Shown: positions 1 to 64,000 of the stretch, one piece after another | Numbering within the stretch: the first letter of the stretch is position 1 | Layout of the letters: each line of letters opens with the position of its first letter | DNA from: Acidimicrobiia bacterium | Lineage (GTDB): Bacteria > Actinomycetota > Acidimicrobiia > Spongiisociales > ZC4RG35 | Reading direction: 5' to 3' | DNA: 64,000 nt | Assembly (NCBI GenBank): GCA_035762545.1 | Contig: DASTOM010000024.1 | Location: 1,007-65,006, forward strand | Notes under the pieces: generated by a model | The model's database searches: none | What the model was told of the DNA's origin: nothing | The model's input: the letters and a program-made list of their open reading frames with translations, nothing else | Translations under genes and position numbers: made by a program

Positions 1-810
1 AGGGCCTCGTCAGGGCGGCGACGCTCCAGGGCCGGCGTGATCCTGGTGAGACGGGTTCCAAAGCAGAACACCTCGACCCGGGTGCTGGCCCGCCGCGCCG
101 AGTGAGCGAACTGGAGCAGGTGCCGGGAGTACTCGGCCATCGACCCTGACACGTCGAGGATGAGCACCAGTGGTCGCGCCTTCCGCTTCCTCTGGCGCCA
201 GAACAGCTCCGAGGGCTCACCGTGCTGTCGCATCGTCGCCCGGACGGTACGACGCAGATCGGGGCGGTCGACTGTGTGGGACGGACGGGTCCTCCTGGTC
301 CGGCGTCGGGGAGGGATGAGGCTCATGCGCTTGATGATGCGACGTAATGCAGCCATCTCCTCGTCGGTGCACATCGGAAAGGATTTGTGGCGCCACAGCT
401 CGATGTCCGACGCATTGAGCCCCAGCCTGGCCTCTTCCTCGTCGTGTCCCGGCATCCCCGGTTCGGTTGCCGGGATCTCGATCACGGTGTCGTTCTCGAT
501 CTGGGACCGCTCCCAGGTCTTGCGCACCCGCTCGGGAACCCGCGGGTCGTAGCCGAGGAAGAACCGGCGAAATACCCGGTCGTAGATCCGGATCTGGTCC
601 CGCTTGGTGATCAGCGTGGTCCTGCCGGCCCAATAGAGATCCAGCAGGTCACCCGGGTTGAGGGCGGCCATCGCAGCCGAATAGGTCAGCAGCTCCCCGG
701 AGCCGAGGGGCAGGCCTTCGGCCCGAAGCTCGCCACAGAACTCGACGAGCATCTCGACGAAGGCGCCGGCACCGGGGATGTCGGCGGCGGTCGGCCCATC
801 ATCGGGCATC
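1..810 (-). CDS. VWA domain-containing CoxE-like protein (3' end runs off the window)
   Basis: Absent from the ORF track because there is no stop inside the window. Reverse-strand ATG at 810 reads MPDDGPTAADIPGAGAFVEMLVEFCGELRAEGLPLG... through ...KARPLVLILDVSGSMAEYSRHLLQFAHSARR (VWA DxSGS metal-site motif). The start overlaps the stop of the upstream MoxR gene. The track ORF 217..633(-) is a wrong-frame shadow. Confidence 0.8.
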
Positions 811-1692
811 GGGCACGAGCTCCTCGAGATGGTCGAGGACGGACTCGAGGTCGTCACGCTCCTTGACCACCGCACCGAGGGTGTCCCGGACTGTCGCCCG
901 ATCGAGATCCGTCGCTCCGATCACGTCCAGGGTCGCCACCCAGTCCAGGGTCTCGGCGACGCCGGGGGGCTTGTCGAGGTCGAGGCCACGAAGGCGATTG
1001 ACCGCGTCCACGACCTTTCGGGCGATTGTCTCCGTTGCCTCCCGGTTACGGGCGAGGACGATCTCGACTTCCCGGTCCGGCTCCGGGTACGCAACCCAGT
1101 GGTATAGACACCGTCGTTTGAGGGCGTCGTGTAGCTCCCGGGTGCGATTCGAGGTGAGGATGACCAGCGGTCTGGTGTCGGCGACGATCGTCCCGATCTC
1201 GGGGATCGTCACCTGGAAGTCGGAGAGCAGCTCGAGGAGGAACGCCTCGAACTCGTCATCGGCACGGTCGATCTCATCGATCAACAGCACTGCCCGGTCA
1301 CCGGCCCGCACCGCGGTCAGGAGTGGCCGTTCCAGGAGGAACTTGGGGCCGAAGAGCTGGTCGACCTGGTCGTCGGTAGCCAGCTGCTGTTCGGAGAGGG
1401 CCCGGATCTGGAGCATCTGCCGTGCGTAGTCCCACTCGTAGAGGGCCTGATTGGTGTCGATGCCCTCGTAGCACTGGAGACGAATCAGGTCTCGACCGAA
1501 CACCTGGGCCAGAGCCTTGGCCAACTCGGTCTTACCCACTCCCACCTCGCCTTCGAGGAGGAGGGGGCGACCCAGGGTCATCGCCACGTACACGGCGGTC
1601 GCCAACCCCCGATCAGCGAGGTACCCGCTACCGGCGAGTCGATCGGTGAGTTCGGCGACACCCGCCGGAGCCGAGTCTGCTGGGTCGCTCAG
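799..1692 (-). CDS. MoxR/CoxD-like AAA+ ATPase
   Basis: Walker A LLLEGEVGVGKT, Walker B VLLIDEIDRA, RRCLYHWVAYPEP. The track ORF starts at TTG 1605, only 13 aa before the P-loop. The in-frame upstream sequence LSDPADSAPAGVAELTDRLAGSGYLADRG looks like the normal MoxR N-terminus, so the start is probably CTG 1692. That gives 297 aa, and GAGGA lies about 9 nt upstream. Confidence 0.85.
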   Translation of the reverse strand: MSDPADSAPAGVAELTDRLAGSGYLADRGLATAVYVAMTLGRPLLLEGEVGVGKTELAKALAQVFGRDLIRLQCYEGIDTNQALYEWDYARQMLQIRALSEQQLATDDQVDQLFGPKFLLERPLLTAVRAGDRAVLLIDEIDRADDEFEAFLLELLSDFQVTIPEIGTIVADTRPLVILTSNRTRELHDALKRRCLYHWVAYPEPDREVEIVLARNREATETIARKVVDAVNRLRGLDLDKPPGVAETLDWVATLDVIGATDLDRATVRDTLGAVVKERDDLESVLDHLEELVPDAR

Positions 1693-1944
1693 CTAGGCGT
1701 CCTCACCGAGTACGAGATCGCGTATCGACCCGCCCGAATCGACGAGTTTGCCTTCACGAGCGAGTTGCGCCTTCCATGCCGCGCCGATGTCGGTGCCCTC
1801 CTCGGCGTAGCCGTCGAAGCTGACGCCCTTCATGTTGCGACAGGGTTTGGTCGGGCTGCAGTCCTCGTCGAGATCGAAATGATCGTGGTTCACCATCCAG
1901 ACGGACTGGAGCACATCGCCTGAGGTCTCGTCTCGCGCAGTCAT
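1693..1944 (-). CDS. small hypothetical protein (83 aa) in the cox-accessory operon
   Basis: Internal ATG at 1944 preceded by GGGAGG 7 nt upstream. MTARDETSGDVLQSVWMVNHDHFDLDEDCSPTKPC... The longer track ORF start (2064) overlaps the upstream xdhC-like gene. No family recognised. Confidence 0.55.
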   Translation of the reverse strand: MTARDETSGDVLQSVWMVNHDHFDLDEDCSPTKPCRNMKGVSFDGYAEEGTDIGAAWKAQLAREGKLVDSGGSIRDLVLGEDA

Positions 1945-1996
1945 GTGGGTCCTCCCTGGATGTCTCGGTGCAGACTCATTGTAATGGCGCTGGCGA

Positions 1997-2899
1997 TCAG
2001 GCCCTAGAGGCGGCGATCGCCTCGGCGACGATGGCGACGGCCACCTCGCCAGGACTGTCGGCACCGATGTCGAGACCGGCGGGGCCGTGAACTCGCTCCA
2101 GGTCGGTGACTCCTCGATAGGCGAGCCAGTCGGCGCGATCGGCCTGCATCTTCCTGCTGCCTACCGACCCTATGTAGCCACAGCTGCCTTGGAGGGCGGC
2201 CTGAAGCCCTGCGCCGGCCAGTTCGAGGTCATGGGCGGCGACCACCACCTTGTCCTGACCGGAGAGGGGTGCGATCAACCCCGAGGCGGTGTCCCGACTG
2301 GCAGTCACCTCGGCGCTCCAGCCCACCAGGGGGGCCAACGAGACCAGTGCGTCGACAATGGGCCCGGCGCCGACGATCACGAGTCGAGGGACCGCATCGA
2401 AGACCGAGACCACACGGGTGTCGGTCATGAGCGACCCCGATGGATGGTGGTCGAAGAACTCCCGGGCTTCATCGTCGACATCTCCGACGTTCCTCGCATC
2501 GAAGACTCGCGACCCGACGATCTCACCTCCCTCGAGATCGACGACGAGGGCAAACCGATCCCGTTCCGTGGCCTTGGCCCAGAGCTCCGCCGGCAGGGTC
2601 TCCGCAGGTGCCATCAGCACCTGGGCCCACCCGGCACCGGGAAGCTCTGCGATCAGTGCGTCGGTCTGCGTGACCTCGAGATCCACGAGTCTCCCGGTGC
2701 TCATGCGCCCGGCGAGCTCGCTCAACTTCCCGTCGAGGGCGCCACCGAGGAGCGAACCGATCTTCCCGCCACCCGGCGTGAACACGACCGCCTCCGACCA
2801 ATCCTCGACCGGTAGACCCTCCGAGCCGACGAGCCATGCCACATCGGCCCTGGTTCCGGCTTGCAGACACGCTGAGACCGTGATGGCGATGTCGTACAC
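1997..2899 (-). CDS. XdhC/CoxF-family molybdenum-cofactor insertion accessory protein
   Basis: [25 protein letters not shown]-domain and [15 protein letters not shown]...[10 protein letters not shown]...[19 protein letters not shown] Rossmann-like C-domain. Start ambiguous: GTG 2899 is preferred; ATG 2941 would overlap the divergent gene. Confidence 0.8.
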
Positions 2900-2934
2900 G
2901 GCGCAGACTCTAAGGCTGAACGTGGCTAGCGTGA

Positions 2935-3248
2935 TGGGCATGAGAAGCCAGCTCGCCCTTCGCAACAAATGGAAGGAAGAGGGCAAAGACGTCGCGGTGG
3001 CCACGGTGATCAGAGTCCACGGCAGCGCCCCCCGACCTGAGGGCTCCAAGTTCCTGGTCTCCTCGGCCGGCGACATGGAGGGATCGGTGAGTGGAGGTTG
3101 TGTCGAAAACGACGTCTACCTTCACGCCCGGGAGGTGATCGAGACCGGCAAGCCGAAGACCGTCACCTACGGAATCGCCGACGAGGACGCATTCGAAGTC
3201 GGGATGTCATGCGGCGGGACCATCGACGTCTTCATCGAGCCCTGGTAG
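2935..3248 (+). CDS. XdhC_CoxI N-terminal-domain protein (stand-alone, 104 aa)
   Basis: Tail of track ORF 2289..3248: [61 protein letters not shown]...[12 protein letters not shown]. This is a complete XdhC N-domain with the GGC motif, ending at TAG 3246-3248. Confidence 0.7.
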
Positions 3249-3252
3249 GGAC

Positions 3253-4026
3253 GTGACCGACGTCAACGAGGCGATCCAGTCTCTGCTCGACGCAGAGGTC
3301 TTCGGGTCGGTCGTCACGTTCACCGAAGGTCCCAACACCGGTGACAAGGCGGTCCTCAATGCCGACGGCGAAGTTCTCGCAGGAGCGCTGCCGGACGATG
3401 CGGCAGGTGACATCACCGAGGACGCCATCACCCTCATGGGCCACGAACAGCATCGGAGCCTCGACTACGGCTCCCACTCCGTCTTCATCGAGACCCTGGC
3501 ACCACCGCCGGACCTCCTGATATTCGGTGCGGTTCACATCGGTCAGGCTCTGGCGGCGTTCGGGTCCCAGATGGGCTACCGCGTGACGGTCGTCGACTCC
3601 AGGGCACCTTTCGTGACCGAGGACCGGTTTCCGACCGCCGACAAGCTCCTCGTGGGTTGGCCCCGTGACCTCATGGACCAACTCACCTTCGATCGCCGCA
3701 CCTGGGTGGTGGTCCTCTCCCACGATCCCCGTCACGAGACACCACCTCTGGAGGCGGCGCTGAAAGCAGACACCCGTTACATCGGGGCGATGGGCAGCAG
3801 ACGCACCCACGACCTCCGGGTGGAGCGACTCACCGCGCTCGGATTCGGAGACGACGAGATCGCCCGAATCCACTCCCCGGTCGGTCTCGACATAGGCGCT
3901 GAAACGCCCCAGGAGGTCGCCGTGTCGATCCTGGCCGAGATGACGATGGTCCGCTACGGCGCGGGCAGCGGGATCTCCCTCAAAGGTGTGGACGGTCGCG
4001 TCCACAAGCAGCGAGGCGACACCTAA
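3253..4026 (+). CDS. XdhC-family protein, Rossmann-like C-domain with a degenerate N-domain
   Basis: PPPDLLIFGAVHIGQAL...RYIGAMGSRRTH...IHSPVGLDIGAETPQEVAVSILAEM. GTG start 7 nt after the previous stop, in a different frame. Confidence 0.8.
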   Translation: MTDVNEAIQSLLDAEVFGSVVTFTEGPNTGDKAVLNADGEVLAGALPDDAAGDITEDAITLMGHEQHRSLDYGSHSVFIETLAPPPDLLIFGAVHIGQALAAFGSQMGYRVTVVDSRAPFVTEDRFPTADKLLVGWPRDLMDQLTFDRRTWVVVLSHDPRHETPPLEAALKADTRYIGAMGSRRTHDLRVERLTALGFGDDEIARIHSPVGLDIGAETPQEVAVSILAEMTMVRYGAGSGISLKGVDGRVHKQRGDT

Positions 4027-4089
4027 ACCTCTGCCGCGACAAGGGGGGAGCTCTTCAGAAGCCGCCTCCCAACCCCTACCCTGCGTGCC

Positions 4090-6654
4090 ATGCTCCTGGA
4101 GCGGGACGGACTACTCGCCGAACTCGGTCGGCACCTCGCTGAAGCCGGGAAGGGGAACGGCTCGATGGTGCTCATCGCCGGTGAGGCCGGTGCCGGCAAG
4201 ACCAGCCTGGTGAAGGCGTTCGCGGCCTCATTGGACGACCGAACACTGGTGGTCCAGGGCGCCTGCGACCCGCTGACCACACCCCGACCCCTCGGTCCGC
4301 TGCACGACTTCGCCGCTGACCCAGACTCCGGACTGGCGGACATCGCTACCGACGACATGAGCCCATTCGAGATGTTCGAGATGGTGCTCGAACGCCTGAG
4401 GCACTCGATTCGCCCCATAGTCATGATCATCGAAGACATCCATTGGGCCGACGGCGCGACGCTCGACTTTCTTCGCTTCGTGGGCCGGCGTGCGGTCGAC
4501 ACGAATGCGGTCATCTTGTGCACCTACCGGGATGATGAGGTCGGGCCCGACCACCCCCTGCGACCCGTCCTCGGCCAGTTGATCCCCCTCGGATCCACGT
4601 ATCGAATCTCTGTTCCGGCCCTCACCGTCGATGCAGTGCGTCAGCTTGCCGGCGAACGCAGCGTCGATCCGGCCGAGTTGTTCCGCTTGACGGACGGGAA
4701 CGCCTTCTTCGTCACCGAGGTTCTTGCCAGCGGAGAGTCTCTCCCGGCCACGGTCCAGGAAGCGGTCGTCGCCCGGGTCGCGCGATTGGACGAGGCCCCG
4801 CGGCGAGTGGTGGAGGCAGTTTCGACCGCGCCTCGCTCTCTCGAAGTGGACCATGCCCTGGCGCTTGTCGGCGGGTCTCATGCCGACGTCGATGCTGCGC
4901 TCGCGGCCGGCGTCCTCATCGGTGACGGCCACACCCTGCGCTTTCGTCATGAACTAGCCCGGTCGGCGGTGGAGTACTCCATGCCGCCGGCGCGACGTCT
5001 CAGCATGCATCGCCGGATGCTCGGGCTCCTCGCCGAGGATCAGGGCCCGGACCTGGCACGTTTGGCCCACCACGCGGTTCAGGCGAACGACGTCGAACTG
5101 ATCCTCGAATACGCACCTCTCGCTGCAGAGCAGGCGGCGAAACAGGGGGCGCACCGCCAAGCCATCGCCTTCTACGAGGCGGTAATCGACCGGGAGGAGC
5201 TTCAGGAACCCGGAGTGGTGGCCGACCTGAGGGTCGCCCTTGCGACAGAGCATTTGATCGTCGATCAAACCGACGTTGCCTTGGCCGTGATCGAACCGGC
5301 CATCAGCCATCTGTCCGCCCAGAATCGATCTCGGGAACTGGGCCTCGCCCTGATCACGCAGTCGGCAGCATTGTGGCGCCTCAATCGAACAGAAGAAGGC
5401 GACCGGGCGCTCGCGGAGGCAGCCACTCTGCTCGAGCGCAAGGGACCCAAAGACGTCTTGGCCCGAGTCCTCTACCGCCAGGCCTACAACAAGATGTTGG
5501 CCAGGCGGGGTACCGAGGGCAGAGCCCGCCTCGCTGCCGCATATCAGGCCGTGGAGGGAAGTCCTCCTCCTGATCTGGCATGGTCGATGTCAATGGTGGA
5601 CGGCTGTCTCGACGTGGTCGTCGGTGACGCCGCCACCGGTATCGAGAAACTGATCCAAAGCGAACGAACTGCCAGCTCGCCCAATCAGACCGCCCTCGCA
5701 CAATCCATGGCCGGCTCTGGCGGCGGCGAAGCTCGACTCTATGAAGCCGCCCTGGCCGCCCTCGATCGGTCAGTCGAGTTTGGCCTTCGTCACGACGAGG
5801 ACTACTCGGTGGCCTACAGCCGTTCGTGGCAGGCGCGGATCGCCCACGAGCAGGGCCGGTGGGACGAGGCAGTCGGCTACGCCGAGATGGTCGGGAATAC
5901 GGTACGTCACGACCAGGGCATCGCGTATCTCACGGCGATGAGTGCCCTGGGCCGGGTGCGGGTCCGTCGTGGCGACCCGGCAGGTATCCAGCTCCTGGAG
6001 GAGATGGTCGAAATCGGTCGGCCTCACGAGCTGCAGCACGTGTGGAACGCCATTTGCGGACGGGCAGAGCACTTCTGGCTCACTCAGAGATCCGAGCGCG
6101 GTCTCGCGCTGCTCGCCGAGGCCTACGAGAGAGCACTGGGCACCGAGAGTGCATGGGCCCGAGGTGAGATCGGGTTCTGGATGTGGCGCACTGGCCAAAT
6201 CGACGGCCCACCTGCCGGCGCCGCCGAGCCCTTCGCATCGCAGATGGCAGGCGACTGGCAACGGGCAGCAGATCTCTGGCGTGAGATCGGGTGTCCCTAT
6301 GAGGTTGCCCTGGCCCTGACCGATGGTGACACCGACTCGATGCTGGAGGCCCTGCGGATCTTCGACGAGCTCGGCGCCAGACCGATGTCCGATCGGGTGA
6401 AGCGGCAACTGCGTGAGAAAGGGGTCGACTCGATCCCGAGGGGCCCCAGCCAGGCCACGCGCTCCAACCCCGCCGGGCTCACCAACCGCCAACTCGAGGT
6501 GCTCGCGCTCATGACAGAAGGGCTGAGCAACGGGGAGATCGCCAACCGCCTGTTCCTTTCGAAAAAGACGGTCGAACACCATGTGTCAGCGATCTACTCC
6601 AAGCTGGGTGTCACGACTCGGGCCAGAGCGATCGCGGCAGCCTCAGACTTCTAG
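4090..6654 (+). CDS. LuxR-family transcriptional regulator with N-terminal AAA ATPase domain (LAL type)
   Basis: 854 aa. P-loop [10 protein letters not shown] near the N-terminus. C-terminal [48 protein letters not shown]. Confidence 0.9.
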
Positions 6655-6761
6655 GGGTCGGCGGTCTCCGAAATAAGGGAGGCGCCCGATGACTCTTCGA
6701 GTGCCGACCCATACCTTCGCAGTCGTACCGGAAGTGCCGGTCGAGCAAAGGAGAGATTGAG

Positions 6762-7046
6762 ATGCCCCGCTACATGGTCGAGAGGACATTCCCCACCGGG
6801 TTGGAGATTCCGAGCACGGTCGATGGCTTGAAGGCCTGTCTCGGTGTGGTCGACAACAACGCCTCGGAGCAGGTCACCTGGGTCCAGTCGTTCGTCACGG
6901 ACGACCACCAGAAGACCTTCTGCGTGTACGACGGGCCATCGCCAGAGGCGATCCGTCGGGCCGCCGGGCTCAACAGCCTCCCCATCGACAAGATCTCGGA
7001 GATAAGCGTCCTCGACCCATATTTCTATGTGGGCGCGGCCAACTGA
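6762..7046 (+). CDS. DUF4242-like small protein
   Basis: MPRYMVERTFPTGLEIP...QKTFCVYDGPSPEAIRRAA matches my recollection of the DUF4242 family. AAGGAG RBS upstream. Confidence 0.7.
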   Translation: MPRYMVERTFPTGLEIPSTVDGLKACLGVVDNNASEQVTWVQSFVTDDHQKTFCVYDGPSPEAIRRAAGLNSLPIDKISEISVLDPYFYVGAAN

Positions 7047-7145
7047 GCCGAGGTGGGCGGATAGACAGGGAAAGCGAGAAGGTCAGGCGGCCGCCTGGCC
7101 TTCTCGCATGCGGAACCGAGCGCGTCGTCAGGTCGTTGACTATCA

Positions 7146-8546
7146 ATGCCGAAGCGGGTCGCGACTTCTCAGGGTGCCAGCATCCGGTCCCTGCTCCTCC
7201 CCGGCTGGGGGCAGATGGCGACGACCCACCCGATAGTCGGCCGACTCCTCGTACTGGTCACGGGTCTCGCGTTCATCGCACTGCTGACCGCCTTCTTGTT
7301 CCTGGGCCCGATGGAGATGCTGGCCTGGCTGGCGAATCCGGACGTGCTCTTCTACCTGGTGGTCGCCAACGTCCTGTACCTGCTGATGCGATTCGTCAGC
7401 GCCGGCTTCGCCTACCGGGAGGGAGCCCGGTCCCGGAAGTGGATCCTGGTGCCACTCGTCGCCGTCATCGTCACGATTCCGCATATCGCGGTGGCGTGGG
7501 TGGGCTGGGAAACGAGGGACGCGATCCTCACCGTGTTCGCCGCCCCCGAGGAGCCGATCCCGACAACCACCACCACGAGTTCGACCACAACGACCACCAC
7601 CACCATCATCGAGCTCTCGCCAATCGGGACGATCCCCGGCCAGAACGACGCTGAGGTCGAGAACCTGAAGGTCACTCAGGGTTGGAGACCGTTCGGTGAG
7701 GATCGGCTGAACATCCTCCTCCTCGGCGGGGACGCCGGCCCGGGGCGCAATGGCCTGCGCACGGACACGATGATCGTCGCCTCGATCGACCCCGTCAGTG
7801 GTGACGCTGCCCTCATCGGCCTCCCCCGCAACTACGGCGGGATCACTCTCACGGACGGCACCCCGATCCCCGTCACCCAACTGGGCCATGTGTACGGCTG
7901 GGGCCGACGGAACGAAGTCAGGTTCGGAGGGGTGGATCCGGGAGCGGAGGCAGTCAAGGACGCTCTCACCCATATCACCGGACTGGCCATCGACCATTAC
8001 GTCCTCGTCGACCTGACCGGGTTCGCGGAGGTCGTAGATGCTTTCGGTGGTGTGAGCCTCGACGTCCCCGAGCCCGTTGACGGTCCGTTGTATGACGTGA
8101 GAACAGGCGGATACCAGATGGTGGTCATCCCCGCGGGGCGTCAGCACCTCGACGGCGCACACGCCCTCGCCTATTCGAGGGCGCGGTACGGGTCTTCGGA
8201 CTACGCACGGATGGGCAGGCAAAGGTGTGTTCTCGCCTCGATGGCGGCACAGGCCGACCTGCTCACACTGTTCGGGAGATTGGGGACGATCCTGGACGTG
8301 GCGGCGGCCAACCTCACCACCGACATGCCGTCCGAGATGATCCCTGACCTGATCCGACTGACTCCGCGAGTCAGCGCGTCGACGACTCGGCTGATCGGCT
8401 TCGACGGGGCGTGGGCCAAGGGATTCACGTCCACCGGACGCGCCATTCCTGACATCGACCGCATCCGGGAGGCGGTCAGGACGACGATCGAAGACCCCGA
8501 CGCCGCCGGATCGGTTGGCGCCGCGACGGCCGAAGCAGGCTGCTGA
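7146..8546 (+). CDS. LCP (LytR-CpsA-Psr) family cell-envelope phosphotransferase
   Basis: N-terminal TM segments, a Thr/Ser-rich linker, then LNILLLGGDAGPGRNGLRTDTMIVASIDP...HALAYSRARYGSSDYARMGRQ. Confidence 0.85.
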   Translation: MPKRVATSQGASIRSLLLPGWGQMATTHPIVGRLLVLVTGLAFIALLTAFLFLGPMEMLAWLANPDVLFYLVVANVLYLLMRFVSAGFAYREGARSRKWILVPLVAVIVTIPHIAVAWVGWETRDAILTVFAAPEEPIPTTTTTSSTTTTTTTIIELSPIGTIPGQNDAEVENLKVTQGWRPFGEDRLNILLLGGDAGPGRNGLRTDTMIVASIDPVSGDAALIGLPRNYGGITLTDGTPIPVTQLGHVYGWGRRNEVRFGGVDPGAEAVKDALTHITGLAIDHYVLVDLTGFAEVVDAFGGVSLDVPEPVDGPLYDVRTGGYQMVVIPAGRQHLDGAHALAYSRARYGSSDYARMGRQRCVLASMAAQADLLTLFGRLGTILDVAAANLTTDMPSEMIPDLIRLTPRVSASTTRLIGFDGAWAKGFTSTGRAIPDIDRIREAVRTTIEDPDAAGSVGAATAEAGC

Positions 8547-8564
8547 GCACCTAACGTCGGGGCT

Positions 8565-11273
8565 GTGACCAGCAGAGACGAGGCACTTCGTTCCGACATC
8601 CGTCGTCTGGGCAACCAGCTCGGCGAGGCACTCGTTCGTCAGCACGGCCAGGACCTCCTCGACCTCGTGGAGGAGGTTCGCTCCCTCGGCAAGTCCGCAC
8701 GCAGGGGCGGCAGCCACGAGGCCGCCACCGATCTCAATGCATTGCTCTCCAAACTCGACGTAGAGGAAGTGATCCCGCTGGTCCGGGCCTTCACCACCTA
8801 CTTCTACCTCGCCAACGTCGCCGAACAGGTGCACCGGATCGAAGAGATGGCGAGCGACGACCGTTACCTGAGGGCGACCGTCGACAGGATCCTCGAGGCC
8901 GCACTCCCTCCCGAGCTCGTCGAAGACGTGATCGCCCGATTCGAGGTGCGTCCGGTGTTCACGGCCCACCCCACCGAGGCCGCTCGTCGCAGCATCCTCA
9001 CCAAACGAGGGTCGCTCGCCGACCTCATAACCCAGCGGTTCCAAACCGACAACCCGGACCAGATCGACCTCATCGACCGGAGATCGGCAGAGTTGATCGA
9101 TCAGATCTGGCAGACCGACGAGCTGCGGACCGAGCGGCCCACCGTCGTCGACGAGGCGCGATCGGCCCTCTACTACCTGGTGGCTCTGGCCGAGGACGTC
9201 CTCCCTGACCTGGCGGAACGTCTCGCCATCCAACTCGGCCGTCTCGCCCCGGACACTCCGGCCAGGCCGCTCCGATTCGGCACCTGGGTCGGCGGCGACC
9301 GCGACGGCAACCCCGGGGTGACCGCGGACACCACCCTGGAAGCATTGGCTCTACAACACGACCGTGGACTGACACTGCTGATCGAGCTCGTCGAGGAGCT
9401 CAGCGAGGAGCTCTCGATGTCCAGCGAGCTGACCCACCCGTCTGCCGAGCTGGAGAAGGCGCTGAAAACCGACCGTCAAGCACTGCCCGACGTCTGGCAA
9501 AGAGAGCGCGCCCGCACCGCTGAGGCGCCATACCGTCTCGAGTGCTCGTACATCCACGCCCGGCTCATCAACACCCGGGCCAGGATCAAGTCAGGTTCCG
9601 CACACGTGCCCGGGTTCGACTACTCCCGCCCCCAGGAGCTGATCGAGGACCTCGATCTCATGGGCGAGTCCCTCCGGCACTCCCGCGGGGAGCTGATCGC
9701 CTCTGGCTCGCTGGCGAAGGTGCGGCGGGCGGCCGAGATGCTCGGCTTCCAGATGGCGGTACTCGACATCAGACAGCACTCCGCCAAGCACACCACAGCC
9801 GTCGACGAGTTGTTCGCCGCGGTCGGCACCGACGTCTCCGGGCTGAACGAGGCGGACCGCTTCAAGCTCCTGACGTCCGAACTGAACGAACCTCGCCCGT
9901 TGTCGGGCCCAACCACGGCGCTGAGCGACGACAACTCCGAGACCCTGGCCACGTTCCGGTCGATTCGAGAGGCACACGAGCGGTACGGGGAGCAGGTGAT
10001 CGAGAGCTACATCATCTCGATGACCGAGTCACCGGCCCACGTGCTCGAGGCGGCAGTGCTGGCCCGGGAGGCCGGATTGGTCGACATCGGGCGGGGCATC
10101 GCCAACATCGGGTTCGTCCCGCTGGTCGAGACGATCGATGACTTGCGGCGGTCGGGCGACCTGCTCGACACCCTCCTCACCGACTCCAACTATCGGCGTC
10201 TCGTCTCCCTGAGAGGGGATCTGCAGGAGGTGATGCTCGGCTACTCGGACTCGAACAAGGTGGGTGGCATCACCGCCTCTCAGTGGGAGATCTACAAGGC
10301 GCAGAGGGTCATGCGAAACATCGCGGAGAGACACGGCGTGAAGCTCCGTCTCTTTCACGGCCGGGGCGGGACGATCGGACGGGGAGGCGGGCCCACCCAC
10401 GCTGCCATCCTGGCCCAGCCATTCGGGACCGTCGACGGCACCATCAAGATCACCGAACAAGGCGAGGTGATCTCGGAGAAGTACGGCAACCCCGAGATCG
10501 CCGCTCGCAACCTCGAGCTCATGGTGGCCTCCGTGCTGGAGAGTTCCTTGCTTCATCGCCAGTCCCGACGGTCCAGGGACACTCTCGACCGTTGGACAGA
10601 GGCGATGGACAGCTTTGCCGACGAGGCATACGACGCCTACAAGCACCTGACGGACCATCCGAGCCTGGTCCCGTACTTCCTCTCCTCGACCCCTGTCGAG
10701 GAGCTGGGGAAGATGAACATCGGAAGCCGCCCATCGCGCCGTCCTGGAGCGCTCGGGGGCGTCGAAGACCTGAGAGCGATCCCGTGGGTCTTCGGCTGGA
10801 CCCAGACCCGTCAAATCGTTCCGGGGTGGTTCGGGGTCGGTTCCGGACTGCGACGGGCCCGCGAGGCCGGCTTCGGCGAAGACCTGGAGGAGATGACGTC
10901 GGACTGGAGCTTCATGCAGACGTTCCTCTCCAACGTGGAGATGACACTGTTCAAGACCGATCTCGACATCTCGGCCTCCTACGTCAACGAGCTGGTCGCC
11001 CCCGAGCACCGAAGCCTGCTCGAGGTGATCCGTGAGGAGTACGAGGTCACCAAGCACGAGGTGCTCGCATTGCGTGGCGCCGCGGAGATCCTCGAGGACT
11101 CGCCGCTGCTGCAACGAACACTCGGGGTCAGAGACATCTACCTCGACCCGATCAATTATCTCCAGGTCTCGCTACTGGCCCGGAGTCGGGCCGGTGAGGA
11201 GTCTCCAGAGCTGGACCGAGCTTTGCTGCTCACCGTGAACGGCATCGCGGCCGGAATGCGGAACACGGGTTAG
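8565..11273 (+). CDS. ppc: phosphoenolpyruvate carboxylase
   Basis: 902 aa. VFTAHPTEAARRS, GYSDSNKVGG, FHGRGGTIGRGGGP, C-terminal GMRNTG. Confidence 0.97.
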   Translation: MTSRDEALRSDIRRLGNQLGEALVRQHGQDLLDLVEEVRSLGKSARRGGSHEAATDLNALLSKLDVEEVIPLVRAFTTYFYLANVAEQVHRIEEMASDDRYLRATVDRILEAALPPELVEDVIARFEVRPVFTAHPTEAARRSILTKRGSLADLITQRFQTDNPDQIDLIDRRSAELIDQIWQTDELRTERPTVVDEARSALYYLVALAEDVLPDLAERLAIQLGRLAPDTPARPLRFGTWVGGDRDGNPGVTADTTLEALALQHDRGLTLLIELVEELSEELSMSSELTHPSAELEKALKTDRQALPDVWQRERARTAEAPYRLECSYIHARLINTRARIKSGSAHVPGFDYSRPQELIEDLDLMGESLRHSRGELIASGSLAKVRRAAEMLGFQMAVLDIRQHSAKHTTAVDELFAAVGTDVSGLNEADRFKLLTSELNEPRPLSGPTTALSDDNSETLATFRSIREAHERYGEQVIESYIISMTESPAHVLEAAVLAREAGLVDIGRGIANIGFVPLVETIDDLRRSGDLLDTLLTDSNYRRLVSLRGDLQEVMLGYSDSNKVGGITASQWEIYKAQRVMRNIAERHGVKLRLFHGRGGTIGRGGGPTHAAILAQPFGTVDGTIKITEQGEVISEKYGNPEIAARNLELMVASVLESSLLHRQSRRSRDTLDRWTEAMDSFADEAYDAYKHLTDHPSLVPYFLSSTPVEELGKMNIGSRPSRRPGALGGVEDLRAIPWVFGWTQTRQIVPGWFGVGSGLRRAREAGFGEDLEEMTSDWSFMQTFLSNVEMTLFKTDLDISASYVNELVAPEHRSLLEVIREEYEVTKHEVLALRGAAEILEDSPLLQRTLGVRDIYLDPINYLQVSLLARSRAGEESPELDRALLLTVNGIAAGMRNTG

Positions 11274-12049
11274 GCCAGGGCCTCCAACAACACCTGATTG
11301 AACCTGCCCGGGTGTTCCATCGGGACACCGTGATGGGCGTCCGCGATGATCACTGACCGGGCTGTCGGCATCGCTTCGAGGTATGGCTTCTTGTCTTCCG
11401 GGGGGATGTAGTCGAGGTCGGAACTGATGACTGTTATCGGCACATTCGTCTCAGCCATGGCTGCGGCCACGCCCTCCCATTCGAGGATGGCCTGAAACGT
11501 GGCCTCGTAGGCGCCCTTGTCGTTGCGGGACCAGCGATGCACCATCTTTGCGCGCTGTTCACCCATCTCCGGGGCGGGGAAGAGACGTTTGCTCAGCACG
11601 TTGCCGATCTTCTCCATGGACAGGCGTCGTGTGATCACCTTCCGGATGGCGAGTTGGATTCTCTGACTGATGCGGGTCGTCTCGAACGCAGGCAGCGCGT
11701 TGATCACGACGAGCCGGGAGACGAGATCGGGTCGATCGGCGGCAATTTGGAAGGCGACCATCCCGCCGAGGGAGATGCCCACCAGGATCGCCGGGGAAAG
11801 GCCGAGAGTCTCGATCAAGGCGACGATGTCGCCGCTGAGTTGGGTGACGCGGTAGGGACCTGCCGGTTTGGCGGTCTGCCCATGGCCGCGGAAGTCGGGC
11901 ACGACCAGGTCGTATCCCGTCTCGAGCACCGGGGTCTGGTACTCCCAATCCTCCGAGGACGACCCGAGGCCGTGGAGCAACACGAGAGGTGGGCCACTCC
12001 CCGACCGCTCGTAGTGGAGCGTGATGTCGTTCAGAGTGACCTCGGGCAT
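11270..12049 (-). CDS. alpha/beta hydrolase
   Basis: LLHGLGSSSEDW, nucleophile elbow GISLGG, C-terminal ADAHHGVPMEHP. Confidence 0.8.
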   Translation of the reverse strand: MPEVTLNDITLHYERSGSGPPLVLLHGLGSSSEDWEYQTPVLETGYDLVVPDFRGHGQTAKPAGPYRVTQLSGDIVALIETLGLSPAILVGISLGGMVAFQIAADRPDLVSRLVVINALPAFETTRISQRIQLAIRKVITRRLSMEKIGNVLSKRLFPAPEMGEQRAKMVHRWSRNDKGAYEATFQAILEWEGVAAAMAETNVPITVISSDLDYIPPEDKKPYLEAMPTARSVIIADAHHGVPMEHPGRFNQVLLEALA

Positions 12050-12072
12050 GGCAGCACCGTAACCTCGGGCAC

Positions 12073-12693
12073 ATGCCGATCACCATCCTCGATCACCCTC
12101 TGGCCGCCGACCTGCTGACGATCCTCCGGGACAAGGACACCGAGCCGCCCCAATTCCGGCAGATCGCCGAGCGGCTCGGGTACCTCCTCGTGGCCGAGGC
12201 ACTGTCCGACATGTCCGTCGACACGGTCGAGATCGAGACCCCGTTGGAGAAGACGCAGGGAATCCAGTTGCACCGCCCCGTGGTCGCCGTCGCCGTGCTC
12301 CGCGCCGGGCTGGGACTGCTCCACTCCGTCCTCACCCTGGTTCCCGATGCCGCGATCGGGTTCGCCGGCGTGCAGCGAAACGAGGAAACCGCCGAGCCGA
12401 TGGAGTACTACACCAAGTTCCCGACCCTCGACTCCGCCCGTGTGCTCATACTCGAGCCGATGCTCGCCACCGGCGGATCGCTTTCGTGGGCGATCGAGAA
12501 GGTCAAGGAGAACGGCGCAAGGGACATAGTGGCCTGTTGTGTGGTCGCCGCTCCCGAGGGGGTGACGGTGATCGAGCGTGACCATCCTGACGTCAGGATC
12601 GTGGCGGCCGCCCTCGACCGCGAGCTGAACCCGCACTTCTACATCGCGCCGGGCCTGGGCGACATGGGAGACAGGCTCTTCGGGACCCTATGA
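12073..12693 (+). CDS. upp: uracil phosphoribosyltransferase
   Basis: 206 aa. HPLAADLLTILRDKDT, PRPP loop LILEPMLATGGS, YIAPGLGDMGDRLFGT. Confidence 0.93.
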   Translation: MPITILDHPLAADLLTILRDKDTEPPQFRQIAERLGYLLVAEALSDMSVDTVEIETPLEKTQGIQLHRPVVAVAVLRAGLGLLHSVLTLVPDAAIGFAGVQRNEETAEPMEYYTKFPTLDSARVLILEPMLATGGSLSWAIEKVKENGARDIVACCVVAAPEGVTVIERDHPDVRIVAAALDRELNPHFYIAPGLGDMGDRLFGTL

Positions 12694-12953
12694 CCGACTT
12701 CGCCGAGGAGGTGACGAGGGTCATCGCCTCGCTGGAGCCAGGCGATGTGATCACCTACGGCGAGGTGGCTGCCGAGGCCGGCTACCCGGGTGCTGCTCGG
12801 GCCGTGGGCACCCTATTGCGGAACTCCGAGGGTCTTCCCTGGTGGCGGGTGGTGGGTGCGGGTGGACGGATCCGCACCCCGGATCCGTCACGCCAGATCA
12901 AGCTCCTCACCGACGAGGGTGTGCTCGTCGTCAACGAGCGGGTGGTGGGATAG
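12690..12953 (+). CDS. alkyltransferase-like (ATL) protein, MGMT DNA-binding domain without the acceptor cysteine
   Basis: ITYGEVAAEAGYPGAARAVGTLL...LPWWRVVGAGGRI. Trp replaces Cys of the PCHRV motif. Start overlaps the upp stop by 4 nt. Confidence 0.8.
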   Translation: MTDFAEEVTRVIASLEPGDVITYGEVAAEAGYPGAARAVGTLLRNSEGLPWWRVVGAGGRIRTPDPSRQIKLLTDEGVLVVNERVVG

Positions 12954-12975
12954 TCAGCTCTTAGGATCCGAATTG

Positions 12976-13419
12976 ATGCTCTCTTTCGATGGTGACAGTC
13001 GGCAGACAACTCGACATTGCCCGGATTGCGGACAATCACACGAGTCTGTCACCGGTTTCGTGCTCAAAGAAGACTCGGCCTACGCCGTGTACTACGTCGA
13101 CTGGTACCCCCACTCGAATGAGGCCTACGTCGACGCAATCCTCGGGTCATGGGATGGACCGGGATACGACGACAACGTGACGTTCGGGTGCCGTCTCGGC
13201 GAAGTCGAGGGGTACGCCGGTCCACAGGCCTCTTTGGTCACCGGCGGCGCCCAAAGAGGTGACAAGCCGATAATGGGCACGAAACTGGAACGGGACGACG
13301 CTCTCCGGCACCCGTTGGTCGCGGAGTTCTGGGAGTTGGTCGACTGGCTGATCGTGAATGACTCCCTACTGCACGAGAGGGTCTATCACATGGACGGGAC
13401 AGCCGGCTCGACCGACTGA
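12976..13419 (+). CDS. hypothetical protein
   Basis: Internal ATG of track ORF 12790..13419: MLSFDGDSRQTTRHCPDCGQSHESVTGFVLKEDSAYAVYYVDWYPH... Codon usage looks coding. No family recognised. Confidence 0.5.
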   Translation: MLSFDGDSRQTTRHCPDCGQSHESVTGFVLKEDSAYAVYYVDWYPHSNEAYVDAILGSWDGPGYDDNVTFGCRLGEVEGYAGPQASLVTGGAQRGDKPIMGTKLERDDALRHPLVAEFWELVDWLIVNDSLLHERVYHMDGTAGSTD

Positions 13420-13420
13420 C

Positions 13421-14839
13421 TCAAATCTCGATCGCCGCTTTGGCGGCCTCGGTGAGAACCGCAACCGCCCGATCGACGTCTTCCTCGTCGGTGGCCCAGT
13501 CGGATACCGAGATGCGCATGAGACGCATCCCGTGCCAGGTAGTGCCGCTGAAGAAGACCGAGCCGTCCTCCTGAATCAGCTCGATCACACGATCGTTGAA
13601 GGCGTCGTGATCCCCGGCCGGGTCCAACCAACGCACCAGGACCTGGTTGAACGTCACTTCGTTCTGGATCTCGGCGAGTCCGGTCTCGGAGATCTTCTCG
13701 GCGAAGAGCCGAGCCATGGCACACGTATGGTCGACGAGTTCGGCCACACCCTTTCGGCCGAGGGACTTGAGAGTGGCGAAGACGGCGAATCCCCTGCCGC
13801 GACGGGAATGCTCCGGGTTCCAATCGAGCGGGTCACGGGTGTCCCCGACCCCCTGGACGAGATACGACGCCTGACTGCTCATGGCCGCCCGGTGTGGCGC
13901 CTGGTGGGCAGTGATGGCGATACCCGAGTCGTAGCCGACGTTGAGGAGTTTGTGGGCGTCGGTCGACCAAGAGTCACACCGGTCGATGCCGGCCAGGACG
14001 TCACCGAAGGCCGGGGAGGCGAGGGCGAAGAGACCCACCGCTCCGTCTACATGGACCCAGGCAGGGTTCCCCCGCGCTCTGTGCTCGTCGACGACGTTCA
14101 CGATCTCGTCGTAGCGGTCCATCGATCCGGTGTTGATGTTGACCACCTCGATGTTGACGATGGTGGGCCCTTCGGTCCGGCTCAGGGCCTCACGGAGGGC
14201 CTCCACATCCATACGCGACATCTCGTCGCATGCGACGGGGATCGCACTGGAGTCTCCGAGCCCGAGAAACCGAAGGGCCCGGTTCACCGTGGCATGCCCA
14301 TCCGCCTTGACCAGGGTCGTGATTCGAGGAGCCCCCTGGAGACCATCTGTCTCGACGTTCCACCCAACCTCACGGACCACATGGTCCCTGGCGGCAGCGA
14401 GACAGGTGAAGGTCGCCATCTGGCCCCCGGTGACGAATCCGACCGCACTGTCCCTCGGGAGGTTCAAGAGATCGAGCAACCACGCCGCTGCTGCTTCCTC
14501 GACCAGAGACGCCCCCGGGGTCACGGTGTAAAGACCGACGTTCTGATCCCATGTCGCCGCCAGCAGGTCGGCGCCGAAGCTGGCAGGGTGGAGACCCCCG
14601 ATGACGAATCCGAAATAGCGACCGGTGGCGTGTCCGACGACATAAGGGTCCATCAGCTCGGCCAACTCGGAGACCACCTCCTCAGCGGGGGTGCCCTCGT
14701 CGGGCATTTCGCCCAGTGCCGCCCGGAACTGGTCGACGTCGGGCCGTCGATAGACATGACGTTCGGGGAGGGACGCCAGATACTCGGAGGCGTGCGTCAT
14801 CGCAGCATCGATCACCTTGTCCCAGTCAGACCGCCGCAT
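13421..14839 (-). CDS. pyridoxal-phosphate-dependent decarboxylase (group II, aspartate aminotransferase fold)
   Basis: 472 aa. PLP-lysine motif SWSTDAHKLLNVGYDSG. GGQMATFTCLAAAR. Confidence 0.8.
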   Translation of the reverse strand: MRRSDWDKVIDAAMTHASEYLASLPERHVYRRPDVDQFRAALGEMPDEGTPAEEVVSELAELMDPYVVGHATGRYFGFVIGGLHPASFGADLLAATWDQNVGLYTVTPGASLVEEAAAAWLLDLLNLPRDSAVGFVTGGQMATFTCLAAARDHVVREVGWNVETDGLQGAPRITTLVKADGHATVNRALRFLGLGDSSAIPVACDEMSRMDVEALREALSRTEGPTIVNIEVVNINTGSMDRYDEIVNVVDEHRARGNPAWVHVDGAVGLFALASPAFGDVLAGIDRCDSWSTDAHKLLNVGYDSGIAITAHQAPHRAAMSSQASYLVQGVGDTRDPLDWNPEHSRRGRGFAVFATLKSLGRKGVAELVDHTCAMARLFAEKISETGLAEIQNEVTFNQVLVRWLDPAGDHDAFNDRVIELIQEDGSVFFSGTTWHGMRLMRISVSDWATDEEDVDRAVAVLTEAAKAAIEI

Positions 14840-15046
14840 TCGGTCGAACTTAGCCGTGTTCTCGGGGATCGCCGAGAGGAAGTGGCTACGAGCCTTCGAC
14901 CCACACGACGCAGCTGAGGGTCGCTCCTTCGTGATGAGCCGTGACTTACCAACACCCTCCTCGGGGACCTGGACCCCGACAATGATGAAGACCCCGATGT
15001 CCCCACGTTCCTACCGGTGGCTGTAGCAGCGGAGCGGTCGAGGTTT

Positions 15047-15081
15047 GGGCTGTAGACCTCGCTGAGCGACGTCTACAGCCC
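15047..15081. promoter_or_regulatory. perfect 11-bp inverted repeat (GGGCTGTAGAC-N13-GTCTACAGCCC) upstream of the arg operon
   Basis: Read directly. It lies between divergent genes, so it is not a terminator. About 25 nt upstream of a TTGACC(15108)-18-GACACT(15132) promoter-like pair. Confidence 0.45.
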
Positions 15082-15120
15082 TGGGCCGCGGGTAAAGGCG
15101 CGAAAACTTGACCAAACCCC

Positions 15121-16146
15121 CTGGTCGGCACGACACTTGAAGCGATCAGGCACTTCCTCAACACCTTCGACTGGTCACGACCCGATCTCGACGCACTGCT
15201 CGCCGAAGCACGCGCCTTTCGCGACAACCCGAGGACGTCTGATCTCGAGGGCAAGACCATCGCCCTCCTCTTTCTCAACAACTCGCTTCGCACCAGAACG
15301 TCGTTCGAGGTCGGGGCCTTCCACCTCGGAGGCCACGCCGTCGTTCTCACCCCTTCGGGTGGCATGTGGCCCCTCGAGTTCCAGAAGGACGCCATCATGC
15401 TCGGGGACGCCGAGGAGCACGCCAAAGAGGCCGCCAAGGTGCTCTCTCGCTACTGCGACCTCATCGGGATCAGGGCTTTCCCCAAGTTCGAGAACTGGGA
15501 GGAAGACCGAAAGGACATGATCCTGAACGCCTTCGCCGAGCACGCCGAGGTGCCCATCATCAACATGGAGACCATCACCCACCCTTGCCAGGAGTTGGCG
15601 ATGGCCATGGCCATGCAGGACCGCATGGGCGATCTCGAGGGGAAGAAGTTCCTCCTCACCTGGAGCTACCACCCCAAGCCACTCAACACCGCGGTGGCCA
15701 ACTCCGCGCTCGTCGCCGCCGCCAAGTTCGGGATGGACGTGACTCTGCTCTGCCCCACCGAGGAGTACGAGCTCGACCAGCGCTACCTCGACATCGCCGA
15801 GGCCGACGCCAAGGCCAACCGTAAGAAGATCACGATCTCACACGACATCGACTCGGCATACGACGGAGCAGACTTCGTCTACGCCAAGAGTTGGGGCGCC
15901 CTCCCCTACTTCGGACGCTGGCACGACGAGAAGCCGATCCGCGACCGCTTCAAGCACTTCATCGTCGACGAGGCGAAGATGGCCAGGACCGATGGTGCCC
16001 TGGTGAGCCACTGTCTGCCCATGCGACGCAACGTGATCATGAGCGACGGTGTCTTCGACTCACCCGCTTGTATCGCCTACGACGAGGCCGAGAACCGTTT
16101 GCACGTCCAGAAGGCGATCATGAAGGCCCTCGCCTCCGGAGACTGA
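15121..16146 (+). CDS. argF': N-acetylornithine carbamoyltransferase (ArgF' family)
   Basis: HFLNTFDWSRPDLDALL, SLRTRTSFE, ETITHPCQELA, TWSYHPKPLNTAVANS, AKSWGALPYFG, HCLPMRRN, AENRLHVQKAIM closely follow my recollection of the Xanthomonas AOTCase. The track ORF (15364) lacks the carbamoyl-phosphate site. The only in-frame start candidate after the stop at 15109 is CTG 15121, so the start is uncertain. Confidence 0.85.
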   Translation: MVGTTLEAIRHFLNTFDWSRPDLDALLAEARAFRDNPRTSDLEGKTIALLFLNNSLRTRTSFEVGAFHLGGHAVVLTPSGGMWPLEFQKDAIMLGDAEEHAKEAAKVLSRYCDLIGIRAFPKFENWEEDRKDMILNAFAEHAEVPIINMETITHPCQELAMAMAMQDRMGDLEGKKFLLTWSYHPKPLNTAVANSALVAAAKFGMDVTLLCPTEEYELDQRYLDIAEADAKANRKKITISHDIDSAYDGADFVYAKSWGALPYFGRWHDEKPIRDRFKHFIVDEAKMARTDGALVSHCLPMRRNVIMSDGVFDSPACIAYDEAENRLHVQKAIMKALASGD

Positions 16147-16147
16147 C

Positions 16148-17476
16148 ATGGCACCAACCAAGGACACCCGCCAGACCATCGTCCAGTTGCTCTCCAACGT
16201 CAGCGACGGCAAGGAGATCCACACCTATCTCCAGCGGTTCTCCGAGCTGGAGCGCACCCGTTTCGCCGTGATCAAGATCGGCGGGGCGATCCTGAGGGAC
16301 AGACTCGACGAGACCGCGGCTTCTCTGGCCCTGCTCCACACGGTGGGTCTCACACCGATCGTGATCCACGGCGGGGGACCCCAACTCGACGAGAGGCTCG
16401 CCACCGACGGCGTCGCCACGGAGAAGGTCGACGGGCTCCGGGTAACCACTGCCCCGGTCCTAGACGCGGCTCGCGACGTCTTCACCGAGCAGAACATCGA
16501 GCTGGTCGAGGCGATCCGTGCCCAGGGGGTAGACGCACACGGGCTCACGCAAGGCGTCTTCGACGCCGATCTCGTCGACCGCGACAGGTATGGGCTGGTA
16601 GGTGAGCCGACATCTGTCCACGTCGACCTGCTCCGATCGATAGTGAAGTCTGGAGCCATCCCGATCCTCACATGTCTCGGTGTGGCGTCCGGCGGTCAGA
16701 TGGTCAATATCAACGCCGATGCGGCGACACGCATCCTCGTCCACGAGGTGCAGCCGATGAAGATCATCTTCCTGTCCGACACCGGGGGGCTGCTCGACGG
16801 CGAAGGCAACGTCATCGACTCCATCAACCTCGCCACGGACTACGAGGAGCTGATGGCAGCCGACTGGGTCCATTCCGGAATGCGTCTCAAGCTGGCCGAG
16901 ATCAACCGGCTGCTCGAAGACGCCCCACTGACGACGTCAGTATCGATCACCACGCCGTCCGCGCTCGCCCGGGAGCTGTTCACTCACGGCGGGGCGGGAA
17001 CCCTGGTCCGAATGGGTGAGGCGATCAATCGCATAGACGAGAAGAACGTGATCGACAGAGACCGACTCGTCGCTCTCATCGAGAACGCATTCGGGGAGCC
17101 ACTCGTCGCCGGCTGGTGGGAGGAGGTCGACCTGATCAGCGCCTATGTCTCCGAGAGCTATCGAGCGGCGGCCGTCGTCGCCGAGCTCGACGAATTCGTC
17201 TACCTCGACAAGTTCGCCATCGACGAGACCGCCAGGGGCGAGGGTCTGGCCCGAACGGTCTGGGACCACATGATCAGGGACCATCCGAGCCTGGTCTGGA
17301 GATCCCGAGCCGACAACGCCTTCAACGCGTTCTACGACAAGGAGTGCGACGGCTCGATGAAGGTGGACCGTTGGACGATCTATTGGAAAGGCGTTTCGGA
17401 TTTCGAGATAATCGGCAGAGCCGTGAAACGACTCGCCGAAATGCCTGCCTCATTCGAGAGGAATCACGATGCCTGA
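16148..17476 (+). CDS. bifunctional N-acetylglutamate synthase/kinase (vertebrate-like NAGS/K type)
   Basis: 442 aa. N-terminal amino-acid-kinase domain (FAVIKIGGAIL, IVIHGGGPQL, NINADAA) fused to a C-terminal GNAT-like domain (YLDKFAIDETARGEGLARTVW). Confidence 0.8.
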   Translation: MAPTKDTRQTIVQLLSNVSDGKEIHTYLQRFSELERTRFAVIKIGGAILRDRLDETAASLALLHTVGLTPIVIHGGGPQLDERLATDGVATEKVDGLRVTTAPVLDAARDVFTEQNIELVEAIRAQGVDAHGLTQGVFDADLVDRDRYGLVGEPTSVHVDLLRSIVKSGAIPILTCLGVASGGQMVNINADAATRILVHEVQPMKIIFLSDTGGLLDGEGNVIDSINLATDYEELMAADWVHSGMRLKLAEINRLLEDAPLTTSVSITTPSALARELFTHGGAGTLVRMGEAINRIDEKNVIDRDRLVALIENAFGEPLVAGWWEEVDLISAYVSESYRAAAVVAELDEFVYLDKFAIDETARGEGLARTVWDHMIRDHPSLVWRSRADNAFNAFYDKECDGSMKVDRWTIYWKGVSDFEIIGRAVKRLAEMPASFERNHDA

Positions 17477-18389
17477 CATCCATCGGGTGGGCGTCGTCGG
17501 GGCGCGAGGGCACACGGGGGCGGAGTTGCTCCGGATCATCGAGCGCCACCCGTACCTCGATCTCGTATTCGCCGGGTCCCGAGAGTTGGCGGGTGAGCCG
17601 GTCCCCTCGTTCGACCATCTCATTTTCGAGAACCTCGGACCCGAGGACGTCGCGGCGAAAGACCTGGACGCGGTGTTTCTCGCCCTGCCCGACGGCATCG
17701 GCGGGCCCTGGGTCGAGGCCACCTCCTCGGACACAGTGATCGTCGACATCTCCGCCGACCATCGATTCGGCGATTGGGTCTACGGTCTGCCAGAGCTGTT
17801 CCGGGAAAAGATCGCCGGTGCACGGCGGATCGCCAACCCCGGTTGCTACGCAACGACGCTGCAGCTGGCGATAGCTCCGTTCGTCGACGATCTCGACGGG
17901 GTGCCAACCGTCTTCGGCGTCAGCGGGTACTCGGGGGCGGGGACAACTCCGTCTCCCCGCAACGACCCCGAAAACCTCAAGGACAACCTCATCCCCTACA
18001 AGCTCACCGGGCACAACCACGAGCGGGAGGGTGCGCTGCACCTCGGCACAGCCGTTCGCTTCATGCCCCACGTCCATCCGGCGTTCCGGGGGATCCTGTG
18101 CACTGTCCACATGCCGTTGTCGGCTGCCACCACGGTCGAGGAGGCCCACACCCGCCTCGTCGAGGCCTATGCCGCCGAGCCGCTGGTTGAAGTTCAGGAG
18201 GAGATCCCCACCCTCAGGGACGGGACCGGGCTGATCGGCGTCCTCCTTGGAGGGACCACCGTCAGTGAGGACGGTGTGGGGCTCACCGTTGTTGCTGCCG
18301 AGGACAACCTGCTGAAAGGCGCCGCCGTCCAGGCGGTGCAGAACCTGAATCTCGCGCTCGGAATCCCCGAGACATCAGGAATCCTGTGA
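17469..18389 (+). CDS. argC: N-acetyl-gamma-glutamyl-phosphate reductase
   Basis: VGVVGARGHTGAELLR, active-site NPGCYATT, GAAVQAVQNLNL. Overlaps the upstream gene by 8 nt. Confidence 0.92.
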   Translation: MPDIHRVGVVGARGHTGAELLRIIERHPYLDLVFAGSRELAGEPVPSFDHLIFENLGPEDVAAKDLDAVFLALPDGIGGPWVEATSSDTVIVDISADHRFGDWVYGLPELFREKIAGARRIANPGCYATTLQLAIAPFVDDLDGVPTVFGVSGYSGAGTTPSPRNDPENLKDNLIPYKLTGHNHEREGALHLGTAVRFMPHVHPAFRGILCTVHMPLSAATTVEEAHTRLVEAYAAEPLVEVQEEIPTLRDGTGLIGVLLGGTTVSEDGVGLTVVAAEDNLLKGAAVQAVQNLNLALGIPETSGIL

Positions 18390-19012
18390 CAGACCACGAG
18401 ACCGGGATAACCGTCGTGGGGCGGGGCACCGCCGATGCCACCCCTGACATTGCCCGGGTCGACCTCGGAGTCTCGGTGAGGGCCGACTCGGTTTCCGAGG
18501 CGAATGCCATGGCGACCGAGCGTGCCGCCTCCTTGATCGAAGCTGTGAAGAATGCCGGGGTCGACGCGGCAGACATCTCGACGACGGGATACAACGTCCA
18601 TCCCGAGTACGACCACGTCGAGGGACGACAGAGACTCCTTGGCTACCGGGTGAGCAACGACCTCCAGGTGGTCCTGCGCGACCTGAGCAACTCGGGCGTG
18701 ATCCTCGACGAGGCACTGTCGGCCGCCGGTGACGAGGCGACCGTCAACGGGTTCACACTTGCGATCAGCGAGGAAGCGCCGGCGAGAGACAGCGCCCGTG
18801 AAGCAGCTTGGGCTGACGCCAAGCGGCGGGCCGAGCAGCTGGCCGGACTCGCCGGTCGCAGCCTCGGAGCCGTGGTCAGCATCGTCGAGAGCAGCGGCTC
18901 CTCACTGCCGCCACGACCGATGCTGCGTATGGCGATGGCCGAGGCCACACCGATCGAGGCGGGAAGCCAGTCGATCTCGGTTGTCGTGGAAGTCCGGTTC
19001 GAACTGGTCTGA
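18386..19012 (+). CDS. SIMPL/DUF541 domain protein
   Basis: GITVVGRGTADATPDIARVDLGV...GYRVSNDLQVVLRD...PIEAGSQSISVVVEVRFEL. GTGA overlap with the argC stop. Confidence 0.75.
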   Translation: MTDHETGITVVGRGTADATPDIARVDLGVSVRADSVSEANAMATERAASLIEAVKNAGVDAADISTTGYNVHPEYDHVEGRQRLLGYRVSNDLQVVLRDLSNSGVILDEALSAAGDEATVNGFTLAISEEAPARDSAREAAWADAKRRAEQLAGLAGRSLGAVVSIVESSGSSLPPRPMLRMAMAEATPIEAGSQSISVVVEVRFELV

Positions 19013-22000
19013 TCAGCCGACCTTCGGGGCAGGCATCGTCGGTGGCTTTGCTGCCGGCCTTTCCTCCAACTGGCGGAGAGCCTCCTCCATGGCACGGTCG
19101 AGCTGGGGGTCGGCATCTGAGAAGTAGTCGGCTGGGCTGTGGATCACCTCGATGTCAGGGTCGACACCGTGGTTCTCCACACCCCAGTCCTTGCCCTGGA
19201 GCCAGAAGGCGTACCTCGGTTGGGTGACCGACGTCCCGTCGACCAGGTCGAAACGACCGTCGATGCCGACGACTCCTCCCCAGGTGCGTACCCCGACGAC
19301 GGGTCCGATCCCTACTGCCTGTGAGGCGGCATTGATGATGTCCCCGTCGGATCCGGAGTACTCGTTGGCAACAAGGACCACTGGGCCACGGGGAGCCGCG
19401 TCGGGATAGCTGGCAGGCTCTGCGTAGTGCCGGCCGACAGTCCAGCCGACGAGTTCCTTGGTCAGTCGAGCCAGAACCAGCTGGCTGGTGTGACCGCCCC
19501 GGTTGTATCTGACATCGACGATCAACCCCTCACGTCGGGACGCATGCCGCAGGTCCCGATGGAGCTGAGCCCAACCGGACCCCATCATGTCGGGCACGTG
19601 GACATAGCCAAGTCGCCCCCCGGAGTGCTCGGTCACGTACGCGCGGCGGGACCGCACCCAGTCCTGATATCGCAGGACCTCCTCGTCGTCGAGCGGTACG
19701 ACCACGACACGTCGGTTCTTGCCTTTGCGGCGGAGCACCAACTCGACCGGTTTGCCCGCCGCACCCATGAGCCTCGTGTTGGGGCCAAACGCCAGATCGA
19801 CGGGTGCTCCGTCGACAGCGACGATCAAGTCCCCGACCCGTGCGTCGACACCGGCTGCCCGCAGCGGGGATCTGGCCTCCGGGTCGCTCGACTCTCCCGG
19901 GAGGATCCGATCGATCCGCCAGCCCTTCCTGGCGGGCGAGAGGTCGGCCCCGAGAAGCCCGATGCGGCGACCTTTGTCGCCGGGCGGATCAGTGGGTATC
20001 ACATAGGCGTGGGAGGTGTTCAGCTCGCCGACGGTCTCCCAGAGCAGGTCGACGAGGTCATCGTGGCTGCCGAGGGTCTCCACGACCGGGCGCCAACGAT
20101 CGACCACCTCCGCCCAGTCGACCCCGTCCATGTCCTCGCGCCAGAAGTGATCGCGCATGAGGCGGGCGTTCTCGTCGAACATCTGCGCCCACTCGACCCG
20201 AGGCGATACCTCGAAACGGAGACGGCTGAGATCGACGCGGACCAGACTGGGGTCGTCTTCCTTCGGCTTCTGATCGGCCGGGCTGACCGTGACCGTGTCC
20301 TTGTGCCTGACAACGAGCTTCGTCCCGTCACCCGAGACGGCATAGAAGCTGACCTTGTCGGCCACGGTCTCGACTGCACGCTTCGAGAACGACCAGAGCT
20401 GGAGCCTGTCCGGAGTCGGATCCCCTTTGACGCCGGCACGTCGACTCCCCAGCGCCCCGGTCTCGCCGGCTTCCTCGATCCAGAGCACGCCGGCCCTGCA
20501 GGTGGCGAGTCGCCGGTAGTCACCCGACCTGACTGGGAACGGGACCGCCCGGTCCTCCGCCCCCTCTGCATCGAGGTCGGGGCTCACCGGTGCGCCTTCC
20601 CCCTCTTCGTCTTCACCCCTTTCCTCCTTGGGTGGGTCGCTGATCCGCCAACCCTCGGCGCTCGGCCCGAATGGGGGCGGTTCCGTGGCCGAAATCGGGA
20701 TCAGCCATGGTCTCGTCGTCCCACCGAAGCTGAGGGCGAACTCATGACTGTCGTAGGTGGGGTCGAACGTCCGCTCGGACAGGAACACCACGTGTTTTCC
20801 GTCGAAGGAGAACGCCGGGTCGTGGTCGTGAAACGTCCCCGAAGTCAGGGCGACTGCATCTCGCTTCGCCGACGTGTCGAGAATCATCAGGTGATGGAGC
20901 TCGGCCCCGGTCGCAGTGGGTTGCGACCAGAGCAGGTAACGCCCGTCGGGCGAGAAGCTCGGTGACGTAGCCTCGCCCCGAGGGGAGTGCGCAACCTCCC
21001 GCACCGGCTTCTTGGCGCCGTCCGCCAAGTCGACCAGGAGGATGCGGCCGTCGTGCGTGATCACCGCCACTCGCTCACCGGCGGGGTCGGCGGCGAGATG
21101 GAGCACGCGTCCCAGCTTTCCCGCTCCGATCCTCCGCGTCTCACTCTCCCCGAGCAGGTGCTGTATTTCGAGGGAATCCTCCCCGTCGGCGTCAGTGACG
21201 AACGCTCCGTATCCGGACTGTCCCAACACCACCGGCTCCCGCGCCCTGATGCGGGAGTCGACGAGGAGCCCCCGCGCCGGTCCTTCCCGATGGGTCAGCC
21301 AGAAGACGTTGCCACGCCAACCCACCAGGCTGGCATCACCACCGTGGTCGGGGCTGATCCTGACCAGATTCCTGGTCGCCTTGGCGAGGAATGGCTCCGG
21401 AGAGCCGCCGGGAACCGTGATGTCCAGTGGTGTCGGGTCGGCGTCGACACCGTCGAGCAGCCAGATCGTGCCCCGACTGTGCCAGACGACACGCCGGCCA
21501 TCGGTGCTTGCGTCCCGAACGTATCCCTCGCCCGGACCCTGATCGGTGACCTGCCTGGCCTCGCCGTCGAGGTCGTCGAAGATCCACAGGTTCGCCTGGG
21601 CCGACGCCTGGTCTCTCGATCCGGGAAGACTTGCGGCGCGATCCGAGACGAAGGCGAGTCTGTCGCCCAGCCACATCGGATCGACGAGCGACGCCGGCTC
21701 CTCGCCAAGGAGGCGTTCCCATTCCCCGGTGCCTGCCCGGTCCAACCACAGCCGCGGAGCGGAGCCTCCCCGGTACCGTTTCCACCAGGCCGGGGGTCGC
21801 GAGCCGGGCGTGACCAGAGCGGTGGCGCCGTCCTCGCGGAGCGCGACGCCCCATGAGGGGCCATAGGAGAGCCGCTCCACTGCCCCGTCGAGGCCGACCG
21901 ACTTGACCACCAGATCGCGGAGGTTCTTCTCGCCAGCATGTGAGGCGGCGAGCACACGACCGTCACCGGTCCAGCCGAGGACCAGGGTGTTCTTGGCCCC

Positions 22001-22252
22001 CCACCACGTGAGGCGGCGCGGAGATTCGTCGCCGCCGGTGGCGACCACGAACACTTCGGGTTGACCGTTCCTGAAAGACACGAAGGCAACGTGTTCGCCA
22101 TCAGGGGAGAAGCGAGGTGACCGGATCGGTTGCTTGTCGTCGGTGAGACGCCATGCCCTGCCTCCGGCGATGGGAGCTAGCCACAGGTCGTCGGCGGCTA
22201 CGAAAGCGACGAGGTCGCCGTGAATGTGCGGATATCTGAGGTAAGTGGCCAC
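19013..22252 (-). CDS. tricorn protease homologue (S41-family, beta-propeller + PDZ + peptidase)
   Basis: 1079 aa. LRYPHIHGDLVAFVAADDLWLAPIAGG, repeated propeller blades, C-terminal VDVRYNRGGHTSQ / NEYSGSDGD catalytic region. Confidence 0.88.
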   Translation of the reverse strand: MATYLRYPHIHGDLVAFVAADDLWLAPIAGGRAWRLTDDKQPIRSPRFSPDGEHVAFVSFRNGQPEVFVVATGGDESPRRLTWWGAKNTLVLGWTGDGRVLAASHAGEKNLRDLVVKSVGLDGAVERLSYGPSWGVALREDGATALVTPGSRPPAWWKRYRGGSAPRLWLDRAGTGEWERLLGEEPASLVDPMWLGDRLAFVSDRAASLPGSRDQASAQANLWIFDDLDGEARQVTDQGPGEGYVRDASTDGRRVVWHSRGTIWLLDGVDADPTPLDITVPGGSPEPFLAKATRNLVRISPDHGGDASLVGWRGNVFWLTHREGPARGLLVDSRIRAREPVVLGQSGYGAFVTDADGEDSLEIQHLLGESETRRIGAGKLGRVLHLAADPAGERVAVITHDGRILLVDLADGAKKPVREVAHSPRGEATSPSFSPDGRYLLWSQPTATGAELHHLMILDTSAKRDAVALTSGTFHDHDPAFSFDGKHVVFLSERTFDPTYDSHEFALSFGGTTRPWLIPISATEPPPFGPSAEGWRISDPPKEERGEDEEGEGAPVSPDLDAEGAEDRAVPFPVRSGDYRRLATCRAGVLWIEEAGETGALGSRRAGVKGDPTPDRLQLWSFSKRAVETVADKVSFYAVSGDGTKLVVRHKDTVTVSPADQKPKEDDPSLVRVDLSRLRFEVSPRVEWAQMFDENARLMRDHFWREDMDGVDWAEVVDRWRPVVETLGSHDDLVDLLWETVGELNTSHAYVIPTDPPGDKGRRIGLLGADLSPARKGWRIDRILPGESSDPEARSPLRAAGVDARVGDLIVAVDGAPVDLAFGPNTRLMGAAGKPVELVLRRKGKNRRVVVVPLDDEEVLRYQDWVRSRRAYVTEHSGGRLGYVHVPDMMGSGWAQLHRDLRHASRREGLIVDVRYNRGGHTSQLVLARLTKELVGWTVGRHYAEPASYPDAAPRGPVVLVANEYSGSDGDIINAASQAVGIGPVVGVRTWGGVVGIDGRFDLVDGTSVTQPRYAFWLQGKDWGVENHGVDPDIEVIHSPADYFSDADPQLDRAMEEALRQLEERPAAKPPTMPAPKVG

Positions 22253-22286
22253 CCGGCCACGTTAACCCCGGGCCGGAAACTGACCC

Positions 22287-22796
22287 TCAGCGCAACATCC
22301 GGCCAAGCGCGGCAAACCGAAGCATGTGGGCTTGGCCGGCGTGCAGGGCATACTCATCGACCATCTTTATCAGGGTGGCCCCAAGTGGCAGCCCGTGCCC
22401 GGCCCCCGGGCTGTCCAGGTCGGGCATCGCCGCGATGGCGACGTCGGCTCTCTCCAACTCAGCCATGTAGAGCCCCACGTCCAAGGTCACCGTATCGACA
22501 CCTCCCCCGGCGTAGTCGTCCTCCCCATGGACCAAGTGACGCTCACCGCCTCCGAGACCCCAGCTGAGATAGACATGCTCCATCTGTGTCATATGCCGGA
22601 CCAGGCCAAGTACCGACAGTTCTACCGGAGGGACGGACCACTCGGCCAGTTGCTCGTCGCTGAGGTCGCGCAGCTTTCGTTGGAACTCATGACGTTGGTA
22701 GTGCAACCAACCGGTCAGCAGGGTGCGCATGTCGGAGCCGGGCTCGGGCTCGTTCGCAGGACCGAACCCGAAGAGTGAGGCTACGGATGAAGTCAT
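22287..22796 (-). CDS. DinB/DUF664-family protein
   Basis: LLTGWLHYQRHEFQRKLRDLSDEQL...LVRHMTQMEH...MVDEYALHAGQAHMLR (His-rich four-helix DinB pattern). Confidence 0.7.
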   Translation of the reverse strand: MTSSVASLFGFGPANEPEPGSDMRTLLTGWLHYQRHEFQRKLRDLSDEQLAEWSVPPVELSVLGLVRHMTQMEHVYLSWGLGGGERHLVHGEDDYAGGGVDTVTLDVGLYMAELERADVAIAAMPDLDSPGAGHGLPLGATLIKMVDEYALHAGQAHMLRFAALGRMLR

Positions 22797-22839
22797 GGAC
22801 GACGAGTTCTACTCGCGCCACAACTAGCTTGACGCCTCC

Positions 22840-24150
22840 ATGACTTACACCGCAGTCGAACTGATCGAGATGAAACGGGATGGTCACGCACTGCCCGATG
22901 ACGCCATCGAGTGGCTGATCCGCGCCTACACCGACGGCGATGTGCCGGACTACCAGATGTCGGCCCTAGCCATGGCGATCCTCTTCAACGGGATGACCCC
23001 CGACGAGCTCGCCACCTGGACGAGAGCCATGCTCGAGTCCGGAGAGGTGATGGATTTCTCCGACATCGCAGCCAGCAAGGTGGACAAACACTCCACCGGG
23101 GGTGTCGGCGACAAGATCTCGATACCGCTGGCGCCCCTGGTGGCAGCGTGTGGGGTCGCCGTCCCGATGATGTCGGGCCGCGGGTTGGGCCACACCGGGG
23201 GCACGCTCGACAAGCTTGAGTCGATCCCCGGCTTCGTAACCGGGCTCGATCCCGATCGGTTCAGAGGGATCCTGACGGAGCACGGCGTGGTTCTCGCCGG
23301 TCAGTCGGGCAGTCTGGCCCCCGCGGATCAGAAGCTCTATGCGCTGCGCGATGTCTCTGGCACCGTTCCGTCGATCCCGCTGATCGCCAGCTCGATCATG
23401 TCCAAGAAGCTCGCCGAGGGCCTCGATGGCCTCCTGCTCGACGTGAAGACGGGCGCCGGGGCTCTCATGAAGGATATCGAGCAGTCACGGGAGCTGGCGC
23501 ACACGATGGTCGGGATCGGAGAGTCCTACGGGGTCAAGACAATCGCATTCATCACATCCATGGAACAGCCCCTGGGCAGCGAGGTGGGGAACGCCAACGA
23601 GATCCGAGAATCCATCGACGTGCTGAGTGGGGGCGGCCCTGCGGACGTCATCGAGCTCACCATGACATTTGCCGAGGCCATGCTGGTTCTCGGTGGGGTT
23701 GACGGTGGTCGGGCCCGCCTGAGCCAGGCGATCGAGTCGGGCGCCGCCCTCGACAAGTTCATCGAGGTCACGATTGCCCACGGGGGAGATCCGAGAGTGA
23801 TCGAAGACCCATCCTTGCTGGCCATGGCCCCGGAAGAGGCGGTGATCGCCGCTCCATACGGCGGGTATGTGACCCGCTGCGACGCCCTGACCATCGGCTC
23901 CGCTGGTGTCAGGCTCGGGGCAGGACGGGCCGAGAAGGACGACGTAATCGATCCCGGTGTCGGCATCAGCGTCAGAGCCAAGCTCGGAGACATGGTGTCT
24001 GCCGGTGATCCTTTGGCGGTCGTGCGCTACACCGAAGAGTCACGCTGGGCCGATCAAAGATCACGTCTCGCCTCTGCCTGGGAGATATCCGAGGAGAGAC
24101 GACCGCCACCACCCCTGATCACACAGCGCATCGACGCCACCACTTTTTGA
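22840..24150 (+). CDS. deoA: thymidine (pyrimidine-nucleoside) phosphorylase
   Basis: 436 aa. VDKHSTGGVGDKISIPLAP, MSGRGLGHTGGTLDKLESIPG, IPLIASSIMSKK. Confidence 0.93.
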   Translation: MTYTAVELIEMKRDGHALPDDAIEWLIRAYTDGDVPDYQMSALAMAILFNGMTPDELATWTRAMLESGEVMDFSDIAASKVDKHSTGGVGDKISIPLAPLVAACGVAVPMMSGRGLGHTGGTLDKLESIPGFVTGLDPDRFRGILTEHGVVLAGQSGSLAPADQKLYALRDVSGTVPSIPLIASSIMSKKLAEGLDGLLLDVKTGAGALMKDIEQSRELAHTMVGIGESYGVKTIAFITSMEQPLGSEVGNANEIRESIDVLSGGGPADVIELTMTFAEAMLVLGGVDGGRARLSQAIESGAALDKFIEVTIAHGGDPRVIEDPSLLAMAPEEAVIAAPYGGYVTRCDALTIGSAGVRLGAGRAEKDDVIDPGVGISVRAKLGDMVSAGDPLAVVRYTEESRWADQRSRLASAWEISEERRPPPPLITQRIDATTF

Positions 24151-24217
24151 GCGAATACTCAAGTGTGAAGGCAGTAGTTACCATCGCAGCGGCAATCAAC
24201 CAACAGGAGATGCGGAA

Positions 24218-24976
24218 ATGAAGGTCGTCGTCTGCGTGAAGCAGATCCCCGACCCCGCCACCCCGTACAAGCTCGAGGAAGGCACCAACTGGCTGGTTCG
24301 GCCGTCGGAGCAGGTTCTCGATGACACCGATAGGTACGGAGTGGAGATGGGCCTACAACTCGCCCAGGCCAACGAGGGCACAGTGACCCTGGTGAGCATG
24401 GGTCCGGCCGGGAACGCGCAGGGCATTCGTCAGGCGCTGGCGATGGGTGCCGACAAGGCGGTGATGGTCGAGGACGACGGCCTCCGCGGCTCCGATGCTC
24501 TCACCACCGCTCGTGTCCTGGCGAAGGCTATCCAGAACGAGGGATTCGACCTGGTGATCGCCGGCACCGAGTCCACCGACGGCTACTCCGGGGTGGTGCC
24601 TCAGATGCTGTCTGAGTTGCTCGACGCTCCTGCTCTCACCTATGCCACCAAGGTGGAGACCGACGGTTCTGCGGTGACCATCCATCGCCAAACCGCAGCC
24701 GGTTACGACGTTGTTGAGTCCGATCTCCCCGCGGTGGTGTCGGTGACCGCCGGTGTGGTCGAGCCCCGCTACCCGACCTTCAAGGGGATCATGGACGCCA
24801 AGAAGAAGCCGGTAGAGACCCTGACTCTGGGTGACCTCGATGTCGACAAGGCCGATGGCCAGAAGGTGGCGTCCATCACCGACGCACCCGAGCGTTCCGC
24901 CGGCCGCAAGGTCGAAGACGACGGAGAAGCGTTCAACGAGATCATCACCCTGCTCCAGCAGAGGAAGGTGATCTGA
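24218..24976 (+). CDS. etfB: electron transfer flavoprotein subunit beta
   Basis: MKVVVCVKQIPD..., 252 aa, immediately followed by etfA. Confidence 0.93.
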   Translation: MKVVVCVKQIPDPATPYKLEEGTNWLVRPSEQVLDDTDRYGVEMGLQLAQANEGTVTLVSMGPAGNAQGIRQALAMGADKAVMVEDDGLRGSDALTTARVLAKAIQNEGFDLVIAGTESTDGYSGVVPQMLSELLDAPALTYATKVETDGSAVTIHRQTAAGYDVVESDLPAVVSVTAGVVEPRYPTFKGIMDAKKKPVETLTLGDLDVDKADGQKVASITDAPERSAGRKVEDDGEAFNEIITLLQQRKVI

Positions 24977-24977
24977 G

Positions 24978-25925
24978 ATGGCCAATGTCTGGGTGTTCGT
25001 CGAAGAGACCAACGGCGCACCATCGACTCTGGGCCTCGAACTGCTCACCAAGGCCCGTGACCTCGGTGAGACAACCGCCATCTATCTGGGAGCAGGTGGG
25101 GACGAGGCGTTCTCGACGCTCGGCGCCCACGGGGCTGCATCGGTGCTGCACGCCAACGCCGGTGACCGGCTTCCATCGGGACCGGTCGCTGCGGCGCTGG
25201 CTGAGAAAGCCGCAGCAGACTCCCCCGACCTGATCCTCTTCGGACAGGCTTACACCGACCGCGACATCGCCGGCAGGCTCGCCGCCAGACTCGGCGTGGG
25301 AGTCCTCTCAAATGCCTCCGACGTTCGGGTCACCGGTGACGGAGTCGAGGCCGATCACGAGATCTTCGGTGGCGCCCAGGTGGCCACGGCGGCAATGAGC
25401 GGCGGCCCGCACATCGTTCTGGTCCGCCCCAAGTCCTTCACCGCCCAGCCGTCAGACGGAGGAACACCGTCGGTTGCCGTGCTCGACCTGCCCGACGCGG
25501 GCAAGTCCGAGGCCAAGGTCACCGAGTCACACGTCGAGGAACGGGAAGGGCCTCAACTCGGAGATGCGGCCGTCGTTGTCTCAGGCGGCAGGGGACTTGG
25601 ATCACCCGAGGCGTACGAACTCGTCGAGAAGCTGGCCAAGCCCTTGGGCGCCGCCACCGGGGCCACCCGCGCCATAGTCGACGCCGGTTGGGTCCCCTAC
25701 GCCAAACAGGTTGGTCAGACGGGCAAGACCGTCAAGCCCGATATCTACATCGCCTGCGGCATCTCAGGCGCCATGCAGCACCTCGTCGGGATGAAGGATT
25801 CGGCGACCATCATCGCCATCAACAAAGACCCCGACGCCCCGATCTTCTCGGTGGCAGACCTCGGCATCGTCGGAGACCTCCACAAGGTCCTCCCCCAGCT
25901 GATCGAGGCCCTGGAGAACAGGTAG
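24978..25925 (+). CDS. etfA: electron transfer flavoprotein subunit alpha
   Basis: 315 aa. FAD-binding tail [28 protein letters not shown]...[13 protein letters not shown]. Confidence 0.93.
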
Positions 25926-25941
25926 AGGCGGCCGGTCTCGG

Positions 25942-30315
<4,374 letters not shown>

Positions 30316-30451
30316 GAGGCTCCTCAGAGGAACGGCAGATCATAGAGTCCGAAGCTCGATTCTCTAGATTCGAACCATGGCCATCGACCCTGCATATCGC
30401 ACACAGAGGGGCCTCACCGATTAGATGCGCGGCCTGGTTCAAGGACCTGGG

Positions 30452-30961
30452 CTAAACGGGGAAGTTCTTCTCCCCCGCCTCGACGGGGACCTGCATCCAG
30501 TTGCCCGGGGGTGGGATCGGGCACGACCATCCGTCGCTGTACACGCACGACGGGTTGTAGGCCAGATTGAAGTCGATGGTCAAGGTCCCGTCCTCGTTCG
30601 GTTCGAGATCGAGATAACGACCCGCACCGTATGTGGAATGTCCCGATGTGGCGTCACGGAACGGCAGGAACAAGCCGTGCACCGTCTCGTACACCGTCAA
30701 CTCGACCGGTTGACCGGCGATCTCGAAAGACACCGTCCCGAAGTTGGAGTAGACCTTCTCTCGATCGTCCGACGTCTGGACCCGCACTTCACTCCCATCG
30801 CCGGGCTCGACGGACGTCGTGAACACCAGGTCGGGGTTGGGATCGAAGTATGCGAGACCTTCGAAGTCGGAGTGATCGCCAGGACCGAGCGGCGTGTTCT
30901 GCCCGGTGCGGAAGAACTCGTCCTTCTGTCTCCGGAACTCGATCAGTTCGGCGGTCTCCAT
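30452..30961 (-). CDS. DUF1684 domain protein
   Basis: Internal ATG 30961 of track ORF 30452..31378: METAELIEFRRQKDEFFRTGQNTPL...LAYFDPNPD...GAGRYLDLEP...FNLAYNPSCVYSDGWSCPIPP. The upstream part of the track ORF is Arg/Pro-rich and overlaps cdd. Confidence 0.8.
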   Translation of the reverse strand: METAELIEFRRQKDEFFRTGQNTPLGPGDHSDFEGLAYFDPNPDLVFTTSVEPGDGSEVRVQTSDDREKVYSNFGTVSFEIAGQPVELTVYETVHGLFLPFRDATSGHSTYGAGRYLDLEPNEDGTLTIDFNLAYNPSCVYSDGWSCPIPPPGNWMQVPVEAGEKNFPV

Positions 30962-31010
30962 TGCGCAGACAACCGAAGCCGATCGGACACCATTCCGCAA
31001 GGCCGGGCCG

Positions 31011-31403
31011 CTAGAGATTGAAACGGTGCGGGAGGAGGTCGTCGAGAGTGTGCTCGCGGACGGTGCCGTCTCCGGAGGTGACGACCACTCGGTCGACATC
31101 GAACTCGGACATGATCTGCCGGCAGCGACCACACGGATAGGCCCCCTCGATGTCGGTTGAGTCGGGGCAGGACACGGCAACGGTGTCGATCTTGCGGACT
31201 CCATGGGACACGGCACTGTTGATGGCGGTGGCCTCGGCGCAGGTCCCGGAGGGATAAGCAGCGTTCTCCACGTTGGCCCCGGTGAATACCTCGCCCGCGT
31301 CACCGACGACGACTGCACCGACACGGAAGTTGGAGTACGGCGAGTAGGAGCCTTCGGCAGCGGCGCGGGCCGCCTCAACCAGTTGTTCTGTTGACATTGT
31401 CAT
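31011..31403 (-). CDS. cdd: cytidine deaminase
   Basis: 130 aa. Zinc ligand motifs CAEATAI and PCGRCRQ. Confidence 0.92.
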   Translation of the reverse strand: MTMSTEQLVEAARAAAEGSYSPYSNFRVGAVVVGDAGEVFTGANVENAAYPSGTCAEATAINSAVSHGVRKIDTVAVSCPDSTDIEGAYPCGRCRQIMSEFDVDRVVVTSGDGTVREHTLDDLLPHRFNL

Positions 31404-32377
31404 GAGAGCAGTCCGTCCACGAAGCTATCCGGATCGAAAGGTGTCAGGTCGTCGATTCCCTCGCCGAGACCGACGAACTTGACCGGTACTCCGAGGGTGC
31501 GCTCCACCGCGACGACGATGCCGCCTCTCGCCGTGCCGTCGAGCTTGGTCAGAACGAGGCCGGTGATGGGCACGGCCTCGGAGAACTGCCCCACCTGGGT
31601 CAGGCCGTTCTGTCCGGCAGTCGCATCCAGGACGAGGAGGACTTCACTGACTCTGTCTCCACCGGCGACCCGGTGGATCTTCTCGAGTTCGGCCATGAGA
31701 TTCTTCTTGCCGTGGAGCCGTCCGGCGGTGTCGATGATCACCACGTCGACACCTTTTGCCTTCGCCGAGTCGACCGTGTCGTAGGCAACCGAGGCGGGGT
31801 CACCACCCTCCTGCCCCCGGACCACCTGAACCCCGAGACGGTCGCCCCAGGTGGTCAGCTGTTCGGCGGCGGCCGCCCTGAAAGTGTCGGCCGCTCCCAA
31901 CGTGACGGTCTTGCCCTGGTCCTGAAGACGTCTGGCCAGTTTGGCGATTGTGGTGGTCTTACCGGTGCCGTTGACTCCGACGACTATGACCACCGCCGGT
32001 GACCCGGTCAGGTGGAGGTCCCGATCCTTGCCCGCCAACTCTCCCTTCATCGCATCAGCGAGGCTGGACCACGCTTGGCTCACATCCTCGGGTTTGCTGT
32101 TGCGGACCCCGGCGACGATGTCCTCCGAGGCAGCCACCCCCACGTCGGCAGCGATCAACGCCTCTTCGAGCGACTCCCAGGTTCCTTCTTCCAGCCTGTC
32201 GCCGAAAGCTCTCCGCAGAGCGGCCCCGATACCCGTCGCAGGGCGCTTCTGATAGGCAACGATGTCGTGAGGGACGTCGGGTCCCCGCTCACCTCTTCCT
32301 CGAAAGGCGAAAATGGCTGCGATGACCACGAGGGCGGCGATCGCCACCAGGATGATGATTACGACTGGGCTGTCCAT
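31400..32377 (-). CDS. ftsY: signal recognition particle receptor FtsY
   Basis: GVNGTGKTTTIAKLA, DTAGRL, LTKLDGTARGG. Confidence 0.95.
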   Translation of the reverse strand: MDSPVVIIILVAIAALVVIAAIFAFRGRGERGPDVPHDIVAYQKRPATGIGAALRRAFGDRLEEGTWESLEEALIAADVGVAASEDIVAGVRNSKPEDVSQAWSSLADAMKGELAGKDRDLHLTGSPAVVIVVGVNGTGKTTTIAKLARRLQDQGKTVTLGAADTFRAAAAEQLTTWGDRLGVQVVRGQEGGDPASVAYDTVDSAKAKGVDVVIIDTAGRLHGKKNLMAELEKIHRVAGGDRVSEVLLVLDATAGQNGLTQVGQFSEAVPITGLVLTKLDGTARGGIVVAVERTLGVPVKFVGLGEGIDDLTPFDPDSFVDGLLS

Positions 32378-32386
32378 CGAGGGGAA

Positions 32387-35300
32387 CTATGCCACCCGGT
32401 CGGGAGCGAGAACCGCCCGCATTTCCTTGCGGATCGCCTGGGACGAGCCGCCCGGTTCCATCGTCACCCCGTAAAGCACGTCGGCGGCCTCCATGGTCTG
32501 CTGCTGGTGGGTGATGATGATCAGCTGTGCTTGCTGCCGGAACTCGTCGACGATCCTGAGGAAGCGACGGAGGTTGGCGTCGTCGAGGGCCGCCTCGACC
32601 TCGTCCAGCACATAGAAAGGGCTGGGACGGGCGTCGAAGATGGCGAAGAGGAAGGCCAACGCAGCGAGGCTGCGCTCACCACCCGACAGCAGAGTCATGT
32701 GAGACACCTTCTTGCCCAGGGGTTGGGCGTCGATGTTGACACCAGAATGCGGGTCGTCAGGGTCCTCGAGTCTGATCCGTCCTCGACCGCCGGGGAAGAG
32801 GACCCCGAAATAGCGCTCGTAGGCCTCGGCGACTTCCTCGAAGGCTTCGTCGAATCGACTCTGGATCTCGTTCTCGAGGGCGCTGATCACCTTGCGCAGC
32901 TCGGCCCGGGACGACTCGACGTCGGCCATCTGTTCCGAGAGAAACGTGTGTCTCTCCTCCAGCTCGCGGTACTCCTGGGCCGCCAGCGGGTTGATCGGGC
33001 CAAGCCGTCTCAACTGCGCCAGACCATTCTCCATCAACTCGGCGAGGTCGGCGTCGGGGGCGACGTCCGGTCTCGGTGCTCCGATCGCGGCATCGATCTC
33101 CGAGTCGGCGTCACGACGGATCGATTCGACCACGGCCTCACGCCTCATCCGCAACTCGGTCAATCTCACGTCGAGCCCGGAAACCCTCGACCTGGCTTCG
33201 GCGATCGACTCGACCCGGGCTTCGTGGTCTGAACGAATCGCACCGAGTTCGCCCCGGATCTCGTCGTTGGCGGTGCGGAGGTCGGCCTGACGCTCCCGAA
33301 GCTCGAGGATCCGACGCTCCAGGATGCCGACCGCCCTCCGGGCGAAGCCACTCACGGACTCGAGCCGGGCGGGGTCGATGCCATCTCTGCCTCCCCCATC
33401 TAGCCGCGAGAGCTCGTCGCGGATTCGGTTCACACGATCTTCGAGAAGGGTCTTGCGTTCCACCACGGCGCGATGGGTGGTGGCGGCCTCCTGCCAGGTC
33501 GACCGGGCGGCCTCTCGCTCGGCGGCCAGGGAGACCCGACGGGCCTCCATCTCCTCCCACATCGCCATCCGCTCCGCTTCCTCGCCTTCGAGGGCTTCGA
33601 GCCGGCGTCGCAGGGAGGTGGCTTGGTCGGAGCCGGAGGAAATGGCTTCCTCGAGGGCCTCCCTTCGGTCGGCGAGACGGGCCTTTTCGTCTTCGAGACC
33701 CCGGACCGACGCCTGGATCCGGTTCATTGCCTCGGTGTGCCCGGCGATGGCCCCCTCGGACCGTTCCAGAATTTCCAACGCCTGCCGCTCGGCGTCGCGA
33801 TTTCTCTCGAAGTCTCGTTTGGCGGCGGTGTGGGTCGACTCGGTGCGGGCGAGTTCGGTGGCGGCCCGCTCCACCTCGACCTCGGCCGACTCGAGCATCG
33901 CCGAACCGGTTCCGTCGGGATCGGCGATCCGCACCCCGGTGATCGCGATCACGTCACCTTCGGGTGTGACCGCCCGCAGTGCGGGATAGCGGGTGATCAC
34001 GGACCAGCCGGCGCTCCAACCCTCGACGAGGACGACATCGCCGAGAAGGCGACTCGCCAAACCACGGTGGTGACCCGGGCCGAGACGGTCCACCAGCGCT
34101 TCGAGACCGAGCGCGGCTGCAGCAGCGGGGGCCGGCATCGCCACCTCACTCGTGGATGACACCACCGACACCGAACCACCCCCGGCGCCCTTGACGATCT
34201 CCACTGCGTCCTGGACAGACCCGACATGATCGAACGCGATAGCGTCCGACCAGGCACCCAGAGCGGCGTCGACCGCCTTCTCCAGGCCGGCGGGGATATC
34301 GAGTTGGGAGGTCAGTGAGCCCAATGCCCCGGCCGCAGACTCGACCGCCTTGCGGGCCTCGCTGTCGTAGCGGCCCGCCAGAGCGGCGGCGATGGCTTCG
34401 AGACGGGCAGTGGCTGCAGCGTGCCCGATCCGGGCGGCCTCCAGCCTCTCCTCGGCCTCGGTCCACCTCTGCTGCTGCGATGACCGGGCCGCAGTCGCTT
34501 GATCGAAGGTCTTCTGCAGGTCTGCCAGCGATGTGTCCATCGTCTGGATCTCTTCGTTGATCCGGTCGATCTCGACCTTCTCGTCGACAATCTGAGACTC
34601 GAGGACCTCACTGCGGTGCCGTACCCGGTCGAGCTCCCTCTGGTCGCGGTCCAGCGCCGACTCGAGAGCACTCAGCTCGCCCCGGACCGCGGCAAGGGCA
34701 CCCTCGGGCGACAGCGAGTTCTGGGTGGCGATGACGCGCTCTTCGCCCTCGAGCCTGCGAAAGGCGATCTCGGCCCGAGCAGCCTCGGCTTCGGTCTCTC
34801 GAAGTTCGGTCCCGATCATCTCGAGACTCTCTGCGATGGCCAAGGTCTCCTCTTCGAGGTCGGCCCGCCGCTCGACGGCGGCCTCGCGACGACCGGTGGC
34901 GGCCCGGCTCCGCTCGACCGCGACCGAGGCGACCCTCCTCAAACGTTCGTTGGTGGTTTCCAGCAGGGCCGCAGCCGACGTGTCCCGATCGAGGTCGGCA
35001 CCGACGATGGCTGCGCGATCGGTGAGTCCGGAGAGCAGTTCGGAGAGCTCGCTCACCCTTCGCTGGTCGACCTCCAGCCCTTCGCTGAGGATCGACTTCT
35101 CAGAGGTGGCGATGGTCAGGTCCCGGTCGAGCCTTGCGATCTCCTGACCGCCCAGGTAGAGCCGGAGTGCGGTCACCTCGTCCTTCAGCCCCTGGTACCG
35201 CTCGGCTGCGTTGGCCTGACGCTTGAGGGGGCGCATCTGGCGGGTGATCTCACCGAGGAGATCGGTGAGACGGACCATGTCCTCGTCGGTCCGTTCCAAA

Positions 35301-35839
35301 CGGCGCTCGGAACGCTCCTTGCGCCGGCGGTGCTTGAGAATTCCGGCGGCTTCCTCGATGACGGCGCGGTGCTCTTCGGGCGACGCGTTGAGGACCCTGC
35401 CGATCTCTCCCTGACCGATGATGACGTGCTGATGACGGCCGACACCGGAGTCGGACAGGAGGTCCTGGATGTCGAGGAGCCGGCAGCCGACCCCGTTCAA
35501 CTCGTAGTCGCTGGAGCCGTCGCGGTAGAGACGCCGGGTGATCGCGACCTCGTCGAGGTCGAGGTCGATCATCCGCTCGGTGTTGTCGATGACGAGGGTC
35601 GCCTCGGCCTTGCCCAGGGAGGGGCGGGTGGCGGTCCCGGCGAAGATGACGTCATCCATCTTCTGGGTTCGGAGCGTCTTCGTCGACTGGGTGCCGAGGA
35701 CCCAGGAGAGGGCGTCGACGAGGTTCGACTTGCCCGACCCGTTGGGCCCGACCACGACGGTCACACCCTGGCGGAACTCGAGCCGGGTCCGATCGGCGAA
35801 GGACTTGAACCCGGCCAGTTTCAGTGACTTCAGATACAA
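32387..35839 (-). CDS. smc: chromosome segregation protein SMC
   Basis: 1150 aa. N-terminal GPNGSGKSN, long coiled coils, hinge, C-terminal LSGGERSLAALAFLFA...YVLDEVEAALD. TTG start. Confidence 0.96.
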   Translation of the reverse strand: MYLKSLKLAGFKSFADRTRLEFRQGVTVVVGPNGSGKSNLVDALSWVLGTQSTKTLRTQKMDDVIFAGTATRPSLGKAEATLVIDNTERMIDLDLDEVAITRRLYRDGSSDYELNGVGCRLLDIQDLLSDSGVGRHQHVIIGQGEIGRVLNASPEEHRAVIEEAAGILKHRRRKERSERRLERTDEDMVRLTDLLGEITRQMRPLKRQANAAERYQGLKDEVTALRLYLGGQEIARLDRDLTIATSEKSILSEGLEVDQRRVSELSELLSGLTDRAAIVGADLDRDTSAAALLETTNERLRRVASVAVERSRAATGRREAAVERRADLEEETLAIAESLEMIGTELRETEAEAARAEIAFRRLEGEERVIATQNSLSPEGALAAVRGELSALESALDRDQRELDRVRHRSEVLESQIVDEKVEIDRINEEIQTMDTSLADLQKTFDQATAARSSQQQRWTEAEERLEAARIGHAAATARLEAIAAALAGRYDSEARKAVESAAGALGSLTSQLDIPAGLEKAVDAALGAWSDAIAFDHVGSVQDAVEIVKGAGGGSVSVVSSTSEVAMPAPAAAAALGLEALVDRLGPGHHRGLASRLLGDVVLVEGWSAGWSVITRYPALRAVTPEGDVIAITGVRIADPDGTGSAMLESAEVEVERAATELARTESTHTAAKRDFERNRDAERQALEILERSEGAIAGHTEAMNRIQASVRGLEDEKARLADRREALEEAISSGSDQATSLRRRLEALEGEEAERMAMWEEMEARRVSLAAEREAARSTWQEAATTHRAVVERKTLLEDRVNRIRDELSRLDGGGRDGIDPARLESVSGFARRAVGILERRILELRERQADLRTANDEIRGELGAIRSDHEARVESIAEARSRVSGLDVRLTELRMRREAVVESIRRDADSEIDAAIGAPRPDVAPDADLAELMENGLAQLRRLGPINPLAAQEYRELEERHTFLSEQMADVESSRAELRKVISALENEIQSRFDEAFEEVAEAYERYFGVLFPGGRGRIRLEDPDDPHSGVNIDAQPLGKKVSHMTLLSGGERSLAALAFLFAIFDARPSPFYVLDEVEAALDDANLRRFLRIVDEFRQQAQLIIITHQQQTMEAADVLYGVTMEPGGSSQAIRKEMRAVLAPDRVA

Positions 35840-35946
35840 AGGCGTTTCCTGGGCTTACTACCTGGCAAATGACACACTTGTGATTGCCCGGTCAGGCTAA
35901 CTAGATCGGAGACGTTCCCGAACGTTTTAGACGTCGTATCTGCCTC

Positions 35947-36075
35947 GACCTCACGTCGAGCCTGCATACCGTCTCGCAGGGCAGGTCATGGTGCAGGTTC
36001 GACGAAGAGATGATCGTGACCTCACGTCGAGCCTGCATACCGTCTCCGACAACGGGACACCTTGCAGGTTCGGCG
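35947..36075 (+). repeat. tandem pair (71-nt period) of a 12-bp-stem / 25-nt-loop hairpin element
   Basis: A 29-nt perfect direct repeat GACCTCACGTCGAGCCTGCATACCGTCTC occurs at 35947 and 36018. Each copy folds GTCGAGCCTGCA (35955-35966; 36026-36037) onto TGCAGGTTCGAC/GGC (35992-36003; 36063-36074). G-U wobbles form only if read on the plus strand. Confidence 0.7.
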
Positions 36076-36116
36076 CGAGACGCGTGAGCCGATGCTTGCT
36101 CGATAGGCGGCCCCCC

Positions 36117-36404
36117 TCATACTGATGACGGCCCAGGCTGGATGAAGAAGTCGGTGAGGGTGACGTCCGGGGCGACGACGTCGGACTGGACGCCGGTGAC
36201 CCGAGCCGCGATCGGGCCTGCCCAGGCCCAGTCGACGAGGCTGTCGATCCGATCGGGCTCTCCCTGGGCGAACATCTCAACACTCCCGTCGGCGCGGTTG
36301 CGGACCCACCCCACCAGGTCGAGAGAACGGGCGGTGCGTCGACAGCCCTGGCGGTAGCCGACACCCTGGACCTGCCCGGTCACGAGGATGCGAACCGCCT
36401 TCAC
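36117..36404 (-). CDS. acyP: acylphosphatase
   Basis: 95 aa. VTGQVQGVGYRQ, GWVRNRADGSVE. Confidence 0.9.
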   Translation of the reverse strand: MKAVRILVTGQVQGVGYRQGCRRTARSLDLVGWVRNRADGSVEMFAQGEPDRIDSLVDWAWAGPIAARVTGVQSDVVAPDVTLTDFFIQPGPSSV

Positions 36405-37231
36405 GACCTCGCCTGACAGTTCGGGCAGAAATGGGTTGACCGGGATCGGATGACGATGCGTTCAATAGGAGTCCCGCAGACGTCACAGGGCTCACCCTCC
36501 CGACCGTAGACCAGGAGCCGGGTCATGTTGTCCCCGGCCTGGCCGTCCGGGAGCAGATATGCCAGATCGTCGAGGGTTGTTCCTCCGTTGGCGATGGCCG
36601 ACTCGAGCACCACACCTATGGCGGCGAGAAGACGTTCGATGGATGCCCTTCCCACCTCCCCGCCGGGTGTACCAGGGTGGATACCGGCCCGGAACAGCGC
36701 CTCGTCTGCGTAGATGTTCCCCAGCCCGGCGATAGGGGCCTGGTCGAGCAGCAGTGCCTTGATCGGGGCCTTCCTCCCTTCGAGGCGATTCATCAGATCG
36801 GTCGCGTCGGGCGGTGCCGACCATGCGTCAGGACCGAGTCGGGAGAGGCCGGAGGTGCCCAGGTCGTCTTCGTCGTAGACGGCCACGAAACCAAATGTCC
36901 GCGGATCGATGAACCGGACCACGTGACCGTCGTCCAGGACTGCGGTGAAATGGGTGTGGGGTATCCCGTCTTCGCCGTCGATCGACCACCGGCCGGACAT
37001 CCCGAGATGGGCCACCATGACCTGGCCGTCGTCGAGATCGACCCTGAGAAACTTGCCCTGCCGTCCCACGCTCTTCACCCGTCTGCCTCGAAGTCGGGCT
37101 GCTACCTCGGCAGCCGAGGTGTTGTGTCGGGCAGTCCGCTCATGGGTCACTTCGACCGAAGCGAGGGTTCGGCCGACAAGGGCGTCCTCGAGGTGGCGCC
37201 GGGTGATCTCGACTTCAGGCAATTCGGGCAA
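36401..37231 (-). CDS. mutM: formamidopyrimidine-DNA glycosylase
   Basis: PELPEVE N-terminus, C-terminal zinc finger CDVCGTPI...THFCPNCQ. The in-frame TTG at 37231 places the catalytic Pro at position 2. The track start (37264) would bury it. Confidence 0.92.
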   Translation of the reverse strand: MPELPEVEITRRHLEDALVGRTLASVEVTHERTARHNTSAAEVAARLRGRRVKSVGRQGKFLRVDLDDGQVMVAHLGMSGRWSIDGEDGIPHTHFTAVLDDGHVVRFIDPRTFGFVAVYDEDDLGTSGLSRLGPDAWSAPPDATDLMNRLEGRKAPIKALLLDQAPIAGLGNIYADEALFRAGIHPGTPGGEVGRASIERLLAAIGVVLESAIANGGTTLDDLAYLLPDGQAGDNMTRLLVYGREGEPCDVCGTPIERIVIRSRSTHFCPNCQARS

Positions 37232-37286
37232 AGCTGCGGTTACGGTACCCCCGGCCATGGTCATAGCTCCTCGTCCCTTCGGTCAG

Positions 37287-38150
37287 GTGCTGAGTGATGC
37301 GATGAACAGCCTCGTCCGAACCTGGAGAGCGTTGCTCATCCCGGCCCTCGCGGTGTCGGTGCCCCTCAGCATCGCCACCGTGCTCGTCTTTCGCTGGACA
37401 GGTGGCGGAGAGTTCCTCGACCTGGCGGTCAACTCCCCGGACCGGCTCCAAGGACTCCCCCAGGAGGTCTTCACCGAGATCGTCAGGCCGTTCTACCTGG
37501 CAGCCGGGATCGCCGCTGCCCTCCAGGTCTTGGGTGGGGTATTCGTCGCGCTGGCGAGCCACCGGGCAGTGGCGAGTGATCTCAACGGGAAGACCCTGCG
37601 CGGCGGCGAAGTATCGGTCCTGGCCCTGCGCCGCTACTGGGTCGGGCTCGCGGCAACCCTGCTGATCGTGGTAGCGGTGGGAATCCTGATCGGTCTCGGT
37701 GTCTCGATGTGGCTGGTTCCCGTGTTTTCAGTCGGTGTTCCGAACGCCGGGTCGATCCTCGTCGCGCTGATCTTGCTGGTCATTCTGTTGGGGCCGGGAA
37801 TCTGGGTCGGTGTCGCGATGTCGATGACGACTTCCGCCGTGGCCATCGAGTACCTCGGTCCGCTCGCCTCGATCCGGCGGAGCATGCGACTGGTGCGGGG
37901 ACGCTGGTTTGCGACTGCAGGTTTTCTGCTCCTGGTCGGGTTGCTCGGCGGCATCGCAATTCAGATGATCCAGCTGATCGCCCTTCCCCTGGCCGCCGCC
38001 GGGGGCGGGAGTGGGGCTCTGACGGTGGCTTCGGCTCTGGGTGTGTTGACTCAGGGTCTCCTGGTCGCAGCCATCACTGCGATGTACACCCATTGGTACA
38101 TCGACCTCCGGGCCCGAAGAGAGGGCGTCTCTACGACTGATCTCGGGTGA
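37287..38150 (+). CDS. integral membrane protein, function unknown
   Basis: Distal part of track ORF 36945..38150: about 6 hydrophobic segments (ALLIPALAVSVPLSIATVLVF, LIVVAVGILIGLGVSMWLV, ...). Start is GTG 37287 or ATG 37302. The first 340 nt of the track ORF is antisense to mutM. Confidence 0.6.
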   Translation: MLSDAMNSLVRTWRALLIPALAVSVPLSIATVLVFRWTGGGEFLDLAVNSPDRLQGLPQEVFTEIVRPFYLAAGIAAALQVLGGVFVALASHRAVASDLNGKTLRGGEVSVLALRRYWVGLAATLLIVVAVGILIGLGVSMWLVPVFSVGVPNAGSILVALILLVILLGPGIWVGVAMSMTTSAVAIEYLGPLASIRRSMRLVRGRWFATAGFLLLVGLLGGIAIQMIQLIALPLAAAGGGSGALTVASALGVLTQGLLVAAITAMYTHWYIDLRARREGVSTTDLG

Positions 38151-38805
38151 GTGCCTCGAGAGCCTGCATTGCCGCCGCCTGCTCCGCCTGCTTCTTGGAG
38201 CGTCCTTCGCCCTTCCCGTAGTCAAGCCCGCTAACCGACACGACGGCGGTGAAACGGCGGTCGTGGTCGGGACCCATTCCCTCCACCCGATAGACCGGCC
38301 GGTGCCCGTCACGTGCGGTCAGCTCCTGGAGACGTGTCTTGTAGTCCTTCACCCCAGGGTGCTTGGCTCTCTCCGCCACCCGTTCCGACCAGAGGCCCTT
38401 GATGAGCTCGTCGGCCGGCGGCAGCCCACCGTCGAGAAACACCGCACCGAGGATCGCCTCTACCGCGTCGGCCAGGATCGAATCCTTCTCCCGTCCGCCG
38501 GTCGCTTCCTCGCTGGGTGCCAGCTCGACTCTGGAACCCAGGTCGAGACTGCGGGCGATCTCGGCCAGCGTCCCGCGACTGACCACGGCGGCGCGCACCT
38601 TCGCCATCTGTCCCTCGGCCAGCTGCGGATACGAGGCGTAGAGAAGATCGGTCACCACCAGTTGGAGCACGGCGTCGCCCAGGAACTCGAGACGTTCGTT
38701 GTCGTGACGAGCCGGGTCCTCGGAGCTCACCGAACGGTGGGTGAGTGCGAGCTTGAGGAGGGCCGGTTCCCGGAACGTGTAGCCGAGCCGCTCCTCGAGG
38801 GTCAT
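38131..38805 (-). CDS. rnc: ribonuclease III
   Basis: NERLEFLGDAVLQLVV signature, C-terminal dsRBD ...GEGRSKKQAEQAAA. Confidence 0.95.
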   Translation of the reverse strand: MTLEERLGYTFREPALLKLALTHRSVSSEDPARHDNERLEFLGDAVLQLVVTDLLYASYPQLAEGQMAKVRAAVVSRGTLAEIARSLDLGSRVELAPSEEATGGREKDSILADAVEAILGAVFLDGGLPPADELIKGLWSERVAERAKHPGVKDYKTRLQELTARDGHRPVYRVEGMGPDHDRRFTAVVSVSGLDYGKGEGRSKKQAEQAAAMQALEALTRDQS

Positions 38806-39800
38806 GGCGACGGGGCTGCAGAGGGTGCGTTGGATCCGAGAGCTGCCGAGATCCGGCCCGGCAGGTCCTTGTCGGCTCCGTCTCGGGCCATGACCAGCGC
38901 GTTGGCGATCGCCTTGCGGCTCGAGCTCCCGTGAGCGATCAATGCCGAGCCCTTCACCCCGAGAAGCGGGGCGCCCCCGTAGGTCTCCCAGTCCATCTTG
39001 TCCCGGACTCCGATCAGGGCGGGAAACACCTCGGCCTGGATGTCTCCGGGGAGCTCGGAGAGCGCCTCGAGGATGTACCTGTTGATCAGCGATGCCGTTC
39101 CCTCTGTCGCCTTGAGGAAGACGTTCCCGGTGAAGCCGTCGGTGACGATCACGTCGACTTTGTCGGTGGCCACGTCCCTGCCTTCGACATTCCCCACGAA
39201 TACGACCGGACCCGCCTCGATGAGCTCATAGGCGGCGCGCTCCAGGTCCCGACCCTTGCCCCGCTCCTCGCCGATGGAGAGCAGCCCGACCCGGGCCGGC
39301 TCGGCACCAAGAAGCGCGTTCGCGGCGACCGAACCCATGATGGCGAACTGCGCCAGCTGCTCCGGGCGGACATCAGGGTTGGCCCCGGAGTCGAGCACCA
39401 GCGTCGGCGACCCGGGCGTCGGGAAGATCGTGGCGATTGCGGGGCGGGAGGCCCCGGGTACCCGGCCGATGATGATCGCCGCCGCGGCCATGGCCGCCCC
39501 CGTCGAGCCTGCGGAGACGAAGCCATCGGCCTCGCCCGAGGCGACGAGCTTGGCCGCAACGGCTATCGAGGCGTTCGGCTTCTCCCGAAGTGCCCGAGCA
39601 GGATCGTCACCCATGCCGACGACGTCGGGGGCGTCGACAATTGGAAGATTGGATTCATGACGTTCGAGTTGACGCTCGATCTTGGCCCTGTCCCCCACCA
39701 GGACGACATCGACCCCACGGGCGGCGGCGTCCAAGGCCCCGGCAACGGTTTCGGAGGGAGCATGGTCGCCCCCCATCGCGTCTAGGGCGATGCGGGCCAA
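38802..39800 (-). CDS. plsX: phosphate acyltransferase PlsX
   Basis: RIALDAMGGDHAP, SAGSTGA, GFTGNVFLK. Confidence 0.94.
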   Translation of the reverse strand: MARIALDAMGGDHAPSETVAGALDAAARGVDVVLVGDRAKIERQLERHESNLPIVDAPDVVGMGDDPARALREKPNASIAVAAKLVASGEADGFVSAGSTGAAMAAAAIIIGRVPGASRPAIATIFPTPGSPTLVLDSGANPDVRPEQLAQFAIMGSVAANALLGAEPARVGLLSIGEERGKGRDLERAAYELIEAGPVVFVGNVEGRDVATDKVDVIVTDGFTGNVFLKATEGTASLINRYILEALSELPGDIQAEVFPALIGVRDKMDWETYGGAPLLGVKGSALIAHGSSSRKAIANALVMARDGADKDLPGRISAALGSNAPSAAPSP

Positions 39801-39803
39801 GGC

Positions 39804-39980
39804 TCAGTTGGTTTCGATGACTTCGCGGCCGGCGTACGTCCCGCATTCACGACAAGCGCGATGGGGCAGCTTGGGCTTGCCGCACTGCTCACAGGGGACC
39901 GAATGGGGAGTCTCGACCTTCCATGCGGCCTTGCGCTGTCGCGTCCGGGAACGCGACATCTTCTTCTTGGGCACCGCCAT
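39804..39980 (-). CDS. rpmF: 50S ribosomal protein L32
   Basis: MAVPKKKMSRSRTRQRKA...CEQCGKPKLPHRACRECG. The second Met of the track ORF is chosen as the start. Confidence 0.93.
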   Translation of the reverse strand: MAVPKKKMSRSRTRQRKAAWKVETPHSVPCEQCGKPKLPHRACRECGTYAGREVIETN

Positions 39981-40009
39981 TTGGGGCACTCCTTCTGTGG
40001 GTTGATCGA

Positions 40010-40501
40010 TCAGGTATCGAAGAGATCTTTGAGCGCGGCGAAGGGAGAATCGGATTCCTCTCCGTGACCGTCACACGGGTCACTATTCAAGTCGCTTCCA
40101 CAGATTGGGCAAAGTCCTTTGCAGTCGGCTCGGCACAGCGGAGCGGCCGGCAGGGCGAACGCCAGCTCGTCGGTGGCCGGGCCGGCGATGTCGATCCTCC
40201 TGTCGACGATTGCGTAGCCGTCTTCGTCAGGGATCCGCGAGAAGTGCTGTGATCCGACCGACTCGACCACACCGTCCCATTCGACCAGGCATCGGGAGCA
40301 GCTCATGTGAACCGGGGCTGTCACTTCGAAGTCGGCGATCACCCCATTCACGGTGCCGGTCACGACCCCTTCGACAGTCATCGGACCGATCGTCCAGGTC
40401 TCACCGACTCGCAAGGACACAGGATGGACTCCGGAGAAGTCACGGGTCGCCTCGGGGTGACCGACGAGACCCTCCACGTCGACGACGAGACGGGAGCTCA
40501 C
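40010..40501 (-). CDS. YceD/DUF177 family protein
   Basis: Conserved position upstream of rpmF. C-terminal CxxxCxGLCxxCG motif (CRADCKGLCPICGSDLN). GTG 40501 avoids a 50-nt overlap with the upstream gene. The alternative GTG at 40582 adds an Arg/Pro-rich extension. Confidence 0.8.
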   Translation of the reverse strand: MSSRLVVDVEGLVGHPEATRDFSGVHPVSLRVGETWTIGPMTVEGVVTGTVNGVIADFEVTAPVHMSCSRCLVEWDGVVESVGSQHFSRIPDEDGYAIVDRRIDIAGPATDELAFALPAAPLCRADCKGLCPICGSDLNSDPCDGHGEESDSPFAALKDLFDT

Positions 40502-40532
40502 CGGAGCGATGTTAAGTGAGACCGAGGCTGGT

Positions 40533-41090
40533 CTAGATCGGGACTTCGGGCGGCCTGGGCCTGGCCTGATGGAACTCGGCACGCGAGTTCTGCACCTGAG
40601 CGGTCAATTCGACGAGGAGGTGCTCCATCCGCTGTAACTTCCGCTCGATGTCGTCCTCGGCCTCGAGCCTGAGTCGGCGGGCCTCCCCCTCGGCACGACG
40701 GACGAGGATGTTCGCCTCCTCGACGGCCTCGGCCACGATGTTCGACTCGGCGACCAAAGCGTCGGCTTCCCTGCGGGCGTTGTCGATGATCTCCCGCGAT
40801 TTCTCGTTGGTGCGGGAGATGAATGCCTCACGCTCACGCACCATCCATCGCGCAGCGCGCAACTCGTCGGGCAGACTGGCGCGCAACCGCTCCAGCTTGC
40901 TCAGGAAGACCTCCCGGTCCACCAACGCGTTGGACGACAGCGGCATCATCTTCGCCTCGTGGAGATGGACGACCAGGTCGTCAACGATGTCGATGATGTC
41001 TTCGGTGTCGGCCGGGGTGACCGGGATCTCCACGGGATCAGTGGCATCCACGACCAGTTCGAGATCGGTCCTGGTATGTGACGTAGTCAT
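40533..41090 (-). CDS. conserved coiled-coil protein of unknown function
   Basis: 185 aa, acidic N-terminus then heptad-like REREAFISRTNEKSREIIDNARREADALVAESNIVAEAVEEANILVRRAEGEARRLR. Sits between coaD and yceD. Confidence 0.6.
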   Translation of the reverse strand: MTTSHTRTDLELVVDATDPVEIPVTPADTEDIIDIVDDLVVHLHEAKMMPLSSNALVDREVFLSKLERLRASLPDELRAARWMVREREAFISRTNEKSREIIDNARREADALVAESNIVAEAVEEANILVRRAEGEARRLRLEAEDDIERKLQRMEHLLVELTAQVQNSRAEFHQARPRPPEVPI

Positions 41091-41554
41091 GACAGTTTCT
41101 CCTTGAGTGCTTTCTCCACCACATCGGGAACCAGTCCGCCCACTGACCCTCCTAGACGCGCGATCTCCTTCACCAGCGACGAAGAGATGAACCGGTATTC
41201 GGGACGCGTCGGCAGGAAGAGAGTCTCCATCCCGGTCATGTGACGATTCATCTGTGCCATTTGCGTCTCGTACTCGTAATCCTCGATCGTGCGAAGACCC
41301 TTCACCACGACGTCTGCGCCGGTGTCCCTGACATGGTCGACCAGGAGGCCCGCGAAGGAGGTCACCTCGACGGTCTCGCCATACATCTCGCCGAGCAGAC
41401 TCATTCGCTCGTCCGGACCGAACAGCGACCGTTTCGACGGGTTGTCGATCACGGCCACGATCACCCGGTCGAACAACGCGATCGCCCGGCCGATCACATC
41501 GGTATGACCGTTGGTCGGGGGATCAAAGCTCCCCGGGCACAGTGCCTTGGTCAA
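41087..41554 (-). CDS. coaD: phosphopantetheine adenylyltransferase
   Basis: ALCPGSFDPPTNGHTDVI, ISSSLVKEI. Confidence 0.94.
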   Translation of the reverse strand: MTKALCPGSFDPPTNGHTDVIGRAIALFDRVIVAVIDNPSKRSLFGPDERMSLLGEMYGETVEVTSFAGLLVDHVRDTGADVVVKGLRTIEDYEYETQMAQMNRHMTGMETLFLPTRPEYRFISSSLVKEIARLGGSVGGLVPDVVEKALKEKLS

Positions 41555-42095
41555 CGTCTTCTACCTTCTCGTATCTGATGATTCTGGTATCCCCGTACCG
41601 TTTATCCGTGGCAACCCGCCAGTTTTTGGGTGGTGTCGGGGCGGTGTCTGTGTGTCGGCGGGAGACGACGACTTCACCGTCGACCAGGAGCAGTCGGTCG
41701 AGTGTGGCCAGGTCCTCGTTCATCTGCTCCGTCGAATCGGTCCACGGCGGGTCCATGAACACCAGATGGAACCGGTGGTTTGCCCTGTCCAGGTAGTCCT
41801 GAACGGTGCTCTCGATGATCGTCCCCCCGAGGCCGATCGTCCTGACGTTGGCGTGAAGTGCCTGCAGGGCCTTCCGTCCCCGCTCCACGAACACGGCTGA
41901 GGCGGCGCCCCGCGACAAGGCCTCCAGACCGAAAGAGCCGGATCCGGCGTAGAGGTCGGCGACCATCGCGTCCTCGACCCACGATCCGATGCTGGAGAAG
42001 ACCGCTTCCCGCACCCGGTCTGTGACCGGTCGGGTGTCCTTGGTGTCCGGTGACTTGAGCCTCCGGCCCCGAGCCGTTCCGGCGATGATCCTCAT
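41523..42095 (-). CDS. rsmD: 16S rRNA (guanine966-N2)-methyltransferase RsmD
   Basis: [38 protein letters not shown]. Confidence 0.9.
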   Translation of the reverse strand: MRIIAGTARGRRLKSPDTKDTRPVTDRVREAVFSSIGSWVEDAMVADLYAGSGSFGLEALSRGAASAVFVERGRKALQALHANVRTIGLGGTIIESTVQDYLDRANHRFHLVFMDPPWTDSTEQMNEDLATLDRLLLVDGEVVVSRRHTDTAPTPPKNWRVATDKRYGDTRIIRYEKVEDVDQGTVPGEL

Positions 42096-44260
42096 CAGGA
42101 GACGAACAGCCAGTCGACCTCGTCGCCGAGCATCGCCGCCACCTCGTCGAGGAGCTCGAGATGCTCGCCAAGCGCCGGGTCAGAGTCGACCAAGGCGAAT
42201 GCGTCCCGCCGGGCCACTGCCAGGATGTCGAAGTCGGCCAGGATGTCGGCGAGTTTCAGGTCTTTGACACCCGACTGGCGGGTCCCGAACACCGTCCCCT
42301 GTCCCCTGATTCGGAGGTCTTCCTCGGCAAGCCGGAAGCCGTCGGTCGTGGACACCATGGCAGCCAGACGTTCCTCGCCCTCGGTCGTGGTGGGGTCGGC
42401 GAGCAGGATGCACGCACCCGGAAACTCACCTCGTCCGACCCGACCTCGGAGCTGGTGCAGCTGGCTGAGCCCGAAGCGCTGGGCGTCTTCGATGACCATC
42501 ACCGTGGCGTTGGGGACATCGATCCCGACCTCGATGACGGTCGTCGACACCAGGACGTCGATGTCTCCTGCCCGGAACGCCGCCATGACCTGTTCTTTGT
42601 CGGCCGATCTCAGCTGACCGTGGATCAGCCCCACCCGGAGGTCGGGCATGAGGGCGGCGAGCCGCTCGGACTCGGCGGTCGCCGATGCAGCCTCGACCTT
42701 GGGGCTGTCCTCCACGAGCGGGCAGACCACGAACGCCTGCCTGCCCTTCGCCACCTCCGACTCGATCAGCCTCCAGGCGGTCTGCTCCTCCAGTTTCGAG
42801 ATCAGCCGGGTCTTCACCGGGGTCCTTCCCGGGGGCAGCTCGTCGATGATCGATACGTCGAGGTCCCCGTAGAGAGTCATCGAGAGCGTTCGCGGGATCG
42901 GTGTCGCCGTCATGATGAGGAGGTCGGGTTCGGCGACGTCCGCCTTCTCCTTGAGCATCACTCTCTGTGCCACTCCAAAGCGGTGTTGCTCGTCGACCAC
43001 GGCGACGCCTAACGCCTTGAACGAAACGCCCTCCTGGATCAGGGCATGGGTTCCGACGATGAGATCGACCTGGCCAGCGGCGACGTCCTCGGCCAACTCG
43101 GCTCGGGTGATGTCGGGGTTGTAGTTGGTGACGGCGGTCGACCCGGTGAGGAGGGCGACATGAACGGCCGGCCCCTCCGATCGCTCGGCGAAGAGGCTGT
43201 CCATCCCGAGATGGGACTCCCCGAGGGCAGGAGACAGGCCGGCGTCGGCGAGCAGGCCACGGACCCCGAGGTAGTGCTGCTCGGCGAGGACTTCGGTGGG
43301 TGCCATAAGCGCCCCCTGCCAACCCCCTTCGATCCCGCGGAGAAGGGTGGCCACCGCGACCACCGTTTTTCCCGAGCCCACCTCGCCCTGGAGCAGCCGG
43401 TGCATGGGGTGGCCCTGGGCCAGGTCCGCCTCGATCTCGTCGAGGACCCGCTCTTGCGCCCGGGTCAGGTCGTAGGGCAGACCGTCGAGGAACCTCGTCA
43501 CCAACTCCCCGGTGAACACGTGCTCGATGCCGATCGAACTCAGCATCTGGTGGCGTTTTTGGAGGGCGAGCGCCAGTTCGAGACGGAAGAGCTCGTCGTA
43601 GACCAGTCGTCGCCGCGCCGGCCCCACCTGGTCGAGGCTGTCGGGGAAGTGGATCTGGCTGAAGGCGTCGCTCCGCTCCATGAGGCCGTTGGCCGCCTTC
43701 AGTTCGGTCGGCACCGTGTCGTGGATCGGTTGGGAACGAGCGATGGCGTTGTGAATCGCCCGTCGCAGATACCCGGGGGCGACGCCCCCGACACTGGAGT
43801 GAACCGGGACGACACGTCCGACGGTCAGGCCCTCGGCCTCAGATCCCAAGACGTCTACCTCGGGTGATTTCATCTGCAGCGTGCCCCGGAAAGACTCGAC
43901 CTCACCCGAGAGCGCCACCTCGGTCGCACTGTCCAATTGACGAACCCGGAAGCTCTGGTTGAACCAGACACACTTGATCCGTGCCGAGTCGTCCTCGACG
44001 ACCGCCTCGATGATGTGGAGATTGCGGCGGGGCCGACGATCCTTCACCGACACGACCGTTCCGATGATCGTGACCTCCTGACCGATCGGGACCTGGGCGA
44101 TCGGTGACTTCCTCGATCGATCGATGTAGCGACGGGGGACATGATGGAGCAGATCGGCGACGCTCGAGATCCCGTTCTGTTTGAGGGATTCGGCTCTCTT
44201 GCCCCCGAGACCCTTGACCTCGGCGACGTCGACGGCGGCGAGACGGCTCAGTGATGCCAC
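42095..44260 (-). CDS. recG: ATP-dependent DNA helicase RecG
   Basis: 721 aa. Wedge/OB N-domain, [43 protein letters not shown]. Confidence 0.95.
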
Positions 44261-44369
44261 GGTTGTGGACGTTACCGTCGGAGTGGGACTTGCCCGGACT
44301 GGTCGCTATCATCCGGTCTGGTCTACGGGTTTCCCCGTACGCTCAATGAACACTCCAGGAGTTCTTGTC

Positions 44370-44558
44370 ATGTCTTATCGCTGCGAGGTCTGCGGAAAAG
44401 AGCCGAGTTACGGCAAGACCGTCAGCTTCTCCCACAAGCGAAACAATCGACGCTGGCTACCCAACATCCAGAGGATTCGGGTGAAGAACGGCTCCAACAC
44501 CCGTCGCGCCCGTGTCTGCACCTCGTGCATTCGGGCCGGCAAGGTCGTCAAGGCGTAA
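44370..44558 (+). CDS. rpmB: 50S ribosomal protein L28
   Basis: [38 protein letters not shown]. Internal ATG of track ORF 44181..44558. Confidence 0.92.
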
Positions 44559-44575
44559 CCACTAGTCTCCGCTCC

Positions 44576-44791
44576 ATGGACCAGGGCGTCGTCAAGACCT
44601 ATGACCCGGTGACGGGTGTGGGCATCGTCGTGCGGGACGCCGACCGGTCCGAAGTCTTCCTTCGCTCGGGGTCCCTCAAGGGATCCGTCTTCCGCACCCT
44701 CCGCCAGGGCCAACGACTCCTCTTCGACACCGTCGAGGAGGACGGCCAGACCTTCATCTCCTCGGTCCGTCTCGGCCAGGACGGCTACTAG
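44576..44791 (+). CDS. small cold-shock-domain-like (OB-fold) protein
   Basis: MDQGVVKTYDPVTGVGIVVRDADRSEVFLRSGSLKGSVFRTLRQGQRLLFDTVEEDG, 71 aa. Family-level call only. Confidence 0.6.
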   Translation: MDQGVVKTYDPVTGVGIVVRDADRSEVFLRSGSLKGSVFRTLRQGQRLLFDTVEEDGQTFISSVRLGQDGY

Positions 44792-44999
44792 ACCCGGTCG
44801 TCTCCGGTGACGACGGTGCAGAGAGGTGCCTCTGTGGCGCTTTCCCGCACGCTCGGCTCCATGGGCCTGAGCGAGTGTTCACATGTGTGCCTGTCAGCCA
44901 CCTTCCTGCACACTCGATGATCGGGCAACGCCCAACCCCGGCACCACTCGTTCCGCTTTCACTAGTGTCGCTCGCCTACCTGAGCGATAGGAGGCTCAC

Positions 45000-45233
45000 T
45001 TGGTCCAGGCTTATGTCCTGATCCAGACGGAGGTCGGTAAGGCAGCCGTCGTTGCAGAGGAAGTTCGCGAGATCCCCGGCGTGGATAGCGCCGACGATGT
45101 CACCGGGCCATATGACGTGATCGTCAAGGCCAGCAGCGAGGACGTCGACTCGCTAGGAAAGCTGGTCGTGGCCAGGATCCAGGCTGTGGATGGCATCACT
45201 CGAACCCTCACCTGCCCGGTAGTACACCTCTAA
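45000..45233 (+). CDS. stand-alone Lrp/AsnC ligand-binding (RAM) domain protein
   Basis: TTG start with AGGAGG 7 nt upstream. VQAYVLIQTEVGKAAVVAEEVREIPGVDSADDVTGPYDVIVKA, 77 aa, no HTH. Confidence 0.75.
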   Translation: MVQAYVLIQTEVGKAAVVAEEVREIPGVDSADDVTGPYDVIVKASSEDVDSLGKLVVARIQAVDGITRTLTCPVVHL

Positions 45234-45241
45234 GCCCTAGC

Positions 45242-46315
45242 TCAACCAAGTTTCGAGGCGATGGTGCCCGCACTTCGGAGTGCGGTGCCGTCGCTGCCCG
45301 CGGTGGAGAAGACACGAGTCGGTCCGGACGCCGCCTCCGCCAGCATGTCCCGGAAGAGGTCCGCCCGGGAGATCGGTGGATCGATCCAGAGGTAGACCGA
45401 CATCGACCCGGGGATCGTGTTCACCTCGTTGACGAAGAGCTCACCGTCCTTCTCCAGGAAGTCGATGCGTGCGATCCCGCGGAGACCGGCAACGTCGGTC
45501 ACCCTTCTGGAAAGCTCCCTGATCCCCTTCTCGATGGTCGCGTCGATCGACGCCGGCAGCTCTCGGCCGGTGCTCACCTCGCCACCCCACGCCAGGTACT
45601 TCTGGTCGTAGCTGTAGATTCCGTCGCCGGAGCGGGCCGGGGCCTCGACGGCGGAGAGTTGCCACTCGGGATAGGTACGGACCGCCACCTGCAGGTCACG
45701 GCTTCCGGCGATGAACGGTTCCACCACTGCCCCCTGATCGAAGAAGCGGGACGACGCCTTCAGGGCCAGCACCGTGACCCAGTCTTCCGCGATCTCGATA
45801 CCGATCGATGAACCACCGAACCGCGGCTTGACGATGAACGGGCCGTCGAAGCTGGGTGCGGCCTCCTCGCCGGTCGTCACCAGCGTGCGGGGTAGCGTTG
45901 GCAGCCCGGCTGCAGCCATCGCCGAGCCGAATGCGAGCTTGTCCATGCCGAGCGCCGAGGCGGCTTGACCCGGGCCGGTGTAGCGCAGACCCGCCAGATC
46001 GAGCATCCCCTGGAGTGTCCCGTCCTCGCCGGGCCCGCCGTGACAGGCGATCAGCACGGCATCGAGGGAGATCGGCTTCTTCCTGGAAACGAATCCCTGG
46101 CCCGGTGCCCCAACGAAGCTGATCTCACGGGCCTTGCGGGGCACGCCGTCGACGAAATCGCCCGCCTCGAGGTCGGAGTCCAGGTGGTACCAGTCCCCCG
46201 ACTTCGACCAGTAGATCGTCTCGATCCCGTCGAGGGCGTGGGCGACCTGAAGGCCGGTGAGGATCGAGATGTCGTGCTCGTCCGATGGTCCGCCGAATAC
46301 GACTGCTGAGGTCAT
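45242..46315 (-). CDS. ddl: D-alanine--D-alanine ligase
   Basis: 357 aa. VVFGGPSDEHDISILTG, HGGPGEDGTLQG, FIVKPRFGGSSIG, EVNTIPG. Confidence 0.92.
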   Translation of the reverse strand: MTSAVVFGGPSDEHDISILTGLQVAHALDGIETIYWSKSGDWYHLDSDLEAGDFVDGVPRKAREISFVGAPGQGFVSRKKPISLDAVLIACHGGPGEDGTLQGMLDLAGLRYTGPGQAASALGMDKLAFGSAMAAAGLPTLPRTLVTTGEEAAPSFDGPFIVKPRFGGSSIGIEIAEDWVTVLALKASSRFFDQGAVVEPFIAGSRDLQVAVRTYPEWQLSAVEAPARSGDGIYSYDQKYLAWGGEVSTGRELPASIDATIEKGIRELSRRVTDVAGLRGIARIDFLEKDGELFVNEVNTIPGSMSVYLWIDPPISRADLFRDMLAEAASGPTRVFSTAGSDGTALRSAGTIASKLG

Positions 46316-46319
46316 TTGC

Positions 46320-47795
46320 TCATGGATAGTGGTCGGGGAGGTCGTTTTCGTAGAGGACCGCGTCGCCCGGGCCCATGTTCTGCTTGACCCAATCGATTGC
46401 CTCTGCTCTCGAGTTCACGACGGTAACCGACGCCGTTCCGTTGGCGGAACCTCTGAACAATGCCTCCCGGTTGGTGCGGCCGACGATCACCAGGTCATTG
46501 GCGAGCATCGACGCCTTCTTGGCGAACTCCTCGTTCTCCTCATCCTGCACCTTGCCCAATTCGACCATGCCCGGTGTGACGACGGCCTTGCGTCCTTCGG
46601 GCGAGGCCTTGGCCAGGGCAAGAAGCGCCGACCCCGCCCCATCGGGATTCGAGTTGAAGGTGTCGTCGATGATCGTGAAGCCAGCACCGCTCTGGATGAT
46701 CGACTGACGGTGCTCTGCTTTCGGCAAATCTCTAGTTCTTCCCAGCACCGAGCCAGGGTCAACACCCAGCGCCGAACATATGCCGAGGGCCACGGCGAGG
46801 TTGACACCGAAGACGTCTTCAGGAGCATCGGTAACCCGGTTGCCGTCGACATGAATTCCGCCAATTGCCGAGACCTCGATGATTCGCATGTCGGATTTGC
46901 GCTCGTCGGCGACCTCCCGTAGCTCCGCGTAGTCGACACAGATCACGCCGACGTCTGCTCTGTCGAGGATCTCCGACTTGGCCCGGGCGATGTCTCTCGT
47001 CGTTCCGAACCGCTCCAGATGCACTGGCCCGATCGAGACCATGGCACCGATGTCGGGGGACATCCACTCACACAACTCGGCGATCTCCCCATATCCATAG
47101 GTGCCCATCTCAGCGATGAAGACCTCCGTCCCCGGGGTCAGGTTCTCGTTGATCGCACGAGCGAGGCCCATACGGTTGTTGAAGGAAGCCGGACTGGCCA
47201 CCACTCGCATCGACCCGCCGAGGATGTGCGCCAAGTAGGCCTTGGTGGTCGTCTTTCCGTAGGAGCCGGTGATGGCCACGACCTTTGGCCCCACGGCTCG
47301 GAGCTTGGCGGACGCCTTCTCCACCCATTGATCGCCCTGACGATTCTCATAGGGGCGCAGCATCCAGAGGGCGACATCGATCAGCACAGGGAGAAGGACC
47401 AGAGCCAGCGCGACCAACCACTGAAGGTCGAGCAGCCCTCCGATGGCCAGCAGTACGAGATATGGGAACCCAGCCAAGAAAGCGACTCGACGAAGACGGG
47501 CGGTCCATGCCAAGGGTGATGTGACCCCCTTCACGGAGAGTCCGACAGGGCCGACTGCAATCACCACCGGGGCGACGAAGACAAACCATGGTTCCAAGAG
47601 TGCCGAGAAGAAGACCAACCCGATCGCAGTGGTGATGAGGAACCGATTGACGAAGCCCGTGCCGAACCACCACCGATCGGCGAACTTCCTCACCTCCCAG
47701 GGGATGTAGTGCTCCCGTTGGGCAACCCGCAGCCAGCGCAGACCAGCAGGGACCGCCGCCAGGACACAGGCTCCAACGAGCAGCCAGATCATCAT
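46320..47795 (-). CDS. membrane-anchored Mur-ligase family protein (MurF-like catalytic core, N-terminal domain replaced by about 4 TM helices)
   Basis: The first ~140 aa is hydrophobic (IWLLVGACVLAAVPAGL, FLITTAIGLVFFSALLEPWFVFVAPVVIAV, LAGFPYLVLLAIGGLL, LVALALVLLPVLIDVALW). Then ITGSYGKTTTK, SFNNRMGLA, DDTFNSNPDG, PGMVELG, which are typical of MurF. Confidence 0.8.
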   Translation of the reverse strand: MMIWLLVGACVLAAVPAGLRWLRVAQREHYIPWEVRKFADRWWFGTGFVNRFLITTAIGLVFFSALLEPWFVFVAPVVIAVGPVGLSVKGVTSPLAWTARLRRVAFLAGFPYLVLLAIGGLLDLQWLVALALVLLPVLIDVALWMLRPYENRQGDQWVEKASAKLRAVGPKVVAITGSYGKTTTKAYLAHILGGSMRVVASPASFNNRMGLARAINENLTPGTEVFIAEMGTYGYGEIAELCEWMSPDIGAMVSIGPVHLERFGTTRDIARAKSEILDRADVGVICVDYAELREVADERKSDMRIIEVSAIGGIHVDGNRVTDAPEDVFGVNLAVALGICSALGVDPGSVLGRTRDLPKAEHRQSIIQSGAGFTIIDDTFNSNPDGAGSALLALAKASPEGRKAVVTPGMVELGKVQDEENEEFAKKASMLANDLVIVGRTNREALFRGSANGTASVTVVNSRAEAIDWVKQNMGPGDAVLYENDLPDHYP

Positions 47796-48523
47796 CGCAA
47801 GGCCGACTCGACTGCGGATCGAAGGACCTCGGGCGCCTCCAAGGGCACGAAGTGGCCGACTCCGGGCAAGACCTCGAGTGTGGAATCGGACAACAGAGCC
47901 GAGGCTGCCTCGGCGACGGAAACCGGGACGTCGCGGTCGTTGGCGCCCCAGACCAGCCTCACGGGCTGCTCGATCCGGCTCAATTGGCCCTCATAGCTCT
48001 CGTTGACCACCTTGACCAGGATGTCTCTCATCAAGCCGTTGGCGGCCCTGTAGTCGGCGGAGCCTCGCTTCTTCTTCTGCCGCTCCAGACGATCGTCGGA
48101 GACCACTCCCACCTTGTTGAGCCAACGTGCGGCGCGGTATCCCACCGGCGGTCTCCGGCCGGTCTCGAGACGAATCAAGGGAACACCGGTCAACACCAAC
48201 GGGCCAACCGAATCGGGGTATTTCGCCGCCAGACACACCGCGACCCTGCCGCCGAACGAATGACCTACCAGGACTGGAGGCCTATCGAATTTGTCGAGTA
48301 TCCCGGCGAGAATGTCGGCATAGGACTCTGCGCCGATGACTTCGCCCGGCTCGGGCGAAGCACCAAAGCCTGGGAGGTCCGGTGCGATTCCAGAAACCCC
48401 ATCAAAGACGCGGGCAAAATCGTTGCCCCGCCGCGCCCAGCCGTGCAATGCGAGCACCTCGGGTGGCCCATCGCCGTACACCTCGGCAAAGAGAGTGCCT
48501 TCAAGGAACGAGCGCAGAGCCAA
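47792..48523 (-). CDS. alpha/beta hydrolase
   Basis: LALHGWARRGNDF, GHSFGG nucleophile elbow, PGVGHFVPLE. TTG 48523 is chosen; the track ORF start (48745) adds non-homologous sequence that overlaps the kinase gene. The stop overlaps the Mur-ligase start (ATGA). Confidence 0.75.
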   Translation of the reverse strand: MALRSFLEGTLFAEVYGDGPPEVLALHGWARRGNDFARVFDGVSGIAPDLPGFGASPEPGEVIGAESYADILAGILDKFDRPPVLVGHSFGGRVAVCLAAKYPDSVGPLVLTGVPLIRLETGRRPPVGYRAARWLNKVGVVSDDRLERQKKKRGSADYRAANGLMRDILVKVVNESYEGQLSRIEQPVRLVWGANDRDVPVSVAEAASALLSDSTLEVLPGVGHFVPLEAPEVLRSAVESALR

Positions 48524-48583
48524 AGAGAATCCTCTATCAGGGCGGGAGAAACGCCGAGAATACTTACGTGAGGGTGGAATCCG

Positions 48584-50395
48584 GTGACTAGCGAGAGCGT
48601 CTATCCCAGCGTGAACGAGTCGATGGCTCGCTTCAGGTCCTCGTTGCTGCGCAGGGCCTCTGCTGTCGCGTGGATAGTCCTGATAATCATCGGTTACCAG
48701 GCAATCCAGGTCCAGTTGCCCGACGGGAGCCAACTCTTCACCCAACCCGAGTTCTTCATCCCGATGATCGGGCTGGCCGTCCTCCTGGTCCTGTCATCGG
48801 CGATCCGCTGGGACCGAATCATGAGATCCGCGGCTGCGCCATGGGCGGCAACCGGATGGCTGCTCGGTCTGATCGCCGGAATCACCGCTCTGGCCCGCAT
48901 ACCCGACCTGGAAGCCGCCGCGTTGCCGATCCTGTTCGGCATCGCAGCCGTCTCCGGTCTGCTTCTGGTGTGGTGGGCCCATGCGTTGGTAACGGTGATC
49001 ATCGGGCTGGCTGTCACATTCATCGCGATCACGAGTGGCGAAGCCGCCGATGTGACGGACGTCATCGCCACGATCGTCGTGGTCTTCGTCGTTGCAGCAG
49101 CCACTGCCCTGGTCGGGTTCGAGTTCGAGAAAGAGGCGCGCACCTCCTTCGGCAAGGAAGCGATGCTGGAGCAGCAACGGCTCGACTTCGAGCGTCTCTA
49201 CGCAGTGAGTGCCACCCTCGCCAGAGCAGAGTCGCTCGCCGAGATCGTCCCCCACCTCGTAGGCACGATCTGCAAGTACCTGGACGCCCAGGTAGGGGTA
49301 GTCCTCCTCCACGACGGGGATCTGCAACGTCTCGAGGTGATGAGCCCGATCTGGGTGAACGGATATCCGCTGGACACCGAGGCGATATCGGTGGAGATCA
49401 ATGCGCCGAGCGTTGTCGCCCAGACCTACCGCGCCGCCAAGCCGATCTATGTGAAACGGATCGATGACGACACAGACTCACACGTCCTCCTGAAAGACCT
49501 CGGGCTCAAACAAGCCCTTGTCGCTCCGCTCAAGGTCGAGTCGATGCGGGTCGGGGTGATCGTGGTCGGCGATCCCTATCAGGGTGACTTCACGGAGGAA
49601 CAGCTGGAACAGTTGGGCTCGCTCGCCGCCCCCGCCGGTCTGGTCCTGAGTCAGATCGGGAGGTACGAGGCACAGGCGGAGATGACCCGTCGTCTCGAGG
49701 AAGTCGCCCAGATGAAGTCCGACTTCGTTTCGACGGTCAGCCACGAGCTTCGCAGCCCGCTCACATCCATCATCGGTTCCCTGGACACGGTCAATCGTCC
49801 CGAGCTGGCACCCACCGAGCCCACCTCCCAGCAGCTCCTCATAAGCGCTCGCCGCCAGGCCGGACGCCTCCAGCGGCTGATCGAGGACTTGCTGGTCGTC
49901 TCCCGGATCGACCGTGGCGCCATACCGGTCCACCCCGAGATCGTGGACATCCAGAGCATGTTCGAGGAGGTCAACCGTGTCGTCTCGATCGAACCCTCGA
50001 TGACCGTGGAGCCCCCCGACCTCGCCGTCTTCGCCGACCGCGACCACTTCTCACGCATCCTGATCAACCTGGTCGAGAATGCTGCCAAGTACGCCCCCGA
50101 TTCCCCGGTCGAGCTCTACGCGTGGCGAAAGAACCAGCGAGCCTTGATCGCCGTGGTCGACCACGGCCCCGGCATCCCCGAGGGGGCCCGCGAGAGCATC
50201 TTCGATCGGTTCACCCAATTGGATCAGTCGGACACCCGCTCGAGGGGCGGAACCGGTCTCGGCCTATCGATCGTGAAGAGCCTCACCGAAGTGATGCACG
50301 GGTCGGTCCGGGTCGAGGCCACCGAAGGCGGCGGGGCGACTTTCGTGCTCGATCTGCCGGGAGCCCCGGCGAACATCCCTGCGGCGCGGGTCTAG
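48584..50395 (+). CDS. sensor histidine kinase with multi-TM N-terminus and GAF domain
   Basis: 603 aa. H-box FVSTVSHELRSPLTSI, N-box LINLVENAAKY, G-boxes DHGPGI / GGTGLGLSIV. No response regulator is adjacent. Confidence 0.88.
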   Translation: MTSESVYPSVNESMARFRSSLLRRASAVAWIVLIIIGYQAIQVQLPDGSQLFTQPEFFIPMIGLAVLLVLSSAIRWDRIMRSAAAPWAATGWLLGLIAGITALARIPDLEAAALPILFGIAAVSGLLLVWWAHALVTVIIGLAVTFIAITSGEAADVTDVIATIVVVFVVAAATALVGFEFEKEARTSFGKEAMLEQQRLDFERLYAVSATLARAESLAEIVPHLVGTICKYLDAQVGVVLLHDGDLQRLEVMSPIWVNGYPLDTEAISVEINAPSVVAQTYRAAKPIYVKRIDDDTDSHVLLKDLGLKQALVAPLKVESMRVGVIVVGDPYQGDFTEEQLEQLGSLAAPAGLVLSQIGRYEAQAEMTRRLEEVAQMKSDFVSTVSHELRSPLTSIIGSLDTVNRPELAPTEPTSQQLLISARRQAGRLQRLIEDLLVVSRIDRGAIPVHPEIVDIQSMFEEVNRVVSIEPSMTVEPPDLAVFADRDHFSRILINLVENAAKYAPDSPVELYAWRKNQRALIAVVDHGPGIPEGARESIFDRFTQLDQSDTRSRGGTGLGLSIVKSLTEVMHGSVRVEATEGGGATFVLDLPGAPANIPAARV

Positions 50396-51183
50396 GCGTC
50401 AGCTGTAGGGATACCCGCGGCTACGGCGTGGAATCCCCCGTCGACATGCACGATCTCACCCGACGTCATCGGGGCCCAGTCCGAGAGGAGCACGCAGACC
50501 ATCCGGGCCACGGGGTCCGGGTCACCTGTGTCCCATTTCAGTGGCGAGCGCTCGGCCCACACGTCGTCGAAGCCACTGAATCCGGGGATCGACTTGGCCG
50601 CAACAGTGGTCAGGGGTCCGGCCGACACCGCATTCACCCTCACGTTGTGAGGACCGAGGTCACGGGCGAGGTAACGGGTGACACTCTGCAAAGCCGACTT
50701 GGCCACACCCATCCAGTCATAGGCCGGCCACGCCTGGGTGTTGTCGAAGTCCATCGCCACGAGTGACCCTCCGCCCGCCTTCTCCATGAGCGGAAGCAGA
50801 CCGACCGCCAGCGTCTTGTAGGAGAAGGCCGAAACCGTGAAGGCAGTCTGGGCCGACTCGGCGGGCGTGGCGAGGAAGTTCCCACCTAGTGCATCGTCGG
50901 GGGCGAACGCGATGGCATGGAGCGCACCGTCGATGCCTCCCCACTTCTCGTCCAGTGTCGCCGCAACCGATGCCATGTGGTCAGGGTCGTTGATGTCGAG
51001 CTCGAGAACTTCGCACTCGACGGGAAGCCGCTGAACGCTTCGCTCTGTCAGCCTGAGGCCCCGGCCAAACCCGGTGCAGACGATCTCAGCACCCTCCTCC
51101 TGGGCGACCCGCGCCGTGTGCCAAGCGATCGAGTCGTCGGTCAGCACACCGGTGATGAGCAGTCTCTTGTTCTCGAGCAGCAT
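50392..51183 (-). CDS. fabI: enoyl-[acyl-carrier-protein] reductase (NADH), FabI/InhA type
   Basis: Internal ATG 51183 of track ORF 50392..51570: MLLENKRLLITGVLTDDSIAW..., YDWMGVAKSALQS (Y-x6-K), NAVSAGP. Confidence 0.88.
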   Translation of the reverse strand: MLLENKRLLITGVLTDDSIAWHTARVAQEEGAEIVCTGFGRGLRLTERSVQRLPVECEVLELDINDPDHMASVAATLDEKWGGIDGALHAIAFAPDDALGGNFLATPAESAQTAFTVSAFSYKTLAVGLLPLMEKAGGGSLVAMDFDNTQAWPAYDWMGVAKSALQSVTRYLARDLGPHNVRVNAVSAGPLTTVAAKSIPGFSGFDDVWAERSPLKWDTGDPDPVARMVCVLLSDWAPMTSGEIVHVDGGFHAVAAGIPTADA

Positions 51184-51545
51184 CAGAAGTTCACTCCAAA
51201 CGTTTGGATGCCTCGGATCCCTAGACCCATCGTGAACAGTAGAAGCAATCCGTAGTACAGGGCGGGGCGCTTCCGGAACTGGGCGCGATAGATGTACGCG
51301 AAGGCGAAGGTCACGGCGATCACCACACCGTAGAAGACGTGTTGGTCGCCGGGATCGATGTCCCCGTTCGTCATCACCCACACGCCCAGCAGGACCTGGG
51401 CAAGGAGGCTCGCGATCGCCAGACCGACCGCCCAATAGAAGAGCCTGGGGACGCTCTCGCGGCGATACATCGCCACGCCCCACAGACCGATGATCCCGTT
51501 GATCCAGATTGCGACGAGACCCAACGAGGCATGGATGCCACTCAC
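51183..51545 (-). CDS. small integral membrane protein (4 TM), unknown function
   Basis: 120 aa, entirely hydrophobic segments. The stop overlaps the fabI start. Confidence 0.55.
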   Translation of the reverse strand: MSGIHASLGLVAIWINGIIGLWGVAMYRRESVPRLFYWAVGLAIASLLAQVLLGVWVMTNGDIDPGDQHVFYGVVIAVTFAFAYIYRAQFRKRPALYYGLLLLFTMGLGIRGIQTFGVNF

Positions 51546-51612
51546 GAAACGGCAGCATAAACCCAGTCACTCACCGTGACCTGCGACTACACTGAGGGAA
51601 GGAGGCTGTTTC

Positions 51613-51879
51613 ATGTTCGAGGCGGTGCAGTTCGTCGAGTCACGAGACAACGGAGAGCCGATCGAGGTCGTGCTCGGTGAGTTCGACGACGAGTTGATGG
51701 CGGTGGATGTGGCCCGGCAGGCTCGTGACAGCTATGCGGCGGGCGAATCGGTCGACTTTGCCTGGTGGGTGGTGCGCGAGAAGGGGGCCAAACTCGCCAA
51801 CTTCATCAGTGACTCGACCAGCGACAGGGAGTTCGTGTTGGATCTTCGATCCGGCGAGCTGGTGGAGATCAAGTCATGA
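51613..51879 (+). CDS. hypothetical protein
   Basis: 88 aa, acidic. GGAAGGAGG RBS region upstream of the ATG. No family recognised. Confidence 0.5.
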   Translation: MFEAVQFVESRDNGEPIEVVLGEFDDELMAVDVARQARDSYAAGESVDFAWWVVREKGAKLANFISDSTSDREFVLDLRSGELVEIKS

Positions 51880-51954
51880 CCCGAGGTGACTCTGAACCGC
51901 GCCAGCTTTGGCGGGGGGTTAGCCGCCGCTGACCTTCGGGTAAGGCCCGGCTTC

Positions 51955-52458
51955 ATGGGAACGACCGTCACTGCTCGAACCCGCACCGATGACTGGTGGG
52001 TCAAGTTGCGAAGCCTTCTCGTGTTCGGCGCCGCCACCGCCCTGGTGGCGTATCTCGGATCGCTGGCGACACGGCAGGCCGTGGAGAGCGCATGGTTCGA
52101 GAGCCTCGACAAACCGGTCTTCTATCCCCCGTCGTTCCTGTTCGGTCTGGTCTGGACGATTCTCTACGTCATGATCGCGTTCGCCGGATGGCTGGCCTGG
52201 CGCAGCGATGGCGGAGTCCGAACCACCATGCCCTGGGCGATCCAGCTGGCCCTCAACCTCTCCTGGACCCTGCTCTTCTTCGGTGCCCGCCAACCCACGT
52301 GGGCACTGATATCGATCTTTGCCCTGCTCGGCGTGATCGTGTGGACAATGGTGGCAATGTGGCGTCCGAGTCGGACTGCCACGCTCCTATTCGTCCCTTA
52401 TCTGCTGTGGGTTGGCTTCGCCACCGCGCTGAACGCGGCGATCGTCACCCTGAACTGA
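51955..52458 (+). CDS. tspO: TspO/MBR tryptophan-rich sensory protein
   Basis: WFESLDKPVFYPPSFLFGLVWTILYVMIAFAGWLAW, five TM segments. Start is ATG 51955 or GTG 51886. Confidence 0.85.
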   Translation: MGTTVTARTRTDDWWVKLRSLLVFGAATALVAYLGSLATRQAVESAWFESLDKPVFYPPSFLFGLVWTILYVMIAFAGWLAWRSDGGVRTTMPWAIQLALNLSWTLLFFGARQPTWALISIFALLGVIVWTMVAMWRPSRTATLLFVPYLLWVGFATALNAAIVTLN

Positions 52459-52960
52459 CGCTGCGGAACGGCTCCGCGTACACGAAGGCCCCGGTGACAC
52501 CCCGCCAGCCCGGAAGGGGAAGCACCTGGAAATAGTCGCCCCAGGATGGTTCGGGCGACACCACCCCGAGCGATGAGGCCGGGACGAATCCGAATCGCCG
52601 GTAGTAGCCGTAGTCGCCAACCAGACCTATCAACTGCTCGGAGATGTCTGTGGCGATATCGATGGCGGTGCGCATCAGTGCCGTTCCGATTCCCGCTCGT
52701 TGCCGGTCGGGCCTCACCGCGATGGGTCCCAGTGCAAGCACCGGTGTCTCCCCCACATGTGCGCGCGTGCAGAGACACTGTCCGACGACGCCGTCGCCGT
52801 CCTCCGCGACGAGGGACAGCGCTGGGATCCACGCCGGACCTCCCCTGAGACGCTCGATCAGGACATTCTCCACCGATCGTCCACGATCGGAATCGAAGGC
52901 CGCATCGACGACGGTCGCGATCTCGGAGATGTCGTGGGGGCGCTCGGCGCGGATCAGCAC
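52445..52960 (-). CDS. GNAT family N-acetyltransferase
   Basis: 171 aa. VRPDRQRAGIGTALMR acetyl-CoA motif. Confidence 0.8.
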   Translation of the reverse strand: MLIRAERPHDISEIATVVDAAFDSDRGRSVENVLIERLRGGPAWIPALSLVAEDGDGVVGQCLCTRAHVGETPVLALGPIAVRPDRQRAGIGTALMRTAIDIATDISEQLIGLVGDYGYYRRFGFVPASSLGVVSPEPSWGDYFQVLPLPGWRGVTGAFVYAEPFRSVSSG

Positions 52961-52971
52961 GTCGCGATCCT

Positions 52972-53472
52972 ATGGTTCCGGGCATGGGCATCGGGTCTTT
53001 GCATTGCGTCGTCCTCGACGTCGGCGACCTCGAGGTAGCCGAGCGGTTCTGGAGCGAGCTGACCGGCCTCGAGGTCATCGGGAGCAACTACGCAGAAAGG
53101 TTCTCCTGGCTGGGAACCCCCGAGCCGTGGCATGCGGAGATGATCCTGCAGGCCCGCCCGACGGTCAAAGGCAGGGACGCCAACCGATGCCACGTGGACA
53201 TAACCCCGGACCAGGGGGTCGACGCCGCCATCCAGGCAACTATCGCTATCGGGGGGTCCATCAAGAAGGAGCCGAGTATCTATCCCCGCCCGGGTTCCCT
53301 CCCCGACCGTCGCCCACTGATCGACTGGGCAGTCATGCAGGACCCATTCGGAAACGAGTTCTGTCTGGTCCACGATCTCAGCCGCGAGCAGTCTGATGCC
53401 GTACTCGCGGCCGCAGGGGCCGGTGTCACGGACGATCACGGTCTCCGCGTCGCTGCAGGAGTCACCTCCTGA
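52972..53472 (+). CDS. VOC (glyoxalase/bleomycin-resistance) family protein
   Basis: LHCVVLDVGDLEVAERFWSELTG...MQDPFGNEFCLV. Confidence 0.75.
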   Translation: MVPGMGIGSLHCVVLDVGDLEVAERFWSELTGLEVIGSNYAERFSWLGTPEPWHAEMILQARPTVKGRDANRCHVDITPDQGVDAAIQATIAIGGSIKKEPSIYPRPGSLPDRRPLIDWAVMQDPFGNEFCLVHDLSREQSDAVLAAAGAGVTDDHGLRVAAGVTS

Positions 53473-53522
53473 ACCTCAAGCATCACCGCCTCTCGATCCC
53501 CGCCATTGTCGAGGCAGGTGAT

Positions 53523-54437
53523 GTGATCGACCCGCTCTTCGTGAACAGCCCACAGTTCGAACACGGGCCATTGTCCTCGGCTGTGGGGTGCAGCCTGACC
53601 TTGAAGATCGAGACGGCCAACCCGATCCGCTCGTTCAAGGGGCGAGGAGCCGACTACTTCATGCAGAAGGTCGTCGAGCGTGGTGAGTCACGACCGCTCG
53701 TGTGTGCCAGCACCGGGAATTTCGGACAGGCAATGGCGTACGCCGCCCGGTCCCACGGCCGCAACATGACCGTCTTCGCCGACCTGAACGCCAACACCTC
53801 GAAGCTGGGCCGGATCCGTGACCTCGGCGCGGAGGTTCGCCAGGTCGGGGACGACTTCGACTCCGCCAAGTCGGCGGCGCGGGCCCACTGCGAATCCGCT
53901 GGCGCATGGATGATCGAAGACGGTCGTGAGCCCGAGATCAGCGAAGGCGCGGGAACGATCGGCATGGAACTCACCGGTTCCGGAGCCACATTCGACGTCG
54001 TCGTCGTTCCTGTCGGCAATGGCGCCCTGATCAACGGTGTGGCGAGGTGGGTGAAACACGTGTCCCCGGCCACCGAAGTGATCGGAGTGTCCGCATCAGG
54101 TGCTGATGCGATGGCCGAGTCATGGCGATCAGAGAGGATCGTGGAACGGGCAAGTGTCGACACCATTGCCGAGGGCATCGCCGTCCGCATCCCCGTGCCT
54201 GAAGCCCTCGAGGACATGGAGACGATCATCGACGACATGGTGCTCGTCGACGACGTGGCCATGGTCGAGGCGATGCGTCTCATTGCCCGGACCACGGGTC
54301 AGCTCGTCGAGCCCTCAGGAGCGGCGGGCGTGGCCGCGATCCGATCGAACCCCACCAGGTTCGAAGGTCGGACCGTCGCAACGGTGCTGACCGGCAACAA
54401 CCTCACGGAGGATCAACTGGCCCGATGGTTGGGCTAG
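53523..54437 (+). CDS. PLP-dependent enzyme, threonine dehydratase/serine racemase-like (fold type II)
   Basis: LKIETANPIRSFKGRGA (PLP Lys), ASTGNFGQAMAYAA, VVPVGNGALI. N-terminus is uncertain (GTG 53523 is the first canonical start). Confidence 0.75.
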   Translation: MIDPLFVNSPQFEHGPLSSAVGCSLTLKIETANPIRSFKGRGADYFMQKVVERGESRPLVCASTGNFGQAMAYAARSHGRNMTVFADLNANTSKLGRIRDLGAEVRQVGDDFDSAKSAARAHCESAGAWMIEDGREPEISEGAGTIGMELTGSGATFDVVVVPVGNGALINGVARWVKHVSPATEVIGVSASGADAMAESWRSERIVERASVDTIAEGIAVRIPVPEALEDMETIIDDMVLVDDVAMVEAMRLIARTTGQLVEPSGAAGVAAIRSNPTRFEGRTVATVLTGNNLTEDQLARWLG

Positions 54438-55009
54438 ACGTCCGACTCCATCAGTAAATCGGCACGGCTATCGGATACCGAAGCCAAGCCCAGAATCAGC
54501 CATCCGATTCCGGGATAGGAGAACCACCACGGAGAAGCGACAAAGGCGTCGGTGATGTCGAGCGGCGACCAGTACGCCACGGCTCCGATCAAACCGGTAG
54601 CGAGAAGCGCCAAACCTCCCCATCGTCCCAAAGAGCCGTCTCCGATCAGACCGATTCCAGCCGCCGCGAATACCACCGGCACGACGAAGAACAGAATGCC
54701 GACCGCCACCACCACCAGGAGATACGTCAGGGCGAGGTCGGGAAGACCCGAGCCGTATGAGAGCATGCCGAGTGCGAGGAGGAACGCGGAGACCGACAAC
54801 GCTCGCACGCTGAGCCTCGCCCACTTCGAGATCAGGTCCGTGGACAACGACGCTGCACCCCAGCCTGCCAGCAAGCCACCCAACAACGCCAACCCGACCA
54901 CCGGGAGAGGGAGCGGGTCCTCAGCGGAATCGAAAGCCAGGCCTGCCGCGACTGACCCTGCGAGCCAGGTTGCGCCTCCAGCAATCAGAAGGAACCCAGC
55001 CCGTCGCAC
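54434..55009 (-). CDS. integral membrane protein, unknown function
   Basis: 191 aa, 5-6 hydrophobic segments. Last gene of the PH-SHOCT/ligase operon. Confidence 0.55.
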   Translation of the reverse strand: MRRAGFLLIAGGATWLAGSVAAGLAFDSAEDPLPLPVVGLALLGGLLAGWGAASLSTDLISKWARLSVRALSVSAFLLALGMLSYGSGLPDLALTYLLVVVAVGILFFVVPVVFAAAGIGLIGDGSLGRWGGLALLATGLIGAVAYWSPLDITDAFVASPWWFSYPGIGWLILGLASVSDSRADLLMESDV

Positions 55010-55014
55010 CTCGA

Positions 55015-56637
55015 TTACGTCCCTGAGTCTGACTCCATCAACAGATCCGCGTACTGGTCCCGCACGACCTTCTTGTCGAACTTGCCGGTTCCGGTCTTGG
55101 GAATCTCATCGACGAACACGATCTCGTCCGGTAGCCACCACTTGGCGACCCGGGTGGAGAGGTGGTCGATCAACTCCTCCGACGTCGCTTCGGCCCCTTG
55201 GGCGAGGACCACGAAGGCGGCGGGACGCTCCTGCCACTTCACGTGCTTCAGCCCGACCACAGTCGCCTCGGCCACCGCGGGATGTGCCATCAGTTCGTTC
55301 TCGACATCGAGAGAACTGATCCACTCGCCGCCCGACTTGATCACGTCCTTGGCCCGGTCGGTGATTCGTATGTAGCCCTCGGGTGTGATCTTGCACACGT
55401 CTCCAGTGCGGAGCCACCCGTCCTCGAAGGACTGAGGAGTCCGATCGTCCTTGTAGTACTCGGCGGCGATCCACGGCCCTCTGATCAGCAGCTCACCGAA
55501 CGCCTCTCCGTCGTGAGGGAGCTCATCACCCACCTCGTCGACGATCTTCACCTGAAGGCCCGAGGTGGGGATTCCAGCCGTCTCGAGTCGATCGAGTTGA
55601 TCCTGGAGGTCCCACTCCTCCATGTGGGGCTTGAGATAGGCCATGGAGGCAACCGGGTTGGTCTCGGTCATCCCCCACCCCTGGATCACCCGTATACCGC
55701 GGTCCCGCCAGTACCCCTCGATCATCGACCGGGGGACGGCAGAGCCTCCACACAAGAAGGCCCGGATCGAGGAGACGTCGATCTCGGGATGGGCATCGAG
55801 ATACTGCTTGATCCCCATCCAGACCGTGGGCACTCCGGCACTGAACGTCACCTTCTCCCCCGTGAACAGGTTGACCAGACCCTCGGGTGACAGGTCGGGC
55901 CCCGGGTAGGTCAGCTTGGCGCCCTTGGTCGTGGCCATGAACGGATAGCCCCATGCAGAGGCATGGAACATCGGGACCACAGGAAGCACATTGTCGGTGG
56001 GCTCGATGGCGAAGTTCGCCAGGTTCGAGATGGTGTGCATGTAGGTGGACCGCTGGGTGTAGGCGACGCCCTTCGGGTTGCCGGTAGTGCCCGACGTGTA
56101 ACAGAACATCATGGGTGACCGCTCGTCGAGCAGCGGCCACTTGCCGTGCTCGGCCTGGTCGGCGATCAAGTCTTCGTAGGCGACCGAGCCCGGGATGGCA
56201 TCGGACGCCTCCGGGCCCATGATCACGAAGGTCTCGACCGTCTCGAACCTGTCGGCCATCGGCGCCAGCAGCGGAACGAGATCGGGGTCGACGAAGATGG
56301 CCTTGTCCCGGGCGTGGTTGACGATGTAGACGATCTGGTCGGCGAAGAGACGGATGTTGATCGTGTGACAGATCCGGCCGGTGTTGGCGGTGGCCCAGTA
56401 CAGCTCATGATGGCGGTGGTTGTTCCAGGCGAAGGTGCCCACCGCTTCGCCCTGACCGACACCGAGGCTGTCGAACGCGGTGGCGAGTCTTCTGATCCTG
56501 GAGTCGATCCCGGCATATGTCCATCGGGAGACCGACCGGTCAGCGTCCACGGACACCACCTCCTGATCCGGGTAGATCCAGGCCGCGTGGTCGTAGAGCG
56601 TGGACAGCAGGAGGGGGAAGTCGTCCTGCATGTGCAT
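55015..56637 (-). CDS. long-chain/medium-chain fatty-acid--CoA ligase (AMP-binding family)
   Basis: Internal ATG 56637 of the 940-aa track ORF: MHMQDDFPLLL...; AMP motif FCYTSGTTGNPKGV, GWGMTET, TGDV...DRAKDVIKSGGEWIS, PKTGTGKFDKK. Confidence 0.9.
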   Translation of the reverse strand: MHMQDDFPLLLSTLYDHAAWIYPDQEVVSVDADRSVSRWTYAGIDSRIRRLATAFDSLGVGQGEAVGTFAWNNHRHHELYWATANTGRICHTINIRLFADQIVYIVNHARDKAIFVDPDLVPLLAPMADRFETVETFVIMGPEASDAIPGSVAYEDLIADQAEHGKWPLLDERSPMMFCYTSGTTGNPKGVAYTQRSTYMHTISNLANFAIEPTDNVLPVVPMFHASAWGYPFMATTKGAKLTYPGPDLSPEGLVNLFTGEKVTFSAGVPTVWMGIKQYLDAHPEIDVSSIRAFLCGGSAVPRSMIEGYWRDRGIRVIQGWGMTETNPVASMAYLKPHMEEWDLQDQLDRLETAGIPTSGLQVKIVDEVGDELPHDGEAFGELLIRGPWIAAEYYKDDRTPQSFEDGWLRTGDVCKITPEGYIRITDRAKDVIKSGGEWISSLDVENELMAHPAVAEATVVGLKHVKWQERPAAFVVLAQGAEATSEELIDHLSTRVAKWWLPDEIVFVDEIPKTGTGKFDKKVVRDQYADLLMESDSGT

Positions 56638-57239
56638 CAGCTGCCACCTCCGAGAAGCTTGCCCTTCTGGGCTTCGAACTCCTCGTCGCTGAGCTTGCCC
56701 TGGTCGTGCAGCCGGGAGAGACGCTCGAGCTGGGAGACGGAGTCTGAGCCGCCGCCACCTCCGTGGTCGTTCGAATGAATCCTCACTTCCCTGACCTTGT
56801 AGATGAGGGACTGGACGGCCTCGGGCTTGGGGATGTCCTTGTACCGGGTCTGACCGTGTGTCCCGGCCGACTCGATCATCAGGTCGCCAGTGCCGAAGAT
56901 CCTCTCGAAGATCGTCTGGTTGAAGGCGACGTTCTGGATCACCTCGAGCGGGATCTCGGTCCCCTGTTTGGCGATCAACCCGGCCCTGTAGATGATGCGC
57001 TCGTTGGTGATGACGTGATTGGTCGTCACCCACCGGGTGATGCCTCTCACGATCAGGACGATCACCAACCCGGCGACCGCCCACAGCAGCCATGTCGGCC
57101 AACCGAGGACCAGGACCAGAACAGCGAGCGCGATCCCGATGAGGATGATGAGACTCTCCCGCAAGATCCCGGACCAGTGCGGCCTGAATTCGGTCTCGAT
57201 GACTTCGCCCTCGCTGAGGAGACGTTTCGGGTAACCCAT
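56637..57239 (-). CDS. membrane PH-domain (bPH_2/YdbS-like) protein with C-terminal SHOCT domain
   Basis: ATG 57239: MGYPKRLLSEGEVIETEFRPHWSGI..., two TM segments, VTTNHVITNERIIYRAG...DLMIESAG, Gly run, then SVSQLERLSRLHDQGKLSDEEFEAQKGKLL. ATGA overlap with the ligase start. Confidence 0.75.
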   Translation of the reverse strand: MGYPKRLLSEGEVIETEFRPHWSGILRESLIILIGIALAVLVLVLGWPTWLLWAVAGLVIVLIVRGITRWVTTNHVITNERIIYRAGLIAKQGTEIPLEVIQNVAFNQTIFERIFGTGDLMIESAGTHGQTRYKDIPKPEAVQSLIYKVREVRIHSNDHGGGGGSDSVSQLERLSRLHDQGKLSDEEFEAQKGKLLGGGS

Positions 57240-57290
57240 GCACCGAGAATACCGGCGCACGGGTTTCCTGGTCGCCGTGTCGGATGTCAT

Positions 57291-57339
57291 GTCGAACCTG
57301 CATGCCGGACCTCGCTCCGGGACACGGTGCAGGCCCGAC
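57291..57339 (-). repeat. third copy of the 12-bp-stem / 25-nt-loop hairpin element
   Basis: On the minus strand, GUCGGGCCUGCA (57339-57328) pairs with UGCAGGUUCGAC (57302-57291). Two G-U pairs form on this strand only. 52 nt upstream of the PH-SHOCT start codon. Confidence 0.65.
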
Positions 57340-57390
57340 AGAAGGGCGTCCGACGGGAACCGGACGAGACGCCCGGCGAAGGACCAGCCC

Positions 57391-57443
57391 AGAACGCGAG
57401 AAACCCCGAGGGAGCATCGGCCGAAGCCTCAACCCTCTCGGGG
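57391..57443 (-). terminator. putative intrinsic terminator of the large RNA candidate
   Basis: CCCCGAGAGGGUUGAGGC[UUCG]GCCGAUGCUCCCUCGGGG (57443-57404) followed by UUUCUCGCGUUCU. Confidence 0.5.
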
Positions 57444-57811
57444 CTCTCATTTCCGATCGGCGTCGGGCCGGGGACCCAACTCCGTTCGGAGATGCAGCGG
57501 GACGAATCCCACTGCGTCGTGATTCGTGAGAATCACGTGGCGTCGGTTTCACAACCTGGCCCCTGGCGACCTCTCGGTCTCCCTGGGCCGACCTTCCGGT
57601 CCGCCGTGGCGAATCTTGCGACAAGCCGTGGTCCGTTTCCGCTCGACGATCCCGAAGGATCCCCTTCCGGTCCTGGACCGACCGTGCGCCTGCAGTTTCC
57701 CGCATGCGTTCGGCTGACCTTCCTGCCGGTTTTACCCGGCTCTCCGGTCCGACCAGTCCTGCGGTTACCCGCCGTGTCGGTCGCCGTCGTCGGGTTTCCC
57801 CGTCGACGTGG
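57391..57811 (-). ncRNA. candidate ~420-nt highly structured RNA, family not recognised
   Basis: No credible ORF in any frame. At least 10 local hairpins whose loops are GNRA or UUCG only on the minus strand. Flanked by a promoter-like TTGTCA-17-TACTTT and a terminator-like hairpin plus UUUCUCGCGUUCU. Ends are estimates. Confidence 0.6.
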
Positions 57812-57816
57812 CGGGA

Positions 57817-57845
57817 AAAGTAGACCACGCCCCCCACCCTGACAA
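57817..57845 (-). promoter_or_regulatory. sigma70-like promoter, TTGTCA (57845-57840) - 17 nt - TACTTT (57822-57817)
   Basis: Read directly. Same hexamers, same 17-nt spacing and a G-rich spacer as the promoter at 58556-58584. Confidence 0.5.
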
Positions 57846-57856
57846 ATCGAATGCGT

Positions 57857-57891
57857 CATTGTTTTTCGCGAGTTGTGAATCAGTTTTCGCG
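57857..57891. promoter_or_regulatory. CATTG + direct repeat TTTTCGCG-N13-TTTTCGCG module (copy A)
   Basis: CATTGTTTTTCGCGAGTTGTGAATCAGTTTTCGCG lies between the RNA promoter and the divergent gene at 57922. A near-identical module lies at 58597-58629. Confidence 0.5.
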
Positions 57892-57921
57892 CCCGGGTAA
57901 CCGACCCGTAGGTTTGCGGCA

Positions 57922-58398
57922 ATGGGAGCCCTCGCAGACTGCGAAGCCATCGTCGACTCGTTCTTGGGGCAGCGGGTCAACTCGATCACCACTCTGGCAT
58001 TCGTGGTGGCGGCGTTCGTGGTCTGGCGGTGGTCGACACGGGTGTGGGTCGCTATCGGTCTCTCCCTGACCGGTGTGGGATCGTTCTTCTTTCACGGACC
58101 GATGCCCTCGTGGGCGCAGGTGGCACACGACGTTTCCCTCTGGTTCCTCGTCGTCATCGTCATCGTCGAGATCGGACGCGACCTGTTGAGAACCAGAGAG
58201 TGGCGCCCCCTTGTCGGTCCGCTGACATTGCTGGCAGTCGTGGCGGTGATCGGTCGACTCGGAGCGACCGGGAACCCACTGTGTGATCCAGCCTCGATCT
58301 GGCAGCCACACGGCCTGTGGCACATCGGTGCGGCTACGGCGGTGACATGGTGGGCGGTTGCTACGGCACCCAAGACCCCCATGACGGATCACTCATGA
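57922..58398 (+). CDS. integral membrane protein, unknown function
   Basis: 158 aa, about 5 TM segments (ITTLAFVVAAFVVW, VWVAIGLSLTGVGSFFFHG, VSLWFLVVIVIVEIG, LTLLAVVAVIG, LWHIGAATAVTWWAV). Confidence 0.6.
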   Translation: MGALADCEAIVDSFLGQRVNSITTLAFVVAAFVVWRWSTRVWVAIGLSLTGVGSFFFHGPMPSWAQVAHDVSLWFLVVIVIVEIGRDLLRTREWRPLVGPLTLLAVVAVIGRLGATGNPLCDPASIWQPHGLWHIGAATAVTWWAVATAPKTPMTDHS

Positions 58399-58399
58399 C

Positions 58400-58549
58400 G
58401 CGGAAGAGCCCCAAGGGAGCCGTGACCGAAGTCTCAGCCCTCTTGGGGCTTCCGGGCCACTCACCCGGAAAGCGGGCCCCGGGATGGGTGACCTTCCAGA
58501 GTCGCCTTGCGGCTACTCCTTCCCCGACTGAGGTTGCCCTCATTCGGTA
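58400..58549 (-). ncRNA. candidate ~150-nt structured sRNA, shorter paralogue of the 57391-57811 RNA
   Basis: Promoter TTGACG-17-TACTTT. Hairpins GAGG[GCAA]CCUC and GCC[GCAA]GGC, a shared GGAAGGUC box, and a terminal UUCG hairpin homologous to that of the large RNA with two compensatory pair changes. Confidence 0.55.
58410..58449. terminator. stem-loop usable as a bidirectional terminator (plus: membrane protein gene; minus: sRNA candidate)
   Basis: CCCCAAGGGAGCCGTGACCGAAGTCTCAGCCCTCTTGGGG starts 12 nt after the stop of 57922..58398. Flanked by CTTCC (plus) and CTCTTCC (minus). The U-tracts are weak. Confidence 0.45.
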
Positions 58550-58555
58550 GAGCGG

Positions 58556-58584
58556 AAAGTACGCAGGGGGGCACAACCCGTCAA
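58556..58584 (-). promoter_or_regulatory. sigma70-like promoter, TTGACG (58584-58579) - 17 nt - TACTTT (58561-58556)
   Basis: Read directly. Paralogous to 57817-57845. Confidence 0.5.
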
Positions 58585-58596
58585 GCCGTCGCACCC

Positions 58597-58629
58597 CATT
58601 GTTTTCGCGTCTTACGGGCAGATTTCGCG
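58597..58629. promoter_or_regulatory. CATTG + direct repeat TTTTCGCG-N12-ATTTCGCG module (copy B)
   Basis: CATTGTTTTCGCGTCTTACGGGCAGATTTCGCG lies between the sRNA promoter and the divergent MFS gene at 58680. Confidence 0.5.
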
Positions 58630-58679
58630 GTCGTAAATGGCGGCTGCGGAGCTCGGGTCATCGTTAGCGTCGAACGTCC

Positions 58680-59924
58680 ATGTGGTCTGACCGGAACGTT
58701 CGCGCCGTGGTGTTCGCACGCCTCATCTCACGCATCGGTGGTGAGGCGGCCTTCTTCGTCGGCATCTGGGGCAAGGCGGCATTCGAACTAGACGCCAACG
58801 CGAGTGAACTGGCGGTCGTGATGGCGGCGCTCGGTGTGGCCTCGCTCATCGGGGCGTCCGTTGCCGGCGTCCTCGTCGACAGATTCGATCCACGACGGGT
58901 CGTGATGGCGGGAGAAGTCCTCTTCGTCCCTGCGGCCCTGACGTTGATCTGGGCCGATTCCATCCCCTCGCTCGCGGTGGCGACGTTCGCACTTGGCTTG
59001 GTGGGCACGCCGGTCTTCACGGCCATCTCTTCGTTCGCACCGTTCCTGACCGACGACGAGAGCAGGCTCGCCAAGATCAACTCCTGGATAGAGGGGGCGT
59101 CGTGGCTGGCGTTCGTCCTCGGCCCGGCCGCGGGCGCCCTTCTCGCCGGGACGCTCGGGATCGACTCCATCTTCGTCCTCGACGCTCTCACCTCCCTCGT
59201 TGCCGCCGCAGTGCTCATTCCGGTGAAGGTCCGCCGCCTGTCGTCCACTACCCATTCCGGAGGGCTGACCGAGCTGAGAGAGGGATTCGCTATCGCGTAC
59301 GGGAACCCTCGGCTCCGCTTCTACATATGGCTGGGATCGTCGGTGTGGCTGATGTTCGGCGTGTTCGGGGCGCTCGAGCCGCTGTTCTACAGAGACGTCC
59401 TCGGAGTCGAGGTCGAGGCGATCGGTTGGGTGAACTCCGTGTTCGGTCTGGGCCTGGTTGGTGGGACTCTCATATCCGGCAGGCTCCCGGAACGGTTTCG
59501 GACGGCCACCTGGCTCACCATCCTCGTTGGGCTCAACGCCGTGGGTGTGCTGGCCTATGTCGGGACCGACCTGATCTCCGTCGTCGTCGTGGCGGCCCCG
59601 TTCTGGGGGATCATCATCGGGATGATGGCGCCGTTGCATCGCACGATGGTCCAGGTCAACTCACCAGATGAGGCCGTCGGTCGGATCATGGGTGTCAGCC
59701 ACATCCACTCCGAGGTCGGCCATCTCCTCCCTCTGGCGTTCGCACCTGCGATAGCGGCCGTCCTCGGCGTGCAGAAGACCCTCCTCTATGCCGGGTCCAT
59801 CGTGGCCGTCGTAGCGATCGTCTTCATCGGCCCGGCGCGCCGTCTCGACCGCACTCGGACCTTCCATGTGCCGCCCACCGGGTTGCCCGACCCCGAAGAG
59901 GAACCGAAGTCGATCAGTCACTGA
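58680..59924 (+). CDS. MFS transporter
   Basis: 414 aa, 12 hydrophobic segments, VDRFDPRRV loop motif between TM2 and TM3. Confidence 0.85.
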   Translation: MWSDRNVRAVVFARLISRIGGEAAFFVGIWGKAAFELDANASELAVVMAALGVASLIGASVAGVLVDRFDPRRVVMAGEVLFVPAALTLIWADSIPSLAVATFALGLVGTPVFTAISSFAPFLTDDESRLAKINSWIEGASWLAFVLGPAAGALLAGTLGIDSIFVLDALTSLVAAAVLIPVKVRRLSSTTHSGGLTELREGFAIAYGNPRLRFYIWLGSSVWLMFGVFGALEPLFYRDVLGVEVEAIGWVNSVFGLGLVGGTLISGRLPERFRTATWLTILVGLNAVGVLAYVGTDLISVVVVAAPFWGIIIGMMAPLHRTMVQVNSPDEAVGRIMGVSHIHSEVGHLLPLAFAPAIAAVLGVQKTLLYAGSIVAVVAIVFIGPARRLDRTRTFHVPPTGLPDPEEEPKSISH

Positions 59925-59962
59925 CCCGAATCTGTCGGGGGTGGTTCCTATGATCGGGAACC

Positions 59963-60769
59963 GTGACTGTGGAACTGGAAGACACCCGGGTCGAGACTCC
60001 CCTCGAGATAGCGCTCGAGACCCTCTCACCGAGTCGAGCCGGCGACTTCAAGACATGTCCCCAACTGTTCAAGTTTCGTGCCGTCGACCGGATCCCCGAG
60101 CCGACATCGATCTATCAGGCCCGGGGAACCACAGCCCATCTGGCGTTGCAGCGACTCTTCGACGATCCGGTGAGCGATAGGACCCCGGATCGTCTGTACG
60201 ACCTCTTCCGGGAGGCCTGGACCGAAATCAGGGGTGACGAGGAGTTCGAGGGTCTGTTCGCCGACACGGACCAGGAACGAGAGTGGGGAATCGAGAGCAT
60301 GGCTCTCCTCGCCAACTACTTCGACATCGAAGACCCGACGACGTTCGAACCGGAGGACCGCGAGCTCGACATGCTCGAAGACCTCGACGGCATCGTCATC
60401 AGGGGAATTCTCGACCGGATCGATCGGGACAGTGACGGGCGGCTGGTCATCACCGACTACAAGACCGGGAAGGCGCCACCCGAGCGTTACGCGCTGTCGT
60501 CGTTCTTCGCCCTCAAGATCTACGCCCTTCTCATCCGAAACCGTCTCGGTGAGACTCCGAAAGAGGTCAGACTTCTCTATCTGAGCGGGCCCACTCTCTA
60601 CCGGCTGCCCATCGACGACCGCCAACTCGACGCCATGGACGGACAGCTGCGTGCCCTGTGGACGGCTATCGAGAAGGCGATGTCATCCGATCGGTTCCCG
60701 CCCCGGCCCGGCAGCCTGTGCAGCTGGTGCTCCTACCAAGAGATCTGCCCCGCGTTCAATGACGGCTGA
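59963..60769 (+). CDS. PD-(D/E)XK nuclease family protein (RecB/Cas4-like with C-terminal Cys cluster)
   Basis: LSPSRAGDFKTCPQLFKFR, GILDRID...ITDYKTGK core, C-terminal CSWCSYQEICP. Confidence 0.8.
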   Translation: MTVELEDTRVETPLEIALETLSPSRAGDFKTCPQLFKFRAVDRIPEPTSIYQARGTTAHLALQRLFDDPVSDRTPDRLYDLFREAWTEIRGDEEFEGLFADTDQEREWGIESMALLANYFDIEDPTTFEPEDRELDMLEDLDGIVIRGILDRIDRDSDGRLVITDYKTGKAPPERYALSSFFALKIYALLIRNRLGETPKEVRLLYLSGPTLYRLPIDDRQLDAMDGQLRALWTAIEKAMSSDRFPPRPGSLCSWCSYQEICPAFNDG

Positions 60770-60830
60770 GGGCGGGACGACCCCCTCCAACCCCCGCGCC
60801 GAAGCCAGTGATGCGGGTGAAGCCTGTGGC

Positions 60831-62099
60831 TTAGGGGAACACCCCTCGCACCAGCTTGGCGTCGGCGACACGTCTGATGCCCTTGATCAACGCGGCGGTG
60901 CGCATGTCCACGTTCTCGGCGATGGCGATCCCGTGCACATCGTCGAAGGCCCGGGTCATGATCTCCCGGAGCCGGCCCACTGTCTCGTTCTCGGTCCAGA
61001 AGTACTTCTGGACGTCCTGTACCCACTCGAAGTAGCTGACGGTGACACCGCCCGCGTTGGCCAGGATGTCGGGCACGATGAAGATGCCCCTCTCCCGCAT
61101 GATGTCGTCGGCCTCGAGCGTGGTCGGGTTGTTGGCCCCTTCGATCACCAGCTTCGCCTTCACGTCGCCGGCATTGTCCGCACGCAGGACATTCTGAATC
61201 GCCGCCGGGACCAAGACATCGACATCGAGAGCGAAGATCGCATCCCCGTCGATGAAATCGGCATCGGGGTATCCCTCGAGGAACCGGTTCTCATCCACCC
61301 ACTTGCCCACGGCGTCGACATCGAGACCATCGGGGTTGTAGACGGCACCCGAGATGTCGGACACGGCGACGGGCTTGGCCTGCATGTCACGGGCCGCTAC
61401 TGCCGCATAACGGCCGACGTTCCCGAAACCGTGGATCGCCACCTTGGCTCCGACCGGGTTCATCTCGATGGTGTGAGCAGCCTGGGGCAGGAGGAACATC
61501 AACCCCCGGCCGGTGGCTTCGCGTCGGGCGATGCTCCCACCCAATGCAGGTGGCTTACCGGTGACGATCGCGGGCACAGCGTGGCCGACATGTTGGGAGT
61601 AGGTGTCCATCATCCACGCCATGACCTGTTCGTTGGTCCCCAGGTCCGGAGCCGGGATATCGGTGTCGGGACCGATCACGTTGATGATCTCCATCGTGAA
61701 GCGCCGGGTGACACGTTGCAGCTCTGCACGGGAGAGGTTCATCGGGTTGATACGGACTCCACCTTTGGCACCACCGAACGGGACCCCGACGATGGAGCAT
61801 TTCCAGGTCATCCACATGGCGAGGGCGGCGACCTCACCGAGGTCGACGTTGGTGTCGAAGCGAATGCCTCCCTTGGTCGGGCCCATCGTGGTGAGGTGTT
61901 GCACCCGGTACCCGAAGATCGTTTCGACCTCGGTGTAGTTGTCGTGCCGGAACGGGAAGCTGACGACAGTCGACTTCTGCGGCACCCGCAATCTGTCTGC
62001 CACATTGTCGTCCAGCCCCATCAATTCGGCCACGCGGTTGAACTGCCCGACGGCCTCGTTGTACATCTGTGAGTCGAACTCAGGTCGCGACGACTCCAC
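60831..62099 (-). CDS. gdhA: glutamate dehydrogenase (Glu/Leu/Phe/Val dehydrogenase family)
   Basis: 422 aa. PTKGGIRF, VPFGGAKGG, GFGNVG Rossmann motif. Confidence 0.92.
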   Translation of the reverse strand: MESSRPEFDSQMYNEAVGQFNRVAELMGLDDNVADRLRVPQKSTVVSFPFRHDNYTEVETIFGYRVQHLTTMGPTKGGIRFDTNVDLGEVAALAMWMTWKCSIVGVPFGGAKGGVRINPMNLSRAELQRVTRRFTMEIINVIGPDTDIPAPDLGTNEQVMAWMMDTYSQHVGHAVPAIVTGKPPALGGSIARREATGRGLMFLLPQAAHTIEMNPVGAKVAIHGFGNVGRYAAVAARDMQAKPVAVSDISGAVYNPDGLDVDAVGKWVDENRFLEGYPDADFIDGDAIFALDVDVLVPAAIQNVLRADNAGDVKAKLVIEGANNPTTLEADDIMRERGIFIVPDILANAGGVTVSYFEWVQDVQKYFWTENETVGRLREIMTRAFDDVHGIAIAENVDMRTAALIKGIRRVADAKLVRGVFP

Positions 62100-62202
62100 A
62101 AGTCCTCCATCTAGAGATTGCGGTCTCCGATCCTATGTCTCCGGGGTCACAGGATGGTGCCACGAACAGAATCTGTCGGTGCCAGGTCGTACCTTGAAAG
62201 AT

Positions 62203-62325
62203 ATGGATACGAACTTCGAGACAATCGATCGGACCACGATCTTCGACGACCCCGTCGGCTATCTCGCCTGCTTCGGAATCTCCGCCGAAGTGGTCGCTGT
62301 CACCACCCTCCCGGTTGCCGCCTGA
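62203..62325 (+). CDS. possible 40-aa small protein upstream of the helicase
   Basis: MDTNFETIDRTTIFDDPVGYLACFGISAEVVAVTTLPVAA. Third-codon positions are strongly G/C-biased like real genes here. Ends 17 nt before the helicase GTG. The RBS is weak. Confidence 0.35.
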   Translation: MDTNFETIDRTTIFDDPVGYLACFGISAEVVAVTTLPVAA

Positions 62326-62342
62326 GTTCTACGATCGGAAGG

Positions 62343-64000
62343 GTGAGCGAGACGAGGCTGCGCCCCGATGACTGGCCGTCGGCCATCGCGGCATCCGACG
62401 GCCGTCAGATCGTGGTCGCCGGGCCCGGCACCGGAAAGACCGAGTTCCTGGTGCGTCGCGTTGCACACATCCTCGAAGCGGGAAAGGCCCGACCCTCCGA
62501 GGTCATCGTCCTCTCGTTCTCCCGCCGTGCCGCGGCCAAGCTGGCCGACCGCATCTCGTCACTCGTCGGAGGCACGGGCGTTCCTGTCGACGTCACCACG
62601 TTCCACTCCCTCGGGCTCCGACTGATCGAGACCGCCACCGGTGGTGACCGACCGGTCCCTTTGACCACCCCGGAACAGGTTGGTCTGGTCCGTCAGGTGC
62701 TCTCCCAGGAGAACCCGGCCGATTGGCCGGTGACCTACCGGGGCATCCTCGACACTCAGGCCTTTGCCACCGAAGTCGGAGATTTCCTACTCCGCTGTTC
62801 GGAGCGTCTCCTCTCCCCCGACGACCTGGCGACCATGGCTGCCGAGCGGGCCGACTGGCGGGGCCTGCCTGCTTTCTTCGATCGGTACCTGGCCCATCTC
62901 GACGCAGTTGGGCGCACCGACTACGGGGTTCTCCTCGCACATGCCGTCGACCTCCTCCGAAGCGAACGTGGAGAAGAAATCGCAGCCGACTACCGGTACG
63001 TGGTCGTGGACGAGTACCAGGACACGACGCCGGCACAGGCTGCGATGGCGGAGTTGCTGTCACGGTCCCACGGGAATCTCACGGTGGCCGGTGACCCCTA
63101 TCAGTCCATCTTCTCCTTCCGGGGCGCCGAGGTTCGCAACATCGCCGAGTTCACGGCCACGGCCGACACCAGGCGGATTGTTCTGGGAATGAGTTTCCGC
63201 GTGCCCGAGCCCATCATGACAGCCGCTCTGCGGGTCGTGTCCGGCGGAGATCTCCCTGGATCGGCAGGCCCGGTAGAGCCGGCATCCCATCCGGGCAGGA
63301 CCGAGACCTATCTCTTCGACCAGGAGACTGCGGAAGCCGAGTGGATCGCCAGAGAGGTCGAGCACCTCATCCGGGTCGAAGGCATATCACCCGCCGAAAT
63401 CGCCGTCGTGGTCCGCTCCAAGCGCGAGCTGATCGCCGAGTTGTCCCGGTCCCTGGACCGTCGCCGGGTTCCCCACGACCCACCTGATTCGAGGCTCGTG
63501 GATCATCCGGCGGTGCGGCTGTTCCAGGACGTGGTGACAGTCGCCGTCCACGACACCCGACCCACCGCTCCCACCCCCGTCGACTCCGCAACGTCAGACC
63601 ATGCCATGCGCCGGGTACTTCTCGGTCCGCTGGTCGGGGTCAGCGTTGGCCTGGAACGGGAGTTGTTGCGCAAGCGTCGGCAGACGACGGTCCGATGGCA
63701 CGAGCTTCTCGCCGGGATGATGCCCGACCTGACCGGTTTGATCGAACTGCTGTCCGACCCGGCCTGGGCCGACGAGACCGGTGCCGCCGAAGGATTCTGG
63801 GTGGCCTGGAGCACCCTCGACGGCATCGCTGATCTGGTCAACGACCCGGACCGTGACGAGTGGCGCCGCGCCTGGACTGCCTTCGGCCAGATGATCGGGC
63901 GACAGGCGGAACGCGACCCGTCGGCCACGTTGGCCCGATTCTTCGAGATGGTCGACGAGGACGACTTCGAGGCCACACCGCTCATATCACACCGCCTGAC
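62343..64000 (+). CDS. UvrD/Rep-family ATP-dependent helicase (AdnA/AdnB-like), 3' end runs off the window
   Basis: Not in the ORF track (no stop inside the window). GTG 62343: VSETRLRPDDWPSAIAASDGRQIVVAGPGTGKTEFLV (Walker A), VVVDEYQDTTPAQ (motif II), VAGDPYQSIFSFRGA (motif III). Confidence 0.85.
   Translation, partial: MSETRLRPDDWPSAIAASDGRQIVVAGPGTGKTEFLVRRVAHILEAGKARPSEVIVLSFSRRAAAKLADRISSLVGGTGVPVDVTTFHSLGLRLIETATGGDRPVPLTTPEQVGLVRQVLSQENPADWPVTYRGILDTQAFATEVGDFLLRCSERLLSPDDLATMAAERADWRGLPAFFDRYLAHLDAVGRTDYGVLLAHAVDLLRSERGEEIAADYRYVVVDEYQDTTPAQAAMAELLSRSHGNLTVAGDPYQSIFSFRGAEVRNIAEFTATADTRRIVLGMSFRVPEPIMTAALRVVSGGDLPGSAGPVEPASHPGRTETYLFDQETAEAEWIAREVEHLIRVEGISPAEIAVVVRSKRELIAELSRSLDRRRVPHDPPDSRLVDHPAVRLFQDVVTVAVHDTRPTAPTPVDSATSDHAMRRVLLGPLVGVSVGLERELLRKRRQTTVRWHELLAGMMPDLTGLIELLSDPAWADETGAAEGFWVAWSTLDGIADLVNDPDRDEWRRAWTAFGQMIGRQAERDPSATLARFFEMVDEDDFEATPLISHRL

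Follow-up and report, generated by a model that had tools for sequence, protein, structure and literature searches.

The window, the whole 64,000-nt stretch of DNA analysed here (C24:1007-65006), belongs to the genome G000, a 2.98-Mb MAG of an Acidimicrobiia bacterium with 64% G+C in 44 contigs. It holds three copies of a hairpin element, two of them (U1 and U2) in the spacer between the acylphosphatase gene acyP and smc and the third (U3) in front of a bPH_2-SHOCT gene (Table 1). U1 and U2 form a dimer that lies ~35 nt from the acyP stop codon and thus at the 3' end of acyP, between this stop and a leader block of smc that is kept in nearly all genomes of the genus in a spacer comparison of 19 genomes. 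The gene names given in a preliminary description of this DNA agreed with Pfam (SMC_N, Acylphosphatase and bPH_2 with SHOCT), and the distance of 52 nt that it gave between U3 and the PH-SHOCT start was recovered when counted from the end of U3 to the start of the gene.

Table 1. Hairpin elements and neighbouring features of the window, with the candidate partner gene in the last row.
Feature	Position	Strand	Covariance model R1 score	Basis or remark
smc	32387..35839	-		SMC_N, E = 2.6e-37; ORF list; downstream of the dimer on the minus strand
Conserved smc leader (GTTAGCCTGA..CAATCACAAG..TGTCATTTGCCAGGTAG)	35840..35905	-		acyP-smc spacer comparison, 19 genomes
Element copy U1	35944..36014	+ (strand with the G.T pair; element near-palindromic)	64.4 bits (+), 53 bits (-)	Core TCGAGCCTGCA-25-TGCAGGTTCGA at 35956-36002
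Element copy U2	36015..36085	+	62.3 bits (+)	Core 36027-36073; abuts U1 head to tail
acyP (acylphosphatase)	36117..36404	-		Pfam PF00708, E = 2e-23; ORF list
bPH_2-SHOCT gene	56640..57239	-		PF03703 + PF09851; 52 nt downstream of U3
Element copy U3, singleton	57280..57350	-	49.8 bits (-), 34.6 bits (+)	Core 57292-57338; left arm TCGGGCCTGCA
AbiEi_4-DUF559 gene, single-copy	G000 C44:66139-67155	-		Another contig than the window; framed by the window repeat

The sites themselves were confirmed by a pattern search. GTCGRGCCTGCA-N(20-30)-TGCAGGTTCG matched three times in the 64-kb window, at 35955-36001 (+), 36026-36072 (+) and 57293-57339 (-), exactly where the three copies had been described, and in none of 100 dinucleotide-preserving shuffles of the window. 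A covariance model search with filters off returned no further copy in the window. U1 and U2 start 71 nt apart and have their first stretch in common, bearing out the tandem duplication noted before; the spacing of their arms is 36/35/36, a weaker outer extension of the palindrome brings the U1 unit to ~71 nt, and the right arm of U2 ends in TTCGG in place of TTCGA. The window contained no Rfam match at the gathering score, and a permissive threshold gave a chance snoRNA match alone (E = 1.2). Between 35700 and 36300 we found neither a consensus terminator nor a promoter, the number of terminator-like sites being zero, and the flanks of the element are G+C-rich and free of a U-tract. The absence of a U-tract, together with the 38 genomic copies described below, supports the earlier view that these are not ordinary terminators. 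The hairpins should not be annotated as riboswitches, small RNAs or terminators of smc or acyP.

If only the three window copies had existed, they might have been a recent local duplication. Counted by nhmmer over G000, the repeat occurs in 38 copies at 26 loci, all of them intergenic, and the REP-like element, one of several identities proposed at the outset, proved to be the right class. Gene positions were taken from our own crude codon-usage gene caller (3000 genes, 91% coding), on which the distances to gene ends rest. By this measure a stop codon lies within 52 nt at 22 of the 26 loci, with a median of ~11 nt and a typical distance of 5-13 nt. Convergent gene pairs flank six to eight loci and divergent pairs essentially none, and some copies occupy the whole spacer between co-directional genes, leaving 7 nt to the stop on one side and 7 nt to the next start on the other. 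No insertion footprint, be it a target-site duplication or another kind, was seen. Identity with integron attC sites was also considered and rejected, as there is no GTTRRRY core and no cassette array.

Alignment of the genomic copies defines the repeat unit as an imperfect palindrome of 61-72 nt (~71 nt), whose right half mirrors the left. From the outside inwards, it consists of a weak and degenerate extension (CTCTCMCR / YGKGAGAG), an almost invariant 11-bp arm (TCGARCCTGCA), a variable internal loop of 3-4 nt, an inner stem of 6-7 bp (GTCYCG/CGRGAC) and a variable apical loop of 5 nt. The 25 nt between the arms, first described as a loop, are correct as a spacing but are not a loop, since they contain this second stem of 6-7 bp with its 5-nt apical loop. 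The right arm, claimed to be invariant, varies across the family, where about a third of the copies carry the perfect-pair variant TGCAGGCTCGA. Folding energies range from -25 to -43 kcal/mol on either strand. In the sister species G018, the inner module is found in both orientations relative to the outer arms. An apparently better conservation of the inner 3' arm than of the inner 5' arm (9 vs 5 loci) was not significant.

Head-to-tail dimers are present at 12 loci with a period of 71-72 nt, and their arm steps read L-36-R-36-L-36-R in nine cases and 36/35/36 in three. The arm order was always L-36-R or L-36-R-36-L-36-R; R-L alone was never found, and orphan arms were at background level only. 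Aligning unit 1 with unit 2 showed that the dimer linker is made of two outer stem extensions, so that the dimers are abutting whole units, hence their period of 71-72 nt. For this reason, and because other genera have periods of 66-90 nt, we dropped the idea that the equal 36-nt spacing of the arms marks a phased protein array. Dimer partners are always of equal polarity and have loop sequences in common that differ from locus to locus, which fits local duplication or homogenisation.

The degree of pairing was assessed in an alignment of 55 sequences, in which the outer helix is almost invariant. This helix is 96.7% paired; over the whole alignment, 87.3% of the cells were base-paired vs 86.8% in shuffles, and the covariation score was equalled by 47 of 500 shuffles. 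As covariation does not rise above that of shuffles, no selection on pairing as such was detected.

It had further been proposed that G-U wobbles preserve the pairing on one strand and so give each copy a defined sense strand. We found this asymmetry to be confined to a single pair, 14-52. Copies were oriented so that this pair reads G.T, which makes A.C there impossible by construction; counted in this way, the 34 gap-free copies of G000 had G.T in 21, G-C in 11 and A-T in 2, and the 17 copies of G018 had G.T in 13, G-C in 4 and A-T in none. At the remaining stem pairs on the same strand G.U was about as frequent as A.C (29 vs 33 in G000, 10 vs 12 in G018), so that a genome-wide preference for G-U over A-C, without which the element would have no strand specificity, is lacking everywhere except at this pair.

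Several observations on the orientation of the copies point the same way. First, the arm states of 37 metagenome copies (15 G-C, 19 mixed and 3 A-T) were as expected for independent arms, while in G000 and G018 the two-state arm position was heterozygous somewhat above chance. Second, the G.T strand, which folds 2-4 kcal/mol better than its complement, is sense to co-directional neighbour genes at 3-4 loci and antisense to them at 8-9. Third, the polarity beside one orthologous gene is opposite in G000 and G018. Lastly, two copies only 1 kb apart have opposite polarity, which argues against a replication-strand rule. The "wobble" is one two-state R/Y position of the arm and not the mark of a functional strand.

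The family is narrowly distributed. Among 41 relatives searched, the exact arms were found in G000, in G018 and once in G008. The covariance model R1 had matches, to weaker copies, in 14 of the 22 genomes of the genus and, beyond it, in two further genera of its family, represented by G041, where many copies lie at contig ends, and G140, which has three-unit arrays; there were essentially none elsewhere in the order. The repeat was present on 23 metagenome contigs and in no copy on viral contigs. One match in a Conexibacter MAG (L015) was discarded as an unrelated perfect palindrome with a tRNA-like GGTTCGATCC.

Comparison with the sister species gives an impression of age and turnover. Four of nine mapped loci of G018 lie at orthologous positions in G000, with flanking proteins 57-84% identical; at these sites the arms align in a surrounding spacer that is unalignable, and the number of units differs (1 vs 2). 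Other sites are species-specific. Only G000 has the window repeat family filling its acyP-smc spacer. In G018 this spacer is empty, in G015 a remnant is left, and two other hairpin repeat families occupy it in G015/G017 and G008/G001/G006. Shared orthologous sites and kept arms, combined with differing sites and unit numbers, indicate an old family with arms under constraint, in which copies are gained and lost and their number changes.

Y1 transposases of the RAYT/IS200 type had also been put forward as possible partners of these hairpins. The corresponding domain (PF01797) is absent from G000 and from the genus as a whole (0 of 22 genomes), with 6 of 14 control genomes positive, and this option is not supported. 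TnpB (PF07282) is likewise absent from all 22 genomes. IS110 (PF01548) was detected in 10 of the 22 and is absent from G000 and G018, the two element-richest genomes.

A different candidate partner is suggested by its position. On another contig of G000, a single-copy gene for an AbiEi_4-DUF559 protein is framed by the window repeat: a repeat dimer lies at its 3' end, with the stop codon of the gene inside the first unit, and a single copy precedes its start by 37 nt. The G018 orthologue has the same layout. In 8 genomes (G000, G010, G018, G016, G004, G013, G020 and G019) the orthologue had R1 matches at both flanks, and in G021 at one flank, these orthologues being 48-57% identical. In a further test of framing, the low flank of each homologue was aligned with the reverse complement of its high flank, and the maximum of 30 shuffles served as cut-off. 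Matching palindromes of 45-60 nt stood above this maximum at both gene ends for 22-23 of the 27 homologue loci belonging to the genus and for all 6 of those from outside it, and the same layout was seen in the independent contigs L071, L131, L129 and L127.

The framing palindrome differs between paralogue clades. G000 has four paralogues, and the dispersed, intergenic repeat family that flanks them at both ends is a different one for each; three of the paralogues lack the window repeat and have framing repeats of their own. The four palindrome families have ~38, 18, 9 and 40-49 copies, compared to 0-2 for reversed-motif controls, and a TGCA core is common to most of the palindrome families. 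Each genome has one homologue copy per clade. A 358-aa Phosphodiest gene adjoins the orthologue in G000, in G018 and in two unrelated metagenomic contigs, and this constant neighbour marks the orthologue as a resident, vertically inherited gene at a fixed site.

The encoded protein, of ~309 aa, combines a winged helix with a nuclease domain of the Vsr/EDxHD-type PD-(D/E)xK kind. Pfam assigned it AbiEi_4 (PF13338, 51.5 bits, cut-off 25) and DUF559 (PF04480, 25.1 bits, cut-off 20.6), and a profile search of the PDB returned 3hrl, a DUF559 protein, and 3r3p. Among other residues, D242, E253, D255 and H260 are invariant in 30 homologues, so that the E-x-D...H motif is kept. Vsr, DUF559 and 3r3p have been grouped together among PD-(D/E)xK nucleases (Steczkiewicz 2012, PMC3424549). 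The AlphaFold (AF2) model (pLDDT 87.4) matched AbiEi (6y8q) over the first ~190 residues, best for the N-terminal half, and Rv2827c (1zel) over the whole length, and its C-terminus matched the catalytic domain of the homing endonuclease I-Bth0305I (3r3p) with a TM score of 0.74. Fusion proteins of DUF559 and AbiEi_4 occur abundantly in Actinobacteria, and to our knowledge no role has been assigned to them. A link of DUF559 to repeats was not found in the searchable literature, in which the nearest entry is a table row that lists DUF559 proteins as enriched among predicted inversion targets (PMC9881135).

If the gene and the dispersed repeats belong together, the variant that frames the gene and the variant that is dispersed in the same genome are predicted to co-vary. 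We tested this prediction by counting the dispersal of GCGTTGCTATAGCAAC, which frames the orthologue in G011, G012 and G005. Dispersed matches numbered 20, 36 and 33 in these three genomes, respectively, compared to none in G000, none in G016, one in G018 and three at one locus in G010. In each of G010, G021 and G140, the copies that frame the gene and the dispersed copies agree in their arm or interior variants. Judged by such sequence comparisons, a change of the framing repeat between genomes goes along with a change of the dispersed one.

There are exceptions. G041 has 26 element matches and no homologue at E <= 1e-30, G015 has ~5 repeat copies and only a 27%-identical paralogue, and the closest orthologue in G140 is broken by a frameshift and two stops. 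Clearly, persistence of the repeat does not require an intact gene. Contigs of 1-2 kb carry many of the homologues in public assemblies, and since the MAGs are fragmented and repeat-flanked genes assemble poorly, absences of the gene are weak evidence either way.

Taken together, we consider it likely that the hairpins are a REP-like family of extragenic palindromes, belonging to one family of Acidimicrobiia and equipped with a candidate cognate nuclease. Any read-through transcript, from either direction, would contain a hairpin of -25 to -43 kcal/mol, and at gene ends this hairpin would likely act as a barrier to 3' exonucleases or as an attenuator, as for the REPs of E. coli. The winged helix of the partner protein may recognise the family-specific arms, and its nuclease domain may nick or cut there. 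Nicking or cutting could then cause the repeats to be copied, moved or homogenised, which would give the protein the role that RAYTs have for REP/REPIN sequences, exercised by an unrelated enzyme. By analogy with those systems, we hold the chances to be about evenly balanced that the partner protein reads the family-specific arms and nicks or cuts at them, spreading or homogenising the repeats.

A more general reading, which we offer tentatively and to which we give somewhat less than an even chance, is that fusions of an AbiEi winged helix and an EDxHD nuclease form a second class of enzymes, outside the HUH type, by which REP-like palindromes cognate to them are created, moved or homogenised. 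In such a class, the winged helix would recognise the outer, variable portion of the arm and the nuclease would cut near the TGCA core. For the window family one may speculate that the recurrent G.T mismatch, in an extruded hairpin, is the type of substrate nicked by a Vsr-type nuclease, which would tie the "wobble" of the preliminary description to the enzyme.

The strongest alternative is that the hairpins are gene-end RNA structures only, namely terminators, attenuators or mRNA stabilisers that spread by recombination or local duplication with no dedicated enzyme, the framing copies being the operator and terminator of a repressor-like protein. The position of the copies a few nucleotides past stop codons, the many convergent and almost no divergent gene pairs, the stable folds on both strands and the arms kept at orthologous sites all suit such structures, but these would be expected neither to lack a U-tract nor to lie inside apparent operons, 7 nt from both a stop and the next start. 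AbiEi proteins are autorepressors that bind inverted repeats in their own promoter, so the framing copies could be operators. Consistent with this, AbiEi (6y8q) is the best structural match of the N-terminal half, and the repeat remains where the gene is missing or broken. However, an operator and a terminator leave unexplained why four paralogues are framed on two sides by their own dispersed families, why framing and dispersed variants change jointly and why an 11-bp arm is invariant across genera without covariation. We therefore regard gene-end structures alone as an unlikely account of the family.

Alternatively, the nuclease gene and its two hairpins could be a small mobile cassette, with the solo hairpins as gene-less, MITE-like derivatives or as insertion sites. 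Complete elements on both sides of the gene, a C-terminal domain that resembles a homing endonuclease and the many public homologues whose contigs measure 1-2 kb, as though flanking repeats had excised them, would be in keeping with a cassette. Its gene would hardly be expected to retain the same Phosphodiest neighbour in G000, G018 and two metagenomic contigs, which speaks for vertical descent, nor to occur in one copy per clade per genome, and no target duplication was seen; a cassette thus seems decidedly improbable. A strand-specific RNA or single-stranded DNA hairpin, acted on by a Y1 (RAYT/IS200) enzyme and maintaining its sense strand through G-U wobbles, could draw on the prevalence of G.T over the rare A-T at pair 14-52 (21 vs 2 of 34, 13 vs 0 of 17) and on the shared polarity of dimer partners, but is hardly tenable given the equal counts of G.U and A.C at the other stem positions, the independent arm states of the metagenome set, the opposite polarity at an orthologous site, the mixed orientation to genes even 1 kb apart, the absence of PF01797 from 22 genomes with positive controls and the lack of an Rfam match.

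Read as a REP-like family with a cognate nuclease, the system most resembles the REP/REPIN-RAYT arrangement, or "REPtron" (Nunvar 2010, PMC2817692; Bertels & Rainey 2011, PMC3116915). Both have short extragenic palindromes in tens of copies, mostly past gene ends and in lineage-specific variants, and a single-copy, vertically inherited gene that is framed by cognate repeats, with framing and dispersed repeats changing together. Unlike in that arrangement, the framed gene here encodes a winged helix with a PD-(D/E)xK nuclease and not an HUH Y1 transposase. The units are also longer (~71 nt) and fold as a two-tier hairpin, and they have no GTAG tag, the CGTC/GACG of some copies lying within the symmetric stem extension. 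All 12 dimers are head to tail and none is inverted, unlike the doublets of REPIN/BIME elements. Mobility of the repeat described here is putative.

A second comparison is offered by the CGTC REPs, which have stems of 8-9 bp, loops of 4-5 nt, an unpaired tag, a CCA tail and head-to-head dimers, have not been reported from Actinobacteria and were described as "without a dedicated transposase" (Di Nocera et al. 2013, PMC3733652). Like them, the present repeats are palindromes that lie downstream of genes and have no Y1 transposase associated with them, and many copies start or end with CGTCGA/TCGACG. In contrast to families 1-4 of the CGTC REPs, the CGTC here is part of the palindrome at either side, stems measure 11-18 bp with an additional inner stem, 25 nt separate the arms, there is no CCA tail and the dimers are head to tail. 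Mycobacterial repeats of the MIRU type are 40-100-bp intergenic tandem units that follow the orientation of the operon and do not form long palindromes. Like them, the present family consists of intergenic units found in an actinobacterium and differing in number between relatives at a given site; unlike them, it has palindromic units, the polarity of which bears no relation to the direction of genes.

The partner protein has relatives of its own. AbiEi (6y8q) and Rv2827c (1zel) are its best fold matches, and AbiEi binds inverted repeats at its own gene; unlike in the AbiE system, there is no AbiEii toxin partner here, the C-terminus is a nuclease domain and the repeat is dispersed throughout the genome. 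The C-terminal domain matches the group of I-Bth0305I (3r3p), Vsr and DUF559 by profile and by fold, with an invariant E-x-D...H. Unlike I-Bth0305I, the partner gene is not intron-encoded, and in contrast to I-Bth0305I and Vsr, the protein shows no sign of homing or of T/G mismatch repair.

The window hairpins are thus ordinary members of a REP-like family, and what makes them of interest is the candidate partner nuclease, which is not of the HUH type. As far as we know, the occurrence of REP-like repeats in the absence of a RAYT gene is a standing puzzle. If the proposed partnership is true, a mobilising activity could be named for such repeats, and a very large uncharacterised family of actinobacterial proteins would gain a function. 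G000 is a clean case, with four paralogues and four dispersed palindrome families in a one-to-one relation; another of these four families, GGGCTGTAGAC..GTCTACAGCCC, is itself present in the window at 15047-15081.

The nuclease gene framed by the main repeat family (that is, with matching palindromes adjoining both ends) extends into the repeat itself, with ~30 codons of its reading frame lying inside a repeat dimer and its stop codon falling within the first unit. Because nuclease homologues are usually 305–309 aa long, the C-terminal tail of this protein is probably an extra, repeat-encoded addition. The closest orthologue in another genus is disrupted by one frameshift and two in-frame TGA codons; its framing persists as 2 + 3 units of that genome's own repeat variant. 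Many public nuclease homologues lie on contigs of just 1–2 kb, hardly longer than the gene itself; breaks in assemblies at the flanking repeats would produce this pattern, and presence/absence tests in MAGs will be biased by it.

Paralogues of this gene in the window's own genome are framed by other palindromes. One is flanked by a second dispersed family with 18 copies, all intergenic (18/18). The window palindrome that had elsewhere been read as a possible arg operator is a member of this family. Around the fourth paralogue, the frame consists of mirror-image pairs of two boxes, AACCCSGGGTT and CCCATATATGGG, both short and self-complementary, which have 40–49 occurrences in the genome, nearly all of them intergenic; the former is similar to the GAACCCNGGGTTC arms reported for other Acidimicrobiia.

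Coordinates of the features described (G000, the window's own genome; G140, a relative from another genus of the same family; L, individual extracted loci)
Feature	Location	Remarks
3' end of framed nuclease gene	G000 C44:66139-66246	within repeat dimer
AbiEi_4-DUF559 paralogue	G000 C2:38419-39273	framed by second family
Palindrome GGGCTGTAGAC-13-GTCTACAGCCC	window 15047-15081 = G000 C24:16054-16086	second dispersed family
Fourth AbiEi_4-DUF559 paralogue	G000 C44:95898-96899	framed by mirror-image pairs of two boxes
Closest nuclease orthologue in another genus	G140:C18:180930-181836 (L137/L138)	
Conserved ~60-nt block	window 35840-35905; loci L029-L046	GTTAGCCTGA..CAATCACAAG..TGTCATTTGCCAGGTAG; directly upstream of smc start
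Arm-pattern match	L015:5101-5147	Conexibacter woesei MAG

In the acyP-smc spacer, only the block next to smc, a probable promoter or leader of that gene, is kept in nearly every genome of the genus; the remaining spacer is not conserved. In two relatives, G015 (L037) and G017 (L039), the spacer is filled by tandem arrays of 2.5–3 units of ~62 nt built from another, G-rich hairpin repeat (TGTGAGGGGGGCGACCCCCCTCCGGCCCTTCGGGCC...). In three others (G008, G001 and G006) the spacer contains a CCGTTCTGTGAG...CTCACAGAACGG palindrome, of the same family as the repeat framing a DUF559 paralogue in G015 (L094). Lastly, the arm pattern is matched exactly in L015, but by a perfect 52-nt palindrome that contains a tRNA T-arm-like GGTTCGATCC and appears unrelated to the main family.

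Follow-up and report, generated by a model that had tools for sequence, protein, structure and literature searches.

What does the space between the gene for a PH-SHOCT protein and that for a small membrane protein encode in this Acidimicrobiia contig, and does it belong to one of these neighbours? The segment had been read, from its letters alone, as a structured RNA of about 420 nt on the minus strand that has its own promoter and terminator, contains no believable open reading frame and fits no known family, and that is either a stand-alone RNA or a leader of the PH-SHOCT operon. We followed up this proposal in the window, that is, the whole 64-kb stretch of DNA analysed, in related Acidimicrobiia genome loci and in metagenome contigs. 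The best explanation of the segment, hereafter the large RNA, is that it represents the longer of two paralogous structured non-coding RNA genes, probably independently transcribed, of an Acidimicrobiia lineage.

A conserved, covarying RNA on the minus strand

The strings on which the sequence-only reading was built were all located on the minus strand exactly as described: TTGTCA-17 nt-TACTTT (57845-57817), nine hairpins, and a UUCG-capped 3' hairpin together with UUUCUCGCGUUCU (57443-57391). The box GGAAGGUC, which it had noticed to be doubled, was found at 57723 and 57597; it is not a conserved core element, GGAAGG being missing in 76 of 133 unique homologues.

57391-57809, minus strand: large RNA, about 419 nt, delimited by fold z-score, homologues, covariation and non-coding statistics

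We infer that its 5' end lies about 7 nt past the -10 element and its 3' end past the tail of the 3' hairpin. The minus strand of 57815-57385 folds at -236.2 kcal/mol, compared with -188.9 +/- 5.9 kcal/mol for dinucleotide shuffles (z = -8.09), and 0 of 100 shuffles folded equally well; the plus strand of the locus gave z = -3.62. A census of 4-nt loops on stems of at least 4 bp yielded six GNRA and two UUCG loops on the minus strand and a single GNRA loop on the plus strand.

Of 80 related genome loci from Acidimicrobiia, about 70 have homologues with 61-83% identity, and a metagenome search with the invariant H5 block (described below) as query recovered 112 contigs that carry them. The carriers, well above a hundred in number, are uncultured Acidimicrobiia, and complete genomes of carriers include OZ244163.1 and OZ244166.1. 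The 133 unique full-length copies range from 364 to 516 nt. The gene is single-copy and syntenic, without dispersal, and viral contigs gave 0 matches to either invariant block, on which ground a phage origin was rejected.

Compensatory change was scored at 77 pairs in an alignment of 67 sequences (A2). Of the cells at these pairs, 97.6% pair, against 33-52% with slid partners; 37 of the 77 pairs show compensatory changes, double-change cells number 333 compared with 35-56 with slid partners, and 0 of 500 shuffles reached any of five covariation measures. At columns 318-335, 652-658 and 696-721, G.U or U.G is kept in 66-67 of the 67 sequences; because conserved G.U pairs would turn into A.C mismatches if read on the opposite strand, they support the minus strand.

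Stop-free frames of 90-157 codons exist at the locus. When homologues with over 80% identity are compared in pairs, just 50 of 1681 indels (3%) have a length divisible by three, and no codon periodicity was found in column variability (0.22, 0.21 and 0.24 for the three positions). Indels thus ignore the reading frame, so that the large RNA is non-coding, and a protein-coding interpretation was dropped on these two grounds. The large RNA is therefore conserved, covarying, specific to the minus strand and non-coding, and the initial reading of it as a structured minus-strand RNA is supported.

A promoter signature and a 3' module shared with a sister gene

The elements that delimit the large RNA recur at a second, smaller gene located upstream of it, the sister RNA gene, to which nhmmer gave a match at 58561..58396. 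The sister and the promoter boxes common to both genes were absent from the sequence-only reading.

57883-57891, minus strand: upstream promoter box 1, CGCGAAAAC, with conserved CGCGAAA (pattern match within the window)
57857-57871, minus strand: upstream promoter box 2, TCGCGAAAAACAATG, 25 nt ahead of the -35 TTG
57845-57840 and 57822-57817, minus strand: probable core promoter by conservation, -35 TTGTCA and -10 TACTTT with a 17-nt spacer
57391-57448, minus strand: 3' module GAGAG-CCCCGAGAGGG-UUGAG-GC[UUCG]GC-CGAUG-CUCCCUCGGGG-UUUCUC with tail GCGUUCU (322 instances)
58402-58630, minus strand: sister RNA gene with its promoter; RNA at about 58549-58402, about 148 nt
58630-58621 and 58610-58601, minus strand: sister promoter boxes CCGCGAAATC and ACGCGAAAAC (window sequence)
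58584-58580 and 58561-58556, minus strand: predicted sister core promoter, -35 TTGAC and -10 TACTTT (window sequence)

The 168 collected promoters of large-RNA homologues hardly vary in the -35 TTG, the 17-nt spacer, TAC.TT and the box 2 consensus TCGCGAAAA.CAA, whose spacing is fixed; 143 of these promoters fit the full pattern, and in 111 of the 143, box 1 sits 21 nt (start to start) ahead of box 2. TACTTT agrees with the actinobacterial -10 consensus TANNNT. The TTGTCA/TACTTT element is thus the probable promoter of the large RNA. Scanners of the E. coli consensus type called neither a promoter nor a terminator at the locus, so the support for both is their conservation, over 168 promoters and 322 hairpin instances, and in this form the proposed promoter and terminator stand.

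The 322 instances of the 3' module (199 from the large RNA, 123 from the sister) include 275 different sequences. Identity reaches 98% or more at most stem positions, one G.U pair is preserved in 273 of the 275, and covariation is confined to four pairs; in the 67-sequence alignment, nine of the 15 pairs of the 3' hairpin never vary, although adjacent helices covary freely. A terminator scanner found no canonical U-tract in the module, which is presumed to serve as terminator and recognition handle.

Both genes have the same 3' module and the same promoter architecture, in which two CGCGAAA boxes are separated by 20-21 nt and followed, 25 nt on, by the -35. Within the 64-kb window, this double box occurs only at the large RNA and the sister, and all 278 occurrences in 1.26 Mb of collected loci belong to the two genes or to their shortened variants. 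The transcription of both RNAs is deduced from such conservation: around a predicted transcript, the large-RNA gene has the conserved promoter, the conserved 3' hairpin and the variable neighbours that generally characterize a stand-alone RNA gene.

The sister is represented by 52 full-length homologues and has four hairpins with covariation. Its S3 loop is invariant, and shortened variants retain the S3 hairpin and the 3' hairpin only. In the clade of the window, the two RNA genes are separated by a small membrane-protein gene that is read from the opposite strand; where the RNA genes adjoin, no co-directional coding gene lies behind the sister. We also observed that CCGGGGGCCC of the sister is complementary to GGGUCCCCGG of the large RNA over 10 bp including one G.U. 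This match is post hoc and expected fairly often in sequence made of G and C only, and it is uncompensated in homologue L008, where both segments vary; it was set aside.

The large RNA is a linear string of local hairpins

The large RNA folds into a linear string of local hairpins capped by GNRA or UUCG loops, the number of which is variable. The 3' hairpin described above is preceded by the following elements:

57786-57807, minus strand: P1, 5' hairpin GUCGACGGGGAAACCCGACGAC with GAAA loop (A2 columns 16-39)
57716-57784, minus strand: H2 and H3, variable 5' hairpins (MFE fold of the window RNA)
57682-57713, minus strand: H4, with conserved CGGGAAACYG apex (A2 columns 251-295)
57630-57679, minus strand: H5, nested stem around the invariant (A)GGGGAUCCUUCGGGAUCGUCG at 57665-57644 (A2 columns 300-354)
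57609-57626, minus strand: H6, GNRA-capped hairpin with GCAA loop (A2 columns 406-424)
57540-57605, minus strand: variable central domain with nested GACC[GGAA]GGUC, GACC[GAGA]GGUC and GGUU[GUGA]AACC (MFE fold)
57519-57536, minus strand: H9, GUGAUUC[UCAC]GAAUCAC (A2 columns 565-582)
57494-57515, minus strand: H10, GCAGUGGGA[UUCG]UCCCGCUGC (A2 columns 605-627)
57452-57489, minus strand: H11, long hairpin with invariant C-rich apex UUGGGUCCCCGGCCCGA at 57482-57460 (A2 columns 637-677)

Several helices covary strongly. At P1 pair 17-38, 39 sequences have C-G and 24 have U-A; H10 pair 607-625 is C-G in 40, A-U in 14 and U-A in 10. In H6, six of seven pairs show compensatory changes, four of them in 13-22 sequences each, and six of seven pairs do so in H9, which in most homologues reads GCGAUC[UUCG]GAUCGC. 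H4 combines a nearly invariant GGGAAAC with 12 double changes at pair 253-293, and in H11 the outer pair 639-674 has 19 double changes and pair 649-661 has 13, while its apex GGUCCCCGGCC is invariant.

Sequence is invariant in three blocks, helices included: H5, the H11 apex and the 3' hairpin. In the inner hairpin of H5 (columns 316-337), six of eight pairs never vary among the 67 sequences, which points to a constraint on sequence beyond structure alone.

Hairpin modules outside the invariant blocks change in number by duplication. The outer stems of H2 and H3 have purine-rich internal loops and the inner hairpins are capped by GUAA or GUAAAA; length and module number of this region vary between homologues, L008 having 2.7 copies of a 39-nt tandem module. 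Other lineages have one to several UUCG hairpins in place of the central domain. Helices in these variable regions align poorly, no column-by-column alignment being achieved there, and reliable column-wise covariation was not obtained for the H2/H3 region. The most enriched words are the tetraloops themselves, CUUCGG at 3.9 and GGGAAAC at 1.9 per RNA; individual RNAs have one to five GGGARAC loops and two to 12 cUUCGg hairpins.

Pairs that span over 100 nt are not recurrent: none is found in as many as 15 of the 67 MFE folds. A long-range pairing of A2 columns 75-79 with columns 737-742 of the 3' tail, indicated by RNAalifold, has 13-17 double changes; these split along two clades, nine sequences are unpaired at each of two pairs, and the pairing is unproven. 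Near-palindromic invariant segments, GGGCCC and CCGG, were noticed in the RNAs.

Relation to known RNA families

The large RNA and its sister match no described RNA family. With the 4227 covariance models of Rfam 15, there were 0 matches at the gathering threshold in the 64-kb window and 0 in 20 related loci, in agreement with the initial failure to assign a family; at E <= 10, positions 57100-58000 and 58380-58650 gave chance-level miRNA/snoRNA matches only (at most 18 bits). A literature search by topic and by literal sequence strings found no description of either RNA. RNase P was rejected, given that CR-I (GGAAAGUCCGG) and CR-IV/V (ACAGAACCCGGCUUA) are absent from 57809-57391 with up to two mismatches and that RF00010 and RF00011 did not match. 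The window contains no tRNA or tmRNA.

6S RNA was rejected for the lack of recurrent pairs spanning more than 100 nt, for length (364-516 nt compared with about 180-200 nt) and for the lack of an RF00013 match. Ms1 (MTS2823 / scr3559) is an actinobacterial RNA of a few hundred nt with conserved synteny that is elusive by sequence (PMC4191392, PMC9130861). Ms1 and 6S are stable RNAs that bind RNA polymerase. Like them, the large RNA is predicted to be an actinobacterial unit of a single gene, transcribed from a sigma-A-like promoter and closed by a terminator hairpin, and their way of working, the titration of a central enzyme, might by analogy apply to it too. However, Ms1 was rejected on sequence, synteny and structure. 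A blastn comparison of one Ms1, the 229-nt S. coelicolor RNA (PMC9130861 supplement), with both window RNAs gave a best match of 18 nt (E = 0.14). Ms1 is flanked by genes for a HAD-IB hydrolase (phosphoserine phosphatase) and an oxidoreductase (PMC9130861), neither of which flanks the large RNA. Ms1 and 6S form a long hairpin with a central bubble, in contrast to the local hairpins described here, and the large RNA, unlike them, has a sister with a common 3' module.

The pair also resembles CsrB/CsrC and RsmX/Y/Z, which are likewise paralogues of unequal length with an upstream activating sequence common to their promoters, built as beads-on-a-string hairpins with a terminator hairpin and a module number that varies via tandem duplication. 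In contrast to CsrB and RsmZ, GGA is not a many-fold loop motif: the loops of the large RNA are GNRA or UUCG, and only four of 18 GGA triplets in the window RNA are fully unpaired. A Csr-type sponge was rejected in view of the lack of a single-stranded motif repeated at high copy and of any Rfam match; CsrA is not known from Actinobacteria. GlmY and GlmZ are reportedly homologous sRNAs with similar promoters and repeated activator sites, one of which decoys the protein that binds their common structural module. They differ in phylum and sigma factor and have no sequence relationship to the present pair, in which the 3' hairpin is the common module and the two paralogues differ about threefold in length.

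RNAIII of S. aureus is about 500 nt long, is built of many hairpins and has a conserved 3' domain, and 6C RNA consists of two adjacent hairpins with C-rich loops. The large RNA has, like these, a conserved C-rich apical loop near its 3' end; unlike them, it has one such loop per RNA, no encoded peptide and invariant stems. 6C was rejected for this single apex and for the lack of an RF01066 match at E <= 10. Finally, OLE, ROOL, GOLLD and raiA are, like the large RNA, sizeable non-coding RNAs of bacteria that covary strongly, contain many GNRA loops and lack an assigned biochemical function. The large RNA differs from them in its smaller size, the lack of detected multi-way junctions or long-range helices, the lack of an Rfam match, its variable module number, sister gene and dedicated promoter, and its chromosomal, syntenic location without a phage link.

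Possible functions of the RNA pair

That H5 and the 3' hairpin have invariant pairs while neighbouring helices covary freely argues for a constraint of the protein type. We give about even chances to the interpretation that the large RNA and its sister are a trans-acting, protein-binding RNA pair. Sigma-A-type promoters would make both RNAs, and the two phased CGCGAAA boxes would drive or bend both promoters, so that the genes are co-regulated. The long 3' hairpin would form the end of each RNA, and both would act in trans. The invariant helices, including the invariant G.U wobble, may be sequence-specific docking sites for a common protein partner, with the variable hairpins as a stabilising or multivalent scaffold, and the pair may titrate or scaffold this partner by analogy with 6S/Ms1, CsrB/CsrC or GlmY/GlmZ. 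Against a protein-binding role count the lack of a CsrB-like, many-fold single-stranded motif and of a 6S/Ms1-like rod with a central bubble. The invariance of the helices might also stem from alternative pairings, from contacts between RNAs or from tertiary packing.

It is conceivable, but we regard it as doubtful, that the two RNAs form a new Acidimicrobiia class, unrelated to described bacterial non-coding RNA systems, that would work as a ribonucleoprotein or an RNA-only machine under double-box CGCGAAA control. The invariant helices and the G.U would then be recognised by a partner or form the core, and a decoy of RNA polymerase, a Csr-type sponge or a simple antisense sRNA would not describe them.

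Bacterial RNAs that are large, strongly conserved and without known function are rare, and the study of earlier ones opened new biochemistry, as with RNase P, tmRNA, 6S and riboswitches and, lately, OLE, ROOL and GOLLD. The present family is well defined, with more than 130 distinct full-length sequences, clear covariation and a clean gene boundary; the short and minimal forms of the sister provide a built-in comparison that points to the modules that matter, and the double-box promoter signature implies a dedicated regulator. The Acidimicrobiia are an abundant class in soil, freshwater and the sea with almost no RNA biology. Actinobacteria are not generally known to possess Hfq, ProQ or CsrA, and a protein partner of the 3' hairpin could therefore qualify as the global RNA-binding protein that the group seems to lack. 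The family is ready for covariance-model building, metatranscriptome mapping and pull-downs.

Both RNAs might instead be base-pairing riboregulators whose C-rich loops, GGGUCCCCGGCCC in the large RNA and GGGGGCCCGCUUUCC in the sister, pair with G-rich mRNA sites such as ribosome-binding sites, the rest being scaffold. Pairing of C-rich loops with G-rich sites is known from S. aureus RNAIII and actinobacterial 6C RNA, and the large RNA's UCCCCGG and the sister's CCCGCU, both conserved C-rich apical loops, are equally compatible with such a mechanism. It would fit the invariant H11 apex above a covarying lower stem, the invariant S3 loop, the seed-plus-terminator layout of the shortened sister (S3 hairpin and 3' hairpin), which is a classic one, and the comparable size and multi-hairpin build of RNAIII with its conserved 3' domain. 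We nevertheless judge it unlikely: the invariance runs through long double-stranded stems (H5 and the 3' hairpin) that such sRNAs do not need, each RNA has a single C-rich loop, the predicted CCC loop is 3 nt long and closed by G-C-rich pairs, and the Rfam 6C model finds no match even at E <= 10.

An RNA-only machine, that is, a compact tertiary fold held by GNRA contacts and acting as a catalyst or a self-assembling oligomer, seems less probable still. ROOL, GOLLD and OLE self-assemble into oligomers (PMC12286853). Many GNRA loops, conserved GGGAAAC apices, a size of 364-516 nt, invariant helices that might serve as tetraloop receptors or form an active site, and GGGCCC and CCGG near-palindromes that could mediate kissing contacts would all suit such a machine. 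However, conserved long-range helices and multi-way junctions are lacking (pairs over more than 100 nt recur in fewer than 15 of 67 MFE folds), the highly variable module number is unusual for a precise tertiary core, and the shorter sister, even in its minimal two-hairpin form, retains the common elements.

Genomic neighbourhood

On one side, the large RNA is flanked by genes for PH-SHOCT and an AMP-binding ligase; on the other, by those for the small membrane protein, an MFS transporter and a PD-(D/E)XK nuclease. The gap between the large RNA and the PH-SHOCT start is about 130-150 nt in the window. Among 110 loci, the first downstream gene encodes a PH-domain protein in 77 (co-directional), a peptidase in 17 (convergent), a hydrolase-cyclase in 12 (co-directional) and a ligase in four (co-directional).

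Such proximity, together with a co-directional downstream gene in 93 of the 110 loci, mostly of the PH-domain type, would be expected if the RNA acted in cis as a very long leader or an attenuator, with read-through into the PH-SHOCT/acyl-CoA ligase operon under the control of its 3' hairpin. We consider this very improbable. The next gene is convergent in 17 of the 110 loci, unlike that of a leader, and is a different gene in others; the sister has the same 3' hairpin with no co-directional coding gene behind it; the hairpin is invariant, and no conserved competing antiterminator was seen in the RNAalifold consensus or in the survey of MFE folds; and riboswitch families do not match. The large RNA is thus independent of any single downstream gene, and of the two options left by the sequence-only reading, the stand-alone RNA is favoured, whereas the leader gives way to the variable or convergent neighbours and the sister.

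That the locus holds no RNA gene, its signal stemming instead from an overlooked protein gene, from a repeat or protein-binding region acting at the DNA level, or from a fold arising by chance in GC-rich DNA, is scarcely credible: high-GC DNA does yield long stop-free frames (90-157 codons) and generally folds well, and the plus strand too has z = -3.6, but in-frame indels are just 3%, codon periodicity is absent, 37 pairs show compensatory changes with slid and shuffled controls far lower, strand-specific G.U pairs are kept, and the locus is single-copy, syntenic and missing from viral contigs.

The neighbouring PH-SHOCT protein is recorded in the sequence collection with a length of 207 aa.

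A conserved, structured RNA on the minus strand

The sequence-only reading had proposed a structured RNA on the minus strand at 57845-57391, and all the strings that it listed are present there: TTGTCA, 17 nt and TACTTT, then nine short hairpins and, at the 3' side, a long hairpin with a UUCG cap ahead of UUUCUCGCGUUCU. The predicted RNA of about 419 nt (57809-57391, large RNA) lies in a minus-strand segment (57815-57385) that folds at -236.2 kcal/mol, with a z-score against dinucleotide shuffles of -8.09 versus -3.62 for the plus strand. Stems of at least 4 bp close six GNRA and two UUCG tetraloops on the minus strand and one GNRA tetraloop on the plus strand. The proposed strand is confirmed by several G.U pairs retained in 66-67 of 67 aligned homologues, since these would be A.C mismatches on the opposite strand. 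E. coli-type promoter and terminator scanners, which are simple consensus models, called neither element at the large RNA, so that both rest on comparative evidence.

The gene downstream encodes a membrane protein with bPH_2 and SHOCT domains (PH-SHOCT), whose closest relatives are annotated as Acidimicrobiia, and is followed by a gene for an AMP-binding acyl-CoA ligase. A PH-SHOCT protein profile retrieved 80 loci; the species-representative genomes that contain them are all metagenome-assembled, and almost every one is labeled Acidimicrobiia or Actinomycetota. About 70 of the loci matched a blastn query of 57925-57240 (minus) with 61-83% identity, the matches spanning query positions 35-540 (window 57891-57386). 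The invariant 20-mer GGGGATCYYTMGGGATCGTC was present in 112 metagenome contigs, nearly all with a full-length homologue; neither of two invariant blocks occurred in the viral contig collection. The 133 unique full-length sequences measure 364-516 nt (median 403).

For a MAFFT alignment of 67 homologues, RNAalifold predicted 77 pairs, 37 of which show compensatory double changes. Standard pairs were made in 97.6% of cells, versus 33-52% with partners slid by 1-3 columns, and 333 cells were changed on both sides, versus 35-56; none of 500 shuffles reached any of five pairing measures. The best-supported helices are those of the conserved hairpins P1, H6, H9, H10, and the outer part of H11. Among homologue pairs more than 80% identical, 50 of 1681 indels were multiples of three, and variability showed no codon periodicity, in agreement with the earlier view that the segment holds no believable ORF. 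The large RNA is thus structured, encoded on the minus strand, and non-coding.

Three blocks are invariant, their base-paired positions included:
57665-57644, minus strand: H5 block, GGGGAUCCUUCGGGAUCGUCG
within the large RNA, minus strand: H11 apex, GGGUCCCCGGCCC
end of the large RNA, minus strand: 3' hairpin

Between them, the number of hairpins differs by lineage, with 2-12 cUUCGg hairpins and 1-5 GGGARAC apices per RNA among the 133 sequences. Word enrichment falls on the tetraloops themselves (CUUCGG, 3.9 per RNA against 0.37 expected; GGGAAAC, 1.9 against 0.1). In locus L008, a 39-nt module of hairpin plus linker, AAGCCAAAGGGAAACUGGAGGCGGAAGGUCAAGGACGGA, is present 2.7 times in tandem within the large RNA (locus positions 2585-2687), showing that the large RNA expands in modules, its 5' domain growing by duplication of a GAAA-hairpin-plus-GGAAGG-linker unit. 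Among 67 individual MFE folds, computed without pseudoknots, no pair spanning more than 100 nt recurred in as many as 15, and the RNA is a chain of local stem-loops, with nesting in some of up to about 55 nt.

A second RNA gene with the same promoter layout

In most loci the 3' hairpin by itself also matched another site upstream of the large RNA, and more strongly (85-96% identity); an alignment of compact loci revealed a complete second RNA gene there. This gene and its dedicated promoter are new relative to the sequence-only reading:
~58549-58402, minus strand: sister RNA gene, about 148 nt, carrying -35 and -10 elements of its own (nhmmer match 58561..58396; whole unit 58402-58630)

Over 120 loci conserve this gene. 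Across 52 full-length homologues there are four covarying hairpins, and the loop GGGGCCCGCUUUCC never varies. The sister, a paralogue of the large RNA in shortened form, shares with it a GNRA 5' hairpin, CGGGGA-(UUCG hairpin)-GGAUCG, the 3' hairpin, and a C-rich hairpin. The 3' module (322 instances, 275 unique) is near-invariant, with four covarying pairs and one G.U pair kept in 273 of the 275 sequences.

A common layout emerges from the 168 large-RNA and 96 sister promoters collected: a pair of CGCGAAA boxes at a spacing of 20-21 nt, with 25 nt from the second box to the -35 TTG, then a 17-nt spacer and TACTTT. Within the 64-kb window this layout occurs only at the two RNA genes, and in 1.26 Mb of locus sequence all 278 occurrences lie at these genes or their variants. 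The two genes are thus a conserved pair that encode structured non-coding RNAs and sit near each other under similar promoters.

In some lineages the sister is reduced to its last two hairpins (L008 ~2320, L012 ~2291, L041 ~2338, L083, L085, L088, and others); there, this promoter leads almost at once into the GGGGGCCCGCUUUCC hairpin and then the 3' hairpin. In a few loci the sister lies about 2 kb from the large RNA or on the strand opposite to it (L066 470-306; L090, L102, L121, L169), so the tandem order is usual, not obligatory.

Gene neighborhood

The usual order is a divergent PD-(D/E)XK nuclease, an optional MFS transporter, the sister, an optional, oppositely oriented gene for a small membrane protein (found in the window's clade), the large RNA, an optional PH-domain paralogue, PH-SHOCT, and the acyl-CoA ligase.

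First recognized gene downstream of the large RNA in 110 loci with enough downstream sequence
PH-domain gene, same strand: 77
M24-like peptidase, opposite strand (convergent): 17
Hydrolase-cyclase, same strand: 12
Acyl-CoA ligase, same strand: 4

No co-directional coding gene follows the sister, which carries the 3' hairpin as well. Both this and the variable, in part convergent, downstream genes argue against a cis-acting leader. Of the two possibilities raised initially, the stand-alone RNA is therefore favored over the long leader, and we have high confidence in a genuine, stand-alone, novel structured non-coding RNA. Read-through into the downstream gene is possible in the majority arrangement.

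Comparison with known RNA families

For the window and 20 further loci, Rfam 15 gave no match that reached a gathering threshold, and only noise at E ≤ 10, bearing out the initial failure to assign a family. Literature searches by topic and by literal sequence strings found no description. Going by Rfam 15 and the literature that could be searched, the two RNAs are a previously undescribed structured-RNA family.

The first candidate considered was Ms1, the actinobacterial stand-in for 6S RNA, which is flanked by HAD-IB hydrolase/oxidoreductase genes (PMC9130861) and forms a rod with a central bubble (PMC4191392). The large RNA has no similarity to the one Ms1 sequence compared, that of S. coelicolor (supplement of PMC9130861), lacks those flanking genes, and shows no recurrent long-range pairs in the 67 MFE folds, being a string of local hairpins instead of a 6S/Ms1-type rod. 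RNase P RNA was rejected because its core motifs are absent, and no tRNA or tmRNA lies in the window. The defining features of 6C RNA, which gave no Rfam match at E ≤ 10, and of Csr/Rsm-type RNAs were not found.

Possible mode of action

Both genes would be transcribed from conserved sigma-A-type promoters under common control by the phased boxes, with the RNA 3' end probably at the long hairpin, and the products would act in trans. Confidence in any specific mechanism is moderate to low. We favor protein binding, in an RNP or by titration, on comparative grounds: invariant helices are set among freely covarying ones, and long, sequence-invariant helices with a fixed G.U wobble, common to two otherwise different paralogues, are expected of specific protein recognition and not needed by a terminator or a seed region. 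CsrB/C, RsmX/Y/Z, and GlmY/Z show the same pattern of paralogous sets, shared promoter elements, and variable module number. The main rival, in which the invariant C-rich loops would act by base pairing in the manner of RNAIII or 6C, fits the minimal sister well, but its seed region would not require invariance within long helices. A compact RNA-only machine is less likely, as no long-range helices were found in the pseudoknot-free folds.

Additional sequence elements

An invariant sister segment, CCGGGGGCCC (58470-58481), is complementary to an invariant large-RNA segment, GGGUCCCCGG (57466-57477), over 10 bp with one G.U, hinting at a possible RNA-RNA contact; the match was noticed post hoc, is likely in G+C-only sequence, and is uncompensated in L008. 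The conserved 3' tail TTTCTCGCG (57391-57403, minus) is similar to the promoter box CGCGAAAA (57883-57891, 57862-57871) in reverse complement, so that each RNA gene is bracketed by box-like sequences in opposite orientation; pairing of the tail with CGAGAG at the hairpin foot partly accounts for this likeness. Just past the 3' hairpin, a second G+C-rich inverted repeat (57344-57374, minus; GGGCGUC..UCCG-loop-CGGA-CGCCC, then UUCU) could be a back-up terminator.

The 158-aa membrane-protein gene between the RNA genes (57922-58398, plus) is found only in the window's clade (L001, L002, L004, L060, and others) and has a sub-threshold Pfam match to the Ceramidase family (24.5 bits against a cut-off of 32.5). 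The gene's stop codon directly adjoins the sister 3' hairpin, encoded on the opposite strand, and that hairpin may therefore act as a terminator in both directions.

A REP-like palindrome, GCCTGCA-N(28)-TGCAGGTTCG, has three copies in the window, with none expected by chance:
57293-57334, minus strand: between the large-RNA 3' hairpin and the PH-SHOCT start codon
35960-36001, plus strand: another intergenic region, in tandem with the next
36031-36072, plus strand: second tandem copy

A weaker match lies at 43686-43728. The PH-SHOCT start is ambiguous (57239-57290, minus): the initial reading used ATG 57239, versus a longer ORF from ATG 57290 that overlaps the palindromic element. The protein collection entry is a 207-aa product, which, judging from its length, would start at GTG 57260.

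Follow-up and report, generated by a model that had tools for sequence, protein, structure and literature searches.

A pair of adjacent, co-regulated structured RNA genes predicted in Acidimicrobiia genomes

The minus strand between positions 58548 and 58400 of the window (the whole 64,000-nucleotide stretch of Acidimicrobiia DNA that was analysed) very probably harbors a genuine ncRNA gene, structured, separately transcribed and about 150 nt long, as judged from its promoter, its terminal hairpin and the covariation of its stems. Comparison with related loci suggests that it is the smaller member of an ancient pair of adjacent, co-regulated RNA genes that are fixed in Acidimicrobiia genomes; the larger member lies 700 bp downstream. 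Taken as one statement, the stand-alone gene together with the mechanism that we propose below is a reading towards which we lean slightly. The features of both genes are collected in Table 1.

Table 1. Positions of predicted and observed features at the RNA locus, numbered along the window
Feature	Coordinates	Strand	Basis or remark
Distal CGCGAAA box, short RNA	58623..58629	-	Invariant in 53/53 aligned orthologous upstream regions
Proximal CGCGAAA(A) box, short RNA	58603..58609	-	20 nt after distal box, 17 nt before -35
-35 hexamer TTGACG, short RNA	58584-58579	-	Sequence and orthologue conservation
-10 hexamer TACTTT, short RNA	58561-58556	-	Actinobacterial TANNNT type; GC-rich discriminator CCGCUCU next
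Short RNA, predicted transcript of ~149 nt	58400..58548	-	Covariance model R1, covariation; strand from G-U pairs
P1 (CCGA/UCGG) around P2 hairpin with GCAA tetraloop	58524..58547	-	Helix 1: double changes in 8/10 pairs
GAGG[GCAA]CCUC	58541-58530	-	Read in sequence
P3 hairpin	58498..58519	-	Helix 2: double changes in 6/8 pairs
GCC[GCAA]GGC	58513-58504	-	Read in sequence
Box GGAAGGUC	58497-58490	-	Read in sequence
P4 long stem-loop with conserved C-A mismatch	58456..58492	-	Helices 3 and 4: double changes in 8/11 pairs
Segment CCCGGGGCCCG	58483-58473	-	Read in sequence
P4 apical 14-mer GGGGCCCGCUUUCC	58467..58480	-	Identical in 45/45 sequences of the clade
P5 terminal hairpin, short RNA	58402..58453 (52 nt)	-	Pattern match, covariation data, model R1
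Terminal hairpin, extent given by the sequence-only reading	58449-58410	-	Confirmed in sequence
158-aa membrane protein gene between the RNA genes	57922..58398	+	Weak ceramidase-like Pfam match, E = 2e-5, below family cut-off
Large RNA promoter block	57817..57891	-	Boxes 57891-57885 and 57870-57864; -35 TTGTCA 57845-57840; -10 TACTTT 57822-57817
Large paralogous RNA, ~415 nt	57395..57809	-	Fold and covariation
Large RNA terminal hairpin, module equal to P5	57398..57448	-	Core pairs invariant in 30/30 (see text for retrieval)
-10 hexamer TATTCT of the bPH_2/SHOCT gene	57251-57246	-	6 nt before ATG (57239-57237)

Promoter and structure of the short RNA gene

A sequence-only reading of this DNA had placed a promoter, TTGACG-17 nt-TACTTT, on the minus strand and had assigned the same architecture to a larger RNA nearby. 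Both observations were borne out. The pattern TTGWCR-N17-TACTTT matches the 64 kb twice, at 58556-58584 and 57817-57845, where 0.00 matches are expected in shuffled sequences, and the elements are arranged alike at both RNA genes. A pair of CGCGAAA(A) boxes, 20-21 bp from each other and with their centres near -56 and -77, comes first; next are a -35 hexamer and, after a spacer of 17 nt, a -10 hexamer of the form TANNTT, with a GC-rich discriminator behind it. Orthologues conserve both the boxes and the hexamers, and essentially all of them carry TTGAC(G/C)-N17-18-TA(C/T/G)NTT, while the spacers of 17-18 nt are unrelated in sequence. Hexamers that are kept at a spacing of 16-19 nt across a drifting spacer point to an independent sigma-A promoter of the short RNA. 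Its -10 hexamer was not called by a generic sigma-70 scan, because it matches TATAAT at only 3/6 positions. Promoter geometry and the hairpin are the sole basis for both ends of the predicted transcript: the start, A58548, is the first base before P1 and lies 8 nt past the -10 hexamer, and the 3′ end was placed just past the terminal hairpin.

The 156-nt stretch folds with -84.3 kcal/mol (z = -3.85), and not one of 200 shuffles folded as well. Five helices keep their pairing by compensatory change among orthologues, as expected for the structured RNA gene that had been proposed. In an alignment that was built on sequence and not fitted to structure, double changes fall on 27 of the 49 pairs (14.5 in shuffles), and pairing holds in 93% of the cells, a share that drops to 34-61% once the partners are slid. 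The strand is fixed as minus, because some pairs are invariantly G-U. With the covariance model R1 the short RNA scores 129 bits in a search of the 64-kb window (E = 2e-30). The GCAA hairpins, the box and segment downstream of them and the terminal hairpin listed by the sequence-only reading were all recovered on the minus strand. GGAAGGTC by itself is not enriched in the window (5 found, 4.1 expected). Among orthologues the P2 loop is either GNRA or UUCG; the P3 loop, GCAA in the window, is UUCG in most orthologues, which are 2 nt shorter. We rejected a pseudoknot between GGAAGG in J1/3 and the CUUUCC loop, since eight orthologues have a different linker and yet the loop never changes, and we also rejected a small ORF, on the pattern of indels and on covariation.

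The large RNA and the common terminal hairpin

The large RNA consists of about 14 hairpins in a modular chain, most of them capped by GNRA or UUCG, and lacks a long-range closing helix. Its minimum free energy is -232.5 kcal/mol (z = -8.3), double changes occur in 25/66 pairs and 97.5% of the cells are paired. Hairpins are gained and lost between species, the length ranging from 298 to 448 nt. Paralogy of the short and large genes is solid for promoter and hairpin, and for the RNA body it is not significant. Indeed, the sequence-only reading had taken the roughly 90 nt before the hairpin to be alignable as well, which our comparison does not sustain: without its hairpin the large RNA scores only 9.2 bits with R1, less than the best unrelated match in the window (14.2 bits), and the body retains only weak collinear matches, at the 5′ hairpin (8.1 bits) and at a central UUCG hairpin (5.7 bits). 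A covariance model of the body only was dropped, since re-alignment set P2 in two registers.

The terminal hairpin P5, a 52-nt module in which both genes end, runs from GGAAG/CUUCC and CCCCAAG/CUUGGGG through a bulged A, GGG/CCC and an internal loop to a tip capped by UUCG. By itself it scores about 50-64 bits with R1, and its 5′ arm AGAGGGYTGAGRCTTCGGYC occurs twice in the window (57419-57438 and 58424-58443), where 0.06 occurrences are expected. The core is invariant in 45/45 short and 30/30 large RNAs, about ten of the latter having been found by adjacency only and not by the hairpin pattern; this invariance is partly due to the retrieval of genomes by that pattern, and retrieval by the boxes gives hairpin variants, for example CCCCGAGGGGGCUGAGGCUCCGG and UCCCGAGAGGGUGAGGGCUUCGG. 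The hairpin sequences first quoted for the two RNAs are correct, and pairs 5/36 and 17/24 really change from G-C to A-U, the 5/36 substitution recurring in 7/45 orthologues. However, the accompanying view that the hairpin keeps its pairing while its sequence is free does not hold, as the bases of the paired core hardly vary throughout the class. Next to the covariation of P1-P4 among orthologues, the two compensatory changes, though real, are minor.

The concern that the hairpin might be a generic terminator or part of a repeat, raised together with the original proposal, was dispelled, as the hairpin is found only at these two genes in each genome. No genome has more than two copies, and these are at one locus, also on contigs of 1.2, 2.1 and 2.6 Mb, and on this ground we reject a generic terminator, a dispersed repeat, a REP element and a MITE. 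A phage or mobile origin is rejected on the 0 hairpin matches in viral contigs. Two matches in Streptomyces are without boxes and are consistent with chance. P5 is the signature of the family and a putative intrinsic terminator. It is stable and GC-rich, with a tail that lacks a classical U-tract (GGGGCUCUUCCGC in the window, GGGGUUUCUCGCG in most orthologues). A terminator scan asking for at least 5 U in 8 nt did not call it, the tails being CUCUUCC in the window and UUUCUC in most orthologues. Because the U-tract is poor and the hairpin is not called by the scan, read-through past P5 is possible.

Distribution and locus organization

The hairpin pattern retrieved 77 stretches in species-representative genomes, about 75 of them Acidimicrobiia MAGs, and the RNA pair is present in about 75 species genomes of Acidimicrobiia and in about 40 contigs from metagenomes. 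The locus is constant, with a PD-(D/E)XK nuclease, the short RNA, the large RNA, a bPH_2 protein and an acyl-CoA ligase; in the window the neighbors of the pair are a PD-(D/E)XK nuclease, an MFS transporter, a bPH_2 protein and an AMP-binding enzyme. The 158-aa gene that lies between the RNA genes is convergent with the short RNA. It is missing in many genomes, in which the RNA genes are about 500 bp apart, and by this comparison it is a lineage-specific insertion outside the RNA system.

CGCGAAA boxes at the RNA genes and at replication genes

In 684 kb of related loci, every one of the 148 double boxes precedes one of the two RNAs. CGCGAAA boxes were also found upstream of nrdJ in 8 contigs and upstream of dnaB in 5/5 Acidimicrobiia loci, a link that comes from sequence motifs in metagenome contigs and not from the dnaB or nrdJ of the window's own genome. 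About 70 of the 129 matches in the metagenome box search look like chance and lie in unrelated organisms, including an AT-rich satellite. Two single CGCGAAA sites in the window, at 15099 and 15217, were likewise judged to be chance.

Comparison with known RNAs

We could find no description of the RNA pair in Rfam or by searching papers with sequence strings and keywords. Rfam 15 gave 0 matches at gathering thresholds in the whole window, 0 matches at E <= 1 in eight diverse related loci, and only chance-level miRNA and IRES matches (E = 3-10) when positions 57000-59000 were searched at E <= 10. In the literature, neither the three invariant blocks as exact RNA or DNA strings nor 6S RNA in Acidimicrobium had a match, and keyword searches of papers for structured RNAs of Acidimicrobiia returned nothing relevant.

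Among the abundant bacterial RNAs, 6S RNA is a rod of about 180 nt with paired 5′ and 3′ ends, whose large bubble in the middle imitates an open promoter. The short RNA is a chain of five local helices without a 5′-3′ closing stem and has no Rfam match, and we rejected its identity with 6S RNA. Ms1 is about 300 nt long with extra hairpins at its ends, and 6C RNA consists of a pair of hairpins whose loops each contain six or more consecutive C. In M. tuberculosis, a 6C RNA of about 90 nt (B11) and an Ms1 RNA of about 300 nt (MTS2823) flank one gene. As with our pair, 6C and Ms1 are RNAs of Actinomycetota, and both are abundant and stand-alone, 6C having C-rich loops (PMC9130861, PMC4191392). 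Ms1 has a 6S-like structure with a central bubble and a synteny formed by a HAD-IB hydrolase and an oxidoreductase, and the paper that describes it mentions Acidimicrobiia nowhere (PMC9130861). Unlike Ms1, the RNAs described here lack this synteny, the neighbors in the window being different, and both are chains of local hairpins, so that Ms1 was rejected. The P4 loop is not of the 6C type either; the loops of the short RNA are GCAA, GCAA or UUCG, the 14-mer (longest C run 3) and UUCG, and with no Rfam match 6C identity was also rejected.

GlmY and GlmZ of Enterobacteriaceae are homologous sRNA genes with a common special promoter and upstream activator sites; they are alike in hairpin layout, including the terminator, and share a module that binds RapZ, one of them acting by base pairing and the other as a decoy. 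Our two RNA genes resemble them in having a common special promoter with upstream sites, a similar hairpin layout and a common terminal module, which would bind one partner of both. In contrast, they show no sequence or structure homology with GlmY/GlmZ, belong to another phylum, differ nearly three-fold in length and are adjacent. The large RNA is also like OLE, GOLLD, ROOL and raiA, with 300-450 nt, many conserved helices and GNRA loops, and like them it is non-coding, lineage-restricted and of a function not known; unlike them, it matches no model and belongs to a fixed short and long pair with a dedicated promoter type.

How the RNA pair may work

The sequence-only reading had called the short RNA trans-acting or stand-alone. 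The stand-alone part stands, while trans action was overstated; judging from the locus comparisons, we infer that the short RNA probably acts in trans and not on the neighboring gene. The 3′ hairpin could have a double role, as a terminator or protection of the 3′ end and as the place where a partner of both RNAs docks, which would most likely be a protein. The paired core of this hairpin is frozen in sequence while all other stems covary. The specific function would then reside in the variable bodies, that is, in the P4 loop GGGGCCCGCUUUCC of the short RNA in this clade and in the hairpin chain of the large RNA. That the pair works as a protein-bound RNP or as a decoy through the common hairpin is a conjecture that we hold to be plausible, if not quite probable. 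A putative factor reading the CGCGAAA boxes would drive the expression of both genes, and since boxes also occur at the dnaB and nrdJ promoters, the RNAs are probably made with the DNA-replication and growth programme.

Alternatively, the short RNA could be a riboregulator that works by base pairing, as Hfq-independent sRNAs of actinobacteria do, with the C/U-rich P4 loop CCCGCUUUCC as the seed for G/A-rich, Shine-Dalgarno-like mRNA sites elsewhere in the genome and P5 as a terminator only. The loop of 14 nt is invariant while its closing stem covaries (the pair that directly flanks it is C-G, G-C or U-G), the gene has a promoter and a putative terminator of its own, CUUUCC as read from the sequence is complementary to GGAAAG/GGAAGG, and minimal short RNAs of 105 nt (L044, L067 and L070) consist of P4 and P5 only, which in this reading are a seed hairpin and a terminator. 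However, the window holds no site complementary to the P4 loop and 684 kb of related loci hold no recurrent one. Distant lineages that still hold the RNA pair have swapped the loop for an ordinary UUCG-capped helix, and therefore the loop cannot be the common function of the whole family. Base pairing would also leave unexplained why P5 is frozen in sequence and common to the 415-nt paralogue. We consider it unlikely that base pairing by the P4 loop is the main mode of action of the short RNA.

Protein sponges such as CsrB/CsrC and RsmX/Y/Z are paralogous many-hairpin RNAs of unequal length, with their own terminators and a common upstream activating sequence. Our pair would be of this kind if its hairpin arrays titrated one RNA-binding protein, as in CsrB/CsrC or RsmY/RsmZ, the long RNA with high and the short RNA with low capacity. 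The two paralogues are indeed very unequal in length and have the same upstream activator sites, hairpin number differs between species as it does among the known sponges (298-448 nt), and distant members are tandem arrays of CCGG-AA-GGGY-GNAA-GCCY-GA-CCGG, with five copies in L145. In contrast to CsrB/CsrC, the hairpins in the window are individually distinct in sequence, and the GNRA and UUCG caps that they have in common are generic in GC-rich structured RNA. Where a CsrB/Rsm sponge has many GGA motifs in its loops, we found GNRA or UUCG loops of varied sequence and no repeated single-stranded motif comparable to GGA, and the unique invariant blocks (CGGGGAUCCUUCGGGAUCGUCG and the P4 loop) fit a single defined fold better than an array. 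We rate a sponge as improbable.

Slightly less probable still is cis-regulation, in which the large RNA would be the leader or attenuator of the operon of bPH_2 and the acyl-CoA ligase, the short RNA a decayed or auxiliary duplicate and the hairpin a conditional terminator. In every case bPH_2 and the AMP-binding gene follow the large RNA immediately and in the same orientation (gap of about 45-150 nt), and the poor U-tract is compatible with regulated termination. A leader is nevertheless weakened by the conserved -10 hexamer of bPH_2 itself: a TAnnCT hexamer precedes its ATG by 7-9 nt in many orthologous loci, homologues in the protein database begin at MGYP, and as the -10 abuts the start codon, a leaderless mRNA is implied. 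The short RNA, which the sequence-only reading had rightly held not to be a leader, does not lie upstream of a regulated gene with which it would be co-transcribed, as a riboswitch or leader does. It runs into the 3′ end of the convergent gene in the window, is followed by the large RNA's own promoter in genomes without that gene, and sits on the strand opposite to the large RNA in three lineages (L034, L045 and L048). Strong purifying and compensatory selection on the short RNA is at odds with decay, and the same boxes occur at dnaB and nrdJ, two genes that have nothing to do with fatty-acid activation.

That there is no RNA gene, and that DNA-level elements (sites where a regulator of the divergent nuclease gene binds, or a bidirectional terminator of the flanking genes) fold incidentally, is very improbable. 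In its favor, the boxes lie about 35-60 nt from the divergent PD-(D/E)XK start in genomes without the MFS insertion, and in the window only 4 nt separate the hairpin from the stop codon that ends the convergent gene. Against it, compensatory double substitutions extend over five helices and about 150 nt, the G-U pairs that never vary would read as C-A in the opposite strand, the hairpin is kept where the convergent gene is absent, indel lengths do not follow multiples of three, and a loop can be GCAA in one sequence and UUCG in another.

Significance

Returning to the reading that we prefer, a stand-alone pair with a common hairpin, the two genes might further be the RNA arm of a new Acidimicrobiia regulon coupled to replication and growth, with a factor on the CGCGAAAA repeats, a protein on the 3′ hairpin and an ornate large RNA; this extension is speculative, and we rate it as doubtful. 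If true, one factor would read the direct CGCGAAAA repeats at dnaB, at nrdJ, at both RNA genes and possibly at the divergent PD-(D/E)XK nuclease, and the large RNA (~415 nt) would have a defined tertiary fold within an RNP system without a described bacterial counterpart.

Acidimicrobiia are abundant in soils, sediments and waters and are barely cultured. A class-wide pair of structured ncRNAs that is absent from Rfam adds, with its large member of 300-450 nt, to the rare large bacterial RNAs of unknown function. The pair would also be a clean natural case of paralogous RNAs with a common promoter and 3′ module and differing bodies, a design as in GlmY/GlmZ and CsrB/CsrC. The covariance model and the box motif make the family searchable and annotatable, and they account for long stretches between genes that had seemed empty here and for spurious ORFs called in them. 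The CGCGAAAA direct repeats, which tie the RNAs to dnaB and ribonucleotide reductase, lead to the testable hypothesis of replication-coupled gene control in these bacteria.

Organization and distribution of the RNA locus

The short RNA, a predicted gene of ~150 nt, and the ~415-nt large RNA beside it form a conserved, structured, non-coding gene pair with dedicated promoters and a common 3′ module, specific to Acidimicrobiia. Every element that the sequence-only reading had listed was recovered in its place on the minus strand, and its main thrust, a paralogous and stand-alone structured RNA, is borne out. The 64-kb window contains exactly two matches to the promoter pattern TTGWCR-N17-TACTTT (0.00 expected) and exactly two copies of the 20-nt hairpin arm (0.06 expected), the second of each being part of the large RNA (~57809-57395); GGAAGGTC alone showed no enrichment in the window. 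The predicted folds reach -84.3 kcal/mol (z = -3.85) for the short RNA and -232.5 kcal/mol (z = -8.3) for the large one.

Table. Features of the RNA locus and loci carrying CGCGAAA boxes (L-numbers are related loci or contigs from other genomes or metagenomes)
Feature	Position	Strand	Remark
MFS transporter gene	58680-59924	+	
158-aa membrane-protein gene	57922-58398	+	gap between this and the MFS gene holds the short RNA, read on the minus strand
CGCGAAA boxes, short RNA	58629-58623 and 58609-58603	-	
-35 TTGACG and -10 TACTTT, short RNA	58584-58579 and 58561-58556	-	17-nt spacer; then GC-rich discriminator
Terminal hairpin P5, short RNA	58453-58402	-	end of ~150-nt hairpin chain
Large RNA	57395-57809	-	
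-10 hexamer TATTCT, bPH_2/SHOCT	57251-57246	-	ATG at 57239-57237
Spurious ORF	55015-57837	-	
Spurious ORF	56763-57842	+	
Spurious ORF	58361-58594	-	
nrdJ loci with boxes	L094, L108, L111, L177, L189, L197, L199, L202		upstream of distal promoter
dnaB loci with boxes	L127, L212-L215		upstream of dnaB promoter

Homologues of bPH_2/SHOCT, the protein whose gene lies downstream of the large RNA, bear the name Acidimicrobiia bacterium, and contigs with homologues of ~70% identity hold both RNAs in the same gene order: PD-(D/E)XK nuclease, (MFS), short RNA, (ceramidase-like membrane protein), large RNA, bPH_2/SHOCT, AMP-binding acyl-CoA ligase. The MFS and membrane-protein genes, in parentheses, are lineage-specific insertions, and where they are absent the RNA genes stand in tandem ~500 bp apart. 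When 185,579 species-representative genomes were scanned with the hairpin pattern, 77 stretches were returned, ~75 of them Acidimicrobiia MAGs, including some that are labelled just 'Actinomycetota', 'bacterium' or 'Acidobacteriota' but have the identical gene order; two Streptomyces matches lack the boxes and are consistent with chance. Matches never exceed two per genome, both always at the RNA locus, even on contigs of 1.2, 2.1 and 2.6 Mb, and there were none among 2.9 million viral contigs. This disposes of a generic terminator and of a dispersed repeat or MITE, two of the outcomes that the sequence-only reading had named as fatal to it, as well as of a phage origin. The pair has no match in Rfam 15 and no description was found in literature searches; relative to the databases consulted, it is a new family.

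Several other peculiarities were seen around the locus. Spurious long ORFs cross both RNA genes, one of them (940 aa) joining ligase, bPH_2 and large RNA, and in contig L007 the membrane-protein gene as called reaches into the promoter of the large RNA. Over-calling of this kind is typical of high-GC sequence and hides the RNAs. Among L001-L006, short contigs from metagenomes whose sequence is that of the window, five independent assemblies end at one same point inside the box region of the large RNA, on the upstream side of the membrane-protein gene at a distance of ~92 nt and with a T/C polymorphism between the boxes, a break likely due to strain variation and not to a repeat. G/C-rich palindromes such as GAGGGGGGACGACCCCCCTC, sometimes present twice, lie in the spacer between large RNA and bPH_2 in L021, L035, L080, L087, L019 and L029 and look like REP or MITE-type insertions. 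Heptamer tandem repeats flank the locus in L024:2625-2740 (GTACTGA-type) and L145:9-176 (TCAACGG x7, CGGGTGA x13.7).

Structure and covariation of the short RNA

Forty-five distinct orthologues were aligned by sequence with MAFFT, with no fitting to structure, and the alignment supports five helices. P1 encloses hairpin P2 and is followed by hairpin P3, by a long P4 in which a C-A mismatch is conserved, and by the terminal hairpin P5. Standard pairs fill 93.0% of the paired cells, against 34-61% when partners are slid by 1-3 columns, and 27 of the 49 pairs changed on both sides, against 14.5 ± 2.0 in shuffles (0/500 reached the observed value). An element acting at the DNA level is the rival reading of such conservation that fares worst beside these pair changes and the strand of the short RNA, which is fixed by invariant G-U pairs. 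Coding is excluded, since GNRA and UUCG loops are exchanged among orthologues with 2-nt length changes. The apical 14-mer of P4, GGGGCCCGCUUUCC, is invariant in 45/45 short RNAs and the base pair directly flanking it covaries; a minimal short RNA of 105 nt, found in three genomes, consists of P4 and P5 alone.

The compensatory changes proposed at positions 5/36 and 17/24 of the common hairpin are real, but its portrayal as a structure that keeps pairing while its sequence is free was mistaken, as P5 is conserved in sequence and not in pairing alone. Its paired core (CCCCGAG/CUCGGGG plus GGG/CCC-or-UUU) is invariant, in which every other helix differs, an invariance that is partly ascertainment because the genomes were retrieved by the 5′ arm of the same hairpin. 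The core is also invariant in 30/30 large RNAs, ~10 of them found by adjacency only, and in a box-based metagenome retrieval independent of the hairpin it was strict in 32 of ~47 family members, with close variants in the remainder.

The large RNA and the extent of paralogy

The large RNA is a modular hairpin chain of 298-448 nt, with hairpins gained and lost between species and four invariant blocks: a 5′ hairpin CACGUCGAnGGGGAAACCC, CGGGGAUCCUUCGGGAUCGUCG, GGAGUUGGGUCCCCGGCCCGAC and the terminal hairpin. Double changes occur in 25 of 66 pairs and 97.5% of cells are paired, the structure having been predicted from the same alignment. At 300-450 nt and with three of its invariant blocks internal, it is itself a candidate new large structured RNA.

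A covariance model of the short RNA gave 129 bits for the copy in the window, 89.5 bits for the 3′-terminal 152 nt of the large RNA and about 50-64 bits for the terminal hairpin alone; without its hairpin the large RNA scored 9.2 bits, while the best unrelated match in the window reached 14.2 bits. Paralogy can thus be demonstrated for the terminal hairpin and, on the promoter side, for the upstream boxes, the two hexamers and the discriminator, and the earlier claim that the bodies are alignable was overstated. The bodies are alike only in hairpin layout, with weak collinear matches at the 5′ hairpin (8.1 bits) and a GGAAGG-plus-UUCG hairpin (5.7 bits).

Distant members hold tandem arrays of one module, CCGG-AA-GGGY-GNAA-GCCY-GA-CCGG, in five copies in L145:340-500 and in a UUCG-capped version in L141:560-740, which look like internal duplication of a unit of stem, purine internal loop and stem.

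Predicted transcription units of the two RNAs

A cis-acting leader would be transcribed together with a gene downstream. For the short RNA this reading fails: in the window it and the membrane-protein gene converge, as had been argued from the sequence; where that gene is missing, the boxes and promoter of the large RNA come next; in L034, L045 and L048 the two RNAs lie on opposite strands; and the short RNA retains full covariation. In these three loci, of one lineage, the inverted short RNA gene and the large RNA gene diverge from a common ~80-bp region and the short RNA promoter has one box only.

The large RNA always lies 45-150 nt upstream of bPH_2 and the ligase gene, in the same orientation. 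Across orthologous loci, a conserved TAnnCT hexamer 6-9 nt ahead of the bPH_2 ATG indicates what would be a separate, largely leaderless mRNA, and read-through from the large RNA may occur because the U-tail of P5 is weak. The 217-aa ORF call for bPH_2/SHOCT (start 57290) is probably wrong, and the homologues begin at MGYP in the protein database.

CGCGAAA boxes upstream of RNA and replication genes

The CGCGAAA(A) direct repeats, with a period of 20 nt at the short RNA and 21 nt at the large RNA, stop 17 nt short of the -35 hexamer and are invariant in all orthologues; of the double boxes in the 684 kb of Acidimicrobiia sequence retrieved, 148/148 belong to one or other RNA. A metagenome scan for a double box plus TTGNC gave at least 120 stretches, and among the matches listed ~47 were family RNAs, typically paired, ~70 were apparent chance matches, eight lay upstream of a class II ribonucleotide reductase (nrdJ) leader, ahead of putative NrdR boxes, and one preceded dnaB, where TTGTCG-17-TATCTT follows at the correct spacing. 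The closest relatives of these nrdJ and dnaB proteins are Acidimicrobiia proteins. Four further Acidimicrobiia dnaB loci carry CAC-CGCGAAAA at the same place (4/4), together with a second box, either full or degenerate, and, farther upstream, copies in the inverted form TTTCGCG; further nrdJ loci had one degenerate double box, one single box and one no box. Two other occurrences in the window were judged chance, a single GCGCGAAAAC box at 15099-15105 (+), abutting TTGACC upstream of an ornithine-carbamoyltransferase-like gene, and CGCGAAA at 15217 (-) within that gene.

As far as sequence can tell, the boxes are a promoter-upstream element that both RNA genes have in common with at least two genes of DNA replication. 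A location centred near -56 and -77, together with the strict CGCG core, suggests that they are read by a sequence-specific activator and not as a simple A-tract UP element.

Proposed role

We propose that both RNAs are stand-alone and trans-acting. The sequence-frozen P5 would serve as terminator and 3′ protection and also as a docking site for a partner common to both, probably a protein, while specificity would come from the RNA bodies, in this clade from the invariant loop of the short RNA, by base pairing or a second contact. The main rival is an sRNA acting purely by base pairing, which the same invariant loop favours but which leaves the frozen P5 unexplained. A sponge made of a hairpin array comes second, favoured by the module arrays of distant members such as L145. 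The nearest analogies to the proposed trans-acting pair in design are GlmY/GlmZ and CsrB/CsrC, and within the phylum the mycobacterial 6C and Ms1 RNAs, which neighbour each other in the genome; none is homologous, and the pair lacks the testable defining features of these families.

A putative CGCGAAA factor would couple expression of the RNAs to a replication or growth programme. The boxes at the RNA genes, nrdJ and dnaB suggest a small replication-linked regulon under such a putative regulator. This putative connection of the RNA family with the control of dnaB and nrdJ was unexpected.
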